64,000 bases of DNA from Bacteroidota bacterium (GTDB taxonomy: Bacteria; Bacteroidota; Bacteroidia; Chitinophagales; Chitinophagaceae), in assembly GCA_947456625.1 (NCBI GenBank), contig CANGQJ010000006.1, positions 42,259 through 106,258 of the forward strand, in the 5' to 3' direction. Made by a program: the position numbers and the translations under genes. The notes beneath the pieces are model-generated. The model worked only from the letters and a program-made list of their open reading frames with translations, ran no database searches and was not told the DNA's origin. Positions 1 through 64,000 of the stretch are shown here, one piece after another. The first letter of the stretch is position 1. Every line of letters starts with the position of its first letter.

Positions 1-751
1 TTCGGATGAAACTATTTTAGCAGGTTCCAAAGCAAGTGATGCGCAAGCCGACATTCCAAAAAAATATCCAGAGAAAAAAGATTTTTTTGATCGCATATTT
101 GATGCACACGAACCCAATGATTTATTTACTATTAATATAAAAACTGGAAAATTACAAGTAATCCATACCGAGCGAACTTGGCTTGGACATGTTCAGTTTT
201 CCCCTACAAATCCTAGTATACTTATGTTTTGTCACGAGGGGCCTTGGCATAAGCTAGACCGTATTTGGCATATTAATATTAATACCAAAGAAGTGAAATT
301 AATGCACAAGCGAACCATGGATATGGAAATTGCAGGACACGAATGGTTTGCTCCCGACGGAAAAACTATTTGGTTTGATTTACAACAACCAAAAGGCGAA
401 ACCTTTTTTGTAGCAGGAACCAATATTAAAACGGGAGTTGAAAAAAAATATAGGGTTAAGCGTGACGAATGGAGTATCCATTTTAATATATCAGATGATC
501 AAAAAATGTTTTGTGGAGACGGTGGTGATGCAGGCCAAGTTGCAAGAGCTACAAATGGAATGTGGATTTATCATTTTATGCCATTAGGCGACAGTTTAAA
601 AAGTGAAAAATTGGTAAACATGAAACACCAATATTATAAGTTAGAACCCAATGTTCATTTTACACCAAACGGAAAATGGGTAGTATTTAGAGCCAACTTT
701 GAAGGAACTGAAAATGTGTATGCAGTAGAAGTAAAAAAATATACTAACTAA
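1..751 (+). CDS. Oligogalacturonate lyase family protein (PL22), 5'-truncated by window edge
   Basis: Frame is open from base 2 into the 224..751 ORF; WLGHVQFSP..MFCHEGPW, GHEWF and EPNVHFTPNGKWVVF motifs are typical of PL22/Ogl beta-propellers. Confidence 0.85.
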   Translation, partial: SDETILAGSKASDAQADIPKKYPEKKDFFDRIFDAHEPNDLFTINIKTGKLQVIHTERTWLGHVQFSPTNPSILMFCHEGPWHKLDRIWHININTKEVKLMHKRTMDMEIAGHEWFAPDGKTIWFDLQQPKGETFFVAGTNIKTGVEKKYRVKRDEWSIHFNISDDQKMFCGDGGDAGQVARATNGMWIYHFMPLGDSLKSEKLVNMKHQYYKLEPNVHFTPNGKWVVFRANFEGTENVYAVEVKKYTN

Positions 752-788
752 TTTATATTTTCAAACTTAGGTTAATTAATTATAAAGC

Positions 789-3566
789 ATGAAAAAAAGC
801 CTTTTAATATTATTGCTAATTACATCGCAACTCGCATATTCCCAACATTGGCCAGCAACTACTAAGGAAGCAAAACCTTGGACCAGATGGTGGTGGATGG
901 GAAGTGCGGTAGATGAATATGGTTTGGATGATCAATTAAATAGTTTGCATGGTGCAGGTTTTGGTGGTGTTGCCGTAGTTCCAATTTATGGAGCAGTGGG
1001 TTACGAAAATAAATATTTAAAATATTTATCTCCAACTTGGATGAAAGCTTTGGACCATACTACTCAAAAAGCAGCTTCCTTAAATATGGGGGTGGATATT
1101 TCGGTTGGCACTGGGTGGCCCATTGGTGGACCTCAGGTAAGTGAAGCAGAGGCGGCTACTAAATTAATAATACAAAATTACAGCGTTGAAAATAACAGTA
1201 CAATTAATGAAAAAATTATTGCCAAGGACAAACGTGGTATGGTTTTAAATAATGCAATATTAACCGCACTTATTGCTTATGATAATAACGGAAATACAAT
1301 TGACTTAACCAATAAGGTACTTGCCAATGGGACACTTAACTGGACAGCTCAAAATGGAAGTTGGGAATTGTATGCAGCTTTTATTGCAAAAACAGGACAA
1401 AAAGTAAAACGTGCAGCATTTGGTGGTGAAGGTTTAGTGCTAGATCATTTTGCAACCAATTCGGTAGCTCATTATTTTAAATCATTTGATACTGCATTTG
1501 GGAATAGCAATCACGGTGTGAGGTCCTTTTATGATGATAGTTATGAAGTGTTTGATGCCGATTGGACACCACAATTTTTTGATGCATTTTTATTACGAAG
1601 GGGCTATGATTTAAAACCTTATATCAAATATTTGGTTGTCAAAAATGGCGGTGCCATTGCCGCACAAATTAAATCTGATTACAGAGCCACATTAAGTGAT
1701 TTATTACTTGAAAATTTTGCAAATAAATTTACTAAATGGGTGCATTCCAAAAAATCCATGAATACCAATGAGTCCCATGGATCCCCTGGAAATATTTTAG
1801 ACTTATATGCAGCGGTTGATATTCCTGAGGCGGAAATATTTGGAAGTAGCAAGTTTAATTTTCCTGGAATAAGAAGGGATAGTGCTGATATAAGAAATGT
1901 AGATCCCGATCCAATTATGCTACAATTTGCAAGTTCGGCATCGCATGTGATGGGCAAAAAATTAACATCTAATGAAACCTTTACATGGTTAACGGAACAT
2001 TTTAAAACTTCCTGGAGCCAATGTAAACCCGAAGTTGAAAATACTTTTTTAGCAGGGATTAACCATGTATTTTATCACGGCACTACTTATTCTCCTAAAA
2101 CAGCTACTTGGCCAGGATGGTTGTTTTATGCATCGGTTAATTTTGTACCTACCAATACTTTATGGCCACATATTGTTGGATTAAACAATTATGTAACCAG
2201 ATGTCAATTAATTTTACAAAGTGGAAAATCCGATAATGATATTTTAGCGTATTGGCCGGTGTATGATCAGTGGCAAAATGAAGCAGGAATGGATATGCCG
2301 TTTAAAGTGCATAATATAGACGACTGGTTGTATCCTACTGAATTTTATAAAAATATAAAATCATTACAAGCAATTGGATACAGTGCGGACTTTGCTTCTG
2401 ATAAAATGCTGGCAGCTGCAAAAGTAAAAAATGGTTTAGTGCAGGTAACAGAAAAAGGTGCTAGTTATAAAATAGTGTTGGTATCTAGTACAAAATACAT
2501 GCCGCTACCAACGCTGAAAAATATTATAGCATTAGCCCATAGTGGAGCAAAGGTAATTATGCAGTCACTTCCTACTGCAGTTCCAGGATTAAAGGGTGCA
2601 TTAATGCAGGATACTTTAAAACAAATTTTAAATACGCTATCTATACATATAGTAAACAATGAAATTAAGGAAGCTAATATAGGTAAGGGCTCTATAATTA
2701 TAGCAAGCAATGTACAAGCAGCATTAGGATATGCTAAATTACAAGGCGAACAATTATCTCAAAAAGGGTTAAAGTTTATTAGAAGAGCTATTGGATCTGG
2801 CAAATACTATTATATTGTAAATCATACTGCCCATAGCATTAATGAATTTGTAAATTTAAATACCCAAGCAAAACAGGTTTGGATATTAAATCCGCAATCA
2901 GGAACCACTGGTGTAGCTCATTTTGAAGCCGGAACAAACAGTACAAAAGTATTATTACAATTAGCGCCTGGCGAAGCTATTGTAGTACAAACTAGTAATG
3001 TACAAGCCATGCCAAAAAATGTAGTGAATTATACATATGTTCAAAATACAAATACACCAATAGTTTTAAGTAATCCTTGGGATTTGAAATTTTCAAATGG
3101 CGGACCTTTTATTCCAACTAGTAAAACAGTAAGTAAAATAATGCCATGGACTAGTATTTTAGGAGATAGTACTTTATTGTCTTTTTCGGGATCGGGCACC
3201 TACACTACTAAATTTATTTTAACTAGTAAAACTGCAGATGATTACGAGTTGTCTTTAGATAAATTATACGAAAGCGCAAGGATAGTTGTAAACGGAAAAG
3301 AGGCTGGATTAATTTGGAGTATACCGTATAAATTAAATATTGGTAAATACTTACAGCAAGGAACAAACGAAATTAGTATTGAGGTAAATAATTTAATGGC
3401 TAACCGTATTGCTTATATGGATCGTAATAATATAGAGTGGCGAAAATACCATGAAATTAATTTTGTAAACATTGACTATAAACGTTTTGATGCCGCTAAG
3501 TGGAGAACGCAAATATCAGGTTTAGACGGAAATGTTATCATCACACCATTAGTGTATAAAAAATAA
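789..3566 (+). CDS. Alpha-L-rhamnosidase (GH106)
   Basis: Signal peptide; KPWTRWWWMG, GTGWPIGGP, DSYE, GINHVFYHG motifs; C-terminal beta-sandwich. Confidence 0.85.
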   Translation: MKKSLLILLLITSQLAYSQHWPATTKEAKPWTRWWWMGSAVDEYGLDDQLNSLHGAGFGGVAVVPIYGAVGYENKYLKYLSPTWMKALDHTTQKAASLNMGVDISVGTGWPIGGPQVSEAEAATKLIIQNYSVENNSTINEKIIAKDKRGMVLNNAILTALIAYDNNGNTIDLTNKVLANGTLNWTAQNGSWELYAAFIAKTGQKVKRAAFGGEGLVLDHFATNSVAHYFKSFDTAFGNSNHGVRSFYDDSYEVFDADWTPQFFDAFLLRRGYDLKPYIKYLVVKNGGAIAAQIKSDYRATLSDLLLENFANKFTKWVHSKKSMNTNESHGSPGNILDLYAAVDIPEAEIFGSSKFNFPGIRRDSADIRNVDPDPIMLQFASSASHVMGKKLTSNETFTWLTEHFKTSWSQCKPEVENTFLAGINHVFYHGTTYSPKTATWPGWLFYASVNFVPTNTLWPHIVGLNNYVTRCQLILQSGKSDNDILAYWPVYDQWQNEAGMDMPFKVHNIDDWLYPTEFYKNIKSLQAIGYSADFASDKMLAAAKVKNGLVQVTEKGASYKIVLVSSTKYMPLPTLKNIIALAHSGAKVIMQSLPTAVPGLKGALMQDTLKQILNTLSIHIVNNEIKEANIGKGSIIIASNVQAALGYAKLQGEQLSQKGLKFIRRAIGSGKYYYIVNHTAHSINEFVNLNTQAKQVWILNPQSGTTGVAHFEAGTNSTKVLLQLAPGEAIVVQTSNVQAMPKNVVNYTYVQNTNTPIVLSNPWDLKFSNGGPFIPTSKTVSKIMPWTSILGDSTLLSFSGSGTYTTKFILTSKTADDYELSLDKLYESARIVVNGKEAGLIWSIPYKLNIGKYLQQGTNEISIEVNNLMANRIAYMDRNNIEWRKYHEINFVNIDYKRFDAAKWRTQISGLDGNVIITPLVYKK

Positions 3567-3569
3567 TAA

Positions 3570-5000
3570 ATGAAATATAAATTTGGGATTACATTACTTA
3601 TTTGCTTGCAATTTTTTGCTGCAAAAAGTCAAACAGCAGCTGAGTGGGTAAGTAAAGTTGGAGCGCAAAGTTTTCCAACTGGGAATAAAATTTTTAGCGT
3701 TAATAAATATGGAGCTACCGCCGGTGATACGCTACATGTAGCAACTAAAGCAGTACAAGCTGCAATTGACGCCTGCGCGAAAGCAGGGGGCGGTGTAGTT
3801 ACATTTAATCCGGGTGAATATGTATTGGGATCGGTATTTGTAAAATCTAATGTGGAACTTAAAATTGATAAAGGCGTACTTATTTATGGTTCGCAAAATA
3901 TTAAAGATTATCCCGAAATGCAATCACGCATTGCAGGAATTGAAACTACTTGGCCTGCTGCTTTATTTAATGTAATGGACGCTCAAAATGCAGCCATCAC
4001 TGGTGATGGAATTGTGAATGCGCGAGGTAAATTTTGTTGGGATATGTACTGGGAAATGCGCAAGGACTATGACACCAAAGGCTTACGTTGGATTGTGGAC
4101 TACGACGCCAAACGAGTTAGAACTTTGCTTGTTCAAAATTCAAAAAATATTTCCGTTAAAAATATCACCTTAAAAAATGCAGGTTTTTGGACAGTGCAAA
4201 TTTTATATTCCTCTTATGTAAGTATCAATGGCATTATTATTAAAAACAACGAGGATGGACATGGTCCAAGTACGGACGGCATTGATATTGATTCCTCGGA
4301 TTGGGTTTTAGTAGAACATTGTGACATTGATTGTAACGACGATAATTTTTGTATAAAAGCAGGTAGGGATTGGGATGGACTTAGGGTAAATAGGCCTGCC
4401 GAATATATTGTAATACGAGATTGTGTTGCACGCAGAGGGGCTGGATTAGTTACCTTAGGAAGTGAAACCTCGGGCGGCATTAAACACGTACTTGCAACAA
4501 ATTTAGTAGCTAAAAATACAGACAATGGATTAAGGATAAAATCGGCTTTTACAAGAGGTGGTACCATAGAGGATATTTATTTTGAAAACAGTACTTTGGA
4601 TTCGGTGAACAATGCATATCAATTTAACCTTAACTGGTATCCTGCCTATAGTTACTCGGAGCTTCCCAAAGGCTACGATATTAATACCGTGCCGCAACAT
4701 TGGAAATCAATGCTGCAAAAAGTAACTCCAGCCGAAAAAGGCATTCCGCACGCTAAAAATATTTATGTCACTAATGTAAAAGTAACCAATGCGCAAAATG
4801 CATTTGTAGCCAACGGTTATGAGCAATCACTTTTGGAAAATTTTGTGTTTACAAATTGCACGGTAAAAGCAAATTCAATTGGAGCTTTAGAATTTACAAA
4901 GGGATGGAAATTTATAAATACAACTATTGATGTTGACACTAAAAAATTAGCCGCTAAAACGGGAGCTGCAGATGAAAAAAACGAAAGACAAAAAAACTAA
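3570..5000 (+). CDS. GH28 polygalacturonase/rhamnogalacturonase-family glycoside hydrolase
   Basis: STDGID, DDN, GSE and RIK catalytic motifs of GH28; signal peptide. Confidence 0.9.
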   Translation: MKYKFGITLLICLQFFAAKSQTAAEWVSKVGAQSFPTGNKIFSVNKYGATAGDTLHVATKAVQAAIDACAKAGGGVVTFNPGEYVLGSVFVKSNVELKIDKGVLIYGSQNIKDYPEMQSRIAGIETTWPAALFNVMDAQNAAITGDGIVNARGKFCWDMYWEMRKDYDTKGLRWIVDYDAKRVRTLLVQNSKNISVKNITLKNAGFWTVQILYSSYVSINGIIIKNNEDGHGPSTDGIDIDSSDWVLVEHCDIDCNDDNFCIKAGRDWDGLRVNRPAEYIVIRDCVARRGAGLVTLGSETSGGIKHVLATNLVAKNTDNGLRIKSAFTRGGTIEDIYFENSTLDSVNNAYQFNLNWYPAYSYSELPKGYDINTVPQHWKSMLQKVTPAEKGIPHAKNIYVTNVKVTNAQNAFVANGYEQSLLENFVFTNCTVKANSIGALEFTKGWKFINTTIDVDTKKLAAKTGAADEKNERQKN

Positions 5001-5014
5001 TTTAAACTTGCTTT

Positions 5015-5806
5015 ATGAAAATATCATTTACACAAAATAAACTAATATTAGTTGCTGTGGCCGCCATAGTATTAATGTCCTCATTTGTGATATTCAAAGA
5101 CAATAGACCAGTGTTATATATAGTAGGGGATTCAACCGTAAAAAATGGGGATGGCAATGGAAGGGATACTTTATGGGGATGGGGAAGTTTTATGAAGTCC
5201 CATTTTGATACTACTAAATTAGATGTGCAAAATCATGCTATTGGCGGCAGAAGTTCTCGCACTTTTATTACCGATAAAAGATGGGATAGAATATTAAGTA
5301 CTTTAAAAAAGGGAGACTATGTTATCATACAATTTGGACATAACGATGCAAGTCCTTTGGACGACACTGCAAGAGCAAGAGGTACTTTAAAAGGAATACA
5401 AGACGATAGTGTTGAAATTTACAACCCTATTAGAAAAGTAAAAGAGGTGGTGCATTCCTATGGGTGGTATTTACGTAAATATATTAATGAAGCTAAGCAA
5501 GCGGGAGCTATTCCAATTATTTGTTCGCCGGTACCCAGAAATAATTTCACCAATGGCTTAACCAATCGGAGCACCGATTACGCCGTATGGGCTAAGCAAG
5601 TATGTGATCAAACACAAACTTACTTTTTAGATATTCATAATTTAATAGCAGACCAATATGATAAGCTAGGAGAAAAAAATGTGAATGTATTTTTTCCTAA
5701 GGACCATACCCACACTAATTTAGAAGGGGCTTTATTAAATACCCAAGTGGTTATTGATGCTATTCAACAAAATAAAGCAGGTAGCTTAAAAAATTACTTG
5801 AATTAA
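5015..5806 (+). CDS. Rhamnogalacturonan acetylesterase (CE12, SGNH/GDSL)
   Basis: GDSTV, GWG, GGRSSR, QFGHND and DHTH motifs. Confidence 0.9.
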   Translation: MKISFTQNKLILVAVAAIVLMSSFVIFKDNRPVLYIVGDSTVKNGDGNGRDTLWGWGSFMKSHFDTTKLDVQNHAIGGRSSRTFITDKRWDRILSTLKKGDYVIIQFGHNDASPLDDTARARGTLKGIQDDSVEIYNPIRKVKEVVHSYGWYLRKYINEAKQAGAIPIICSPVPRNNFTNGLTNRSTDYAVWAKQVCDQTQTYFLDIHNLIADQYDKLGEKNVNVFFPKDHTHTNLEGALLNTQVVIDAIQQNKAGSLKNYLN

Positions 5807-5833
5807 AATTAGCTTCTATTTAAAACTACAAGT

Positions 5834-6577
5834 TTAAAAACCAATTGAGTTCCCTCCATCCACTGGAAGTATTACACCTGTAATATATTTTGCAGCGTCC
5901 GAAGCTAAAAATAAAGCAGTAGTTCCAATATCTTTTGGCTCACCCAAATAACCCATTGGTGTCCTCCCCAATGCTTTATTTTTTCGTTCTGGATCGTTGT
6001 TTAAAGCCTTCGCGCTCATTTCGGTGGCAATAAATCCGGGCGCAATACAGTTTACTCTAATTCCATTAGGGGAAAGTTCAACGGCCATAGCCCTTGTCAT
6101 AGACTCTATAGCGCCTTTGGATGCACTATATGCAATTACTTTAGGAATACCATATTGCGATGCCATAGAACTAATATTTACAATGGATCCTTTTTTATTG
6201 GGCAACATATATTTTACAACCTCTCTTGACAACGAAAAGATAGACTGTACATTGGTTTCAATAATATTATCAAAGTCCTCGTCGCTTACTTCAATAAGAG
6301 GCTTTTTCATATTAATACCAGCATTGTTTACTAATATGTCAATGCCGCCATGTTTTTTTACTAATTTTTTGATGAAAGCAGGAATTCCTTTTCTGTCTTT
6401 TAAATCAAAAGCTTGAATATCACATCCATCGCCTAACTTTTGTTTTACTGCTTTTAATTTTTTAGTATCACGACCTATAATAATGGTCGTAATTTTATTT
6501 TTTACAAAAGTTTCTGCAATGGCAAGACCAATGCCAGAAGCGCCTCCTGTTACAATTGCTACGGGTTTGTTTTTCAT
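5834..6577 (-). CDS. SDR family oxidoreductase (gluconate 5-dehydrogenase/KduD-like)
   Basis: TGGASGIG, NNAG and YSASK motifs; directly downstream of GH67. Confidence 0.85.
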   Translation of the reverse strand: MKNKPVAIVTGGASGIGLAIAETFVKNKITTIIIGRDTKKLKAVKQKLGDGCDIQAFDLKDRKGIPAFIKKLVKKHGGIDILVNNAGINMKKPLIEVSDEDFDNIIETNVQSIFSLSREVVKYMLPNKKGSIVNISSMASQYGIPKVIAYSASKGAIESMTRAMAVELSPNGIRVNCIAPGFIATEMSAKALNNDPERKNKALGRTPMGYLGEPKDIGTTALFLASDAAKYITGVILPVDGGNSIGF

Positions 6578-6586
6578 AATACTTTA

Positions 6587-8707
6587 TTATTTTCCATTGC
6601 CAGGGGCAAATGGGAAGTTAAGTGATTGATAATATTTTAAATTATATTTTGCTTTAGGATAATTATTTGGAAAGGGTTGTTTGCTAAAGGTTTGAAAATA
6701 CAATAAGCAAGCGTCTCTCCACCAAATAGCATCGTGTAATTGAATGGCTAGTAATTGATTTATTGGTTCAAAATCATCAGGATTTATTTTGGATTGCAAT
6801 CCCTTCCATTGTTGGTTCATTTTTTCAACACCGCTTACACCTTGGTTGTACTCATAACAAAGTTCATTCCATAAATTATTCCCAGATTTCATTTTATGAT
6901 TCCAGCTTACATGGTGAAACCATAATAAATATTTTTCATCACAACTATTACTATCACTCCATTGTTTTTGAACCCAAGGATCATACTGCGCTACAGCATT
7001 GCTTCCACTTGCAGACCTATTAAAGCCAATACCCAATGTATCGCTGCGGTGGTAATAAACTGGGTTCCAGTCGGCTCTGGATAAAGTATTCCCCCAAGGC
7101 ATTGGTCCATAATGATGCCCATTACCCATAATATGATGTAGGCCTAAGGGCGTCATATACTTCACCATATTTTCATAGGAAGACATCATTATATTTTGAA
7201 TGGTATCCACTACTTGTTTTTCCTGTGACCAGGTTTGTTGTATCCATTCGTTTGCAATATCACTTGCACTTAAATGTAAATTCCAAGCAAGCCTTCCATA
7301 GGCGTACCAATTGGCTTGTGCAAAAGGATGACCACACCAATTCACATCGTTTCCAATATTAGCAACACCACTCATGCCACTTAGTGCGTTTTCTTTATTT
7401 TCTAAAACATCCATCACCGTTTTAGACGCGTTAATTTTACTTTCTAAAATTTCTTTAAACATAGGGCCTTCATAAACCAAATGTGTTGCTTGTCCTAAAT
7501 ATTCTTGTGTGATTTGAAATTCCATCATCACAGGCGTTTTAGGCATTGCACCAAATAGTGGATGAAAAGGTTCTCTTGGTTGAAAATCAATGGGGCCATT
7601 TTTTATTTGTACTAATACATTTTTATTAAACTTACCATCATAAGGGGTAAATTCACTGTAGGCTTGTTTTGCTCTATCATCCGGTTGTTCATTGCTGTAT
7701 ACAAATGCTCTCCAAATAACAATTCCATTATGAGGCGCCACTGCTTCTGCAATCATATTTGCACCGTCGGCATGAGACCTATTATAATTTTGAGGACCTG
7801 GTTGTCCCTCGCTATTTGCTTTTACTAAAAATCCTCCAAAGTCTGGAATGAGATCATAAATTTCATTTGCTTTTTCTTTCCACCAATTTTTCACTTGATC
7901 ATTTAAGGGATCGGCAGTTTTTAATCCACCAATTTCAATAGGTGCCGAAAAACGTGCAGTTAAATAAATTTTAATCCCATAAGGACGAAAAATTTCTGCA
8001 AGTGATTTTACTTTTAATAAATATTCATGTGTTAAAAAAAGTGCGTTGGCATTTACATTGGTAACTACGGTGGCATTTATTCCAATGGATGCATTTGCTC
8101 TTGCATAATCATAATAACGTTTGTCCTTATAGTCGGGTAGGGTATGCCAATTAAAAATAGAAATACCTGCATAACCACGCTCCACGGACCTATTAATATT
8201 ATCCCAATGGTTTAACATTCTAATATTTAGCATTGGCGTACTTGTAATATGTAATGCACTAGGATCCTTTTGCATTTGCATAGCACGAATAAGTTCAAAG
8301 CAACCATACAATAAACCAAATTTACTTTTAGCACTTAAAGTAATAATATTTTTTTGCCCCGCATGAACCGAACTAATTATTTCAAAACCTTCTTGACCAA
8401 TATTTTTATTTGCAGTATCTATTTTAAAAATAAGTTGTGCGTTTTTTTCATTGTCAACAAATTGCGGCGTTGTTCCAATAATTCTTTTACTTGCTAATTT
8501 TAGTTCAGTTTGAACAATGCTAATTGTTTTGTCATTTGAATTTTGCGGCAGATAAATATTTTTAAAAACACTTTGATATTTTACTTGTAAAACAGGGTTG
8601 TTCATTTTTTCATAACCTAGCCAAAGTTCATAACCATTGCTGGCTTCACAATGCTGGGATAAAAACTGAAACAGAATTGCAATAAAGAGAATTCGGAATT
8701 TTATCAT
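6587..8707 (-). CDS. Alpha-glucuronidase (GH67)
   Basis: RMLNHWDN..ERGYAG, KANSEGQPGP, KNGPIDFQPREP and EFQITQEYLG signatures. Confidence 0.95.
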   Translation of the reverse strand: MIKFRILFIAILFQFLSQHCEASNGYELWLGYEKMNNPVLQVKYQSVFKNIYLPQNSNDKTISIVQTELKLASKRIIGTTPQFVDNEKNAQLIFKIDTANKNIGQEGFEIISSVHAGQKNIITLSAKSKFGLLYGCFELIRAMQMQKDPSALHITSTPMLNIRMLNHWDNINRSVERGYAGISIFNWHTLPDYKDKRYYDYARANASIGINATVVTNVNANALFLTHEYLLKVKSLAEIFRPYGIKIYLTARFSAPIEIGGLKTADPLNDQVKNWWKEKANEIYDLIPDFGGFLVKANSEGQPGPQNYNRSHADGANMIAEAVAPHNGIVIWRAFVYSNEQPDDRAKQAYSEFTPYDGKFNKNVLVQIKNGPIDFQPREPFHPLFGAMPKTPVMMEFQITQEYLGQATHLVYEGPMFKEILESKINASKTVMDVLENKENALSGMSGVANIGNDVNWCGHPFAQANWYAYGRLAWNLHLSASDIANEWIQQTWSQEKQVVDTIQNIMMSSYENMVKYMTPLGLHHIMGNGHHYGPMPWGNTLSRADWNPVYYHRSDTLGIGFNRSASGSNAVAQYDPWVQKQWSDSNSCDEKYLLWFHHVSWNHKMKSGNNLWNELCYEYNQGVSGVEKMNQQWKGLQSKINPDDFEPINQLLAIQLHDAIWWRDACLLYFQTFSKQPFPNNYPKAKYNLKYYQSLNFPFAPGNGK

Positions 8708-8819
8708 AATCTTGAATCCTAAATTTTATAAGTTAAAGGACTTTCGTAAAACTAAACATTATGTTTTTATATTGAACTTTGAAATAGAAAATTTTGATAC
8801 CTTCGAAAAAATTTATTTT

Positions 8820-9980
8820 ATGTTACATCAAACTATGCGCTGGTATGGTCCTAACGACATTGTAAGCTTAATGGATATTAGACAAGCTGGTTGTGCAGGT
8901 GTTGTAACAGCACTGCATCAAATTCCGGTGGGGGAGGTTTGGACTACAGAAGAAATTTTAAAAAGAAAAGCACTTATTGAAGCAGCAGGAATGACTTGGA
9001 CTGTGATAGAAAGTTTACCCGTGCACGAGGATATTAAAAAAAGAAATGGTAATTATAAGTTATATATAGACAACTATAAAACAAGCCTTGAAAACCTTGC
9101 AAATTGTGGTTTAAAGGTGGTAACCTATAATTTTATGCCCATTTTGGACTGGCTTAGAACCGATGTGGCTTATGAATTGCCCGATAAAAGTAAGGCCCTT
9201 TATTTTGAGTTTGATAAATTCATGGTTTTTGACCTTTATTTATTAAAACGTCCGGGTGCCGAAAAGGAATATGCCCAAGCCGATTTGGAAAGAGCAAAAA
9301 ATAAGTTCAATGAAATGACGGAGGCAGAAAAACTATATGTTTTTCAAAATTGTTTATTAGGACTTCCAGGATCCAATGAAAGTTTTACTGCTGAACAAAT
9401 TTTAGCCGCATTAAAAACCTATGAAGGAATTGATAAGCAACAATTAAAAGAAAATTTATTTTCATTTTTACGTGAAGTTGTTCCTGTTGCAGCAGCCAAT
9501 GGTTTACAAATGGCTATTCATCCCGACGATCCTCCTTACTCAGTTTTAGGACTTCCAAGAATTGTGAGTAATGAAACGGACTTGTCTGAAATCATTAACT
9601 GTATTGATTCTCCTGCAAATGGACTTTGTTTTTGTACAGGCTCGTTAGGGGCAAGGCCCGATAATGATGTAATTGGAATGATTGAAAAATTTGGTGAACG
9701 AATTCATTTTTTACATTTAAGAAATACAAAGCGTTATGATAACGGAAACTTTTTTGAAGCAGATCATTTAGATGGTGATACCGACATGTATGAGGTGATG
9801 AAAAAAGTGGTACAATTAATGCGTAAAAGAAATATTTCTATTCCAATGAGGCCCGATCATGGGCATCAAATGCTTGATGATTTAAATAAAACTACTTACC
9901 CAGGTTACAGTGCCATTGGAAGGTTAAAAGGCCTTGCCGAATTAAGAGGCTTGGAGCATGGCATTAGTAAAAGTTTGTAA
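8820..9980 (+). CDS. uxuA: Mannonate dehydratase
   Basis: MRWYG, YNFMP, HPDDP, FCTGS and RPDHG motifs; the ATG at 8820 fits the family N-terminus better than the ORF-track start at 8712. Confidence 0.95.
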   Translation: MLHQTMRWYGPNDIVSLMDIRQAGCAGVVTALHQIPVGEVWTTEEILKRKALIEAAGMTWTVIESLPVHEDIKKRNGNYKLYIDNYKTSLENLANCGLKVVTYNFMPILDWLRTDVAYELPDKSKALYFEFDKFMVFDLYLLKRPGAEKEYAQADLERAKNKFNEMTEAEKLYVFQNCLLGLPGSNESFTAEQILAALKTYEGIDKQQLKENLFSFLREVVPVAAANGLQMAIHPDDPPYSVLGLPRIVSNETDLSEIINCIDSPANGLCFCTGSLGARPDNDVIGMIEKFGERIHFLHLRNTKRYDNGNFFEADHLDGDTDMYEVMKKVVQLMRKRNISIPMRPDHGHQMLDDLNKTTYPGYSAIGRLKGLAELRGLEHGISKSL

Positions 9981-10150
9981 TGAAGCAGGGGGTTCTTTTT
10001 TAATAAATCTTCCAAACCATACTGCACTGTGCTGAAGTTATTGTATTCCTAATTTTTATGTTATATAATTGTTAACTTATTGAATTTTAGCTACTTAGGT
10101 AAAATATAGTACGTTTTTCGTAGATTTTTGAACCTCTTTAAGTAGAATTT

Positions 10151-10190
10151 CGCAATCGATTCCGTAAATAAATGAAACCGTTTACATTTG
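10151..10190 (+). promoter_or_regulatory. Candidate susC promoter (-7 TACATTTG, 10183-10190) with two LacI-type operator-like palindromes
   Basis: CGCAATCGATTCCG (10151-10164, one mismatched pair) and TGAAACCGTTTACA (10173-10186, overlapping a TAnnTTTG element); no clear -33 TTTG. Confidence 0.5.
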
Positions 10191-10418
10191 TATATGAGAA
10201 ATTATTTGTTATTTGTTAACGAAAGTTTAAAATCTTTCTGGGATTGCTTGCCATTTATATTAGAAAATACACTTACTTATTGCAAATATGTATTTATGTA
10301 TTGCTATTTTTTGCTCGCCTCCTTGAATTAATTTAATCTTTTATTAATATTATTAATTAAACAATAAACAAAATTTGCTGATTAATTTTTTCTTTTTGAA
10401 CTAAAATAACGAGCCATT

Positions 10419-13400
10419 ATGAACAAAAAAACATGCGGAAAGTATTTATCAATACTATTTCTGTTTCTCTTCTCCTCATTCTCTATGTATGCCCAAGGCA
10501 TTCAAGTAACGGGTAAAGTTAGTGATGACGCTGGTAAACCATTAGAAGGTGCAACTGTAACCGAAAAAGGAACCAACAAGTCTACACTTACCGACGCTAA
10601 GGGTACATTTAAATTGTCAGTTTCTAGCGCTAAAGCTAAATTGACCTTTTCTTTTGTTGGTTATGATCAACAAGAGGGCGCTGTAAACGGTGCATCACCA
10701 GTATCTATTGTATTAAAAGCAACAAACGAAAGCTTAAACGAAGTAGTAGTTGTTGGTTACAATACAGTTAAAAGAAAAGATGTAACCGGTTCGGTTGCTG
10801 GTATTAACCAAAACGACATTAAATCTCGTCCAGTTGCAAATGCGGTAGAAGCAATGCAAGGTAAGGTTGCCGGTGTGGATATCTCATCCAACGAGCGCCC
10901 TGGTCAAGTTGGAAGTATCACCATTCGTGGTGTACGTTCTTTAACTGCATCTAACTCTCCACTTTATGTTGTGGATGGTATTCCATTAATTACTGGAGGT
11001 ATTGATTACTTAAATCCTAACGACATTGAAACCATCGACGTTTTAAAAGACGCGTCTGCTACAGCGATTTATGGTTCTCGTGGTGCGAACGGTGTAATTA
11101 TCATTACTACTAAACAAGGTAAAACTGGAAAAGTAACATTAAGCTTAAGTACATCGGTTAAGGTTGATAATTTAGTTGATAACATGGAAATGTTTAACTC
11201 AGCTGATTATATTAATTATAAAAGATGGGCTTATTACTATACAGGTTTAAATAACAAAACAGGTATTAGCACCAACCCAAGAGGTGATCAACCTACACTT
11301 GCAAATGATAGAACTTTATTTGCTGCAACTGCCGATCCTACCGCTTGGAGTAACATTGCTAAAGGTTGGGCTTCTGGTACTTGGAACGGCGCATTGGTTG
11401 GTAATACCGACTGGAGAGGTTTAGTAACTCAACAAAATATTACTACCGATCACGTATTAAGCGTTAGCGGTGGTACAGATAAAATTAAAGGATATGCTTC
11501 TTTTGGTTTCTTAGATAATGCAGGTTCTATTAAAGGACAATCTTATCAAAGATATTCTGCTAAAGCTAGTGTTGACATTACTCCTACTAAATGGTTAACA
11601 TTTGGTAACAATATCTCTGCAACTTATAGCAGACAAGAGTATGGTCAAAATGGTGCAGGTTTAAGTACCATTGGTTCACCTGCTAGTGGATTATATGAAT
11701 CTGCAAGAGGTATTTATCCTTATGCTTTACCTTATGATTCAGCTGGTAACAGAATTTTATTCCCAGGTGGTGACAATGCCGTTAAGAGCATTGTTGACGA
11801 ATGGAAATATTCTAGAGATCAAAGAACAACTTTACGTGCTTTTGGTAGCATTTACACACAAGTAAATATTGGAAATTTAATTCCGTTTTTACAAGGTTTA
11901 AAATACCGTTTAAATTTTGGTCCAGATATCTCTTTCTATCAAGATGGAATTTATTTAGATGCTAACTCGGTACAAAATGGTGGTAGCACTAGTTATGCTT
12001 CATTAGCTAAGAATACCAATTTCTCTTATACTTTGGATAACTTACTTTACTACGATAAAACAATAGGTGACCACACTTTAGGGGTAACTTTATTGGCAAG
12101 TCAAACTGCATATGACAAACAAACTAGTCTTATCACAGGTAACGGTGTTCCTTTACAATCTCAATTGTGGAATGCATTAACAAGTGGTACCGTAACTGGT
12201 CAATTAACTTCTGCATCAGACTTAATTCAACAACAATTAATGTCTTATATGGCTAGATTAAACTATAGCTATAAAGAAAAATATGTGTTGACAATGTCTG
12301 TGCGTAACGACGGTGCTTCTCAATTAGCAGAAGGCCACAAATTCTCAATGTTCCCTTCGGCTGCATTGGCTTGGAGAATTAACAAAGAGAAATTCTTTAA
12401 AGTGGATGCGGTGGATGACTTGAAATTAAGAATTGGTGCGGGTATTACAGGTAACTCTGCAATTGCTCCTTATTCTACTCAAGGTTCTGTAAGTGCATTG
12501 TTTTATCCATATGGTGGATCAAACGCTGCAGGTTCTATTCCAAACGCTACTTTAGCTAACTTAAATTTAGGTTGGGAAAAAACAACACAATTTAACGCAG
12601 GTATCGACTTCTCTTTATTCAAAAGAAGAGTAACTGGATCTATCGATGCATATACATCTGAAACTACAGATTTATTAATGCAAAGATCTATTCCAACAGT
12701 AACTGGTTTCACAACTACCTTTGCGAATATTGGTCAAACTGCTAACCAAGGTATTGATATCAGTATCACTACTCAAAACATTAAAACTAAGGACTTATTA
12801 TGGTCAACAACTTTTAATGCAGGATGGCAAAAAGAGCATATTGTTTCTTTATCTAATGGTAAGCAAGATGACATCAATAACAACTGGTTCATTAACCAAC
12901 CAATTGGTGTGATTTATGGTTACAAAGCTTTAGGTTTATGGCAAGCAAGTGATTCTTCTACATTTAATCAATTTACTTCTAACTCATTCTCTGCTGGTAG
13001 CGTAAGAGTTGCCGACTTAAATGGTGACAAGAAGATTGATCCAAACAACGACCGTACAATTATTGGTTGGACAAGACCACGTTGGGTATTGGGTTTAACC
13101 AACGCAGTAACTTATAAAAACTGGGATTTATCTGTATTTATTTACTCTAGATTAGACTTCTTATACAATACAGGTGGTGAAGGTCAAGCAGCACGTACAA
13201 TGCAAAGAGCAATTGATTACTATACTCCATTGAACACAGGAGCATACTATCAAAAACCAATCTTTAACGCAGGTGGTGCTACTAGCGATCCTTATTACCA
13301 AGCTTTAGGATATCAAGATGGTTCATTTGTTAAAGTTAGAAATATCAATCTTGGCTATACATTTAGTTCTAAGTCAATGAGTAAAGCTGGACTTTCAAGC

Positions 13401-13526
13401 TTGAAAGCATATGTTCAGGTATCTAATCCTGGTATGTTATACTCTAAGATCAAATACCTAGATATGGATGTTCAAGGACCAACTTGGAACAAAGGATTTA
13501 CACTTGGAATTAATGCAACATTTTAA
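10419..13526 (+). CDS. SusC/RagA family TonB-dependent outer membrane transporter
   Basis: N-terminal carboxypeptidase-like domain, plug motif DVLKDASATAIYGSRGANGVIIITTK, LGWEKT motif, C-terminal Phe. Confidence 0.97.
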   Translation: MNKKTCGKYLSILFLFLFSSFSMYAQGIQVTGKVSDDAGKPLEGATVTEKGTNKSTLTDAKGTFKLSVSSAKAKLTFSFVGYDQQEGAVNGASPVSIVLKATNESLNEVVVVGYNTVKRKDVTGSVAGINQNDIKSRPVANAVEAMQGKVAGVDISSNERPGQVGSITIRGVRSLTASNSPLYVVDGIPLITGGIDYLNPNDIETIDVLKDASATAIYGSRGANGVIIITTKQGKTGKVTLSLSTSVKVDNLVDNMEMFNSADYINYKRWAYYYTGLNNKTGISTNPRGDQPTLANDRTLFAATADPTAWSNIAKGWASGTWNGALVGNTDWRGLVTQQNITTDHVLSVSGGTDKIKGYASFGFLDNAGSIKGQSYQRYSAKASVDITPTKWLTFGNNISATYSRQEYGQNGAGLSTIGSPASGLYESARGIYPYALPYDSAGNRILFPGGDNAVKSIVDEWKYSRDQRTTLRAFGSIYTQVNIGNLIPFLQGLKYRLNFGPDISFYQDGIYLDANSVQNGGSTSYASLAKNTNFSYTLDNLLYYDKTIGDHTLGVTLLASQTAYDKQTSLITGNGVPLQSQLWNALTSGTVTGQLTSASDLIQQQLMSYMARLNYSYKEKYVLTMSVRNDGASQLAEGHKFSMFPSAALAWRINKEKFFKVDAVDDLKLRIGAGITGNSAIAPYSTQGSVSALFYPYGGSNAAGSIPNATLANLNLGWEKTTQFNAGIDFSLFKRRVTGSIDAYTSETTDLLMQRSIPTVTGFTTTFANIGQTANQGIDISITTQNIKTKDLLWSTTFNAGWQKEHIVSLSNGKQDDINNNWFINQPIGVIYGYKALGLWQASDSSTFNQFTSNSFSAGSVRVADLNGDKKIDPNNDRTIIGWTRPRWVLGLTNAVTYKNWDLSVFIYSRLDFLYNTGGEGQAARTMQRAIDYYTPLNTGAYYQKPIFNAGGATSDPYYQALGYQDGSFVKVRNINLGYTFSSKSMSKAGLSSLKAYVQVSNPGMLYSKIKYLDMDVQGPTWNKGFTLGINATF

Positions 13527-13546
13527 TAATAATAACTTTAAATAAT

Positions 13547-15547
13547 ATGAGAAATCGTTTTTTGAATAAACTTTTAATTGTTGCGGCGGTATTTTTTACT
13601 TCGTCTTGCAATAAGGATTTTTTAAATGAGACGCTTACAACAGCAAGGACTACCGACTTCTTTACAACAGATGCAGGTATCCAGCAGTTATCTGTAGGTG
13701 CTCAATATCAAGTTTTAGATGTTCCTTTTAACGGAGAGTGGAATTATAGTGCAACACAATATGGAACAGATGAGTTTCATATTGGTGGTGACCCTTCTAA
13801 CTCACCTTGGAATAACTACGATGCGACATTTGGTCCAACCGTAATTGCGTCAAATGGTAACACCGCTTTATCTAACTATCAATGGGATGCATTGTATACA
13901 GGTATTGGTGATGCCAACTTGTTAATTGCAAATGCAATTAAGAGTACATCTACTTCTACTGCAATTAAAAATACAGCATTAGGGGAAGGATACTTTTTAC
14001 GTGCTTATAACTATTTTAGATTAGTAAGCCAATACGGTGGAGTGCCATTACAATTAACTCCAATTAATACGGTACAAACCGAATTTAAACGTGCAACTGC
14101 AAAAGAAGTATTTGCACAAGTAATTTCTGACTTTACCAATGCAGCAAAATTATTGCCAACTACAGGTAGTCCATCAAAAATTACGCAGGATGCTGCAAAT
14201 CACTTTTTAGCTAAAGCTTTATTAAGCAGAGCTAGTGAAATTAACAGTTCTTGGAACTCAGACACTAAAGCTGCGGATTTAGCTGCTATTGCTCCTTTAT
14301 GTGATGCAATAATTGCAAAGCACCCATTAGCTTCTGATTTTGGTGCATTATGGAACTTCACTGCACAAAACTCAGCAAACGAAAGTTTACCTGAATTAAT
14401 TTTATCTGCTCAGTTTACAAACGACGTAAACACATTACAAGGTAATGGTAACACACAACACTTGTATTTTGTTTCAAGATATGACGTACAAGACCAAATG
14501 GCGCGTGACTTAACTGGTGACCGTCCATTTAGTAGATTGGCAACAACTTACTACGATTACCGTATCTATGATTTAGTAAACGATTCTCGTTTTTGGAAAT
14601 CATACAGAACTAAGAGCGCAATTAATGCTGCTAAACCAGTGAGCCCTAACGTTCAAGGTGACTTAGGTATCATGTTTGTAATTAACCAACCTGGTGACAC
14701 TCGTTTTAGCTTAACTAAAATTAGTAAGAGTACTGCTGGTGCAAACTTAATTGCAGATACACGTGGTACAGGTAGAGTAATTCCTACAACTTATGTAGCT
14801 TATCCAAATGGTAGAACTACCGACGGAGCGCTTTATACCGACGTAACAACTGCTGGTCAAGGTTTCCCTTCTTTAAGCAAACATATTGATGGTTCTAGAA
14901 ACTCATTAAACGATGTTGTTGGACATAGAGACTTTATCTTAGCAAGATCGGCTGAAACTTATTTAATTGCTGCTGAAGCAAAAATTAGATTAGCACAAGC
15001 TGGAACTGGTAGCTACGCCGATGCATTACCTTATATCAATGCAGTAAGAGCTCGTGCTCAATTTGCAAGTGGTGAAGCAAGAGATAAGTATTGGGATGGC
15101 GGTAACACATTGTTATCTGCTTCATTACAATCTCCAGGTATTAGCAACTCATTTTTTGCAAAGAACTCTTATTATGAGTCTACAAATATTGCAACTACAA
15201 CGGCTGCTGCAAGTAGCTTAGCTATCACTAGTGTTTCAAGCTTACCTGCTGGAGATGAGAGCGTTATTAGCACTTTAGGTTTAACAAGCACTTATGACAG
15301 AATGTTAGCTTTAGTTTTAAACGAACGTTCTCGTGAGTTAGCAGGTGAATTTAAGCGTTGGGAGGATTTATCTAGAACACTTACTTTAGTTTCTAGAGTT
15401 AAAGCTTTCAACCTTGAAGGTGCTGCTGCTATTAAAGATTTCCATACCCTTCGCCCAATACCTCAAACTTTCTTAGATGGTATCCAAGCTGCTGGTGTAA
15501 GTTTATCTTCAACTCAAAAGCAAGCAATGCAGAACCCTGGTTATTAA
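13547..15547 (+). CDS. SusD/RagB family glycan-binding lipoprotein
   Basis: Lipobox (TSSC); GEGYFLRAYNYFRLV..YGGVP, ERSRELAGE..RWEDL and C-terminal QNPGY motifs; follows SusC. Confidence 0.95.
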   Translation: MRNRFLNKLLIVAAVFFTSSCNKDFLNETLTTARTTDFFTTDAGIQQLSVGAQYQVLDVPFNGEWNYSATQYGTDEFHIGGDPSNSPWNNYDATFGPTVIASNGNTALSNYQWDALYTGIGDANLLIANAIKSTSTSTAIKNTALGEGYFLRAYNYFRLVSQYGGVPLQLTPINTVQTEFKRATAKEVFAQVISDFTNAAKLLPTTGSPSKITQDAANHFLAKALLSRASEINSSWNSDTKAADLAAIAPLCDAIIAKHPLASDFGALWNFTAQNSANESLPELILSAQFTNDVNTLQGNGNTQHLYFVSRYDVQDQMARDLTGDRPFSRLATTYYDYRIYDLVNDSRFWKSYRTKSAINAAKPVSPNVQGDLGIMFVINQPGDTRFSLTKISKSTAGANLIADTRGTGRVIPTTYVAYPNGRTTDGALYTDVTTAGQGFPSLSKHIDGSRNSLNDVVGHRDFILARSAETYLIAAEAKIRLAQAGTGSYADALPYINAVRARAQFASGEARDKYWDGGNTLLSASLQSPGISNSFFAKNSYYESTNIATTTAAASSLAITSVSSLPAGDESVISTLGLTSTYDRMLALVLNERSRELAGEFKRWEDLSRTLTLVSRVKAFNLEGAAAIKDFHTLRPIPQTFLDGIQAAGVSLSSTQKQAMQNPGY

Positions 15548-15570
15548 TATATAACATTTAGGTTTTATAT

Positions 15571-15608
15571 AAAAAATACGCAACAGTTTCTGTTGCGTAT
15601 TTTTTTTT
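15571..15608 (+). terminator. Intrinsic terminator after susD
   Basis: AAAAAATACGCAACAG-TTT-CTGTTGCGTATTTTTTTTT hairpin with T tract. Confidence 0.9.
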
Positions 15609-15649
15609 GAACGGTAGGGGAATGTGTGGAATTTTCTATAAATTCATGA

Positions 15650-16807
15650 ATGAAAAATTTTGACCAACACCGACGTTCGTTTCTGAAAAATGCAACAAAG
15701 GCTTCGGGTGCCATGATGATGATGCCTCTTTTTGCAGGTGCAAAGCAAGTAAAGTCTGCAGCCTTTCAGCAAACTACTCCAGTAGCTGCTAACCGCATTA
15801 AATTTGCGGTCATAAATATTAACCACAATCATATTTTTGGAATGATCAACGCCGTTACTAAAGGCGGTGGCGAACTGGTTGGAGTATATGCCAAAGAGCC
15901 TGAACTTTTAGCCGATTTTACAAAACGTTATCCAAATTGTCCCGTTGCAAAAGACGAAAAATCTCTTTTAGAAGATAATAGTATTCATCTTATTTTATCA
16001 TCGGGTATTCCAGATGAGCGTGCATCCCTTGGTATTCGTGCCATGCAGCATGGTAAGGATTATTTAACCGATAAGCCTGGCATTATTACATTGGAGGAGC
16101 TAGCACAAGTAAGAAAAGTACAACAACAAACAAAACGCATATACATGATTATGTATAGTGAGCGTTTAGAAAATAAAGCAACTACAAAGGCGGGTGATTT
16201 AATTAAACAAGGTGCAATAGGACAGGTAATACAAACTGTTAATTTAGCCCCACACAGAATAAATAATGGAATTAGGCCCAATTGGTTTTACGATAAAAAA
16301 AGATATGGAGGTATTATAACCGATATTGGATCACATCAGTTTGATCAGTATTTATATTTTACAGGAACAAATCAAGCACAAGTATTAATGTCTCAAATTG
16401 GGAATGTGTATCATCCGCAATACCCACAATTTGAGGATTTTGGGGACATTATGCTAAGCGGTAATGGTGGTGCGGGTTACATACGCGTAGATTGGTTCAC
16501 ACCTAATGGTTTAGATACCTGGGGTGATGGCAGGTTAACTATTTTAGGAACTGAAGGATATATTGAGGTAAGAAAAAATACAGATATACTTTCGGGTCAT
16601 AAAGGAGGAAATCATTTGTATATGGCCAATAATAAAGAAATGATTTATATGGATTGTAATAACGAAGAACTTCCATTTGGTCGTTTATTTGTAGACGATA
16701 TCATTAATAGAACACAAACTGCAATGCCTCAAGAACATTGTTTATTAGCAACCGAGCTTGCCCTTATTGCACAAAAAAATGCTAAACCACTTATCATTAA
16801 AAAATAG
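15650..16807 (+). CDS. Gfo/Idh/MocA family oxidoreductase, Tat signal
   Basis: RRSFLK twin-arginine motif; DKP motif; GGIITDIGSHQFD. Confidence 0.88.
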   Translation: MKNFDQHRRSFLKNATKASGAMMMMPLFAGAKQVKSAAFQQTTPVAANRIKFAVININHNHIFGMINAVTKGGGELVGVYAKEPELLADFTKRYPNCPVAKDEKSLLEDNSIHLILSSGIPDERASLGIRAMQHGKDYLTDKPGIITLEELAQVRKVQQQTKRIYMIMYSERLENKATTKAGDLIKQGAIGQVIQTVNLAPHRINNGIRPNWFYDKKRYGGIITDIGSHQFDQYLYFTGTNQAQVLMSQIGNVYHPQYPQFEDFGDIMLSGNGGAGYIRVDWFTPNGLDTWGDGRLTILGTEGYIEVRKNTDILSGHKGGNHLYMANNKEMIYMDCNNEELPFGRLFVDDIINRTQTAMPQEHCLLATELALIAQKNAKPLIIKK

Positions 16808-16810
16808 TGT

Positions 16811-18259
16811 ATGAAAAAACAAACACAAAAAAATGTAGACCGAAGAAATTTTATCGGATCAACTATTAAAGCGTCATTAGGTACTGCCATTGCTGTAAAC
16901 TTTCCAACTATTGTGCCCGCACGTGTACTTGGTAAATTTGCCCCTAGTAATATTATAAATGTAGCTTCTATTGGTTGTGGTCGTATTTCAACTTCTCATG
17001 ACATGACTGGTGTTTCGCGTTTTGCAGGTGCAAGAATAATGGCAGTTTGTGATGTGGATCGTGACAGAGCTAATGCAGGCCCTGCAGCAGTTAAACTAAA
17101 TTATGAAAAGCAGGCTGCGTTTAATGGAGGCTTAAAAGCCAACTGGGATATTAAAGTATATTATGATTATAAGGAGCTACTAAATAATAAAGATATTGAT
17201 GCGGTACATATTAGTTTGCCCGATCACCAACATGCTATTGTAGGGGTGCATGCCGTAAATGCAGGTAAGGATGTGTATTTGCAAAAACCAGCCTCACTTA
17301 CTATTGAAGAAGGAAGAATTTTAAGTAATGCAGTTAAAAAAACAGGACGTCTTTTTCAAGTAGGAAGTCAACAAAGAGGTAATGATCCTTGGCCTCAATT
17401 TAAAAAAGCTTGTGAACTTGTTCGTAACGGAAGAATAGGACAATTAAAAACTGTAGAAGTAGGACTTCCAGGTGATCCAGGCGGCGGCAATAAAATACAA
17501 ATGCCAGTCCCTAAAAATTTAGATTTTGATGCATGGTTAGGAGCAACTCCAGAAACTTATTATACCGAGGACCGTGTGCATTCACAAGATACTTCTGTAA
17601 AAGGAATTGGCTCCCGACCAGGTTGGTTAAGAATGGAACAGTTTGGTGCAGGTATGATTACAGGTTGGGGCGCACATCATATTGACATTGCACATTGGGG
17701 AATGGATATGGAACATTCAGGTCCTATTGAAATTTGGGGACACGCTAATTTCCCGCATGACGATAAAAATTACAATGGCCTTTGGGATGTGCATGGTATT
17801 TTTAAAACAGAAGCTTTGTATGCGAATGGTGTTAACATGATTGTTTCCAATGAATTACCAAATGGGGTTAAATTTATTGGAACCGAAGGTTGGATATGGG
17901 TGACCAGAGGCAACTACCGCGTAACCGATACCGATCCAGTAGGAGATAGCAATGGCGTTAAACCAATTGATGCAAGTAATCCTAAAATTTTACAATCTGT
18001 TATTGGTGCTAATGAAGTGCATTTGTATGAAAGCCACGAGCAGCATGTGAATTGGCTAGAGGCAATTAAAAATGGCACGCCACTTGCAGCACCTATTGAA
18101 GTGGGTCACCGCTCTTGTAGTGCTTGTTTACTGCACCATATTGCTATGAAATTAAATCGCAAAATTTATTGGGATCCGGCTAAAGAAGCATTTAAAAATA
18201 ACGATTCCGAAGCAACGGCTATGTTGTCTCGCCCAAGAAGAAAAAAATATGATTTCTAA
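16811..18259 (+). CDS. Gfo/Idh/MocA family oxidoreductase, Tat signal
   Basis: RRNFI; IGCG; PDHQH; QKP; QVGSQQR; WGAHHID. Confidence 0.9.
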   Translation: MKKQTQKNVDRRNFIGSTIKASLGTAIAVNFPTIVPARVLGKFAPSNIINVASIGCGRISTSHDMTGVSRFAGARIMAVCDVDRDRANAGPAAVKLNYEKQAAFNGGLKANWDIKVYYDYKELLNNKDIDAVHISLPDHQHAIVGVHAVNAGKDVYLQKPASLTIEEGRILSNAVKKTGRLFQVGSQQRGNDPWPQFKKACELVRNGRIGQLKTVEVGLPGDPGGGNKIQMPVPKNLDFDAWLGATPETYYTEDRVHSQDTSVKGIGSRPGWLRMEQFGAGMITGWGAHHIDIAHWGMDMEHSGPIEIWGHANFPHDDKNYNGLWDVHGIFKTEALYANGVNMIVSNELPNGVKFIGTEGWIWVTRGNYRVTDTDPVGDSNGVKPIDASNPKILQSVIGANEVHLYESHEQHVNWLEAIKNGTPLAAPIEVGHRSCSACLLHHIAMKLNRKIYWDPAKEAFKNNDSEATAMLSRPRRKKYDF

Positions 18260-18272
18260 AATATATTTAACA

Positions 18273-19631
18273 ATGCGCAAGTTTTTTATTTCGTTTTTAC
18301 TATTGTCTATTCCTGCATTTATGTTTGCACAAAAAAGTAAGTTGTATACCATTGCTACTTTGGATCCAGGACATTTTCATGCGGCACTTGTACAAAAAAC
18401 CATGTACCCCAATGTGGCCAAGGAAGTTTATGTATATGCAAAACCTAGTGCAGACTTAGACATGCATTTAAAACGCATCACCGACTATAATAACCGAAAA
18501 GAAAACCCTACCAATTGGAAAGAGGTATTGTATACGGGCGATGACTTTTTTAAAAAATTAATTTCGGATAAAAATGCAAACCTAGTAATGCTTTCGGGCA
18601 ACAACGAGTTAAAGTCGGAATATATTTTAACTGCATTACAAAACGGTTTAAACGTAATTGCGGATAAGCCTATGGCCATTGATGCCAAAGGATTTGAGAA
18701 AATTAAAAAATCCTTTGTAGTGGCTAAGCAAAATAAGTTACAGCTATATGATATTATGACAGAGCGTTTTGAAATTACCTCTATTTTACAAAGGTTACTT
18801 GCACAAGAAGCTAGCGTTTTTGGAACATTAGAAAAAGGAACCAAGGAACATCCAGCCATTGAAAAGAAAAATGTACACATGCTGTACAAAACAGTTTCAG
18901 GAAATGTATTAACTAGGCCAGAGTGGTTTATGGATATTACCAAACAAGGGGAAGGCATTGCCGATGTAATGACCCATGTAGTGGATTTAGTTCAATGGGT
19001 ATGTTTTCCCAATCAAGTGATTGATTATAAAAAGGACATTAAAATTTTAGACGCCAATCATTGGCCAACTAATTTAACATTAAGTCAGTTTAGTGCGTTA
19101 ACTCATGCTACGGCATTTCCTAGTTACTTGCAAAAGCAAATTATTAAAGATTCTATTTTACCCTATTATTGTAATGGTGAAATATTGTATCAATTAAAAG
19201 GCGTGTATGTAAAAACAACCACGCTTTGGAATTACAAATCGGAGTATAATGCAGGCGATATGTACTCCTCTTATATGCGTGGGACTAAGGCTAGTTTAAA
19301 AATACAACAAGGGCCTAATGAGGCTTTTAAGCCAGTTTTATACATTATACCTAATAGCAATGATACAGGTTTTGAAAAAGCTTTAAATGAAATTATTGCC
19401 AAATTGCAAACCGAGTTTTTGGGTGTAGGTATTGAAAAAACCAATGAAGGATATAAAGTAACCGTACCAACTAAATACAGCGAAAACCATGAAGAACATT
19501 TTGGAAGAGTGGTGCAATTTTATTTAGGTTATTTGGATCACAACAATATGCCTAATTGGGAAGTGCCCAATATGATTGCAAAATATTATACTACCACTTC
19601 GGCATTAACGCTTGCTCAAAGCAAAAAATAA
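18273..19631 (+). CDS. Secreted putative oxidoreductase (Gfo/Idh/MocA-related, 'oxidoreductase C-terminal domain' type)
   Basis: LDPGHFHAALVQK, ADKPM, YDIMTER and HEEHF motifs; Sec-type signal from the ATG at 18273 (ORF track starts 18249). Confidence 0.7.
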   Translation: MRKFFISFLLLSIPAFMFAQKSKLYTIATLDPGHFHAALVQKTMYPNVAKEVYVYAKPSADLDMHLKRITDYNNRKENPTNWKEVLYTGDDFFKKLISDKNANLVMLSGNNELKSEYILTALQNGLNVIADKPMAIDAKGFEKIKKSFVVAKQNKLQLYDIMTERFEITSILQRLLAQEASVFGTLEKGTKEHPAIEKKNVHMLYKTVSGNVLTRPEWFMDITKQGEGIADVMTHVVDLVQWVCFPNQVIDYKKDIKILDANHWPTNLTLSQFSALTHATAFPSYLQKQIIKDSILPYYCNGEILYQLKGVYVKTTTLWNYKSEYNAGDMYSSYMRGTKASLKIQQGPNEAFKPVLYIIPNSNDTGFEKALNEIIAKLQTEFLGVGIEKTNEGYKVTVPTKYSENHEEHFGRVVQFYLGYLDHNNMPNWEVPNMIAKYYTTTSALTLAQSKK

Positions 19632-19633
19632 AA

Positions 19634-20230
19634 TTAAGACTCTGTCCAGTTAGGTTGGTTATGATAAGGCATACAAGCCTCGTATTTGCCAGGGATAGGA
19701 TCATAAGCTAAATAGTTTTTACCTATTTTTTCACTGGTAAAATAAGCCATCAGTGTTAAGTTTTTAATTTTTCTATAAAAACTTAATGGTGCTGGGTTTT
19801 CCTCCATTGGCTTGCCCCACATTGTCATTGCTGTAGTTGCAGATGACTTATCTAATGTTAAAAGTATTTGTTCTCTTTGCTTGGTATCACATTGCTCAAA
19901 GTCCTTGCCATATTGTTTATTGGCATTGGTATTAATTTCTGCAATTCCATTTTTATAAAATAGTTGCTCTTTTTCACCCAATAAATTTTTTGCAAGTGCG
20001 TCTATAAACTGAGGTACTCCAATATCGTTAGCACCTGGTGTTTTGGTAGTAGGACAAATGGTATTAGTGATGGCCGATAAAGTGCTTGCCTCCGTTTTAG
20101 AAAAAAAAGTAGGTGTCCAAGGTAAATTTCCTTTTTGCTCACAGGATACCATTAAATCAATTACGGTACCTGATACCAAAGCATATCCTAAAAAACGAGT
20201 TGACTGTTGTATGTATTCTCTGCGGTTCAT
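19634..20230 (-). CDS. Gluconate 2-dehydrogenase subunit 3 family protein (Tat-exported partner of the GMC enzyme)
   Basis: MNRRE Tat motif; TPGANDIGVPQFID; YFTSEKIG..YDPIPG; adjacent to a GMC oxidoreductase. Confidence 0.85.
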   Translation of the reverse strand: MNRREYIQQSTRFLGYALVSGTVIDLMVSCEQKGNLPWTPTFFSKTEASTLSAITNTICPTTKTPGANDIGVPQFIDALAKNLLGEKEQLFYKNGIAEINTNANKQYGKDFEQCDTKQREQILLTLDKSSATTAMTMWGKPMEENPAPLSFYRKIKNLTLMAYFTSEKIGKNYLAYDPIPGKYEACMPYHNQPNWTES

Positions 20231-20233
20231 GAA

Positions 20234-21958
20234 TTATAAATTTTGCTTTTTTAATTCAGCTACTGCATAATCAACAGCTCTTGCAGTAAGTGCCATATAA
20301 GTTAAACTAGGATTTACAGAATTAGATGAAACCATACAGGAGCCATCTGTTACAAATAAATTAGGAACACTGTGCACTTGATTATTTGCATTTAAAACCG
20401 AAGTTTTTGGGTCTCTTCCCATACGCGCAGTGCCCATTTCGTGAATGGAATTTCCTAGTGCTGTAGGATTATCAAAGGACTTTATATTTTTAAACCCTGC
20501 TTTTTCAAACATTTCTTCGGCGTCTGTTTTCATTTTTTTTCGCATGTTCCACTCGTTGTCTTTAAAGCCAGCATCCATCACTAATTGTGGAATGCCCCAT
20601 TTATCGGTAAGTGTTGGATGAAGCGTAACTTTATTTTCATGATAAGGCAATACTTCCCCAAATGCCATAATGCTTAAATGCCAATCCCCTGGGTTCATTA
20701 AACTGTCTTTAAATGAACCGCCTACACCCACTTCATTTACACCACGGTTCCAACTATCTCTAATGGCATCACCTCCTTGATAATTAAAACCTCTTTTAAA
20801 ACTTGCTTGTTTGGTTTGCTCGTTTAGATTTACATATTTTGGAATAAATAAACCTGCTGGCTTTCGTCCTTTGTAATAACTATCCTTCATGCCATCGTAA
20901 GATCCCATGGCACCCACATTATGATGATGGTCCATAACATTGTGTCCAAGTTCACCAGACTCGTTGCCTAACCCATTGGGATAACGATCCGATTTAGAAT
21001 GTAGTAATATTTGTGTACTTGCTAAAGTAGAAGCACATAAGAAAATTACTTTTGCATATACTTCAAAAGTTTTTTGCGTTTCACTATCAATAATTAAAAC
21101 TCCTTTTGCTTTATTGGAATTTTTATCTAGTATAATAGAGTGCACAACTGAATTTGGTCTGATAGTTAATTTGCCTGTATTATTAGCAGCAGGAAGTGTT
21201 GCAGCATTGCTACTAAAATATGCCCCAAATGGACAGCCTCTTCCACATCGGTTTCGGTTTTGGCAAGTGCCTCGTCCTAGTGCGGTATGCCAAGGTTTTG
21301 TTTCGGTTAAGTGTGCTACACGGCCCATCATTACTGGTCTTCCAGCAAAGCCATCCTGAACATGATCTGCAAAATGTTTTTCAATGCAATTCATTTCAAG
21401 GGGTTTTAAAAAATCACCATCGGGTAAATGTGGTAGGTTTCTTTTTTCGCCGGCAACACCAATAAAACGCTCTACATAACTATACCAGGGTGCAATATCT
21501 TTATAACGAATAGGCCAATCAATGGCAATACCTTCTTTAGCATTTGCTTCAAAGTCTAAGTCGGACCATCTGTAGGTATGTCTTCCCCAAGTAATGGAAC
21601 GGCCACCAACTTGATTGCCTCTAAACCAATCAAACCTTTGAACTTCCTGGTATGGATTTTCTAAATCATTGGTAAAAAAATTGCTAGAAAAAGCGTTGAT
21701 ATAACCACTACGTGCTTGAACATGTTGTTTTGCTTTGTCTTCATCCGAAAGCATGCCTCTAAATGTTTCATCCCAAGCATCCTTGTTTGCGTTTGGATAA
21801 TCCTTAATATGATTCACCATATTTCCTTTTTCTAAAACCAAGGTGCTCAAACCCTTTTCACATAATTCTTTAGCTGCCCAACCTCCTGTGATACCGGAAC
21901 CAATGACAATGGCATCGTAGGTATTTGTTGCGTTTAAGCTTGTATTAAATGGCTCCAT
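20234..21958 (-). CDS. GMC family flavoprotein oxidoreductase (glycoside 3-dehydrogenase-like)
   Basis: GSGITG FAD motif, Cys cluster CQNRNRCGRGC, HEMGTARMG and NPSLTYMAL. Confidence 0.92.
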   Translation of the reverse strand: MEPFNTSLNATNTYDAIVIGSGITGGWAAKELCEKGLSTLVLEKGNMVNHIKDYPNANKDAWDETFRGMLSDEDKAKQHVQARSGYINAFSSNFFTNDLENPYQEVQRFDWFRGNQVGGRSITWGRHTYRWSDLDFEANAKEGIAIDWPIRYKDIAPWYSYVERFIGVAGEKRNLPHLPDGDFLKPLEMNCIEKHFADHVQDGFAGRPVMMGRVAHLTETKPWHTALGRGTCQNRNRCGRGCPFGAYFSSNAATLPAANNTGKLTIRPNSVVHSIILDKNSNKAKGVLIIDSETQKTFEVYAKVIFLCASTLASTQILLHSKSDRYPNGLGNESGELGHNVMDHHHNVGAMGSYDGMKDSYYKGRKPAGLFIPKYVNLNEQTKQASFKRGFNYQGGDAIRDSWNRGVNEVGVGGSFKDSLMNPGDWHLSIMAFGEVLPYHENKVTLHPTLTDKWGIPQLVMDAGFKDNEWNMRKKMKTDAEEMFEKAGFKNIKSFDNPTALGNSIHEMGTARMGRDPKTSVLNANNQVHSVPNLFVTDGSCMVSSNSVNPSLTYMALTARAVDYAVAELKKQNL

Positions 21959-22133
21959 TTTATTTATAAATCTTTAGATAAAAATAGACATAGTATATCA
22001 TTAGCAATTTAAGGTATTTTGTGCATTTTTTTGGGTATAAAATCAGGTAGGTTCATGACAGTATTTTGTTTAGCAATTTTTATATTGCATGAAGTACGAT
22101 TGCCACAATTTCAATTTATATAATTTTATTGCC

Positions 22134-23477
22134 ATGAGATATTATCTTCCTTTTTTATTTGTAGGACTTTTTGTGTTAGCAGGTAGTGAAGTGAATGCAC
22201 AAAAGTTAACCGATGCCAATACGCCCTTACATGCATTAAAACCAGACTATCCAGTGTCTTATGAAATTCCAAAAGTGAGTACTGTTAAGGAAAAGCTGGA
22301 CATTATATTTGATTACTTAAACAAAGTAACACCGGCACAATTAATAAATAAACAAACTGGAACCGAGGTTGAAATTTCAAAAATAGATACCAATACTATT
22401 TTTAAACCTGGTGATTTTAGATTAACAAGTTATGAGTGGGGCGTAACTTATAGTGGCATGCTTGCCATAGGAAAAGCTACAGGAGACGAAAGGTACACCA
22501 AGTATAGTGCAGACAGGCTTGGTTTAATGGGTGCAAGCTATGCAAGTTTTAAGCAATTGTATGACAAATACCATAGCAGAAATAATCCCATGCATTCTGT
22601 GATTGATCCCCGCGCTTTGGACGATGCAGGTGCTATGTGTGCTGCTATTTTAAAAACATTGCAAGTAAGTAATAATCAAAATTTAAAACCACTTGCCGAT
22701 AATTTTTTACAATACATTTCCAATAAGCAACAACGTTTTCCGGATGGAACATTAGCAAGAAACAGACCACAACCCAATACACTTTGGTTGGATGATTTAT
22801 TTATGAGTGTTCCTGCTTTAGCGCAGGCTGGGAAATACACTGGTAATAAAGTTTATTATGACGATGCAGTAAAACAAGTATTGCAATTTTCAACACGCAT
22901 GTTTGACAAAGAAAAAAACTTGTACATGCATGGATGGGTTGCTGGCATGAGTGTGCATCCTGAATTTCATTGGGCAAGAGCCAATGGCTGGGCGGTTTTA
23001 ACCATGGTTGAATTACTTGATGTATTACCTGCAGACCATCCCAATAGAGATGCTATTTTACAACAATTACGATTACATGTAAAAGGCTTAGCTGCTTATC
23101 AAACTGGATTTGGTTTTTGGCATCAACTCATTGATAAAAATGATAGCTACTTAGAAACCTCGGCAACGGCAATTTATTGTTATGCTATGGCAAGAGCTAT
23201 TAATAATAAATGGATAGATGCAAAAGCATATGCACCTAGTGTAATTCTTGCTTGGAATGCAGTGGCTACTAAAATAAATAAAGAAGGACAAGTAGAGGGT
23301 ACTTGTGTTGGAACCGGCATGGCATTTGATCCAGCATTTTATTATTACAGGCCCATAAGTGTGTACGCTGCACATGGCTATGGTCCAGTGTTACTAGCAG
23401 GTGCCGAGCTTATTAATATGTTAAACACGCATCAATTTGAGATGAATGATAGTGCCATTCATTTATTAGATAATTAG
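22134..23477 (+). CDS. GH105 unsaturated rhamnogalacturonyl hydrolase
   Basis: YEWG, LDD, WLDDLFM, WARANGW and ETSATA motifs; signal peptide begins at the ATG at 22134 (ORF track 22089). Confidence 0.9.
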   Translation: MRYYLPFLFVGLFVLAGSEVNAQKLTDANTPLHALKPDYPVSYEIPKVSTVKEKLDIIFDYLNKVTPAQLINKQTGTEVEISKIDTNTIFKPGDFRLTSYEWGVTYSGMLAIGKATGDERYTKYSADRLGLMGASYASFKQLYDKYHSRNNPMHSVIDPRALDDAGAMCAAILKTLQVSNNQNLKPLADNFLQYISNKQQRFPDGTLARNRPQPNTLWLDDLFMSVPALAQAGKYTGNKVYYDDAVKQVLQFSTRMFDKEKNLYMHGWVAGMSVHPEFHWARANGWAVLTMVELLDVLPADHPNRDAILQQLRLHVKGLAAYQTGFGFWHQLIDKNDSYLETSATAIYCYAMARAINNKWIDAKAYAPSVILAWNAVATKINKEGQVEGTCVGTGMAFDPAFYYYRPISVYAAHGYGPVLLAGAELINMLNTHQFEMNDSAIHLLDN

Positions 23478-23491
23478 TTAAAATTAAACAC

Positions 23492-24817
23492 ATGATGATA
23501 AAGCAATCTTTTTTAGTTTTTGTTTTATGTTGTTTATACACCAACAGCAATGCACAAATTCATAAACGTTTTTCATTTGGCGCTACGCAAAATATACAAG
23601 GTTATATAAATGTTTTGCCCACTAATTTGTATAATAATGAACTGGGATATGGTTTTGAATCCTTAGAGAGTATTACCTCAGTGCATAGGGGTGGTCAAAA
23701 ATTAGGATCTGATTTTATCACAGGCAATAAGCCGTTTTATTTTTCGGTAAATCTTCCCGAAGGAAATTATCAGGTTACACTTTTAATGGGTGATAGTAAA
23801 GGAACCAGCACTTCAACCATACGAGTGGAGTGTCGCCGATTAATGATTGAAAAAGTTTCCACTGCTTTTGGTGAACACAAAAAACTTGCATTTACAGTAC
23901 ATATTAGAGATAGTGTAAATCATTTAACGGGATTGCCTGTAAAATTAAAGCCACGCGAAAAGCCCTATTTTCATTGGGACAATAAACTCACTTTTGAATT
24001 AAATAATAGTAGTGCTAAAATTGCTGCACTAGAAATTAGTAGTGATACCAAAGTGCCTACTATTTTTTTAGCGGGCAATTCAACTGTAGTGGATCAGGCC
24101 GAAGAGCCTTGGGCTTCCTGGGGACAAATGATTCCTAATTTTTTTAAACCTGGAACTGTTGCTGTTGCTAATTATGCCGAGTCTGGGGAAACCTTAAAAG
24201 CATTTGAACAGGAAGGAAGGTTATCAAAATTATGGACCTTATCTAAACCAGGGGACTATTTATTTATAGAGTTTGCCCACAACGATCAAAAGCCTGGTGC
24301 CAATCATTTGGACCCTTTTACTAGTTACCAACAAACATTAACCAATTGGGTGGAGCAGGCAAAACAAAAAGGAGTGCAACCAGTTTTTGTAACTTCTACT
24401 AATAGGCGCACATTTGATAGCACAGGTCATATTTATAATTCATTAGGAGATTATCCCGAGGCCATGCGTCAACTTGCAAATAAATTAAATGTGCCTTTAA
24501 TTGATTTAAATCAAATGTCTAAATTATTTTATGAAGCACTAGGCCCTACTGAATCTACCAAAGCTTTTGTATATTTTAAAGCCAATACATATCCGAATCA
24601 CACCACCGATGTAAAAGACGATACGCACTTTAATACTTATGGGGCCTATGTATTAGCAAAATGTGTTGCTAAAGGAATACAGGAAAAAATCCCTTCCCTT
24701 GCAAAACATTTAAATAACAATTTTAAAAAATTTAATCCTGCTCAACCTGAAAATCCATCCACATTTCATTTACCTGAAGGTTTGTATACAGGTGGTTTAA
24801 AACCAGACGGCAATTAA
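23492..24817 (+). CDS. Rhamnogalacturonan acetylesterase (CE12) with N-terminal beta-sandwich
   Basis: GNSTVVDQ, SWGQM, NYAESG, FAHNDQK and DDTH motifs. Confidence 0.88.
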   Translation: MMIKQSFLVFVLCCLYTNSNAQIHKRFSFGATQNIQGYINVLPTNLYNNELGYGFESLESITSVHRGGQKLGSDFITGNKPFYFSVNLPEGNYQVTLLMGDSKGTSTSTIRVECRRLMIEKVSTAFGEHKKLAFTVHIRDSVNHLTGLPVKLKPREKPYFHWDNKLTFELNNSSAKIAALEISSDTKVPTIFLAGNSTVVDQAEEPWASWGQMIPNFFKPGTVAVANYAESGETLKAFEQEGRLSKLWTLSKPGDYLFIEFAHNDQKPGANHLDPFTSYQQTLTNWVEQAKQKGVQPVFVTSTNRRTFDSTGHIYNSLGDYPEAMRQLANKLNVPLIDLNQMSKLFYEALGPTESTKAFVYFKANTYPNHTTDVKDDTHFNTYGAYVLAKCVAKGIQEKIPSLAKHLNNNFKKFNPAQPENPSTFHLPEGLYTGGLKPDGN

Positions 24818-24819
24818 AA

Positions 24820-25698
24820 TTATTTTTGAAGCGCTAACCAATTTAATAAAAGTGAGGGCCAGTTTTCAAGTCCCGCCTTTCCAAGTGCCATTCCAAAACC
24901 ATGTCCTCCTGTTGGATAAATATGCATTTCGGCAGATACTTTATTGTTTTTTAAACTTTGATAATAAAGTAAACTGTTTTCAACAGGTACCGAAGTATCA
25001 TCCGAAGCGTGTACAACAAATGTAGGCGGTGTTTGAGCTGTTACATTAAATTCGTTGGAATATAATTTTATTAATTCTTTACTTGGTTGTAATCCAATTA
25101 AATTATTTCTGGATCCCATATGCGCAATAGTTTTATCCATAGAAATCACAGGATAAATTAAAACACTAAAATTAGGACGGGTATCTTCTTCAAAATTAGT
25201 AGACAAAGTAGAGGCTAAATGGCCACCTGCCGAAAAGCCCATAATACCAACGCGGTTTGTTTGAATATTAAATTCTTTTGCTCTTTCTCTCACTATCTTA
25301 ATGGCTTGTTTGGCATCTAGTAAAGGCACTTTGTCGGGACTTGTGCTTGTAAGGGAATCGGGAAGCCTATATTTTAATACAAAAGCTGCTATGCCGTGTG
25401 CGTTTAACAGTTTAGCAAAATCAATTCCCTCCCAATCGTAGGCAATTCTGGAATAACCACCTCCAGGACATATAATTACTGCTTGTCCGTTGGCACTTCG
25501 CTTATTAGGCAAAAACACTTCTAACTGAGGCACTTGCACCTTACTAATTCTAGTAATTTCGGTAGTCTCTACATTTTCGGTTATGCTATTTGGGATACTT
25601 AAGGGTATTTTACCTGCGGGCCATAGGTCTATTTTCATATTTTGACTATTAGATTTTATTGCAAAAAGAAGCATGAATAAAGCAAGCCATTTTTTCAT
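24820..25698 (-). CDS. Alpha/beta-hydrolase esterase (BD-FAE-like acetyl esterase)
   Basis: PGGGY oxyanion motif, GFSAGG nucleophile, D..V and GGHGFG. Confidence 0.88.
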   Translation of the reverse strand: MKKWLALFMLLFAIKSNSQNMKIDLWPAGKIPLSIPNSITENVETTEITRISKVQVPQLEVFLPNKRSANGQAVIICPGGGYSRIAYDWEGIDFAKLLNAHGIAAFVLKYRLPDSLTSTSPDKVPLLDAKQAIKIVRERAKEFNIQTNRVGIMGFSAGGHLASTLSTNFEEDTRPNFSVLIYPVISMDKTIAHMGSRNNLIGLQPSKELIKLYSNEFNVTAQTPPTFVVHASDDTSVPVENSLLYYQSLKNNKVSAEMHIYPTGGHGFGMALGKAGLENWPSLLLNWLALQK

Positions 25699-25829
25699 AA
25701 TGTGGTATTTGAGTCCTTAAATTACTTAAAAAAATTGATTCATGTAATTCAGGACGCAACATGATGGCAAACTCTAATAAAATATTTAAATTGAATACCT
25801 AAGAAAATTGCTAATTAACGATTGCCTGC

Positions 25830-27962
25830 ATGAAACGTATCTGGATTTTGATGGGTTTATATTGTGTCGTATTTTTTGCCACTGCGCAAAAAATTAACAG
25901 GTATGCATTAATGCAACGTCACAATGTGCATGTGCTTAAATGGGATAGTTTGTCGGCACTTACTGTTGGCAATGGAAAATTTGCTTTCACAACCGATATT
26001 ACCGGATTGCAATCTTTTCCACTAGCTTATAAAAACGGAATTAGTTTGGGCACAGAGTCCAACTGGGGATGGCACTCCTTTGTGGACAGTTTAAATTTAA
26101 AACGAACCGATGCGTTAAAACAATTTACATTAAATGGAAAAGAGGTTAGCTATTTAGTACAGTGGAATGATGCAGGGAAACACAAACAAGCATCGGAATG
26201 GTTTCGTCAAAATCCACATAGGTTGCAGCTTGGAAATGTTGGATTTAAGTTTATAAAAAATAACGGAAACATTGCTAGTATTGATGACATTAAAAATGTG
26301 CATCAGTGGCTGGATATTTATACGGGCACTATTTATTCTAATTTTACTTTTGAAAATGAACTAGTAAATGTTACAACTTTTTGCAATCCTAAACTGGATC
26401 AAATTCAGGTTCAAGTAAAATCAAATTTACTAAAACAAAAAAAGCTTCAACTGCAAATTCAATTCCCTTATCCAACTGGTGCTTGGGGTGACGAGGGTGT
26501 TTTGTACTGTGAAAATAAACATATAAGTGCATTGCAATCTCAAAGCAAACAACAAGCAATTCTTGTACATAGTTTAGATACCACAAACTATTTTGTAAAC
26601 ATGCATTGGTCCCAACAGGCGCAAGTGCTTAAAGCTAGTGCACATGTATTTGTGGTAACTCCAATTGTAAATGATACTACATGGAACTGCAGTATTGAAT
26701 TTACTAATCAACAAAATAAGGAAGCAGCAACTGCTTATAATTACCAGTTAGTACAAATGGAAAATAACAAGTCATGGAAAAATTATTGGCAAAATGCTGC
26801 TGCCATTGATTTTACGGGCTCAACCGATACGAGTGCTTTTGAAATAGAGCGAAGAGTAGTGCTTTCTCAATATTTAATGCATGTCCAAGAGGATGGCAGT
26901 GTTCCTCCGCAGGAAACAGGGCTTATTAATAATAGCTGGTATGGAAAACCACACTTGGAAATGACTTGGTGGCATTTAGCGCATTATGGATTATGGAATG
27001 GAAACAAGCAACTTGAAAATATTTTAAATTGGTATCAACAAGTAAGTCCTAAGGCAATTGCAATTGCAAAGCGTCAGGGATACCAAGGTGCAAGATGGCA
27101 AAAAATGACCGACTTAAATGGGGACGAAGTGCCCTCTACGGTGGGTGCTTTTTTAATTTGGCAACAACCACATCCTATTTATTTTGCAGCATTATGTTAT
27201 CGTGCTAATCCCAATAAAGCTACTTTAGAAAAATTTAAATCATTGGTTTTTTTAACTGCTAATTTTATGTGTAGTTTTGCAAACTATGATTCGGTTTCTA
27301 AAATGTATCATTTAGGTAAGGGTGTTATAGCTGCACAAGAACGGTATAAACCTGAGGAAACTTTTAATCCCACTTATGAATTAGTATATTGGAAATGGGC
27401 ATTACAAGTGGCGCAGAATTGGCGCATTAAATTAAAGCTTCCCATTAATAAAAACTGGCAAAATATTATTGATCATTTAGCTACACTTCCGGTTCAGGAT
27501 GGAAAATATTTATTTACTCAAAACGCTACGGACTCTTACACCAATCCAAAATTAAAAACCGATCATCCTTCGGTGCTTGCTGCCTATGGTGTGATGCCTT
27601 TAACTGGGCAGGTGAATCAAAAAATAATGGATTCCACTTTTACATGGATTTGGAATCATTGGGACTGGAAAGATACCTGGGGTTGGGATTTCCCAATGAC
27701 AGCCATGACTGCCACTAGGCTTGGTAAACCACAACTCGCAGTTGATGCACTGCTTATGCCAATTAAAACAAATACCTATTTGCCCAATGGTCACAACTAT
27801 CAGGACAATAGGTTAAGATTATATATGCCAGGAAATGGAGGACTATTAACAGCAATTGCAATGATGGTTGCGGGATATGACGGAGCTACTGAAAAATTAC
27901 CGGGTATACCCAAAAATGGGAAATGGAAAGTACGCTACGAGGGTTTAAAACAAATGCCTTAA
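25830..27962 (+). CDS. Secreted putative glycoside hydrolase, six-hairpin (GH65/GH95-like) fold, family unassigned
   Basis: Signal peptide; LTVGNG N-terminus, PPQETGL..NSWYGKPHLE, DHPS, WGWDFP and PGNGGLL; PUL context. Confidence 0.6.
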   Translation: MKRIWILMGLYCVVFFATAQKINRYALMQRHNVHVLKWDSLSALTVGNGKFAFTTDITGLQSFPLAYKNGISLGTESNWGWHSFVDSLNLKRTDALKQFTLNGKEVSYLVQWNDAGKHKQASEWFRQNPHRLQLGNVGFKFIKNNGNIASIDDIKNVHQWLDIYTGTIYSNFTFENELVNVTTFCNPKLDQIQVQVKSNLLKQKKLQLQIQFPYPTGAWGDEGVLYCENKHISALQSQSKQQAILVHSLDTTNYFVNMHWSQQAQVLKASAHVFVVTPIVNDTTWNCSIEFTNQQNKEAATAYNYQLVQMENNKSWKNYWQNAAAIDFTGSTDTSAFEIERRVVLSQYLMHVQEDGSVPPQETGLINNSWYGKPHLEMTWWHLAHYGLWNGNKQLENILNWYQQVSPKAIAIAKRQGYQGARWQKMTDLNGDEVPSTVGAFLIWQQPHPIYFAALCYRANPNKATLEKFKSLVFLTANFMCSFANYDSVSKMYHLGKGVIAAQERYKPEETFNPTYELVYWKWALQVAQNWRIKLKLPINKNWQNIIDHLATLPVQDGKYLFTQNATDSYTNPKLKTDHPSVLAAYGVMPLTGQVNQKIMDSTFTWIWNHWDWKDTWGWDFPMTAMTATRLGKPQLAVDALLMPIKTNTYLPNGHNYQDNRLRLYMPGNGGLLTAIAMMVAGYDGATEKLPGIPKNGKWKVRYEGLKQMP

Positions 27963-27988
27963 ATTATAAATTATTAAATAAAGGGAAT

Positions 27989-29110
27989 ATGAAAAAATGG
28001 GTTGCTTTTACTATTTTAATGACTTGCTTTTTGCAAACAAAAGCGCAGTTTATACCCAATAAAAAAGCTTTACTAACAAATATGCAAAAGGCCAATCAAT
28101 ATTTTATGGACAAGTGGCCGGATGCAGGTAAAACTATTATCACCAATAAGGAGCGTCAAAGTACAATATGGACTAGGTCTGTTTATTATGAAGGACTTAT
28201 GGCATTGTACACAATTGATGCGCAAAAAAAATATTATGACTATGCCGTGCAATGGGGCGATAAACACAATTGGAAATTAGTATGGGGTGCAAATATTAGA
28301 AATGCCGACAATCATTGTGCAGGACAAACCTATATTGATTTGTATTTAATAGACAAACAACCAGAAAGAATTAAAGATATTAAATCGTCCATAGATTTAA
28401 TGGTACAGTCAGATAAAAAAGACGATTGGTCCTGGGTAGATGCACTTCAAATGGCAATGCCTGTGTTTACAAAGTTAGGCGTACTATATAATGATAGTAG
28501 TTATTTTACAAAAATGTATGAGCTGTATTCGTTTACTAAAAACAATCATGGTACCAACGGATTGTATAATAAACAGGAGCATTTGTGGTGGAGAGACAAA
28601 GATTTTGTACCTCCTTATCAAGAGCCTAATGGTAAAAATTGTTATTGGAGTAGGGGTAACGGATGGGCATTAGCCGCACTTGCAAGGACTTTAAATGATT
28701 TACCAAAAAGTAATTCGCATTATAATGAATACTTAAAGGATTTTATAGATTTATCTGAGGCTTTATTGCCTTTGCAACGTGCAGATGGATTTTGGAATGT
28801 GAGTTTGCAGGACCCTTCCCACTTTGAAGGGAAAGAAACTTCAGGCACAGCCTTGTTTGCTTATGGTTTTGCATGGGGGGTTAATCATGGAATTTTAAAC
28901 AAGAAAAAATATTTACCCGCAATTGTAAATGCATGGAACGGTATGGCTTCCTATGCACTGCATGAGAATGGAGCGCTGGGTTATGTTCAAAGTACAGGTA
29001 AGGAACCTAAGGATGGACAACCAGTAAGCTTTGACCATTTTCCCGATTTTGAGGATTATGGACTTGGTGCCTTTTTACTTGCAGGGACTGAAATTTATAA
29101 AATGAAATAA
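27989..29110 (+). CDS. GH105 (GH88/105) unsaturated uronyl hydrolase
   Basis: ADNHC, WVDALQM, WSRGNGW and ETSGT motifs; signal peptide from the ATG at 27989 (ORF track 27923). Confidence 0.88.
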   Translation: MKKWVAFTILMTCFLQTKAQFIPNKKALLTNMQKANQYFMDKWPDAGKTIITNKERQSTIWTRSVYYEGLMALYTIDAQKKYYDYAVQWGDKHNWKLVWGANIRNADNHCAGQTYIDLYLIDKQPERIKDIKSSIDLMVQSDKKDDWSWVDALQMAMPVFTKLGVLYNDSSYFTKMYELYSFTKNNHGTNGLYNKQEHLWWRDKDFVPPYQEPNGKNCYWSRGNGWALAALARTLNDLPKSNSHYNEYLKDFIDLSEALLPLQRADGFWNVSLQDPSHFEGKETSGTALFAYGFAWGVNHGILNKKKYLPAIVNAWNGMASYALHENGALGYVQSTGKEPKDGQPVSFDHFPDFEDYGLGAFLLAGTEIYKMK

Positions 29111-29134
29111 ATTAGTTACCCATAAATTTAAAAC

Positions 29135-30673
29135 ATGAAAAAAATAATCTTTCTTTTATTATGCATGATTTCCATTAATGGTTTTGCGCAAAATGAAATT
29201 GTAGTAAATGTAGATTTAGGAAAAGAAAAAATTAATAAAAATATTTACGGACATTTTGCCGAGCACTTAGGTAATTGTATATACAATGGTTTTTATGTTG
29301 GAGATACCAATAAATTAATTCCAAATACCAATGGGGTAAGAAATGATTTAATACAAGCTTTAAAAGAATTAAAAGTACCAGTATTAAGATGGCCTGGTGG
29401 TTGCTTTGCAGATACCTACCAATGGAAAGATGGAGTAGGACCAAAAAATAAGAGACCTGCCATGGTAAATCGTTGGTGGGGTGGAGTTACGGAAGACAAT
29501 AGTTTTGGTACACACGACTTTTTAAATATGTGTGAACTCATGGGTGCCGATCCTTATTTAGCAGCAAACGTAGGAAGTGGAACCGTGCAAAATTTAATTG
29601 ACTGGACGCAGTATGTAAATGGGAAACCAGGATCAAGTCCAATGAGTAAATGGAGAACCGATAACGGTAGAGAAAATCCTTGGAATGTAAAAATTTGGGG
29701 TGTTGGAAATGAAGCCTGGGGTTGTGGTGGTAATATGAAACCCGAATACTATGCCAATATTTACAGACAGTATTCCACTTTTATGGGTGACTGGACCAAT
29801 GGGGAGCATTTGTTTAGAGTGGCTTCTGGCTCAAGTGGAAGTGATTACAATTGGACCGAAGTTTTAATGCGTGATATTCCTCATAATTTAATGGAAGGCA
29901 TTGCACTGCATCATTATGCAGTAATAGATTGGAATGCAAAAGGATCTGCAACTGCCTTTGATGAAAAGCAATATTTTACAATTATTAGAAATGCTTTACA
30001 AATGGAGGAACTAGTGACAAGACATTCCACTATTATGGATAAATATGATCCTAAAAAGAAAGTGGCCTTAGTAGTGGACGAGTGGGGTGGCTGGTATGAG
30101 GTAGAGCCAGGAACCAATCCAGGATTTTTATATCAACAAAACACTATTCGCGATGCAATGATTGCGGGCGTGACTTTAAATATTTTCAATAATCATTGTG
30201 ATAGGGTGCGAATGGCCAATTTAGCACAAATAGTAAATGTATTGCAAGCGGTTATTTTAACCAAAGGCACTTCCATTATTAAAACACCTACTTACCATGT
30301 AATGGAAATGTACAATGTGCACCAGGATGCAACCATGCTCCCTTTAAATTTAAAGACAGCGGAATATATTTTTGGAAACGAAAAATTACCAGCAGTATCT
30401 GCTTCGGCTTCAAAGGATAAACAAGGGGTTACTCATATAAGTCTTGTAAATATTGATCCCGCTAAATCACAGGAAATTATGGTTGAGATGCGTGGTGAAA
30501 AATATACTTCGGTAACTGGCCGAATTTTAAGTTCTAAAAAAGTACAGGATTATAATTCATTTGAAAATCCGGATGCCATTAAGCCAGTAGTATTTAATGG
30601 CGCTAAAATGTCTAATAATAAACTCACCATTCAACTCCCACCTAATGCAGTAGTGGTATTGACTTTAAAGTAA
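29135..30673 (+). CDS. Alpha-L-arabinofuranosidase (GH51)
   Basis: YGHFAEHLG, RWPGGCFAD, GNE, DEWG and ANLAQIVNVLQ. Confidence 0.95.
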   Translation: MKKIIFLLLCMISINGFAQNEIVVNVDLGKEKINKNIYGHFAEHLGNCIYNGFYVGDTNKLIPNTNGVRNDLIQALKELKVPVLRWPGGCFADTYQWKDGVGPKNKRPAMVNRWWGGVTEDNSFGTHDFLNMCELMGADPYLAANVGSGTVQNLIDWTQYVNGKPGSSPMSKWRTDNGRENPWNVKIWGVGNEAWGCGGNMKPEYYANIYRQYSTFMGDWTNGEHLFRVASGSSGSDYNWTEVLMRDIPHNLMEGIALHHYAVIDWNAKGSATAFDEKQYFTIIRNALQMEELVTRHSTIMDKYDPKKKVALVVDEWGGWYEVEPGTNPGFLYQQNTIRDAMIAGVTLNIFNNHCDRVRMANLAQIVNVLQAVILTKGTSIIKTPTYHVMEMYNVHQDATMLPLNLKTAEYIFGNEKLPAVSASASKDKQGVTHISLVNIDPAKSQEIMVEMRGEKYTSVTGRILSSKKVQDYNSFENPDAIKPVVFNGAKMSNNKLTIQLPPNAVVVLTLK

Positions 30674-30678
30674 TTACA

Positions 30679-33546
30679 TTGAAAAAAATAGGCTTTTTTT
30701 TATTTATTATTTGTATACAATCTAAAGCGCAAAATATTTCGCTTGCAGGAACTTGGCGCTTTAAATTGGACAACGCCAATATAGGAATACAACAAAATTG
30801 GCAAAACAGTGTCTTGGAGGACAATGTTCGTTTGCCAGGATCTTTATTGGAAAATAAAAAAGGCAATCCAGTTACACTTCAAACAAAATGGACGGGAAGT
30901 ATTTATGACAGTTCCTGGTATTTTAATCCCAGGTATGCAAAGTACAGGACAGCCAATAATTTAAAATTCCCTTTTTGGTTAACGCCTAATTATTATTATG
31001 TTGGCGCCGCTTGGTATCAAAAGGAAATTATGATTCCTAAAAATACAATTAGTAAAAACTATATCATTTTTTTGGAAAGGTGTCATACACAAACCACCCT
31101 TTGGTTGGACAACCAAAAAATGGGAACACAAAATTCATTGGTTGCACCACATGTTTATAATTTGCCCAATTTTATAAAACCAGGAAAACATATTATTACC
31201 ATTCGTATTGATAATAGCGTTGAAAATTTAAATGTAGGACCCGATAGTCATAGTATAACCGATCATACTCAAGGAAACTGGAATGGCATTGTTGGCAAAA
31301 TGGTGTTGCAAGTGCGACCAGCAGCCTATATGAGTAATGTGCAAGTATTTCCTAATATAAAGGAACAAAAAGCAGTTGTTAAAATTAATATTGCAGGATT
31401 GGCCAACCAAGCAAAAAGTATTCATATTAGTGCACAAAGTTTTAATACACAAAAAAACCACCATCCAAAGGATATTTGGTTAAATGTAAATTCAAACTTG
31501 GATAGCTTGGTAGTTGACTATGCAATGGGAAATAAATTTTTAACCTGGAGTGAGTTTGACCCTGCATTATATCATTTACAAATTACATTAACCAATAAAG
31601 ACGGTTCCATAGACCAGCAAGATGTTAATTTTGGGATGCGTGCATTTGAAATAAATGGCAAACAATTTACAATAAACAATCAAACTACTTTTTTAAGAGG
31701 CACGGTAGAGAATTGCGTTTTTCCTTTAACAGGATATCCTAGCATGCTAGTAAAGGACTGGGTGCGTATCTTTAAAAAGTGTAAAGCGTATGGTTTAAAT
31801 CATATGCGTTTTCATTCTTATTGTCCGCCAGCAGCTGCTTTTGAAGCTGCCAACCTAGTTGGTTTTTATTTGCAACCCGAGGGACCCAGTTGGGCAAATC
31901 ATGGCGTATCATTGGGGGATGGCTTACCTGTTGATGAATTTATTTATGAAGAAACCATGCGCATGGAAAAGTATTATGGTAACGCCCCATCCTATACAAT
32001 GCTTGCCTATGGCAATGAACCAAGAGGAGGTAAGCAAGTTGCTTACCTTACTAAATTTATTCAGTTTTGGAAAAACAGAGATGCAAGGCGTGTGTATACT
32101 GGGGCATCGGTTGCAATGAGTTGGCCATTAGTTCCTGAAAACCAATACATGGTAAAATCTGGTGCCAGAAATTTAGCTTGGAATAAAATGCCCGAAACCA
32201 TTTCGGATTATAGTGCCGCAATCAATGCATTTTCAGTTCCTTATATTGCACACGAAATGGGACAATGGTGCGTGACGCCCAACTATAAGGAAATTTCAAA
32301 GTACCAAGGGGTATATAAAGCAAAAAATTTAGAACTCTTTAAACAGGATTTACAGGATGCGGGCATGGCTAATTTGGCTAATAAGTTTTTACATGCTACT
32401 GGTAATTTACAAGTGCTTTGTTATAAAAATGAAATTGAAAAATCCCTGCGCACCCCTTTAAATGGTGGATTTCAATTACTTTCCTTAAACGATTATCCAG
32501 GTCAAGGTACTGCACTAGTGGGTGTGCTAGACGCTTTTTGGGACGAGAAAGGTTATGTGAATGCCAATGATTTTTCAAAATTTTGTAACGCCACGGTGCC
32601 TTTAATGCGCACTAGTAAATTTGTTTATACAAATAATGAAATCATAAAAGCAAGTGCCGAAATTTTTCATTACGGTGCACAGGATATAAAAAATGCAAAA
32701 ATTACTTGGAGTTTTAAAAAATTAAATGGGCAAGTAATTGCTAATGGTCATTTTGCTCCAATTACAATTGCAACTGGTAAAAATACAAGTATTGGAGCTA
32801 TTGAAATTAATGTAACGCCAATTACAAATGCAGTTCAATGTGAACTAGAAATTAAAATAAATGGCACTCCGTATAAAAATCAATGGAATTTTTGGGTATA
32901 TCCCGCTAGTGTTCCTAGTATTAAAAATGAAATTTTATATGCAAGTAGCATAAACGATACGGTAATACAAACCCTTGCAAAAGGAGGAAAGGTTTTTTTG
33001 AACTTGAATCAAAAAATTATAAAAGGCAAGGAAATAGTACAAAATTTTTTACCAGTTTTTTGGAATACCTCTTGGTTTAAAATGCGTCCACCACATACAT
33101 TAGGGTTTGTTGTAAATCCCAACCACCCTGCATTTGCTTATTTTCCAACACAAAATCACAGTGATATACAATGGTGGGAAATAATAAATGGCTCACAAGT
33201 AATGCATTTGGAAGATTTTGATAAAAACATAAGACCCTTAGTACAACCTATTGATACCTGGTTTATGAATCGTAGGTTAGCAATGCTATTGGAAGCAAAA
33301 GTGGGCAAGGGCAAACTCATGCTTACCAGTGCAAATATTGCCGATACTGCAACCGGTCTTGCCAATAAACAAATGTATTATAGTTTAATAAAGTACATGC
33401 AAACCAAAGCCTTTAACCCTAAAGACCAAGTGAGTGTAGCGCAAATACAAGCATTAACTACCACTGCTTCAAAATATGTTTTTAATGCATTTACCAATGC
33501 TTCGCCCGATGAACTAAAACCCAAACAAATATTAAATAAACTATAA
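30679..33546 (+). CDS. GH2 glycoside hydrolase (TTG start)
   Basis: GH2 sugar-binding N-domain, FGMR, RFHSYCPP, GNE and HEMG motifs. Confidence 0.85.
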   Translation: MKKIGFFLFIICIQSKAQNISLAGTWRFKLDNANIGIQQNWQNSVLEDNVRLPGSLLENKKGNPVTLQTKWTGSIYDSSWYFNPRYAKYRTANNLKFPFWLTPNYYYVGAAWYQKEIMIPKNTISKNYIIFLERCHTQTTLWLDNQKMGTQNSLVAPHVYNLPNFIKPGKHIITIRIDNSVENLNVGPDSHSITDHTQGNWNGIVGKMVLQVRPAAYMSNVQVFPNIKEQKAVVKINIAGLANQAKSIHISAQSFNTQKNHHPKDIWLNVNSNLDSLVVDYAMGNKFLTWSEFDPALYHLQITLTNKDGSIDQQDVNFGMRAFEINGKQFTINNQTTFLRGTVENCVFPLTGYPSMLVKDWVRIFKKCKAYGLNHMRFHSYCPPAAAFEAANLVGFYLQPEGPSWANHGVSLGDGLPVDEFIYEETMRMEKYYGNAPSYTMLAYGNEPRGGKQVAYLTKFIQFWKNRDARRVYTGASVAMSWPLVPENQYMVKSGARNLAWNKMPETISDYSAAINAFSVPYIAHEMGQWCVTPNYKEISKYQGVYKAKNLELFKQDLQDAGMANLANKFLHATGNLQVLCYKNEIEKSLRTPLNGGFQLLSLNDYPGQGTALVGVLDAFWDEKGYVNANDFSKFCNATVPLMRTSKFVYTNNEIIKASAEIFHYGAQDIKNAKITWSFKKLNGQVIANGHFAPITIATGKNTSIGAIEINVTPITNAVQCELEIKINGTPYKNQWNFWVYPASVPSIKNEILYASSINDTVIQTLAKGGKVFLNLNQKIIKGKEIVQNFLPVFWNTSWFKMRPPHTLGFVVNPNHPAFAYFPTQNHSDIQWWEIINGSQVMHLEDFDKNIRPLVQPIDTWFMNRRLAMLLEAKVGKGKLMLTSANIADTATGLANKQMYYSLIKYMQTKAFNPKDQVSVAQIQALTTTASKYVFNAFTNASPDELKPKQILNKL

Positions 33547-33553
33547 AATTAAG

Positions 33554-34546
33554 ATGAGAAAAATTATAATTTGCTTTTTACTTTTCGCATTTTCACAAAG
33601 TAATTTATTGGCACAGCAAGCCAATGTGCGCCCTTTTTATAAACCAAATTTAGTAGTAGCTAAGGATGGTAGTGGCGATTACACCACAGTGCAAGAAGCT
33701 ATTGACGCAGTAAGGGCTTACACTCCGGTGCATGTAACTATTAACATTAAAAATGGCACTTATCATGAAAAAGTAACTATACCGGCTTGGGTAAATAATT
33801 TATCCATAATTGGTGAGAGTAAGGAAAAGACAATTATTAGTTACGAGGATTATGCGGGTAAATTTTTTAGTACCGACACGGTACATAACAAAAATAAACA
33901 CACCACTTTCACATCGGCTACTTGGTTTGTTTATGGCAATGATATAACCATGGAAAATTTAACTATTAAAAACGAGGCTGGAAGAGTAGGGCAAGGGCTT
34001 GCGTTGCATGTAAATGGAAGCCGTTTTATTTTAAGAAATTGTAATTTAATTGGTAATCAGGATACTTTATTTGCTACCAACGACGAGAGTGAGCAATTTT
34101 ATGACCATTGTTACATAGAGGGTACTACCGATTTTATTTTTGGAAGTGCTACCGCCGTATTTTATAACTGCACCATAAAATCCTTAATAAACTCTTATAT
34201 CACAGCAGCCTCTACCATGCCGCAACAAAAGTATGGTTATGTATTTTTGGATTGCAGTTTAATTGCAGGACCTGAGTGTACACAAACTTATTTGGGAAGA
34301 CCATGGCGTGCCAATGCAAAAACGGTTTTTATAGGTTGTGAAATGGGTGCGCATATTAATCCAGTGGGTTGGCATAACTGGGATAACGCAGCCAACGAAA
34401 AAACTGCTTATTATGGCGAATATGCTTCAAAAGGACCAGGGGCAAATACAAGTAAAAGGGTACCCTGGGCGCACTTTTTAAGCGAACAGGAAGCAAATGA
34501 TTACAGCTTATATAAAATATTTGGAAATTGGAACCCATTAAAGTAA
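33554..34546 (+). CDS. Pectin methylesterase (CE8)
   Basis: VAKDGSGDY, QDTL, DFIFG and YLGRPW signatures. Confidence 0.95.
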   Translation: MRKIIICFLLFAFSQSNLLAQQANVRPFYKPNLVVAKDGSGDYTTVQEAIDAVRAYTPVHVTINIKNGTYHEKVTIPAWVNNLSIIGESKEKTIISYEDYAGKFFSTDTVHNKNKHTTFTSATWFVYGNDITMENLTIKNEAGRVGQGLALHVNGSRFILRNCNLIGNQDTLFATNDESEQFYDHCYIEGTTDFIFGSATAVFYNCTIKSLINSYITAASTMPQQKYGYVFLDCSLIAGPECTQTYLGRPWRANAKTVFIGCEMGAHINPVGWHNWDNAANEKTAYYGEYASKGPGANTSKRVPWAHFLSEQEANDYSLYKIFGNWNPLK

Positions 34547-34619
34547 CTTAAATAATTATTCATTGAGGAACTATAATGGCTACTTAATAATTAAATAATA
34601 ACGATTTAAAAAAGCACAT

Positions 34620-35978
34620 ATGAAAAATTCTAGACGAAGTTTTATTGTTAAATCTGCAAAAGCAGTTTCTGGAGCTTACTTAGGAGCGGTAGGCTTTTCA
34701 GCTAAAAGTTACGGAAATATAATTGGCGCCAATGACAAAGTTCGCGTTGGAGTAGTAGGTTTCTCGGATCGTTTTAGAGGAGCACATCTTCCTTCTTTTA
34801 TGCAACACAACAAGGAATTAAATTTTGATATTGTAGCAGTATCAGATATCTGGAAAGTAAGAAGAGAAGAAGGCGTTGCTTACTTAAAACAAAAATTAGA
34901 TCATGATATTAGAGGTGCAGTAAACAACGATGCACTATATGCTGCAAAAGACATTGATGCTGTATTTATTAGTACACCCGATTTCCAACACGCAAATCAT
35001 GCAGCAGAAGCAGTGAAAGCAGGTATGGATGTTTACTGTGAAAAACCTTTTGCAGAAACAATGGAGGACAATCGCAATGCTTATAAAACCATTAAAGCCT
35101 CCGACAGAATTGTACAAATTGGTTCTCAGCGCCGCAGTGGTAGCAACTATAAAGCAGCCGCAGATTTTATCCAATCTGGAAAATTTGGTCCCATTACCAT
35201 GGTTGAATTAGCATGGAATGTAAACCAACCAGGTCGTTGGAGAAGACCGGACTTGGTAGCAAAATGTAAAAAAGAAGATTTAGATTGGAATAGATATTTA
35301 ATGAATCGTCCTTACGAGGACTTTGATCCAAGAAAATATTTAGAGTATCGTTTATTCTGGCCATATTCTTCAGGTTTAGCTGGACAATGGATGTCACACC
35401 AAATTGACACAGTGCATTGGTTTAGTGGTTTACAAAATCCTAGATCAGTAACTGCTAATGGTGGAATTTATCAATGGAAGGACGGTCGTAAAAACTGGGA
35501 TACTGTTACAGCCGTATTTGATTACGGTCCTGCAAATGATCCTACCACAGGTTTCCAAGTTGTGTTTAGTTCTAGAATGCACAACGGTGAAGAAAAGCCA
35601 ACCGAAATGTATTTTTCTAACGGAGGTGAATTAAACTTAATTAACAACACCGTTTCACCAAAAGGTGGTTTAACTGCAGGTTTTGCAAAAGCTATGAATA
35701 TGCAACCTAATTTATTGCCAAATATAAGTTTAACAGATCAAGAAATTAAAGTAGTTGCTTCTGCAAACACAGGTGCCGATCCTTTAACATCTGGTCACGT
35801 AAGAAACTGGATGGAGTGTATTCGTTCAAGAAAAACGCCTAACGCACCAGTAGAAGCGGGTTACCAACATTCCATTGCAACCATCATGACTAATGCAGCA
35901 GTTAAAACTGGAGCAAAAGTTACTTTTGATCAAGCAACACAAGAGGTTATGGCTAACGGCAAACCATTTAAGTATTAA
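34620..35978 (+). CDS. Gfo/Idh/MocA family oxidoreductase, Tat signal
   Basis: SRRSFI; CEKP; QIGSQRRS; WMSHQID. Confidence 0.9.
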   Translation: MKNSRRSFIVKSAKAVSGAYLGAVGFSAKSYGNIIGANDKVRVGVVGFSDRFRGAHLPSFMQHNKELNFDIVAVSDIWKVRREEGVAYLKQKLDHDIRGAVNNDALYAAKDIDAVFISTPDFQHANHAAEAVKAGMDVYCEKPFAETMEDNRNAYKTIKASDRIVQIGSQRRSGSNYKAAADFIQSGKFGPITMVELAWNVNQPGRWRRPDLVAKCKKEDLDWNRYLMNRPYEDFDPRKYLEYRLFWPYSSGLAGQWMSHQIDTVHWFSGLQNPRSVTANGGIYQWKDGRKNWDTVTAVFDYGPANDPTTGFQVVFSSRMHNGEEKPTEMYFSNGGELNLINNTVSPKGGLTAGFAKAMNMQPNLLPNISLTDQEIKVVASANTGADPLTSGHVRNWMECIRSRKTPNAPVEAGYQHSIATIMTNAAVKTGAKVTFDQATQEVMANGKPFKY

Positions 35979-36001
35979 TTAATAATTATTTAAATAATCA
36001 C

Positions 36002-36037
36002 AATCCCTATCTAATTAAAATAGATAGGGATTTTTTT
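36002..36037 (+). terminator. Intrinsic terminator
   Basis: AATCCCTATCTA-ATTAAAA-TAGATAGGGATT followed by a T run. Confidence 0.8.
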
Positions 36038-36046
36038 AAATTAGCA

Positions 36047-38089
36047 ATGCAAAAATTAAATAGCTCTAATATGCGTTTATCATTAACTACCGTTTTCTTA
36101 ATTAGTATTATGTCGTTCGCTGCTGCACAAAATAAAGTAAAGCAAGTAAAACTAGGTACTAAAAATGCACCCATTTTAAAAGTAAATGGGCTTGAGTTTA
36201 AGGATTTAAATAAAAATGGAAAACTTGATAAGTATGAGGATTGGCGTTTGCCAAATTCCTCACGCGCTTTGGATTTAGTTTCAAAAATGTCGGTTGAGGA
36301 CAAAGTTGGTTTTATGCTAATTAGTTCCAGTAGAATGAAAAACGATTGGTCATTTGAAGGTGCTAAGACACGTGAAACTATTACCAGTGATTTTAACGAA
36401 GAGGATTTGGTCCAAAAAATGAATATGTTTACAAGGCAACCGCTACCCATTGAAATGATGATGGCAGCGGGTACCACTAAAGCAATTCAACAATATAAAT
36501 TAAGACACTTTATTTTAAGAGCCAATGTAGATGCACGAACTACTGCACAGTGGGCTAATAAATTACAAGCATTATGTGAAAGTGATCCACTGGGTATACC
36601 AAGTGTAATAGCATCTAATCCAAGAAATCATATTACAAAAGATGCTTCCATTGGTTTAAGTGTGGGCACTACTACTTTTTCAACATGGCCATCTGAATTA
36701 GGATTGTCTGCAATGCATGATTTAAAATTAACAAGAACATTTGCCGATATCGCAAGACAAGAGTGGGCCGCAGTTGGACTTCGTAAAGGATATATGTATA
36801 TGGCCGATTTATCTACAGAGCCAAGATGGCAAAGAATAGAAGGTACATTTGGAGAAGATCCAGAGTGGGTTGGTAAAATGATTTATGAAGTTATTGTTGG
36901 TTTTCAAGGAACTAAATTAAACAGCACCTCTGTAGCGCTCACTACCAAACATTTTCCTGGTGGTGGAGCGGGTGAGGGTGGACAAGATCCACATTTCCCT
37001 TGGGGCAAGCGTGAAGTGTTTTCTTCTGGAAATTTAGACAACAATATTATTCCTTTTAAATATGCAATTAAGGCAGGTACATCTTCTATCATGCCATATT
37101 ATTCTTATCCAGTAGGCACTAAATATCCAGAAATTGCTTACGCTTATAACAAACCAGTATTGCAAGGCTTACTAAGAAAAGAGTTGGGCTTTAATGGCAT
37201 TATTAATTCCGATACAGGCCCAATTGAAATGATGCCCTGGGGAGCCGAAAATTTAACCATTGAGCAGCGATATATTAAAGCTATTGATGCAGGTGTAAAT
37301 ATTTTTTCAGGTAGCGCCGATCCTTCCAAACTTTTAGAAATTGTAAAAGCAGGAAAAGTAGATATGAAATTAATTGATACTTCGGTATATAAATTATTAT
37401 TGGAATTTTATCAATTAGGATTATTTGAAAATCCATATGTAGACGAGGAAGCAGCTGTAAAAATTGTAAACAATAAAGCATTCCAAGAAAAAGCAAATTT
37501 AGCTTTAAGAAAATCTATTGTGTTATTAAGAAACGAAAACAAAACACTTCCATTAACTAAAAAAACAACTAAAATTTATTTAGAGTCTTATATGCAAAAA
37601 AAGGGACAATCCGCAAGTAATGTATATAAGCCTAAAGGAGGCGAAGCCGTTGAGTTTGTTAGCAATCCCGAGGCTGCAGATATGATTGTGTTATGGATTA
37701 CACCAGGAGCTAAATCCTTATTCGAATCCGATGGCGGTCCCCTTTCGGTGATGCTTTCGAAAAGTGGCGTGGATGTTAAATATGTTAATGAGTTAACACA
37801 AAAAAAACCTACCGTGCTTGTAGTGAATTATACTAACCCTTGGGTAATTAGTGAAATTTACAATGCGCAAACTATGCCAAATATAAAAGCGGTGATTGCT
37901 ACTTTTGGAACTTCTACCGATGCATTGATTGATGTGATTACAGGTAAATTTAATCCAACTGGCAAAATGCCTTTTACAACACCAAGTTCAGAAAAGGAAG
38001 TGAGTGAAAATAAAGCCGATATCCCAGGTATTAAAGAATCAAAAACTTATCCATTATTTAAAGTAAACGAAGGGTTAAGCTATCACTAA
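36047..38089 (+). CDS. GH3 beta-glucosidase/xylosidase
   Basis: EPRWQRIEGTFGED, KHFPG, MPYY, NSD nucleophile, PTGKMP; N-terminal DLNKNGKLD EF-hand-like motif. Confidence 0.92.
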   Translation: MQKLNSSNMRLSLTTVFLISIMSFAAAQNKVKQVKLGTKNAPILKVNGLEFKDLNKNGKLDKYEDWRLPNSSRALDLVSKMSVEDKVGFMLISSSRMKNDWSFEGAKTRETITSDFNEEDLVQKMNMFTRQPLPIEMMMAAGTTKAIQQYKLRHFILRANVDARTTAQWANKLQALCESDPLGIPSVIASNPRNHITKDASIGLSVGTTTFSTWPSELGLSAMHDLKLTRTFADIARQEWAAVGLRKGYMYMADLSTEPRWQRIEGTFGEDPEWVGKMIYEVIVGFQGTKLNSTSVALTTKHFPGGGAGEGGQDPHFPWGKREVFSSGNLDNNIIPFKYAIKAGTSSIMPYYSYPVGTKYPEIAYAYNKPVLQGLLRKELGFNGIINSDTGPIEMMPWGAENLTIEQRYIKAIDAGVNIFSGSADPSKLLEIVKAGKVDMKLIDTSVYKLLLEFYQLGLFENPYVDEEAAVKIVNNKAFQEKANLALRKSIVLLRNENKTLPLTKKTTKIYLESYMQKKGQSASNVYKPKGGEAVEFVSNPEAADMIVLWITPGAKSLFESDGGPLSVMLSKSGVDVKYVNELTQKKPTVLVVNYTNPWVISEIYNAQTMPNIKAVIATFGTSTDALIDVITGKFNPTGKMPFTTPSSEKEVSENKADIPGIKESKTYPLFKVNEGLSYH

Positions 38090-38131
38090 TATTTTAACTT
38101 ACTAGATATTAGCTAGTGAATGCTATAAATT

Positions 38132-38167
38132 AAAAAAGCCGCTCCAAATATTGGAACGGCTTTTTTT
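38132..38167. terminator. Bidirectional intrinsic terminator between GH3 and the tRNA-like RNA
   Basis: AAAAAAGCCGcTCCAA-ATA-TTGGAaCGGCTTTTTTT, with A and T tracts on either side. Confidence 0.85.
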
Positions 38168-38170
38168 AGT

Positions 38171-38337
38171 TGCTGTAGGGGGAGGGGTCGAACCTCCAAG
38201 GGGCAGTTAGCCAAAACACAAAGTTGAGTGGTCTACCCTGGTCGCCTATTGCTAGGCGGCTCTATGTTTCGTTTATCCCGTGATCCCCACCTTCGAGACG
38301 AGAAGGCATGTCTGCCAAAAATTTCATCACCCCACAG
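38171..38337 (-). ncRNA. Atypical tRNA-like RNA: tRNA-Asp(GUC) identity on a class II scaffold with a 92-nt variable region
   Basis: Hand-folded on the minus strand: acceptor TGTGGGG/CCCTACA + G73; U8-G9; D stem ATG/CAT with GG in the loop; anticodon arm CCTTC-TCGTCTC-GAAGG; variable region closed by GGGG/CCCC; T arm GGAGG-TTCGACC-CCTCC. Confidence 0.8.
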
Positions 38338-38392
38338 TATTAAGAACTTATCATTTGAGCGTTTACAGTGTGTTTTCCCTCATTTGATATAT

Positions 38393-38424
38393 CAAAACTA
38401 ATGTAATGAGGTATATGTTGCAAA
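38393..38424 (-). promoter_or_regulatory. Bacteroidota primary-sigma promoter driving the tRNA-like RNA
   Basis: Minus strand TTTG (38424-38421), 20-nt spacer, TAGTTTTG (38400-38393): exact -33/-7 consensus. Confidence 0.8.
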
Positions 38425-38495
38425 TATTTTAAGTAATTATTTTAAAATATAGAATATTATTAATAAATTAGCTAATTATTTAAAAATAGTTAATA

Positions 38496-38984
38496 ATGGA
38501 ACAAAAATCAGCACCAAAATTAAACATTGACAAAAGCCTTGATAAGCTGGATTTGCAAATTATTCAAGCCATGATGCAGGATGCCGAGGTTTCCTATGCA
38601 GACCTAGGTAAACAATTTTTTGTTTCTGGTGGTACCATTCATGTACGTATTAAAAAGTTAGAAGAATTGGGCATCGTACAAGGTAAAAGGCTTGCTGTGG
38701 ACTTAAAAGTACTAGGGTATGATATCATTGCCTTTATAGGAATTTATTTAGAGAAGAGCTCCATGTATGATACCGTTGCACAAGCTTTAAAAGCAATTCC
38801 TCAGGTAGTGCGCGTGAACTATACAACTGGCAATTATAGCATGTTTGTGGAGATTGTTTGTAAAGACATTCAACAGCTTAGGTTTGTGTTGCACGACGAG
38901 TTGCAAAAAATTAAAGGCATTGAGCGGACCGAAACCTTAATTTCCTTAGAGGAAAGTTTTTCGCGTAATGTACGTATCGTATAA
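38496..38984 (+). CDS. asnC: Lrp/AsnC family transcriptional regulator
   Basis: LDKLDLQII..VSGGTIHVRIKKL HTH, YTTGNYS and IERTETLISL, closely AsnC-like. Confidence 0.9.
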   Translation: MEQKSAPKLNIDKSLDKLDLQIIQAMMQDAEVSYADLGKQFFVSGGTIHVRIKKLEELGIVQGKRLAVDLKVLGYDIIAFIGIYLEKSSMYDTVAQALKAIPQVVRVNYTTGNYSMFVEIVCKDIQQLRFVLHDELQKIKGIERTETLISLEESFSRNVRIV

Positions 38985-39018
38985 ATAATCGTTTGTAAAT
39001 TACATCAAACCTAGTTTA

Positions 39019-39624
39019 ATGAAACCTTGTAATTATAATGATGCCAGAAGGGGCTTTCTAAAAAAATCGGCTGCTATAGCTGCTTTATATTTAACCCCAT
39101 CTTTGTTAGTTAAAGCATTTGCAATTGATGCAGTGGTGCCAACCCCCATTGCTAAAGAAAAATTAACCATTACTATTAATGGAAAATTATTGAATCTTGA
39201 AATAGATGCAAGAACAACTATTTTAAATTTATTAAGAGAGGAGTTAAATTTCACAGGCACTAAAAAAGGTTGTGAAATGGGACAATGTGGTGCATGTACA
39301 ATACATATTAATGGGAAACGCACAAAGTCTTGTATGCAATTAGCTATAAGCAATCAAAATAATAGCATCACTACCATTGAGGGTTTAACAAATAGTGAAG
39401 TATTGCATCCTATGCAGGCAGCTTTTTTAAAACACGATGCTTTTCAGTGTGGCTATTGTACTTCTGGTCAAATTATGTCGGCGGTGGCTTGTGTTAGAGA
39501 AGGTCAAGCAAAATCAAGAGATAGTATTAAAAATTTTATGGACACCAATATTTGCAGATGTGGTGCGTATCAAAATATTGTAGATGCTATTGAGGAAGTA
39601 GCAAAAGCAGGAACTAAAATTTAA
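39019..39624 (+). CDS. (2Fe-2S)-binding small subunit of a xanthine-oxidase-family enzyme (PaoA/YagT-like), Tat signal
   Basis: RRGFLK; GCEMGQCGAC, QCGYC and CRC motifs. Confidence 0.92.
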   Translation: MKPCNYNDARRGFLKKSAAIAALYLTPSLLVKAFAIDAVVPTPIAKEKLTITINGKLLNLEIDARTTILNLLREELNFTGTKKGCEMGQCGACTIHINGKRTKSCMQLAISNQNNSITTIEGLTNSEVLHPMQAAFLKHDAFQCGYCTSGQIMSAVACVREGQAKSRDSIKNFMDTNICRCGAYQNIVDAIEEVAKAGTKI

Positions 39625-39644
39625 TCATCACCAATTTATATACC

Positions 39645-41882
39645 ATGAATCAAAAAAATACAAATACGATATTTTGGGAAGATGAAAGAGTAGACGGCGC
39701 AGATAAAGTAACAGGTAAAGCAAAATATACTGCCGAACACAACTTACCAAATTTAGCTTATGCTGTTTTTGTAACAAGTAATATTGCAAAAGGCACAATT
39801 AAAAATATTGACACTAGCAAAGCACTAGCTATGACTGGCGTATTGGATGTCATTTATTATGCCAACTGTCCTGCAGTTCCAGGATACAATCCCAATGCGG
39901 CAGAGCGTCCAAAAAATGTTTCTGAGTGGAGAGGTCATAAAGTTTTATATGACAATAAGGTTCGCTTTTTTGGACAACCTATTGCGCTTGTTGTTGCTGA
40001 TAGTTTTGAAAATGCAAACGCAGCTATACGATTTGTAAAACCTGAATATGAAACCGAAGCTTTTGAAACTAATTTTGATAAAGCACGTTTAAACGTCGCT
40101 AATTTAAAGCCACCAGTGACTTATAAAAGAGGCCCTGAAACGGTTACAAATGTTGCAGCTACGGTTGAGGCAGAATATAATATTCCAATAGAAGTGCACA
40201 ATCCAATGGAGTTACAAGCAACTATTGCTTATTGGGAAGCTGAGGATAAATTATTATTGTACGATAAAACTCAGGGTCCAAAAAGTACACAGGGACTTAT
40301 GGCAAAAACATTTGGACTTCCAGATAAAAATGTAAGAGTTATTGCAGAAAATGTGGGAGGTGCATTTGGTAGTTCATTAAGATCATGGTCCAATGTACCT
40401 GCTGCTTGTATTGCAGCAAAAAAATTAAATAGGCCTGTTAAATTGGTACTTACAAGACCGCAAATGTTTACTTTAATTGGATACCGTCCTCAGTCATGGC
40501 AGAAAGTAAATATTGCCGCAAATGCAGCTGGAGATTTTCTATCCATTAATCATGAAGCCATAAGTAATACTTCACGCTACGAAGATTTTAGAGAAGGTAT
40601 TGTAGATGTTTCAAAATTTTTATACGCAGCAGAAAGTGTAAATACAAAATACAGCATTTTGCCTTTAGACTTAAGCACCCCTATATGGATGCGCGGTCCT
40701 GGCGAAGCAACAGGATGTTTTGCATTAGAATCGGCAATAGACGAATTATCTTATAAATTAAAAATGGATCCTATAGCGTTAAGAATTAAAAACTTTACTA
40801 CCATTAATCCTGAAAATAAATTACCCTTTTCCGACAATAATTTAAAAGCATGTTATGAATATGGCATGACAAAAATTGGTTGGAAAAACAGACCTACTGT
40901 GCCTGGCACACTTAAAGAAAATGGATTGCTTATTGGGTATGGAATGGCAGTGGGTGTATTTGGAGCAGGTAAAGGAACTGCAAGTGTTCGTGCTATTTTA
41001 TCAAGTGATGGAAAATTAGTTTTGGAATGTGCTGTAAGTGATATGGGTCCTGGTACATCCACTTCCATGTCTAAAATTGCTGCAGAAGCAATGCAAATGC
41101 CAATCACTAAAATTAAATTTAAATTAGGTGACTCTGATTTACCTCCTGGCCCTTCACAAGGAGGCTCGGGTACTACATCTACTGTAGGATCTGCAGTGGA
41201 CTTGGCTTGTAAAACTTTACAACAAAAGTTAAAGGATTTAGCAATTCAATTTGCACCCCCATTTAGTGGGGCAACACCTGATACATTAGAAGTAAAAAAT
41301 GAAATAGTATCCTTAAAAACCGATGCCACTAAAAAAATTGAAATTGTTGCTTTATTAAAATTGGCAAATCAAGATAAAATTGATCTAACCATTAACTCTT
41401 CTGGTAAAACACCAGAGCAATTAAAGTTTACAAGTAATTCTTTTTCTGCTCATTTTGTAAAATTGGCAGTGAATCCTAAGGATGGAAAAATAAAAGTTTT
41501 ACAAGTAGTAACTACTGGTGATGCAGGAAAAATTATTAGTCCTAAAACGGCACATAGTCAAATGTTAGGTGGTGTAGTGGGTGGTCTTGGTATGGCATTA
41601 TCGGAAAAATTGGAAATAGATCATACCACAGGACAAATAATGAATGCAAGTTTTGGCGCCTACCATGTTCCTTTGCATTCACAAATTCCAAACATAGATG
41701 CATGGTTTGTAAATAAGCCAGACATGAACGTTAATGATATTGGTGCAAAAGGAATAGGAGAGATAGCACTTATAGGGTTTGCTGGAGCTATTGCCAATGC
41801 AGTGTATAATGCAACCGGTAAGCGCGTTAGAGACCTGCCAATAACACCCGAGAAACTTGGTTTTAAGTCTGTTAAAGCATAA
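39645..41882 (+). CDS. Molybdopterin-binding large subunit of a xanthine-oxidase-family enzyme (PaoC/YagR-like)
   Basis: KVTGKAKY, HNPME, VGGAFG, MRGPG, DMGPG, GGS and AKGIGE (catalytic Glu). Confidence 0.92.
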   Translation: MNQKNTNTIFWEDERVDGADKVTGKAKYTAEHNLPNLAYAVFVTSNIAKGTIKNIDTSKALAMTGVLDVIYYANCPAVPGYNPNAAERPKNVSEWRGHKVLYDNKVRFFGQPIALVVADSFENANAAIRFVKPEYETEAFETNFDKARLNVANLKPPVTYKRGPETVTNVAATVEAEYNIPIEVHNPMELQATIAYWEAEDKLLLYDKTQGPKSTQGLMAKTFGLPDKNVRVIAENVGGAFGSSLRSWSNVPAACIAAKKLNRPVKLVLTRPQMFTLIGYRPQSWQKVNIAANAAGDFLSINHEAISNTSRYEDFREGIVDVSKFLYAAESVNTKYSILPLDLSTPIWMRGPGEATGCFALESAIDELSYKLKMDPIALRIKNFTTINPENKLPFSDNNLKACYEYGMTKIGWKNRPTVPGTLKENGLLIGYGMAVGVFGAGKGTASVRAILSSDGKLVLECAVSDMGPGTSTSMSKIAAEAMQMPITKIKFKLGDSDLPPGPSQGGSGTTSTVGSAVDLACKTLQQKLKDLAIQFAPPFSGATPDTLEVKNEIVSLKTDATKKIEIVALLKLANQDKIDLTINSSGKTPEQLKFTSNSFSAHFVKLAVNPKDGKIKVLQVVTTGDAGKIISPKTAHSQMLGGVVGGLGMALSEKLEIDHTTGQIMNASFGAYHVPLHSQIPNIDAWFVNKPDMNVNDIGAKGIGEIALIGFAGAIANAVYNATGKRVRDLPITPEKLGFKSVKA

Positions 41883-41887
41883 CTCCA

Positions 41888-43663
41888 TTAAATTTTATAA
41901 CCGTCATCGGCAACTAATTGGGCGCATATTCTGCGGCGAGCCTCTTTGGTATTAAATGGTGCAACCTTTGTAAAACGTTTTAAGCCAATAAGCATCATAG
42001 TAAGTTCGTCCCCTTCTGCAAAACTATTTAAAGCATCCTTACCTGCTTTGTTAATTGCATCGGCTGCATCATAAATATAAGTACGAACAATATCGGCTTG
42101 AACTGCTGTAGCAGCTTCGCCTTTTAAAGTAGATAACTTTTCTAGACGCAATAATGCCGACTCGGCGTGGTAAGCAATAATAGACATATCTGCAATGTTC
42201 ATTAAAATTTCTTGCTCCTTATTTAAAGTCATCATTAACTTTTGAACTGCAGCACCAGCCACCATTAAAATACATTTCTTAAAATTAGCAATATATTTTT
42301 TTTCTTTCGCAAAAGCACCTTCATCATCACTTCCAAAATCGGGAATACTCATTAGTTCTTGTTGCACACTCATTGCTGGTCCCATTAAATCTAACTTGCC
42401 TTTCATGGCACGTTTTAAAACCATGTCCACGGTAAGTAGTCTATTAATTTCATTAGTGCCTTCGTAAATTCTATTAATACGACTATCGCGATATGCTTTT
42501 GAAATACTATACTCATCACTGTATCCATTACCACCATGCACTTGCACGCCTTCGTCAACTACGTAGTCTAATACTTCAGAGCCAAACACTTTTAATATTG
42601 CACACTCAATTGCATATTCTTCGGCAGCGCCTAATAAACTTTCAGATAAATTTTTTCCTGCTGCTGCAAGTTCGGCTTCCATTTCATCAATGTTACGAGA
42701 TACACGGTATAGTGCAGTTTCGCCCACCCACATACGAATTGCCATCTCTGCTAATTTATGCCTAATAGCGCCAAACTTTACAATTGGCAATTTAAATTGC
42801 TCTCTTGTTTTAGCGTATTGAACTGTGGTAGTAATGGCTCTTCTTGCACCTCCAAGTGTAGCAGCGCCTAATTTTAAACGACCAATATTTAAAACATTAA
42901 ACGCAATTAAATGTCCTTTGCCAATTTCGCCTAATACATTTTCAACGGGTACTTTACAATCTTGAAAATACAATTGCACCGTACTAGAACCTTTAATTCC
43001 CATTTTATGTTCCTCAGGTCCTTGTGTAAATCCTTCCATGCCTCTTTCTAAAATAAAGCCTGTAAATTGTTCGCCATCAATTTTTGCAAACACAGTATAT
43101 ACATCGGCAAAACCTCCGTTGGTGATCCAACATTTTTGTCCATTTAATATGTAGTGTTTTCCGTCGGCCGATAATTTTGCAGTTGTCTTTGCACCTAATG
43201 CATCGGAACCGCTATTAGGTTCGGTTAAGCCATAAGCGCCTTTCCATTCCCCACTAGCAAGTTTTGGAACATATTTTGCTCGCTGTGCTTCGGTACCAAA
43301 ATACAAAATAGGCAAAGTGCCAATTCCCGTATGTGCAGCGTTGGCAACAGAAAATGAATAACCTCCTCCTAAATATTCTGCTACAATTGTGGCTGTAACA
43401 AAATCCTTACCTAATCCTCCATATTGTTCAGGTACGGTAATGCCTAAAAGTCCCTGCTCGCCTGCTTTTACAAGTAGGGAAGGCATTAAGCCTGGCTCTA
43501 GCTTATCAATGCGATCTGCTACAGGTAACACTTCGGTGTCTACAAATTGGTCGCACATATCACGCACCATTATTTGTTCTTCGTTAAATTCTTCAGGAAT
43601 GAAAACATCGGACGCTTGCACTTCTTTGATAATCCATTCTCCTCCGTGAATTGTAGTTCCCAT
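41888..43663 (-). CDS. Acyl-CoA dehydrogenase (long FadE type)
   Basis: LTEPNSGSDA, KCWITN, REQF, HGGNGY and RIYEGTNEI. Confidence 0.95.
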   Translation of the reverse strand: MGTTIHGGEWIIKEVQASDVFIPEEFNEEQIMVRDMCDQFVDTEVLPVADRIDKLEPGLMPSLLVKAGEQGLLGITVPEQYGGLGKDFVTATIVAEYLGGGYSFSVANAAHTGIGTLPILYFGTEAQRAKYVPKLASGEWKGAYGLTEPNSGSDALGAKTTAKLSADGKHYILNGQKCWITNGGFADVYTVFAKIDGEQFTGFILERGMEGFTQGPEEHKMGIKGSSTVQLYFQDCKVPVENVLGEIGKGHLIAFNVLNIGRLKLGAATLGGARRAITTTVQYAKTREQFKLPIVKFGAIRHKLAEMAIRMWVGETALYRVSRNIDEMEAELAAAGKNLSESLLGAAEEYAIECAILKVFGSEVLDYVVDEGVQVHGGNGYSDEYSISKAYRDSRINRIYEGTNEINRLLTVDMVLKRAMKGKLDLMGPAMSVQQELMSIPDFGSDDEGAFAKEKKYIANFKKCILMVAGAAVQKLMMTLNKEQEILMNIADMSIIAYHAESALLRLEKLSTLKGEAATAVQADIVRTYIYDAADAINKAGKDALNSFAEGDELTMMLIGLKRFTKVAPFNTKEARRRICAQLVADDGYKI

Positions 43664-43715
43664 AAAATATTATTTATAATTAGTAGAATATTGTTTTCTG
43701 AATTTTACAAATGTT

Positions 43716-44171
43716 TTAAATTAAATCGGGGTGTGTTAAATTATCATACACCCTTTGTAAAACATTTTTAACCACTTCAATTTCATCTTTGCTAATATTT
43801 TGCAAAGCCTCATTCATTGTTTGATTGGCTAAATCGTATGTGATTTGTTGTAATGGTTTTGCAGCATCCATTAAACATACTTTATTAATACGTCTATCGG
43901 TGTTGCTTGCTACACGTGTAACTAGTCCTTGTTTTTCTAAGTTGTCAATTAAACGCGTGATACTAGCTTTGTCTCTAAAAGTGCGCGTTCCTAATTCTTG
44001 TTGACTTAGTTCGTCCTCTTTCCATAAATGGTATAAAACGGACCACTGTTCAATGGTAATTTCAAGCCCAGCATTACGGAAGTTTTTTTGAAGCCTACGG
44101 GCAACAGCAGTAGTGGCCATGCCATTAATAACGCTGTATAATTCCCCTCTTTTAAATTGGTTGTTTGACAT
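43716..44171 (-). CDS. MarR family transcriptional regulator
   Basis: ITIEQW, SQQEL, DKASITRLIDNLEK and DRR wing. Confidence 0.93.
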   Translation of the reverse strand: MSNNQFKRGELYSVINGMATTAVARRLQKNFRNAGLEITIEQWSVLYHLWKEDELSQQELGTRTFRDKASITRLIDNLEKQGLVTRVASNTDRRINKVCLMDAAKPLQQITYDLANQTMNEALQNISKDEIEVVKNVLQRVYDNLTHPDLI

Positions 44172-44175
44172 ATAG

Positions 44176-44201
44176 TTAGTTATGCAACTAATTCAAAAGT
44201 A
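44176..44201 (-). promoter_or_regulatory. marR promoter -7 (TACTTTTG, 44201-44194) and downstream palindromic operator TTAGTT-N4-AACTAA (44176-44191)
   Basis: Inverted repeat lies between the -7 element and the start codon, as expected for MarR autorepression. Confidence 0.65.
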
Positions 44202-44285
44202 CGATGAAAATAGGGATTTGGCCTAAAAAAACGAAAAATTTTGGGATTGATACGCTACTTCTGCTAAGTCCTTGAATTTGAAGTG

Positions 44286-45443
44286 CTAATCCAAACTCCG
44301 CCTACGAATTTTTATTTGAATGCCGTTTTCAATTGGCTGGTCACTTACAATAATAAGATAACCACCACCGCCTGCTCCCGATAATTTATAGCCCAAACCT
44401 TTTTGTTGGATACTGTCTATCACTTTGGCGGTGGCACTGTCAAGCATATTGGGGAACATGGCAATTTGTGCATGAAAAGAGGCAAGAAAATATTTACCAA
44501 ACAGCTGAATGTCTTTGGCTAAAATTGCATTCCAACATTGCTCCGTAGCATTTGCCAATGCTTTTGCACCGGCTAAATCAATATTGGTGTTTTCTAATAC
44601 ATTATAATTGCTTTGTCTTGGATCAAGTGGAATTAAATAAAGCGAAGACTCTAACCAACTTAAAATTAATTCATCTTCAATTTTATTTATTTTATCTGGC
44701 CAATAATTGCCGCCACTATAGTCTAATTTATTTAACCCAGGCATTACAATGCCTATTGCATCTTGTGAACCTGCAACTTCTTTAGTGCCTGGAGGATTTT
44801 CGTAACTAAATAAAACCTTACTTAATAATTCGGGGTCGCCATCGGGGATTTTTGATTTCCATAATTCAATGGCTTTATTTCTGGTACTACTAGACATCCC
44901 ACTACGGTGATTAAATTCAATAGTGGGCTCAATGGAAATAGTAATAACAGCACCAGCATGATGCTCATTTACAAAAGGCTGGTCAAGCCAACCTCCTGCA
45001 AGATCTATTCTAAAAGGTATAATGGAATTGGTTCTTAAACTAGTGGTACTTCGGGTTGGTAAACCAGCAGTTGGAATGCGTTCAAGTACAATGTATTCCA
45101 TGTTTTTATCTGAACAAAGTTTTGCTTTAGAAGGCGTATTTCCATCCTCATTCACTATAAATATATCTGGATTAATTTCATTTAACTCTGACTCAAAATC
45201 TAAAATACCCGAACCCTTATTTATTTTACAAGTATGCACACAGCGCAGTGCCTGTATCATGTATTGTCTTTCCTGTTGGGTGATAATGGGGTAGCGTCCT
45301 TTTAAATCGTAAACCGTTTTGTCGGATCCAATACAAACATATAAATCGCCATAACTTGCCGCTGTTTCTAAAAATGCAATATGTCCGCTGTGCAATAAAT
45401 CAAAACAGCCACTCACAAATACTTTTTTTTGAACTAGATTCAT
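44286..45443 (-). CDS. Fusion: cytidylyltransferase-like (HIGH) domain + GHMP sugar kinase
   Basis: N-terminal SGCFDLLHSGH; C-terminal PFRIDLAGGWLD, SGMSSS, GSQD and KLSGAGGGG. ATG at 45443 preferred because a TAGTTTTG -7 element overlaps the TTG at 45452. Confidence 0.8.
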   Translation of the reverse strand: MNLVQKKVFVSGCFDLLHSGHIAFLETAASYGDLYVCIGSDKTVYDLKGRYPIITQQERQYMIQALRCVHTCKINKGSGILDFESELNEINPDIFIVNEDGNTPSKAKLCSDKNMEYIVLERIPTAGLPTRSTTSLRTNSIIPFRIDLAGGWLDQPFVNEHHAGAVITISIEPTIEFNHRSGMSSSTRNKAIELWKSKIPDGDPELLSKVLFSYENPPGTKEVAGSQDAIGIVMPGLNKLDYSGGNYWPDKINKIEDELILSWLESSLYLIPLDPRQSNYNVLENTNIDLAGAKALANATEQCWNAILAKDIQLFGKYFLASFHAQIAMFPNMLDSATAKVIDSIQQKGLGYKLSGAGGGGYLIIVSDQPIENGIQIKIRRRSLD

Positions 45444-45499
45444 ATTATTCAAAACTACGAAATTAATAATTACTTTAAAGGCTAGTAAATAAAGGAATA

Positions 45500-46246
45500 T
45501 TATAAAGCCCTATCCAAATGTACATATCCGCCATCCACGTGAACCAGTTGTCCTGTGGTATGACTTGAAACTTCTGATAATAAAAAACTAACTGTTTGTG
45601 CTATTTCTTTTGGGGTTGTGAATCTTTGGCCAAGCGGAATTTTGGATTGTATTGATTTCAATTTCTCTGATGGATTTTCTTGTTTTTGAATCCACTTTTC
45701 ATACATTGGTGTAAAACATTCTGCAACTATAACTGAGTTTACTCTTATACCATATTTTAATAATTCAACTGCCCACTCTCTAGTTAATGCATTACGTCCA
45801 CCATTAGCTGCTGCATATGCCGAAGTGCCACCTTGGCCAGTCTCCGCTGTTTTTGAACTTACATTTACAATATTTCCTTTGCTTTTAATTAAATGAGGTA
45901 ATGCAAAGTGAGCTAAGACGTAATAGTGCACTAAATTGGTCTGTAAACTTTTCATGAATGCCTCATAATTTCCATTTTCAAAATTAACCGTATCATTAAA
46001 ACCTGCATTATTCACAAGTCCATCAATACGCCCATGTTTAGCAACAATTGCATTGATTGCATTTTGACATGCATTAGGATTTACTAACTCTGTAAATACA
46101 AAACATAAATCTTTGTTTTTGGGTTCTGCAATATCTATGATCACAGGAATTGCACCTTCCTCTAATAAACTATTTACAATTCCTTCTCCAATACCACTAG
46201 ATCCTCCACTAACAATAATTACTTTGTTATTTAATTTTAAGTCCAT
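45500..46246 (-). CDS. SDR oxidoreductase, L-fucose dehydrogenase-like
   Basis: NNAGFND, YAAAN variant active-site motif, TREWA, DGGYVHLDRAL; clustered with lactonase/FAH genes. Confidence 0.8.
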   Translation of the reverse strand: MDLKLNNKVIIVSGGSSGIGEGIVNSLLEEGAIPVIIDIAEPKNKDLCFVFTELVNPNACQNAINAIVAKHGRIDGLVNNAGFNDTVNFENGNYEAFMKSLQTNLVHYYVLAHFALPHLIKSKGNIVNVSSKTAETGQGGTSAYAAANGGRNALTREWAVELLKYGIRVNSVIVAECFTPMYEKWIQKQENPSEKLKSIQSKIPLGQRFTTPKEIAQTVSFLLSEVSSHTTGQLVHVDGGYVHLDRAL

Positions 46247-46258
46247 TGTTTAAATAAT

Positions 46259-47095
46259 TTAATTGATTGTATTTAATTTATAAAACTTAGTGCAATTGCC
46301 ACTAAAAAACTTTTCTTGTGTTGAAATAGTATATTTGGAAAAGTATGTTTTTAAAAAAGTTAACCAGCGTTCATAGCTTGTAGCAAGTAGGCATACCGGC
46401 CAATCGGAACCAAACATGATTCTATCAAATCCAAAATATTCAACAATAATGTCTAAGTAAGGAACCATATCGGCTTCTTTCCAGCTTTCCCAGTTTGCTT
46501 CCGTTGCTAGTCCACTAATTTTGCAACTTAGATTTTCAAACTGGGCAATTGCTTTTATTTGGTTTTCCCATGCTACTATATTATCACCTATTTTGGGTTT
46601 AGCCATATGATTTAGTACAATAGGCAAGTTTGGAACTTTTTTTAAAAGTGCTGTGGCCTCAATGATTTGATTATTATAAATTAATAAGTCGTAAGTATAT
46701 CCATTATTAGCCAATAAGTTTAAATTTTCAATAAATCTCGGTTGTAACATAAAACCTTCTGGAGCTCCTTGTAAAACATATCTAAAGCCTTTTACAATTT
46801 TAGCATGCTGGTAATTTTCAATCTCATCTTGGATATATTCATCAAATAAATCTATCCATCCAACAACGCCTTTTATAAATGAATTTGATTCTGCACATGC
46901 TATTTGAAACAATGTTTCCTCTTTTGTCTGATCTACTTGTACCGAAACACAAGAAGACACTTTATTTGCTTCAAATATTTGTTGAAGCTCATTTGGTAAA
47001 AAATCACGTTGAATTAATTTCATTTCATTATTAATCCAACTGTGATTTACCGGATGATATTTCCAAAAGTGCTGATGTGCGTCAACTATTTCCAT
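46259..47095 (-). CDS. Amidohydrolase, L-fucono-1,5-lactonase-like
   Basis: DAHQHFW, VVGW, KISGL and MFGSDWPV; ATG at 47095 (ORF track 47119). Confidence 0.85.
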   Translation of the reverse strand: MEIVDAHQHFWKYHPVNHSWINNEMKLIQRDFLPNELQQIFEANKVSSCVSVQVDQTKEETLFQIACAESNSFIKGVVGWIDLFDEYIQDEIENYQHAKIVKGFRYVLQGAPEGFMLQPRFIENLNLLANNGYTYDLLIYNNQIIEATALLKKVPNLPIVLNHMAKPKIGDNIVAWENQIKAIAQFENLSCKISGLATEANWESWKEADMVPYLDIIVEYFGFDRIMFGSDWPVCLLATSYERWLTFLKTYFSKYTISTQEKFFSGNCTKFYKLNTIN

Positions 47096-47096
47096 C

Positions 47097-47951
47097 TTAA
47101 CTATTACTTTGGTAAGCATTTACTGTTTGCTTACTTGTTCCCAAACCGTCAATTCCTAATTCAACGATATCACCTGGTTTCAAATATATATTAGGAGAAA
47201 ATCCTAATCCAACACCAGCTGGGGTTCCAGTACTTATTACGTCACCAGGAAGTAATGTCATAAACTGGCTGCAATACGAAATAAGTTGAGGTATATTAAA
47301 AATTAAGTCGTCTGTATTCCCGTCTTGCATTATTTTACCATTTAAACTTAACCATAACCTTAATTTATGTGGATCCTTTATTTCATCCTTGGTGACCAAC
47401 CATGGTCCTAGAGGCGCAAAGCTATCACAGCCTTTCCCTTTGTCCCAGGTTCCGCCTCTTTCTAATTGGAAAGCTCTTTCACTTACATCGTTGTGTAATA
47501 CGTATCCTACAACATAATCCATTGCATCTGCTTCGGAGACATAGGATGCTTTTTTGCCAATTACAATAGCAAGTTCAACCTCCCAGTCGGTTTTTTCTGA
47601 CCCTTTTGGAATAATTATTGGATCATATGGACCACTTAAGGAAGTAGTTGATTTCATAAATAAGATTGGTTCAGCTGGTATTGGGGCATTGGTTTCTTTT
47701 GCATGTTTTGCATAGTTTAAACCAATACATAATATTTTAGAAGGTCTGGCAATAGGAGATCCAATGCGCATATTACTTGAAACAACTGGCAAATTATTTT
47801 CTTTTACTATTTTTTCTAAATCTTGAATTGAATTTTTTGAAAAATATGCTTCGTCAAAATCATGAATATGCGCACTCAAGTCATAGTTAACTCCGTTTTT
47901 ATGAATTCCTGGTTTTTCAAAACCATTTTCGCCAAATCTTATAAGTTTCAT
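47097..47951 (-). CDS. Fumarylacetoacetate hydrolase family protein (2,4-diketo-3-deoxy-L-fuconate hydrolase-like)
   Basis: CIGLNY, DWEVEL, NDVSER, KGK and GDVISTGTPAGVG. Confidence 0.9.
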   Translation of the reverse strand: MKLIRFGENGFEKPGIHKNGVNYDLSAHIHDFDEAYFSKNSIQDLEKIVKENNLPVVSSNMRIGSPIARPSKILCIGLNYAKHAKETNAPIPAEPILFMKSTTSLSGPYDPIIIPKGSEKTDWEVELAIVIGKKASYVSEADAMDYVVGYVLHNDVSERAFQLERGGTWDKGKGCDSFAPLGPWLVTKDEIKDPHKLRLWLSLNGKIMQDGNTDDLIFNIPQLISYCSQFMTLLPGDVISTGTPAGVGLGFSPNIYLKPGDIVELGIDGLGTSKQTVNAYQSNS

Positions 47952-47961
47952 GTTTATTTAT

Positions 47962-48726
47962 TTAAGTATTTAATGTTACAAATCCACCATCAATGGCATA
48001 ATCACTTCCTGTTATAAAATTCGCTTCTTCACTGCATAAATACAGAACTTGTTGTGCAATTTCTTTTGGGTTACCCATTCTTCCGATTGGCTGTGTTTTA
48101 GAAAGTTTTTCAAACATCTCCTTTTCTTGACCTGGATAATTTTTTTGTAAAAACCCATCTACGAAAGGAGTGTGCACCCTGGCAGGTGAAATGCTATTAC
48201 ACCTTATGTTTTCTTTTAAGTAATCCTTTGCTACACTTAATGTCATTGCATGAACTGCACCTTTACTCATGCTATAAGCAAACCTATCAGCTAAACCAAC
48301 TTTTGCTGCAATTGAACTTATATTTATAATTACGCCACTTCCGTTTTTTTGCATCCAAGGGATGCCTGCCTGCAAACAATGGTAAACACCTTTTACATTT
48401 ACATCAAACACTTTTTCAAAATCAACTTGGGTTGTGTTTAAAGCATTTCCAATGTGTGAGATGCCTGCGCAGTTAACTAAAATATCAATCGCGCCAATTT
48501 TATTAAATACATTAACAACCTGGGATTGATTGCTTACATTTATTTCATGTGCTGATGCTTTGCCACCATCTTCTAAAATTTCATTAACAGTATTTAAGGC
48601 TTGCTCGCTGTTTAAATCTAAAACATGCACAAATGCATTTTGCTTTGCAAGTATTAGACATACCGCTTTTCCAATTCCGCTTCCGCCACCAGTAACTACA
48701 GCGGTTTTATTAATTAAGTTAAACAT
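47962..48726 (-). CDS. SDR oxidoreductase, 2-keto-3-deoxy-L-fuconate dehydrogenase-like
   Basis: TGGGSGIG, DRFAYSMSKGA and PARVHTPFVD. Confidence 0.82.
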   Translation of the reverse strand: MFNLINKTAVVTGGGSGIGKAVCLILAKQNAFVHVLDLNSEQALNTVNEILEDGGKASAHEINVSNQSQVVNVFNKIGAIDILVNCAGISHIGNALNTTQVDFEKVFDVNVKGVYHCLQAGIPWMQKNGSGVIINISSIAAKVGLADRFAYSMSKGAVHAMTLSVAKDYLKENIRCNSISPARVHTPFVDGFLQKNYPGQEKEMFEKLSKTQPIGRMGNPKEIAQQVLYLCSEEANFITGSDYAIDGGFVTLNT

Positions 48727-48838
48727 GATTTAGGATTATTATTTTAGCAATCGCATGCTTCTACAAATTATAAAAAATCTCCTAAAATAACTCAATTAAC
48801 AACCCAACAATCCTTAAAAAACCAGTTAACTTTACATA

Positions 48839-49972
48839 ATGATTCATTTTCTTGATTGGGCCGCGGGGATTTTAACCATTTTATATGCCATTTTATTAAT
48901 GGCTTATAGGTATTGGTTTGGTAAATTAAAATCCTTTGAACCTATTGCTGCCTTTACTCAAAATATACATTTTACGGTTGTGATTCCGGCCCGAAATGAG
49001 GAAGGAAATATTAAAGCCTGCCTGGATGCTATTTTAGCGCAGGATTATGATAAAAATAATTATGAAATTATTGTAATTGACGATTTTTCGGAGGACAATA
49101 CTGCAATAATTGTAAAAGGGTTTAGTGCCCAAAATGCTAATGTGCATTTATTGAGTATGTCGGATTATTTTAAGCCAGGGGAGATGAATTCTTTTAAGAA
49201 AAAAGCAATTGAAAAAGCAGTTAGTAAAGCTAAAGGAACTTGGATAGTTACCACGGACGCGGATTGTATTGTGCCTAATACTTGGCTTAGTTTATACAAT
49301 GCTTTTATAAATGAAAATAATTGTGTTTTTGTTGCAGCCCCTGTTATGTTTATTAAGGAAACAGGAATTTTAAATGAATTTCAAGTACTTGATTTTTTAG
49401 CGCTTCAAGGAATCACAGCAGCTGCAGTGGGCGCTGGCAAACATTCTATGAGCAATGGTGCAAATTTAGCATTTGAAAAATCGGCATTTATTGCAGTGGG
49501 GGGATACCAAGGCGTAGATCAAATTGCTAGTGGGGACGATATGTTTTTAATGCATAAAATGAAAGTAACTTTGTCCAATAAAATTGGCTATTTATTTCAT
49601 CCAGGTGCCATTGTTTTAACAAAGGCGATGCAAAATTGGAAGGACTTTTTAATGCAAAGAATTAGGTGGTCTAGTAAAGCAAGATATTACGACGACCGTT
49701 CAATTTTTTGGGTGTTATTACTTGTGTATTTGTATAATTTATCCATTCTCTTACTTTTATTAATGGGGGATTATGCAAGTGTTGTGATAACGATTGCGTT
49801 TAAAACTTTCTTTGAAATGTACTTCTTAGATCCTGTGGCAAAATTTTATAAAATGCCCAATGGATTACGCTATTTTCCTTTGTACCAGCCACTTCACATT
49901 ACTTATACCTTAGTAGCAGGGTTATTTGGGCAGGTAAAAACTTACACTTGGAAGGGTAGAAGGGTTAAATAA
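48839..49972 (+). CDS. GT2 family glycosyltransferase with transmembrane segments
   Basis: VVIPARNEE, DDFSED, TDAD, SGDD and QRIRW motifs. Confidence 0.92.
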   Translation: MIHFLDWAAGILTILYAILLMAYRYWFGKLKSFEPIAAFTQNIHFTVVIPARNEEGNIKACLDAILAQDYDKNNYEIIVIDDFSEDNTAIIVKGFSAQNANVHLLSMSDYFKPGEMNSFKKKAIEKAVSKAKGTWIVTTDADCIVPNTWLSLYNAFINENNCVFVAAPVMFIKETGILNEFQVLDFLALQGITAAAVGAGKHSMSNGANLAFEKSAFIAVGGYQGVDQIASGDDMFLMHKMKVTLSNKIGYLFHPGAIVLTKAMQNWKDFLMQRIRWSSKARYYDDRSIFWVLLLVYLYNLSILLLLLMGDYASVVITIAFKTFFEMYFLDPVAKFYKMPNGLRYFPLYQPLHITYTLVAGLFGQVKTYTWKGRRVK

Positions 49973-50024
49973 GGTCCAAATAAATGTTTTTTGAACCTTG
50001 TAATTACGTAATTTTGGGACCTAA

Positions 50025-51074
50025 ATGAACGCGTTTATGTCTACAGAAACTCTAGCACAAGCAGCTCCACTTACAGCAAAGGATTTTGCATCTGACCAAG
50101 AAGTACGTTGGTGCCCTGGTTGTGGTGATTATTCTATTTTAGCACAAGTACAAAAAGTAATGCCAACTATTGGTGTTCCAAAAGAAAACATTGTAGTAAT
50201 TAGCGGTATTGGATGTAGTAGCCGTTTTCCATATTACATGAATACTTATGGTATGCACTCTATTCATGGTCGTGCAACTGCTATTGCAAGTGGTTTAAAA
50301 GCATCTCGTCCAGAGTTAAGTGTTTGGATTGTGGCTGGTGATGGTGACTCTATGAGTATTGGTGGTAATCATACCATTCATATGATTAGAAGAAATTTTA
50401 ATGTTAATTTTTTAGTTTTCAATAATCAAATTTATGGTTTAACAAAAGGACAATATTCTCCAACTTCTGAAGTGAATAAAATCACAAAGAGTACTCCAAT
50501 GGGAAGTATTGACCATCCTTTTAATCCTGCTGCTTTAGCAATGGGTGCGGATGCAACCTTTGTAGGTCGTACCATGGATCGTGATCCTAAGCATATGCAA
50601 TATATGATCACAAGGGCGGAGCAACATAAGGGAACTAGTTTCTTAGAAATCTATCAAAACTGTAACATCTTTAATGATGGTGCATTTGAAATATTTACCG
50701 AAAAAGCAACTAAGCCATTACATGCTTTATTTGTAGAACAAGGAAAGCCATTAACTTTTGGTGCAAATGGTGAGCTAGGTTTACGCTTTGATGGCATGCG
50801 TCCTCAAGTAGTTACCATTGGTGAAAAATACAGTGCCGATGATTTATGGATACATGACGAAAAAGATTTTTATAAAGCTCAAATCTTAACACGTTTATTT
50901 GATAATCCAAATGAAGTAGGTGCAGTATTCCCTCGTCCATTTGGTGTGTTCTTCACAGCCGATCGTCCTTGTTATGAGGATATGATGGCTTTACAACTTG
51001 AAGAATCCTTAGTTAAAGGTCCGGGTGATTTGGATAAATTAATTCGTGGTCGTGAGACTTGGGAAATTAAATAG
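50025..51074 (+). CDS. korB: 2-oxoacid:ferredoxin oxidoreductase beta subunit
   Basis: WCPGCGD, SGIGC, HGR, GDGD and NNQIYGLTKGQ TPP-binding motifs. Confidence 0.93.
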   Translation: MNAFMSTETLAQAAPLTAKDFASDQEVRWCPGCGDYSILAQVQKVMPTIGVPKENIVVISGIGCSSRFPYYMNTYGMHSIHGRATAIASGLKASRPELSVWIVAGDGDSMSIGGNHTIHMIRRNFNVNFLVFNNQIYGLTKGQYSPTSEVNKITKSTPMGSIDHPFNPAALAMGADATFVGRTMDRDPKHMQYMITRAEQHKGTSFLEIYQNCNIFNDGAFEIFTEKATKPLHALFVEQGKPLTFGANGELGLRFDGMRPQVVTIGEKYSADDLWIHDEKDFYKAQILTRLFDNPNEVGAVFPRPFGVFFTADRPCYEDMMALQLEESLVKGPGDLDKLIRGRETWEIK

Positions 51075-51080
51075 TTTTTT

Positions 51081-51111
51081 AAAAGCGTCTCTGTAAAAGA
51101 GGCGCTTTTTT
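51081..51111. terminator. Intrinsic terminator (likely bidirectional) after korB
   Basis: AAAAGCGTCTCT-GTAAA-AGAGGCGCTTTTTT. Confidence 0.85.
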
Positions 51112-51146
51112 ATTTATAGCAAGTTATACTTGTAATAAATATAGTT

Positions 51147-51794
51147 TTACAAATCAATATAATTTCTTTTAAGGGCCGTCATAACCATGGCGGTCCTTTG
51201 TTTTACCTGCAATTTTTTAAATATCCGGTCTCGGTATCCATAAATGGTTTTGATACTTTTATGAAGTTCGTTTGCAATTTCATCATAGTTTAAATCCTTT
51301 GTGCAGGCTTGTATAAAGCCAATTTCGTTTTGCGTTAATGGACTTGCATTGTAACTTAATTCTTTAATTTCAATTGCACCAATTCGGTTGCTAGTGATTA
51401 GCTTAAGCTTGTTAGCAGATAATTTAAATTTAGTTCTGCTTCGTACACAATGTTTTAGATCTATTAATTCCTCGTCTGTAAAAAATATTCCATCTAGTCC
51501 ATTTTTTAGTAAAAAACAAATCCCTTTCATAAACTTAGCATCGGACTTTAATAAAATAAAACTGTGTTTGTGTTGTTGCTTTATGGCTTTAATAATTTTG
51601 ACCAAATTGGTGTAATGAAAACAATCTGAAATAATACAAAGATCGGGCGGGTAGGGGGCGGACTGAATATAGCCCATAAAATCTTGTAAGCTACTACTGC
51701 TATAAATTACCTTACAGTCTTGTTGTTTTTCAATGGCTAACTGAAAAGCATTTCTGATTAAAATTTTTTCTTCCAAGTAGGTGATGCTAAACAT
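51147..51794 (-). CDS. NarL/LuxR-type regulator with divergent receiver domain
   Basis: C-terminal LT..E...YDEIANELHKSIKTIYGYRDRIFKKL HTH; degenerate REC-like N-terminus. Confidence 0.8.
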   Translation of the reverse strand: MFSITYLEEKILIRNAFQLAIEKQQDCKVIYSSSSLQDFMGYIQSAPYPPDLCIISDCFHYTNLVKIIKAIKQQHKHSFILLKSDAKFMKGICFLLKNGLDGIFFTDEELIDLKHCVRSRTKFKLSANKLKLITSNRIGAIEIKELSYNASPLTQNEIGFIQACTKDLNYDEIANELHKSIKTIYGYRDRIFKKLQVKQRTAMVMTALKRNYIDL

Positions 51795-51865
51795 ATTATT
51801 TATTTATTACAAATAAAACATAAACGGTTCGTAATAAAAATGGGTACTTTTGCACAATAACATTT

Positions 51866-52474
51866 ATGCTAATTAGTATTCATCCAGACAATCCTCAGCC
51901 TAGACTTCTTTCACAAGTGAAAGCCTGTTTGGAATCGGGAGGTATTATTGCTTATCCCACGGATACGATTTATGGATTGGGTTGTGATATTTTTCATCCC
52001 GAAGCTGTAGAGAAAATTTGCGCAATCAAAAAAGTAAATCCAGAAAAAGCGAATTTAAGCTTCATATGCTCTGATCTAAGTGACTTGAGCTTATATGCTA
52101 AAGCAATTGATAATTCCTTATTTAGAATTTTAAAAAAAGTATTACCTGGCCCTTTTACTTTTATTTTACCTGCAAGTAAGCAAGTGCCCAAAATTTTACA
52201 ATCAAAGAAAAAAACAATTGGTCTTCGTATTCCCAATAACAATATTGCGCTATCTATAATTAAAACTTTAGGACATCCTATTTTATCGGCAAGTTTTCCT
52301 GGCGATAATATTGAGGACTATACCAATCCTGAAATTATTTACGAGCATTGGGGAAGTCAAATAAACATGGTTATTGACGGAGGCGTTGGTGGCATTGTAC
52401 CCTCTACTATAGTGGATTGTACAAGTAATGAGTACATTGTAACACGCCAAGGTGCTGGCATTTGGGATTTTTAA
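51866..52474 (+). CDS. Sua5/YciO/YrdC family protein (threonylcarbamoyl-AMP synthase-like)
   Basis: IHPDNPQPR, YPTDTIYGLGC, PGPFTFIL and IGLRIP; -7 TACTTTTG at 51845-51852. Confidence 0.92.
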   Translation: MLISIHPDNPQPRLLSQVKACLESGGIIAYPTDTIYGLGCDIFHPEAVEKICAIKKVNPEKANLSFICSDLSDLSLYAKAIDNSLFRILKKVLPGPFTFILPASKQVPKILQSKKKTIGLRIPNNNIALSIIKTLGHPILSASFPGDNIEDYTNPEIIYEHWGSQINMVIDGGVGGIVPSTIVDCTSNEYIVTRQGAGIWDF

Positions 52475-52525
52475 TTTACTTGTGTTTTATTTTATAAAAA
52501 TCCACGCCTTTTTTTAAGTGAATAG

Positions 52526-53128
52526 CTATAATATGGTAAGCTGTGGAGGTAAAATATTAAAACTTTTGCGGTGTTCAAAACAAAGGCCATGTGTTTCAAT
52601 GGCAGCCCTGTGTATGGCAGTACCGTATCCTTTATTTTTATCCCATCCGTAATTTGGATATTGTAAATGCGCTTTTTCCATATAAGCATCACGCGCTGTT
52701 TTAGCTAAAATACTTGCTGCTGCAATATGTGCGTATTTGCCATCCCCTTTTACAATAGTGGTATGTGGTATTTTTTTATAAGGATAAAACCTATTACCGT
52801 CCACTGCTATAAAACCAGGACGTTTTTTTAATTGATCTAATGCCAAGTGCATACATTTTATAGCAGCTTTTAAAATATTGGATGCGTCTATCTCGGCAGC
52901 GGTTTGCGAAGCAATGGCCCAGGCAATTGCGGACTTTTTGATGATGGGCTCTAGGGTTTGTCTTTGTTTTTCAGTTAGTTTTTTACTATCGTTTAACAGT
53001 GGGTGATAAAAGTTGGGTGGAAGTATAACAGCCGCTGCAAAAACAGGTCCTGCATAACATCCCCTGCCTGCTTCGTCACAGCCTGCCTCTATTAAATTGC
53101 TTTGAAAATGGTTTAGTAAAAGTGACAA
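52526..53128 (-). CDS. rnhB: Ribonuclease HII
   Basis: GCDEAGRG, DSKKL, DGN, KGD, IAAASILAK and HRKSF. Confidence 0.96.
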   Translation of the reverse strand: MSLLLNHFQSNLIEAGCDEAGRGCYAGPVFAAAVILPPNFYHPLLNDSKKLTEKQRQTLEPIIKKSAIAWAIASQTAAEIDASNILKAAIKCMHLALDQLKKRPGFIAVDGNRFYPYKKIPHTTIVKGDGKYAHIAAASILAKTARDAYMEKAHLQYPNYGWDKNKGYGTAIHRAAIETHGLCFEHRKSFNILPPQLTIL

Positions 53129-53208
53129 TCCTAATTTTTTAGTCCTGTAAATTTAAGCTATCCACGCATTACTTGCTACCTTTGTGGTGTATTCAATTTT
53201 AATTTAAA

Positions 53209-54294
53209 ATGGGCATTGAAATAGCTGAACATAAATCAAAAGCAGTAGCCAATTGGTTATTATTGGGGGTTGGAATGACAATTATTCAAATTGCATTAGG
53301 AGGAATAACCCGTTTAACTGGAAGTGGACTATCTATTACAGAGTGGGATGTGGTTACAGGCGCACTGCCACCTATGTCCCAAGCACATTGGCAGGAATTA
53401 TTTGCAAAATATAAAACTACACCTCAGTTTCAGCTTTTGAACTTTGACTTTACGCTTTCTAATTTTAAATTTATTTTTTTCTGGGAATGGTTTCACCGTT
53501 TATGGGCAAGAACTATTGGACTGGTCTTTGCAATTGGGTTTATTTATTTTTTTGTAAAAAAATATTTCAAATCAAGTATGATAAAGCCTTTAGTGGTTTT
53601 ATTTTTATTAGGTGCCTTGCAAGGCGCTATTGGTTGGATTATGGTGGCAAGTGGTTTGGAAGGGGATGCTGTTTATGTAAAGCCAACTCGTTTAGCATTA
53701 CATTTTATTTTTGCATTGGGCTTACTTGCATATACCTATTGGTTTGCTTTATCATTAAAAGCAAATGCTATTCAAAAAAGCAATATTAGTTCCCAAGGTC
53801 AAACTAAACTAGCAGGAATTAAAAAAATAGCTTGGTTAATACTTGTGATTTTATTTCTTCAATTAATATATGGTGCTTTAATGGCTGGGCATAAAGCCGC
53901 CAATGTAGCAAGTACTTGGCCTACTATTAATGGACAATGGGTTCCTATGGGATTATTTAATAAGGATTCCTTTTTATTAAATGCAGTGAATAATACCATT
54001 TGGATACATTTTGTACACCGCGGCCTAGCTTATATATTATTAGCACTTATTGTTTTTTGGTTTACACAAATGAAATCAATTCGTGCTAATGCATTTTGGG
54101 AAAAAGTAAAAATCTTGCCTTTAATTATTGTTTCTATTCAAGTGTTATTAGGAATTCTTACTATTTTATCAAGTGCACATATTGTTCCAGGCAGTTGGGC
54201 TGAATTTGAATGGTTTGCACAAATTCATCAGCTAGTAGGTATGTTATTATTATTAAGTGTGGTGAATATTATTTATGCAACCAAGGAAATTTAA
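53209..54294 (+). CDS. ctaA: Heme A synthase (COX15/CtaA)
   Basis: GGITRLTGSGLSITEW, WEWFHR and conserved His residues in transmembrane helices; -7 TACCTTTG at 53177-53184. Confidence 0.92.
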   Translation: MGIEIAEHKSKAVANWLLLGVGMTIIQIALGGITRLTGSGLSITEWDVVTGALPPMSQAHWQELFAKYKTTPQFQLLNFDFTLSNFKFIFFWEWFHRLWARTIGLVFAIGFIYFFVKKYFKSSMIKPLVVLFLLGALQGAIGWIMVASGLEGDAVYVKPTRLALHFIFALGLLAYTYWFALSLKANAIQKSNISSQGQTKLAGIKKIAWLILVILFLQLIYGALMAGHKAANVASTWPTINGQWVPMGLFNKDSFLLNAVNNTIWIHFVHRGLAYILLALIVFWFTQMKSIRANAFWEKVKILPLIIVSIQVLLGILTILSSAHIVPGSWAEFEWFAQIHQLVGMLLLLSVVNIIYATKEI

Positions 54295-54319
54295 ATAGCA
54301 ACAAATTAAATAGCGTCTT

Positions 54320-54964
54320 ATGAACAGAGATATTTCAAGCATCCGAAGAGATTATCAACTAGCATCACTAGACGAAGCTTCCAGTGCAGCTAACCCAATG
54401 GATCAGTTTGAGCATTGGTGGGAGGAGGCAATAAAAAGTAATATAGACGAAGTAAATGCGTTTGTTTTATCTACCATTAATGAAAAAGGTGCACCAGCGT
54501 CACGCGTGGTTTTATTAAAGAATTTTACTCCCGAGGGCTTTGTTTTTTATACCAATTATGAAAGCAATAAAGGAAAGGAAATAGCTACAAACCCTTTGGT
54601 TGCTATAAACTTTTTTTGGAAGGAGTTAGAAAGACAGGTACGTATCACTGGCTCCATTAAAAAAGTAAGTATGCAGGAGAGTGAAAAATATTTTCATTCC
54701 CGTCCTTTAGGTAGCCAAGTAGGTGCATGGTCCTCCCCTCAAAGTAAGGTAATACCAAATAGAGCCTATTTAGAAGATATTATGAATGCGAATTTAGATA
54801 AGTACAAGGAAGGCAATGTGCCCTTACCTCCACATTGGGGTGGTTATATAGTTCATCCAACCAGTATTGAATTTTGGCAGGGTAGAAGTTCGCGTTTACA
54901 CGACCGTTTATATTATACATTAAATGAAAATCACAGCTGGACCAAGGAACGTTTAGCACCATAA
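54320..54964 (+). CDS. pdxH: Pyridoxamine 5'-phosphate oxidase
   Basis: RVVLLK, YTNYESNKG, RQVRI and EFWQGRSSRLHDR. Confidence 0.96.
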   Translation: MNRDISSIRRDYQLASLDEASSAANPMDQFEHWWEEAIKSNIDEVNAFVLSTINEKGAPASRVVLLKNFTPEGFVFYTNYESNKGKEIATNPLVAINFFWKELERQVRITGSIKKVSMQESEKYFHSRPLGSQVGAWSSPQSKVIPNRAYLEDIMNANLDKYKEGNVPLPPHWGGYIVHPTSIEFWQGRSSRLHDRLYYTLNENHSWTKERLAP

Positions 54965-54998
54965 AAAAAAGAGCCTCTGTTTGGAGGCTCTTTTTTTT
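54963..54998. terminator. Bidirectional terminator between pdxH and transketolase C subunit
   Basis: AAAAAAAAGAGCCTC-TGTTTG-GAGGCTCTTTTTTTT between convergent genes. Confidence 0.9.
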
Positions 54999-55043
54999 AT
55001 ATCATTTAGTGAAGTAGTAAATTAATTTTATCTACTCTTTTAA

Positions 55044-56012
55044 CTATTTGTGCTTTCGAGCAATTACTTTGTTCGCAGCTTCTACAATATTCACGGCGTC
55101 TAATCCGTACTTGGTTAATAATTGAGTTGGTGTTCCGCTTTCTCCAAAAGTATCTTTTGTTCCTACATATTCTTGAGGCACAGGACAATTTTTAGCTGCC
55201 ACCTGTGCTACTACATCACCCATACCACCAATAATATTATGCTCTTCGGCTGTGACAACACAACCTGTTTTTTGTAAACTTTTAATAATTGCAGCTTCGT
55301 CCAAAGGCTTGATAGTATGTAAATTAATTACCTCAACACTAATACCTTGCTCCTCTAATTGTTTTCCTGCTTCAATTGCTTTCCAAACCAAGTGACCACA
55401 AGCAATAATAGTTACATCTGTTCCTTCGGCTAATATTTGTGCTTTACCAATTACAAAATCACTGCCATCCTCTTTTGTGAAGTTGGGCCATTTTGGACGA
55501 CCAAAGCGTAAGTATACTGGACCATGATAGTTAGCCACTGCTTTAGTTGCCGCTTTTGTTTGGTTATAATCACAAGGCACTACAACGGTCATACCTGGTA
55601 ACATTTTCATAAGTCCTATATCCTCTAATATTTGGTGTGTTGCACCATCCTCTCCTAATGTTAATCCTGCATGTGATGCACAAATTTTTACATTCTTATC
55701 TGAGTAAGCAACTGATTGTCTAATTTGATCATACACACGACCTGTACTAAATCCAGCAAAAGTAGTTGTGTAAGGAATTTTACCACCTATGGTTAAACCT
55801 GCAGCAATACCTATCATGTTTGCCTCGGCAATACCAACTTCAATAAACTGAGTAGGTAGCTCTTTCATTAATGGTCCTAATTTAAATGAACCAGCAAGGT
55901 CCGCAGTTAAAACTACTACGTCTTTATTTTCTCTAGCAATTTCTAAGATACCGTCACCAAATCCTGCTCTGGTTTCTTTTTCGTTTTGTGCTACAATGTC
56001 TTTTACGTTCAT
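55044..56012 (-). CDS. Transketolase C-terminal (pyrimidine-binding) subunit
   Basis: GIAEANM, YDQIRQ, GEDGATHQ, PVYLR, TIKPLD and EEH. Confidence 0.93.
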   Translation of the reverse strand: MNVKDIVAQNEKETRAGFGDGILEIARENKDVVVLTADLAGSFKLGPLMKELPTQFIEVGIAEANMIGIAAGLTIGGKIPYTTTFAGFSTGRVYDQIRQSVAYSDKNVKICASHAGLTLGEDGATHQILEDIGLMKMLPGMTVVVPCDYNQTKAATKAVANYHGPVYLRFGRPKWPNFTKEDGSDFVIGKAQILAEGTDVTIIACGHLVWKAIEAGKQLEEQGISVEVINLHTIKPLDEAAIIKSLQKTGCVVTAEEHNIIGGMGDVVAQVAAKNCPVPQEYVGTKDTFGESGTPTQLLTKYGLDAVNIVEAANKVIARKHK

Positions 56013-56060
56013 AAGGTATAGGTTGTGCTTTACAGCAATAAATTAAATAGTTGGTATCAA

Positions 56061-57707
56061 TTAATTTTCAAATGTAGAATAGAAATAAGGGGTTTTTGCT
56101 TCAAACTCTGCACTACAAGTATCAACCATTTTGTATACCCTTGTAATGCCTAGTGCTTTGCGTTTTTCATACACTGCGTCGTCGTTGGTGTTGCCGTGTA
56201 ATAGTTTTGCAATTTGCATATCGCTAAAGCCATGTTTTTTAGCTTCTTTTAATACCTCGGTTGGCAAGCTTTCTAAAGTATGCTTCATTAATTCTTTTTC
56301 AATATCGCAAATAATACGAATTTGATATAAGAACCAATTGTCAATGCCTGTTGCAGCTGCAATAGAGCGAACTGTTGAACCTTGCATTAAAGCATCTTTA
56401 ATACGGAAGATACGATCCCATTTTGGAGTTTTAATATACTCCATTAGTTCTTCGTTCTTCATTAAACTTTTTCCATAATATCCTAAACCAATAGCTTCGT
56501 TCTCTAAACTTTGACAAGCTTTTTGAATGGCTTCGGTAAAACTTCTTCCAATGGCCATTACTTCACCAACGCTTTTCATTTGTAATCCTAATGTATCATT
56601 GGCTCCTTTGAATTTATCAAAGTTCCAACGTGGTACTTTTACAATTACATAATCCAATGCAGGTTCAAAGTAGGCCGAAGTGGTTTGTGTAATTTGATTT
56701 TTTAATTCATCCAAATGATATCCTATTGCAAGCTTTGCTGCAATTTTTGCAATTGGGTAACCCGTTGCTTTTGAAGCTAATGCCGATGAACGAGATACAC
56801 GTGGATTAATTTCCACTGCAATTAATTCCTCGGTTGCTGGATTTAATGCAAACTGTACATTACAACCTCCCGAAAAGTTTCCTAAGCTACGCATCATGAG
56901 CATTGCCTTGTTACGCATTTCTTGAAACGCAGTATCACTCAATGTCATAGCAGGAGCTACAGTAATGGAATCACCAGTATGTACACCCATTGGATCCAAG
57001 TTTTCTACGGTACAAATAATTACAACGTTATCTGCTTGGTCTCTTAATAATTCTAATTCATATTCTTTCCATCCTAACACTGCTTTCTCTACTAACACTT
57101 CATGCATTGGAGAAGCCTTTAACCCTTTTTCTAATGCTGCGTCTAATTCGCTTGCATCATGTACAAATCCACCGCCTGTTCCACCTAGTGTAAATGAAGG
57201 GCGAATTACCAATGGGAATCCAATTTTTTGTGCAATTTCTTTTCCTTCTAAAAAACTATTTGCCACTTGGCTTGGCGCAACTGCCATTCCAATTTTCACC
57301 ATTAATTGTCTAAACTTTTCACGGTCCTCTGCGGTATCAATGGCTGCAACATCCACACCAATCATTCTACAATTGTATTGTTTCCAAAGTCCAATTTCGT
57401 CGGCTTCTTTACATAAGTTCAATGCGGTTTGACCTCCCATTGTTGGAAGCACTGCATCGATTTGATTTTCTTGTAAAATTTGCTCTAAGCTTTCAATAGT
57501 TAATGGCAATAAATAAACTTTATCGGCCATCATAGGATCGGTCATAATAGTAGCGGGATTGCTATTAATTAAAATAACTTTAATCCCCTCTTCCCTTAAG
57601 GAACGAGCTGCTTGTGAACCTGAATAATCAAACTCGCAGGCCTGTCCAATAATAATGGGTCCCGAACCTACAATTAATACGGATTTAATGGAAGTATCTC
57701 TTGGCAT
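56061..57707 (-). CDS. carB: Carbamoyl-phosphate synthase large subunit, N-terminal half only (548 aa)
   Basis: [45 protein letters not shown]; ends at [19 protein letters not shown]. Confidence 0.9.
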
Positions 57708-57822
57708 AACTACAAAAATATAAATTGTGCAAATCTACTAAAATTGGAGCGCATTTTATAGGTTTTTAAGCCTAAACATTTTTCTCCTTTATATGTCTTA
57801 TCTTCACCTTAATTCAAGCATT

Positions 57823-58287
57823 ATGGCAGTTATAAAAGAAGGGGCTAAGGCTCCGGCATTTAAAGGGGTGGATCAGAACGGAAAAAACGTTGCTTTGGCC
57901 GATTATAAGGGTCAAAAACTAGTATTATACTTTTACCCAAAGGACGACACACCGGGTTGTACGGCCCAGGCTTGTAATCTTAGGGATAATTATAAGAAGC
58001 TTTTAAAAAAAGGCTTACAAGTGTTAGGTGTTAGTGTAGACTCGGTTAAGTCGCATGAAAAATTCATTACTAAGTACGAATTGCCTTTTTCTTTAATTGC
58101 GGACGAGGATAAAAAAATTGTAGACAAATACAATTTATGGGGCCAAAAGAAATTTATGGGTAAAACCTATATGGGCACCACACGTACCACTTTTTTAATT
58201 GACGAAGAAGGGATTGTAAAACATATTATTGAAAAGCCCGACACCAAGGACCATAGTGCTGAAATATTAGCAATAAGTGGTTGGTAA
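57823..58287 (+). CDS. bcp: Thioredoxin-dependent thiol peroxidase (BCP/PrxQ)
   Basis: YFYPKDDTPGCTAQAC; ATG at 57823 (ORF track 57793). Confidence 0.93.
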   Translation: MAVIKEGAKAPAFKGVDQNGKNVALADYKGQKLVLYFYPKDDTPGCTAQACNLRDNYKKLLKKGLQVLGVSVDSVKSHEKFITKYELPFSLIADEDKKIVDKYNLWGQKKFMGKTYMGTTRTTFLIDEEGIVKHIIEKPDTKDHSAEILAISGW

Positions 58288-58302
58288 ATAATTGCGAAGC
58301 CC

Positions 58303-60414
58303 TTATTTCAAAATAGTATAAGTAAGCAAGCTCATTAAATAAGCCAGACCTGTCATCATGAAAAATTGAATGGTGGGCCATTTCCAACTTTGGGTTTCTC
58401 TTTTTACTACTGCAAGGGTACTCATACATTGCATAGCCAACACATAAAATATCATTAAGGAAATTGCTGCTGCAAAACTATATACTGCTGTGCCATCGGG
58501 ACGTTTAGCAGCTTGAAGCTTTTGTGTTAGCGAACTATTGTCTGCAGCTTCAACACTATATAATGTAGCCATGGTACCCACAAAAACTTCACGTGCTGCA
58601 AAAGAGGTTACAATTGCAATACCTATTTTCCAATCAAATCCCAATGGTGCAATTGCGGGCTCAATGGTTTTACCTAAAATGCCTGCGTATGAATTTTCTA
58701 ATTTTTGAGTATGGTATATTTTATCTAATTCGGATTTATTATTTGGGCTTGCTGCAATTTGTTGTGTGTGCGCAGTTTCTACTTGTTGCATTTGTTTACT
58801 TGGTCCGTAGCTACTTAAAAACCAAAGTAGCAAACTAATTATCATAATTACTTTTCCTGCATCGGTAACAAATATTTTTGCTTTTTGAATCATGGTAACT
58901 CCCACGTTTTTCCAACGTGGTGCACGATATACAGGTAGCTCTAAAATAAAAAAGCTTTTTTCCTTAATGCGAATAAACCATTTTAAAACCATGCTTGCTA
59001 ATAGGGCCATAATAATGCCTAATACATAAAGGCCCATCATTACCAATCCTTGTAAACTTAAAAATCCAAAATATATTTTCTTGTCAATCACAAGTGAAAT
59101 TAAAATGGTATAAACAGGAAGTCGCGCACTACAACTCATAAAAGGAGTAACCATTATAGTAAGTAACCTTTCTTTTTTATTCTCAATATTTCGGGCACTC
59201 ATGATAGCTGGAACTGCACAAGCAAAGCCACTAATCATAGGCATTACACTCTTGCCATTTAATCCTACTTTACGCATAAGCTTATCGCTTAGAAAACTAA
59301 TACGCGCCATATAACCAGTGTCTTCTAATAAAGTTACTAGTCCAAATAAAATCATGATTTGTGGAATAAAAACAAATATCCCCCCCAGTCCTGCAATAAT
59401 TCCATTTACCAATAAGTCCTCCCACCATGCGTTTGGTAAGACATTATTTAAATATGCAGTTAGGTTGGTAAAAATCCATTCAATACCATCCATGGGATAC
59501 CTGGCCATCCAAAAAACCGATTGAAATAAAACAAACAAAACAAAAAATAAAATTGCATATCCTCCTACACGGTGTAATAATATATTATCAAGTTTATCCG
59601 TGCGTTTTTTCTTGGCACTAGGATCGGGTTCGCTAACCCTATTTTTCATAATCTCCTGAATGTGGCTATAGCGTTGTAATATTTCCTGTGCCTGTGTTTT
59701 AGTATGATTGAAGTTATGCGCTATCTCTATTTGCTCAATATTTTCCTGCATTTCTGTATCCAAAGGAAAGGCTTGGTGGTGCATTAAATAATGTAAAGCA
59801 GCATAGTCGCTATGGGTGGGGTATAATTTTTTAAAATCATGAATCGCTTCTGGTGCTAAATTTTTATTATCAATAAAACTTTCTTGATTTCTAGATCGAG
59901 GGGTTTCAATAATTCCAATTAAAGCTTGTTTTAATTCCTGAAGCCCTTTATTTTTTCTTGCATCAATGGCCACCACTGGAATGCCAAGGTCGGATTGAAG
60001 GCCGGCGACGTCAATTTTAATTCCTTTTTTTGCAGCCAAGTCGTTCATGGTAAGTGCTAGTACCACGGGCTTTTTTAAATCAATAATTTGACTACAAAAA
60101 AGTAAGTTTCTTTTTAAATTACTTGCATCGGCAATGAGTAAAATAACATCGGTATGCATTTCCATATCCACCCCCATAAGAACTTTGTAAGCCACCCATT
60201 CGTCCTCGCGTTTGGGATAAAAACTATAGGTTCCTGGTAAATCAATTAGGGTTGCAGGATGAGCACCAAGTGTAAGTTCGCCTGTTTTTTTATCAACGGT
60301 TACGCCGGGAAAATTACCTACTTTTTGATTAAGCCCGGTTAGGGCATTAAAAAGTGAACTTTTACCACAATTGGGATTTCCCACTAAAGCAATATGAATA
60401 CCGGCTTTGGACAT
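58303..60414 (-). CDS. feoB: Ferrous iron transporter B
   Basis: GNPNCGKS, GNFPGVT, DLPG, EDTGYMAR, SCSARLP and AREV. Confidence 0.96.
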   Translation of the reverse strand: MSKAGIHIALVGNPNCGKSSLFNALTGLNQKVGNFPGVTVDKKTGELTLGAHPATLIDLPGTYSFYPKREDEWVAYKVLMGVDMEMHTDVILLIADASNLKRNLLFCSQIIDLKKPVVLALTMNDLAAKKGIKIDVAGLQSDLGIPVVAIDARKNKGLQELKQALIGIIETPRSRNQESFIDNKNLAPEAIHDFKKLYPTHSDYAALHYLMHHQAFPLDTEMQENIEQIEIAHNFNHTKTQAQEILQRYSHIQEIMKNRVSEPDPSAKKKRTDKLDNILLHRVGGYAILFFVLFVLFQSVFWMARYPMDGIEWIFTNLTAYLNNVLPNAWWEDLLVNGIIAGLGGIFVFIPQIMILFGLVTLLEDTGYMARISFLSDKLMRKVGLNGKSVMPMISGFACAVPAIMSARNIENKKERLLTIMVTPFMSCSARLPVYTILISLVIDKKIYFGFLSLQGLVMMGLYVLGIIMALLASMVLKWFIRIKEKSFFILELPVYRAPRWKNVGVTMIQKAKIFVTDAGKVIMIISLLLWFLSSYGPSKQMQQVETAHTQQIAASPNNKSELDKIYHTQKLENSYAGILGKTIEPAIAPLGFDWKIGIAIVTSFAAREVFVGTMATLYSVEAADNSSLTQKLQAAKRPDGTAVYSFAAAISLMIFYVLAMQCMSTLAVVKRETQSWKWPTIQFFMMTGLAYLMSLLTYTILK

Positions 60415-60545
60415 GCGACAAAGCTAACTTTTATGGCTCGCTCGTACTTACGAAATTAGAAATTGACCAATATGACTAATATTACTGATTTTGGTCACGC
60501 GTATAATAGCTCCTTTACTTATTTTTGTCTCTCAAAATAATTAAG

Positions 60546-62171
60546 ATGCGTAAAGTAATTGTATTGTTTACCCTGGTATTGCCTTTGGGTTTAATAGCAC
60601 AAAAATTAAATAGGACTGATAAAGTATTAATTCAAAGTTTAAAAAGTCACATTCAATTTTTAGCAAGCGATGCATTAGAAGGTCGTCGTGCAGGTGATAT
60701 TGGTGAGCAAAAAGCAGTGGATTACATTATTAATCAATACGCGGGTTTGTCAATTAAGCCAGCAAGTGATCAAGGGTTTATTCAAAGTTTCCCAATTGAC
60801 GAAGGAAAGAAATTAGCAACCGCTGCATATGTTACTATTAATAATCAAACTGCTTTAATTGATTCTGATTTTTTCGCATTGTCTAGTAGTGGTACTGGAA
60901 ACTTTGTTTCAAAAGCATCGGTTACACTAAATGAACCTAAGCAAGTATGGTTTAAAGACATAAGTGATGTGCTGGAAGAAAATGCAAGTAATCCGCATTT
61001 TGATTTAAACGATTGGATTATTAATACAGCTAATCAAATAAAAAGTAAAGGAGCGCTTGCACTTTTTTTACATAATAGTGGCAATACAGTGGATAATATT
61101 CAGTTTAATAAATATGATACTGCAACAGCGTTAGCTATTCCTGTAGTTTATTTTACAAAACAAGGGTATACAAAGCTTTTTAATGATGAGTTGGCAACCT
61201 ATAATATACAAGCTATCATTGCGTTTGAGCACCCTACGAGAACTGCGCATAATGTAGTTGGATTAATAGACAACCATGCAAAAAATACAATTATTATAGG
61301 TGCGCACTTGGATCACCTAGGGTTTAACCAAGACAAGCATGGGCTAGATTTAAATAGTTTTATTCACAATGGAGCAGACGATAATGCAAGTGGTACCGCA
61401 GCATTAATTGAACTAGCAAAATGGCTTTCAAAAAAATCACCTAAAAACAACAACTATTTAATTATTCATTTTTCAGGCGAGGAGCTAGGTTTGTTAGGAA
61501 GTAAATATTGGCTAGACCATCCAACCTTACAAGGCAACTTTAATTACATGATTAATATGGATATGGTGGGTAGGTATGATACAACTCGTAAATTAACGAT
61601 TGGTGGTTATGGCACTTCAAGTAAGTGGGCCGAAATTTTATCTAAAACGCCCACCCCATTATTAACACATTATGATAGTGCAGGTACCGGGCCAAGTGAC
61701 CATGCTAGTTTTTATAGAAAAGATATGCCGGTATTATTTATGTTTACTGGAAGTCATTCAGATTATCATAAAGCAACCGATGATTGGGATAAAATTAATT
61801 ATGAAGGAGAGAAGGATGTGATTCATTTAGTGCAAGACATTATTAAAACAACCGATACCTATGGCAAGCTTGATTTTTTAAAAACAAGGGAGCAAAGTAT
61901 GGGCAAGAGTACTAAGTTTACAGTGAGTCTTGGTGTGATGCCAGATTACGCGTTTACCGGCACTGGCGTTCGAATTGAGGGGGCTAGTCAAGGTAAATTA
62001 GGTGAAAAATTAGGGTTAAAAGCATCCGATGTTTTAATACAACTTGGCGACTATAAATTAATTGATGTGATGGGTTATATGCAAGCTTTAAGTAAATTTA
62101 AAAAAGGGGATAAAACCACATTGGTCATTAAACGAGGTTCCGAGGAAATAAAATTTGAAATACAATTTTAA
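60546..62171 (+). CDS. M28 family metallopeptidase with C-terminal PDZ domain
   Basis: GAHLDH, GADDNASG, GEELGLLGS, DMVG, SDH and YH; SLGVMP PDZ loop. Confidence 0.9.
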   Translation: MRKVIVLFTLVLPLGLIAQKLNRTDKVLIQSLKSHIQFLASDALEGRRAGDIGEQKAVDYIINQYAGLSIKPASDQGFIQSFPIDEGKKLATAAYVTINNQTALIDSDFFALSSSGTGNFVSKASVTLNEPKQVWFKDISDVLEENASNPHFDLNDWIINTANQIKSKGALALFLHNSGNTVDNIQFNKYDTATALAIPVVYFTKQGYTKLFNDELATYNIQAIIAFEHPTRTAHNVVGLIDNHAKNTIIIGAHLDHLGFNQDKHGLDLNSFIHNGADDNASGTAALIELAKWLSKKSPKNNNYLIIHFSGEELGLLGSKYWLDHPTLQGNFNYMINMDMVGRYDTTRKLTIGGYGTSSKWAEILSKTPTPLLTHYDSAGTGPSDHASFYRKDMPVLFMFTGSHSDYHKATDDWDKINYEGEKDVIHLVQDIIKTTDTYGKLDFLKTREQSMGKSTKFTVSLGVMPDYAFTGTGVRIEGASQGKLGEKLGLKASDVLIQLGDYKLIDVMGYMQALSKFKKGDKTTLVIKRGSEEIKFEIQF

Positions 62172-62191
62172 AAAACGTTGTAATTTTTATT

Positions 62192-62629
62192 ATGAAATTA
62201 GTTTTAGATCAAGACGAGATTAATGAGCAAGATTTTGAGGGTACACGTATCCTTGGAATAACTGCACCTATCAAAAATTATCAGTTTTGTATTTTACTAA
62301 ATCAATTCATGGGATTTGAATTTAGATTTAATCCCGAACATGAAATTGCGTTGAAAAGAAAAAGTAGAACTTATTATTTTTCTATGTATGAGGCCAACGA
62401 ACCCAATACCACCATTCAACATTTTGTGTATCATAACCAATATGATGGAGAATATTTATTACCTGAATTAAAACATATGGATTTTATCTGGTGGATAAAA
62501 GGGGATTGGATTGAGGACGAAAAAGTAAAAGAAATTTCTCAAACAATAAGAGACATTAAAGGCGTACAATTAGTGGTAGAGCTCACTCCAGAGCATATTA
62601 AAAACAAAGGCAACCTTATATTTGAATAA
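62192..62629 (+). CDS. Conserved Bacteroidota protein, IPExxxVDY-like family
   Basis: YLLPELKHMDF motif, ~145 aa. Confidence 0.7.
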   Translation: MKLVLDQDEINEQDFEGTRILGITAPIKNYQFCILLNQFMGFEFRFNPEHEIALKRKSRTYYFSMYEANEPNTTIQHFVYHNQYDGEYLLPELKHMDFIWWIKGDWIEDEKVKEISQTIRDIKGVQLVVELTPEHIKNKGNLIFE

Positions 62630-62656
62630 AACACTAGTGAAAATAAGTAACAACTA

Positions 62657-63709
62657 CTACGCTGTAATTATTATATTTTTATTGTTATAAGTTTCACAAA
62701 TACCTATTGGTTGATTATATAAAATACCTGCTTCTTTTAATATAGCTTGTACTTCATTTACTGCACTTGGATCCACTGCAATTAATAAGCCGCCATTGGT
62801 TTGAGGGTCAGGCAAAATTAAACTAGCAATACTTTGGTCAATATCCTTATCTAGTAAAATACCTTCCGATGTTGCATTCCAATTGCGCGCTGTTGCGCCT
62901 GGTATTGTTTTTTGTGCAATATAGTTGTATGCTTCTTTTATAATAGGAATACTAGCGAATGAAATTTTTGCAGTTAAATTGCTTCCTTGCATCATTTCAG
63001 TTAAATGGCCTGCTAAACCAAAACCAGTTACATCGGTCATTGCGTGTACGCCTTTTATTTTCCCCAATGCTTCACCTGCTTTATTAATAGTTGTTAATTG
63101 TTTTACAAGCAATGCTAAATCGGGTTTGGTTAAAAGGCCTCTTTTTTGTGCTGTTGCAAGAATACCAACACCTAAAGGTTTTGTAATAATTAATACATCA
63201 CCTTCTTTTGCTGTATTGTTTTGTTTTAAGTTTTCAATGGCTACAAGTCCATTAACAACCAATCCAAAAATAGGATCTTGACTATCAATACTGTGACCAC
63301 CTGCAATCACAATACCCGCTTCGGCACAGGTTTTGCGCGCACCCTCCATTACTTGTGCAGCCACACTTGCAGGTAGCGTTGCCAATGGCCAACCTAAAAC
63401 TGCCAAAGCAAAAATAGGTTTGCCACCCATTGCATAAACATCACTAATGGCATTGGCTGCAGCTATTTGTCCAAATGCAAAAGCATCGTCTACAATTGGC
63501 ATAAAAAAATCGGTGGTACTAATCATTGCCGTTTTATCATCTAACATATAAACGGCTGCATCGTCTCTGCTATCGTTGCCTACTATTAATTGTGGTATAT
63601 TATTTTTAGCACCCACATTGTGTGCGGCTAAAATTTCTGATAATACCGATGGTGCAATTTTACAACCACACCCACCTCCTTTACTATGTTGTGTTAACTT
63701 AATTTCCAT
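62657..63709 (-). CDS. selD: Selenide, water dikinase (Cys form)
   Basis: GGGCGCK, DDAAVY, TTDFF, SDVYAMGG, GGHS, TDVTGFGLAGH and DPQTNGGLL. Confidence 0.95.
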   Translation of the reverse strand: MEIKLTQHSKGGGCGCKIAPSVLSEILAAHNVGAKNNIPQLIVGNDSRDDAAVYMLDDKTAMISTTDFFMPIVDDAFAFGQIAAANAISDVYAMGGKPIFALAVLGWPLATLPASVAAQVMEGARKTCAEAGIVIAGGHSIDSQDPIFGLVVNGLVAIENLKQNNTAKEGDVLIITKPLGVGILATAQKRGLLTKPDLALLVKQLTTINKAGEALGKIKGVHAMTDVTGFGLAGHLTEMMQGSNLTAKISFASIPIIKEAYNYIAQKTIPGATARNWNATSEGILLDKDIDQSIASLILPDPQTNGGLLIAVDPSAVNEVQAILKEAGILYNQPIGICETYNNKNIIITA

Positions 63710-64000
63710 AATGGTTTCATTTTTTCAATCGTTTCTGCATCACCAACTTGTAACCAATCATGAATACTTATCGATAATGCATTACTAAGTTCGGTCTGCA
63801 ATCTAGCTATTTCCCATTGTTTACCTGTTATTTGCTGCAGAGAAACAGGCTTAACGGCTACATCATTAAATTGAGTTTGATTAATATTAAACCCAATTCC
63901 AATAACGGCCCAAGTCCACTGCTGTCCTCTAAGTGTATTTTCTATTAAAATACCCCCTGCCTTTCTGTCACGCCAGTAAATATCGTTGGGTAATTTGATA
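63694..64000 (-). CDS. birA: Biotin--protein ligase, 5' part outside window (not in ORF track)
   Basis: Hand translation: IKLPNDIYWRDRKAGGILIEN..AVIGIGFNINQ..KPLWKLS*, stop at 63696-63694, overlapping the selD start. Confidence 0.88.
   Translation of the reverse strand, partial: IKLPNDIYWRDRKAGGILIENTLRGQQWTWAVIGIGFNINQTQFNDVAVKPVSLQQITGKQWEIARLQTELSNALSISIHDWLQVGDAETIEKMKPLWKLS

Follow-up and report, generated by a model that had tools for sequence, protein, structure and literature searches.

The locus described here lies in a window of 64,000 nucleotides, which is the whole stretch of DNA that was analyzed, from a Bacteroidota bacterium. The minus strand encodes a cloverleaf RNA of 164 nt at positions 38336-38173, with a variable region of 92 nt by inspection of the sequence. 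The limits of the predicted mature tRNA-like RNA, U1 to G73, are based on the sequence, the alignment of homologues and contig coverage. Divergently oriented on the plus strand (38496-38984) is a gene for an AsnC-like regulator, an Lrp/AsnC protein of 162 aa. Its best NCBIfam match is AsnC, at 159.5 bits (below the cut-off of 227), and its best PDB match is E. coli AsnC (2cg4, E 1.5e-34), which it also matches in the YTTG and TETLI segments. Downstream of asnC, positions 39019-41882 encode an Fe-S subunit similar to that of xanthine dehydrogenase (PaoA/YagT-like), along with a large open reading frame resembling a molybdopterin subunit, neither of which is a conserved neighbor.

The acceptor stem of the RNA (38336-38330 with 38180-38174) has 7 bp, including G2-C71 and a G4-U69 wobble. 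In its 5' strand (38330-38336), U1 (38336) pairs with A72 (38174), the base pair that is the determinant for GatCAB. The 3' strand and the discriminator G73 occupy 38173-38180, and C74 (38172) is likewise invariant. CCA is not encoded, since G73 is followed by CAA, and would be added post-transcriptionally. The D arm (38308-38329) is of the Leu type, with a 3-bp stem (38327-38325 with 38310-38308), A15, G18G19 and extra D-loop nucleotides. The anticodon arm (38290-38306) has the loop UCGUCUC, with GUC at 38299-38297 followed by U37 and C38, and the T arm (38181-38197) contains A51-U63, a pair found in 36 of 37 diverse copies. Between these two arms lies the variable domain (38198-38289), which consists of a 4-bp base helix, a 4-nt bulge, a 3-bp helix, an internal loop of RAYAAA/CUAA that is conserved in the family alignment, a 12-bp helix and a three-way junction. 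The junction bears a variable hairpin and the conserved GGUNGACCAC hairpin (38239-38227). Short forms of the RNA without the distal part of this domain also exist. The fold of the single sequence gave a z of -2.3.

Upstream of the RNA gene, a TTTG element (38424-38421) and TAGTTTTG (38400-38393) are separated by a spacer of 20 nt. Together (38393-38424, minus strand) they form a putative -33/-7 promoter, which would leave a leader of about 50 nt before U1. A TAnnTTTG motif occurs within 130 nt upstream of 27 of 51 homologous copies, compared with 180 of 2080 control windows. Downstream, an intrinsic terminator (38132-38167, minus strand), a hairpin that has A- and U-tracts, was recognized by inspection, although it is missing from the list of a simple terminator scan; it is probably common to the RNA and a convergent glycosidase gene. 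The initial annotation had proposed a full minus-strand cloverleaf without encoded CCA, flanked by a promoter and a terminator, and the sequence bears out all of these features.

A DNA search detected the RNA in 107 of the 151 genomes sampled from the family. This count includes two corrections: G123 was dropped because its match was a weak blastn match of 36 nt without a cloverleaf, and G059 was added because its copy is cut by a contig end. At a covariance-model score above 80 bits, the RNA was also found in 28 of 150 class genomes and in 15 of 150 phylum genomes. One of the latter (G266, loci L092 and L230) carries the sole copy found outside the class. This copy still faces asnC, and the RNA and asnC were likely acquired as a pair by horizontal transfer. 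Of the matches below 60 bits, those that were read are tRNA-Leu, and a broader model (R2) gave just tRNA-Leu or tRNA-Tyr among the 30 matches read from 15 genomes that possess gatB without the RNA. GenBank phages and PLSDB plasmids gave no match.

The family alignment, which comprises 44 of 52 extracted copies, shows both-sided changes in 20 of 45 named pairs, including some in each helix of the variable domain. Moreover, 96% of cells pair, compared with 44-55% when the partners are slid, and none of 500 shuffles reaches the observed pairing, a test that is inflated by the relatedness of the copies. This covariation supports the cloverleaf with a giant variable arm, which ranges from 39 to 150 nt in the family. 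The RNA is real, widely conserved, uncatalogued and tRNA-shaped, with a large folded extra arm. The readings as a decayed tRNA pseudogene and as a mobile repeat were rejected. Tandem pairs of the RNA, often a short-arm and a long-arm copy behind one asnC, occur at L011, L019, L022, L061, L068, L121 and L128.

Catalogues of known RNAs gave no counterpart. ARAGORN called neither a tRNA nor a tmRNA in the window, and at 36000-41000 no Rfam 15 family reached its gathering threshold, with chance-level matches near the terminator only. When Rfam 15 was applied to eight homologous loci, it matched solely the adjoining normal tRNAs. What the initial annotation had named as fatal to its reading, namely a known family, a lack of homologues, covariation or transcript, or non-conservation of GUC and G73, was not observed.

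The gene also appears to be transcribed. In three studies, metatranscriptome contigs of relatives are confined to about 38164-38361, and the summed word depth on the RNA peaks at 1e4-5e5, compared with less than 13 on the adjoining genes. The runs share just 4-10% of their words with the window, so they represent relatives and no habitat was inferred from them; one run, probably of DNA, covers both flanks of the gene. These data hint that the RNA is an abundant discrete transcript, as contigs cannot give its level, strand or ends. CCA addition was not seen in the loose ends of the contigs, and no change at the anticodon is listed among them.

The conserved positions include those of aspartate identity. 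The identity set of bacterial tRNA-Asp is reported to be G34, U35, C36, C38, G73 and G2-C71 (PMC9976931), and the RNA has all of these. In 37 diverse copies there is no exception to U1-A72, G2-C71, A15, U48, U35, C36, C38, G73 and C74, and just one copy departs from G34, which upholds the aspartate identity assigned by the initial annotation. The elements it listed were correct, but it overlooked that G1-C72 is replaced by the invariant U1-A72, which is also found in all 44 family copies. G1-C72 is described as strictly conserved in bacterial tRNA-Asp and as helping to position tRNA-Asp in E. coli AspRS (PMC9976931). In contrast, U1-A72 is reported to be the single determinant for bacterial GatCAB, for which the anticodon is irrelevant, while an extra U20a is an antideterminant with an effect of about 10- to 100-fold (PMC1635274, PMC2811023). 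The RNA has U1-A72 (44 of 44 and 37 of 37 copies, the exception being 9 of 47 phage copies), and gatB is present in the same genome. However, it also has a nucleotide at 20a, the D loop reading C20-A20a-G21 in Leu numbering.

Other features separate the RNA from decoding tRNAs. While tRNA-Asp has a class I fold with a short variable loop, U33 and a purine at position 37, the RNA has a variable region of 39-150 nt, and its position 37 is never A in the diverse copies (U in 31, G in 4, C in 2). Position 33 is free, with U in 29 of 37. The non-decoding role proposed by the initial annotation holds up, but its C33 is not a conserved trait. Neither is its C-1:G73 pair, as position -1 is C in 31, U in 12 and A in 1 of the 44 family copies. 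Two relatives depart at the anticodon itself. G277 (L094:1501-1612 and 1723-1833) has two tandem copies with the Glu anticodon UUC that retain U1-A72, G73 and C38; GatCAB also amidates Glu. G381 (L136:1501-1578) has a 78-nt relative, outside the 37-copy alignment, that shares the acceptor type but reads AUC. Its variable region is very short, and asnC is not found close to it.

The RNA was also compared with tRNAs and tRNA-like RNAs that possess long arms or altered functions. It shares A15-U48, G18G19, A20a and the long arm with tRNA-Leu, but G73 is found in 37 of 37 copies, and the discriminator of tRNA-Leu is reported as A73 (PMC9976931). In tRNA-Ser, G73 goes together with a long arm in the SerRS orientation. 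The RNA has G73 and a long arm, and the base of the arm has two unpaired nucleotides, a Leu-like trait. The allo-tRNAs and tRNA-Sec were rejected because they require an 8/4 or 9/3 (8/5) branch (PMC5389517, PMC7609411), and the RNA combines a 7-bp acceptor stem with a 5-bp T stem. It was not identified as tmRNA either, as it possesses U3-A70 and a full anticodon arm and gave no ARAGORN tmRNA call and no Rfam match. A tmRNA has a G3-U70 Ala acceptor, no anticodon arm and a tag open reading frame.

Copies are also carried by phages. A pattern scan of IMG/VR, in which the anticodon was fixed by the pattern, returned 63 loci, of which 47 parse as full cloverleafs and 16 do not. G73 is present in all 47 parsed copies and U1-A72 in 38, the other 9 being short A1-U72 forms. 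None of the 47 has asnC beside it, and 16 are in loci with at least two tRNA calls. The forms at L171, L177, L185, L203, L208, L209, L215, L216 and L222 are class II tRNA-like RNAs of 94-95 nt with GUC, G73 and A1-U72, most of which ARAGORN calls tRNA-Asp. At L163, L165, L170, L183 and similar loci, a hairpin whose loop repeats GUCUC is inserted in the D loop, possibly as a second anticodon mimic or a nuclease decoy.

The gene that faces the RNA is usually asnC, a neighbor that the initial annotation had overlooked; E. coli has asnA in the position taken here by the RNA. This arrangement was observed in 27 of 30 close loci, the remaining three ending near a contig edge, in 16 of 18 divergent family loci and in 24 of 32 covariance-model loci from the class and phylum. 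No other constant neighbor, and no recurrent transferase gene, was found at these loci. E. coli AsnC is reported to activate asnA, and asparagine damps the activation (PMC8707732). In four genomes (G048, G090, G020 and G051; L046-L049), asnC is retained without the RNA or gatB. AsnB or AsnA is encoded at another place in three of these genomes, so that AsnC may have switched its target.

The idea of a link to gatB came first from U1-A72, and co-occurrence was then counted; because the genomes are kin, these counts are not independent. In the family, gatB is present in all 107 RNA-positive genomes, and the RNA is present in none of the 40 gatB-negative genomes. Four genomes possess gatB without the RNA (G012, G080, G083 and G092), three of which are assemblies of 490-700 contigs. 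Of the gatB-negative genomes, 36 of 40 gave no asnC match at E<=1e-30. In the class, canonical gatB is present in 28 of 28 RNA-positive genomes, and the RNA is present in none of the 43 genomes without it. The 107 canonical cases were obtained from 113 GatB_N matches by removing three weak 660-aa matches and three 1110-aa fusions; the unpublished genome G374 enters the class denominators only (150, 107 and 94). The presence of GlnRS is informative here because GatCAB is then not needed for Gln. Among class genomes with GlnRS, 12 of 13 with canonical GatB have the RNA, compared with 0 of 39 without. Where gatB is present and GlnRS absent, so that GatCAB is needed for Gln, the RNA was found in 16 of 94 genomes and not detected in 78. 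The contrast in RNA presence recurs within the families f1, f2, f5 and f48 and within the genus g271.

In the genomes searched, the RNA does not co-occur with true asparagine synthetase AsnB. This enzyme is present in 3 of the 151 family genomes and in 19 of the 150 class genomes, none of which has the RNA (0 of 107 and 0 of 28 RNA-positive genomes, respectively). AsnB was scored by NF006949, as TIGR01536 matched 127 of 151 genomes, mostly through paralogues of 600-680 aa; the one such paralogue tested scored best to an XrtA-type amidotransferase. In the family sample, the only one searched for AsnA, this enzyme was found in 7 of 151 genomes, including 2 of the 107 RNA-positive ones. The genome of the window (90% complete) possesses GatA, GatB, GatC, AsnRS, GlnRS, a single AspRS and also a normal tRNA-Asp. 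Searches of this genome, and of a complete one from its genus, gave neither an AsnA nor an AsnB-like gene. In 33 of the 40 gatB-negative family genomes, neither AsnA nor true AsnB was found; these may be asparagine auxotrophs or possess an unrecognized route, possibly the long AsnB paralogues.

The RNA-positive genomes are scattered over a tree of 48 GatB proteins, a pattern consistent with an old origin followed by repeated loss. In the alignment of class GatB proteins, no column tells the 25 from RNA-positive genomes apart from the 21 from RNA-negative ones. Similarly, class genomes with and without the RNA share the AspRS signature, and those without it also have AsnRS. Because it is the same regardless of the RNA, the signature does not show that these AspRSs discriminate. 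One genome, G399, encodes a 1106-aa GatB-AspRS fusion (L225:2438-5755) beside a GatA-like open reading frame, with GlnRS and no RNA. The AspRS part has the His that is typical of non-discriminating enzymes. G327 and G365 encode GatB proteins of about 1110 aa, of the same type by length, again with GlnRS and no RNA, so that three such genomes are among the 39 mentioned above. The G399 fusion may be a one-protein transamidosome and an alternative solution to the same task.

Based on the current evidence, the RNA is likely a non-decoding carrier. AspRS would load it with aspartate and GatCAB would amidate the load, so that the RNA would provide asparagine under the control of AsnC. The probability of this reading is put at roughly 60%. 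Maturation would be mediated by RNase P and the CCA-adding enzyme. The single AspRS of the cell would then charge the RNA through G34-U35-C36, C38, G73 and G2-C71, and GatCAB would recognize U1-A72 and amidate Asp to Asn. The giant arm, the non-purine at position 37, the free position 33 and A51-U63 are predicted to keep the RNA off EF-Tu and the ribosome, so that Asn would not be inserted at Asp codons. Instead, Asn would be freed or passed on by some factor, after which AsnRS would load tRNA-Asn. At low Asn, AsnC would activate the RNA promoter, as E. coli AsnC does asnA. The initial annotation had suggested an Asp sensor, decoy or donor. The Asp identity and non-decoding character on which this was based still stand, but the invariant U1-A72, an asnC in divergent orientation and a strict requirement for gatB favor a substrate for amidation over a sensor or decoy.

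Several points count against this carrier. No candidate enzyme for the release step was found, and Asn would probably be freed too slowly by spontaneous hydrolysis. The Leu-type D loop with its extra nucleotides should hinder GatCAB, and the absence of G1-C72 would count against charging by AspRS. In addition, the 33 gatB-negative family genomes without AsnA or true AsnB, and the 78 class genomes that have gatB but neither GlnRS nor a detected RNA, manage otherwise, by auxotrophy, AsnB paralogues or a relaxed AspRS. The lack of an RNA-specific GatB column and the shared AspRS signature weigh against the carrier too; the AspRSs of Bdellovibrio and Legionella are reported to be non-discriminating (PMC4206432). 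The UUC copies of G277, the AUC form of G381 and the 9 of 47 phage copies with A1-U72 are also exceptions to it. In a stronger form of the carrier reading, the RNA gene would take the place of an asparagine synthetase, and the giant arm would be the working part. The GGUNGACCAC hairpin and the RAYAAA/CUAA loop would dock tRNA-Asn or AsnRS and transfer Asn or catalyze its release, and phages would use the RNA to seize the host Asn supply. This extension is quite doubtful.

An unlikely alternative is that the RNA serves as a scaffold or cofactor, binding one AspRS subunit and GatCAB so that the complex mis-aspartylates and amidates ordinary tRNA-Asn. The RNA itself need not turn over, no release step is needed, and the dependence on gatB and the link to asnC are explained equally well. 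However, the acceptor end, the discriminator and C74 are conserved as strictly as would be expected of a substrate, and a discriminating AspRS would presumably still need to accept U36 on the second tRNA. The accumulation of RNA-library contigs on the RNA would agree with a scaffold, as would the description of transamidosomes as multi-tRNA complexes (PMC9976931, PMC2811023).

It is more doubtful that the AsnC-controlled RNA is a regulator, sensor or decoy. In this case it would titrate AspRS or GatCAB, or report Asp charging, and the chemistry on tRNA-Asn would be left to a relaxed AspRS. Were GatCAB able to work in the absence of the RNA, GatB alone should be frequent in GlnRS-positive genomes, and it was seen in 1 of 13; moreover, in a lineage that lacks the RNA, GatB became fused to an extra AspRS. 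Nevertheless, the AspRS signature is the same with or without the RNA, asnC is absent beside all 47 parsed phage copies, and lone non-discriminating AspRSs are reported in bacteria with AsnRS, GlnRS and GatCAB (PMC4206432).

Very unlikely is a donor of Asp or Asn to a non-ribosomal transferase acting on the cell wall, a lipid or a protein N-terminus. The non-decoding features and A51-U63 would suit such a role, for which the non-proteinogenic tRNA-Gly of Staphylococcus is a precedent (PMC9976931), but asnC, and no transferase gene, recurs as a neighbor, and the exclusion of true AsnB would be left unexplained. Finally, it is highly improbable that the RNA is a tRNA-Asp of unusual form that decodes, or a class II tRNA charged with serine and recoding Asp codons. 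A cloverleaf of the 7/5 type, G73 and a long arm are reported SerRS features (PMC7609411), and phage copies lie in tRNA arrays at 16 of 47 loci. However, A does not occur at position 37, position 33 varies, the variable arm can be as long as 150 nt, and the genome already has a normal tRNA-Asp. The anticodon, which SerRS does not read, is conserved in the RNA, as is C38, and the gatB link would be unexplained.

If the carrier reading is true, the RNA would be the first case of a non-decoding carrier RNA dedicated to the synthesis of an amino acid, and would provide a third asparagine route beside AsnA/AsnB and the non-discriminating AspRS. Bacteroidetes have been described that possess AsnRS, GlnRS, GatCAB and one AspRS, with no Asn synthetase found and a relaxed AspRS assumed (PMC4206432), and the carrier would answer why some of them keep GatCAB. 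Even with another mechanism, the RNA is an apparently abundant, class-wide, phage-borne structured RNA missed by standard tRNA and RNA-family finders. No description of it was found in the open literature, subscription journals not being covered.

Among known systems, tRNA-dependent Asn synthesis by a non-discriminating AspRS, tRNA-Asn and GatCAB shares the same predicted chemistry, the enzyme and U1-A72 with G73, and is reported to be used where AsnA/AsnB is missing (PMC1635274, PMC2811023, PMC4206432). In contrast, the carrier here would be a separate, non-decoding RNA with an Asp anticodon, so that no relaxed synthetase would be needed and the product could not go straight to the ribosome. 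Class II tRNA-Leu is likely the ancestor of the RNA, judging from the shared 3-bp D stem, A15-U48 and long arm; tRNA-Leu genes are the next-best covariance matches, below 60 bits. The RNA differs from it by G73 instead of A73, the GUC anticodon, U1-A72 and a branched arm of up to 150 nt. In E. coli, asnC and asnA lie divergently, much as asnC and the RNA do. An AsnC homologue stands beside its presumed target, as in the E. coli asnC-asnA pair (PMC8707732), but here the neighbor is an RNA gene and not an enzyme gene. The allo-tRNAs and tRNA-Sec share the long arm, and GUC is a common allo-tRNA anticodon (PMC5389517, PMC7609411); however, they are of the 8/4 or 9/3 type with diverse anticodons, and the RNA is of the 7/5 type with a fixed Asp anticodon. 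Staphylococcus aureus likewise has a dedicated amino-acid carrier outside translation with altered T-stem pairs, its non-proteinogenic tRNA-Gly, but this is described as normal in size and as donating Gly to peptidoglycan, with no chemistry on the tRNA (PMC9976931).
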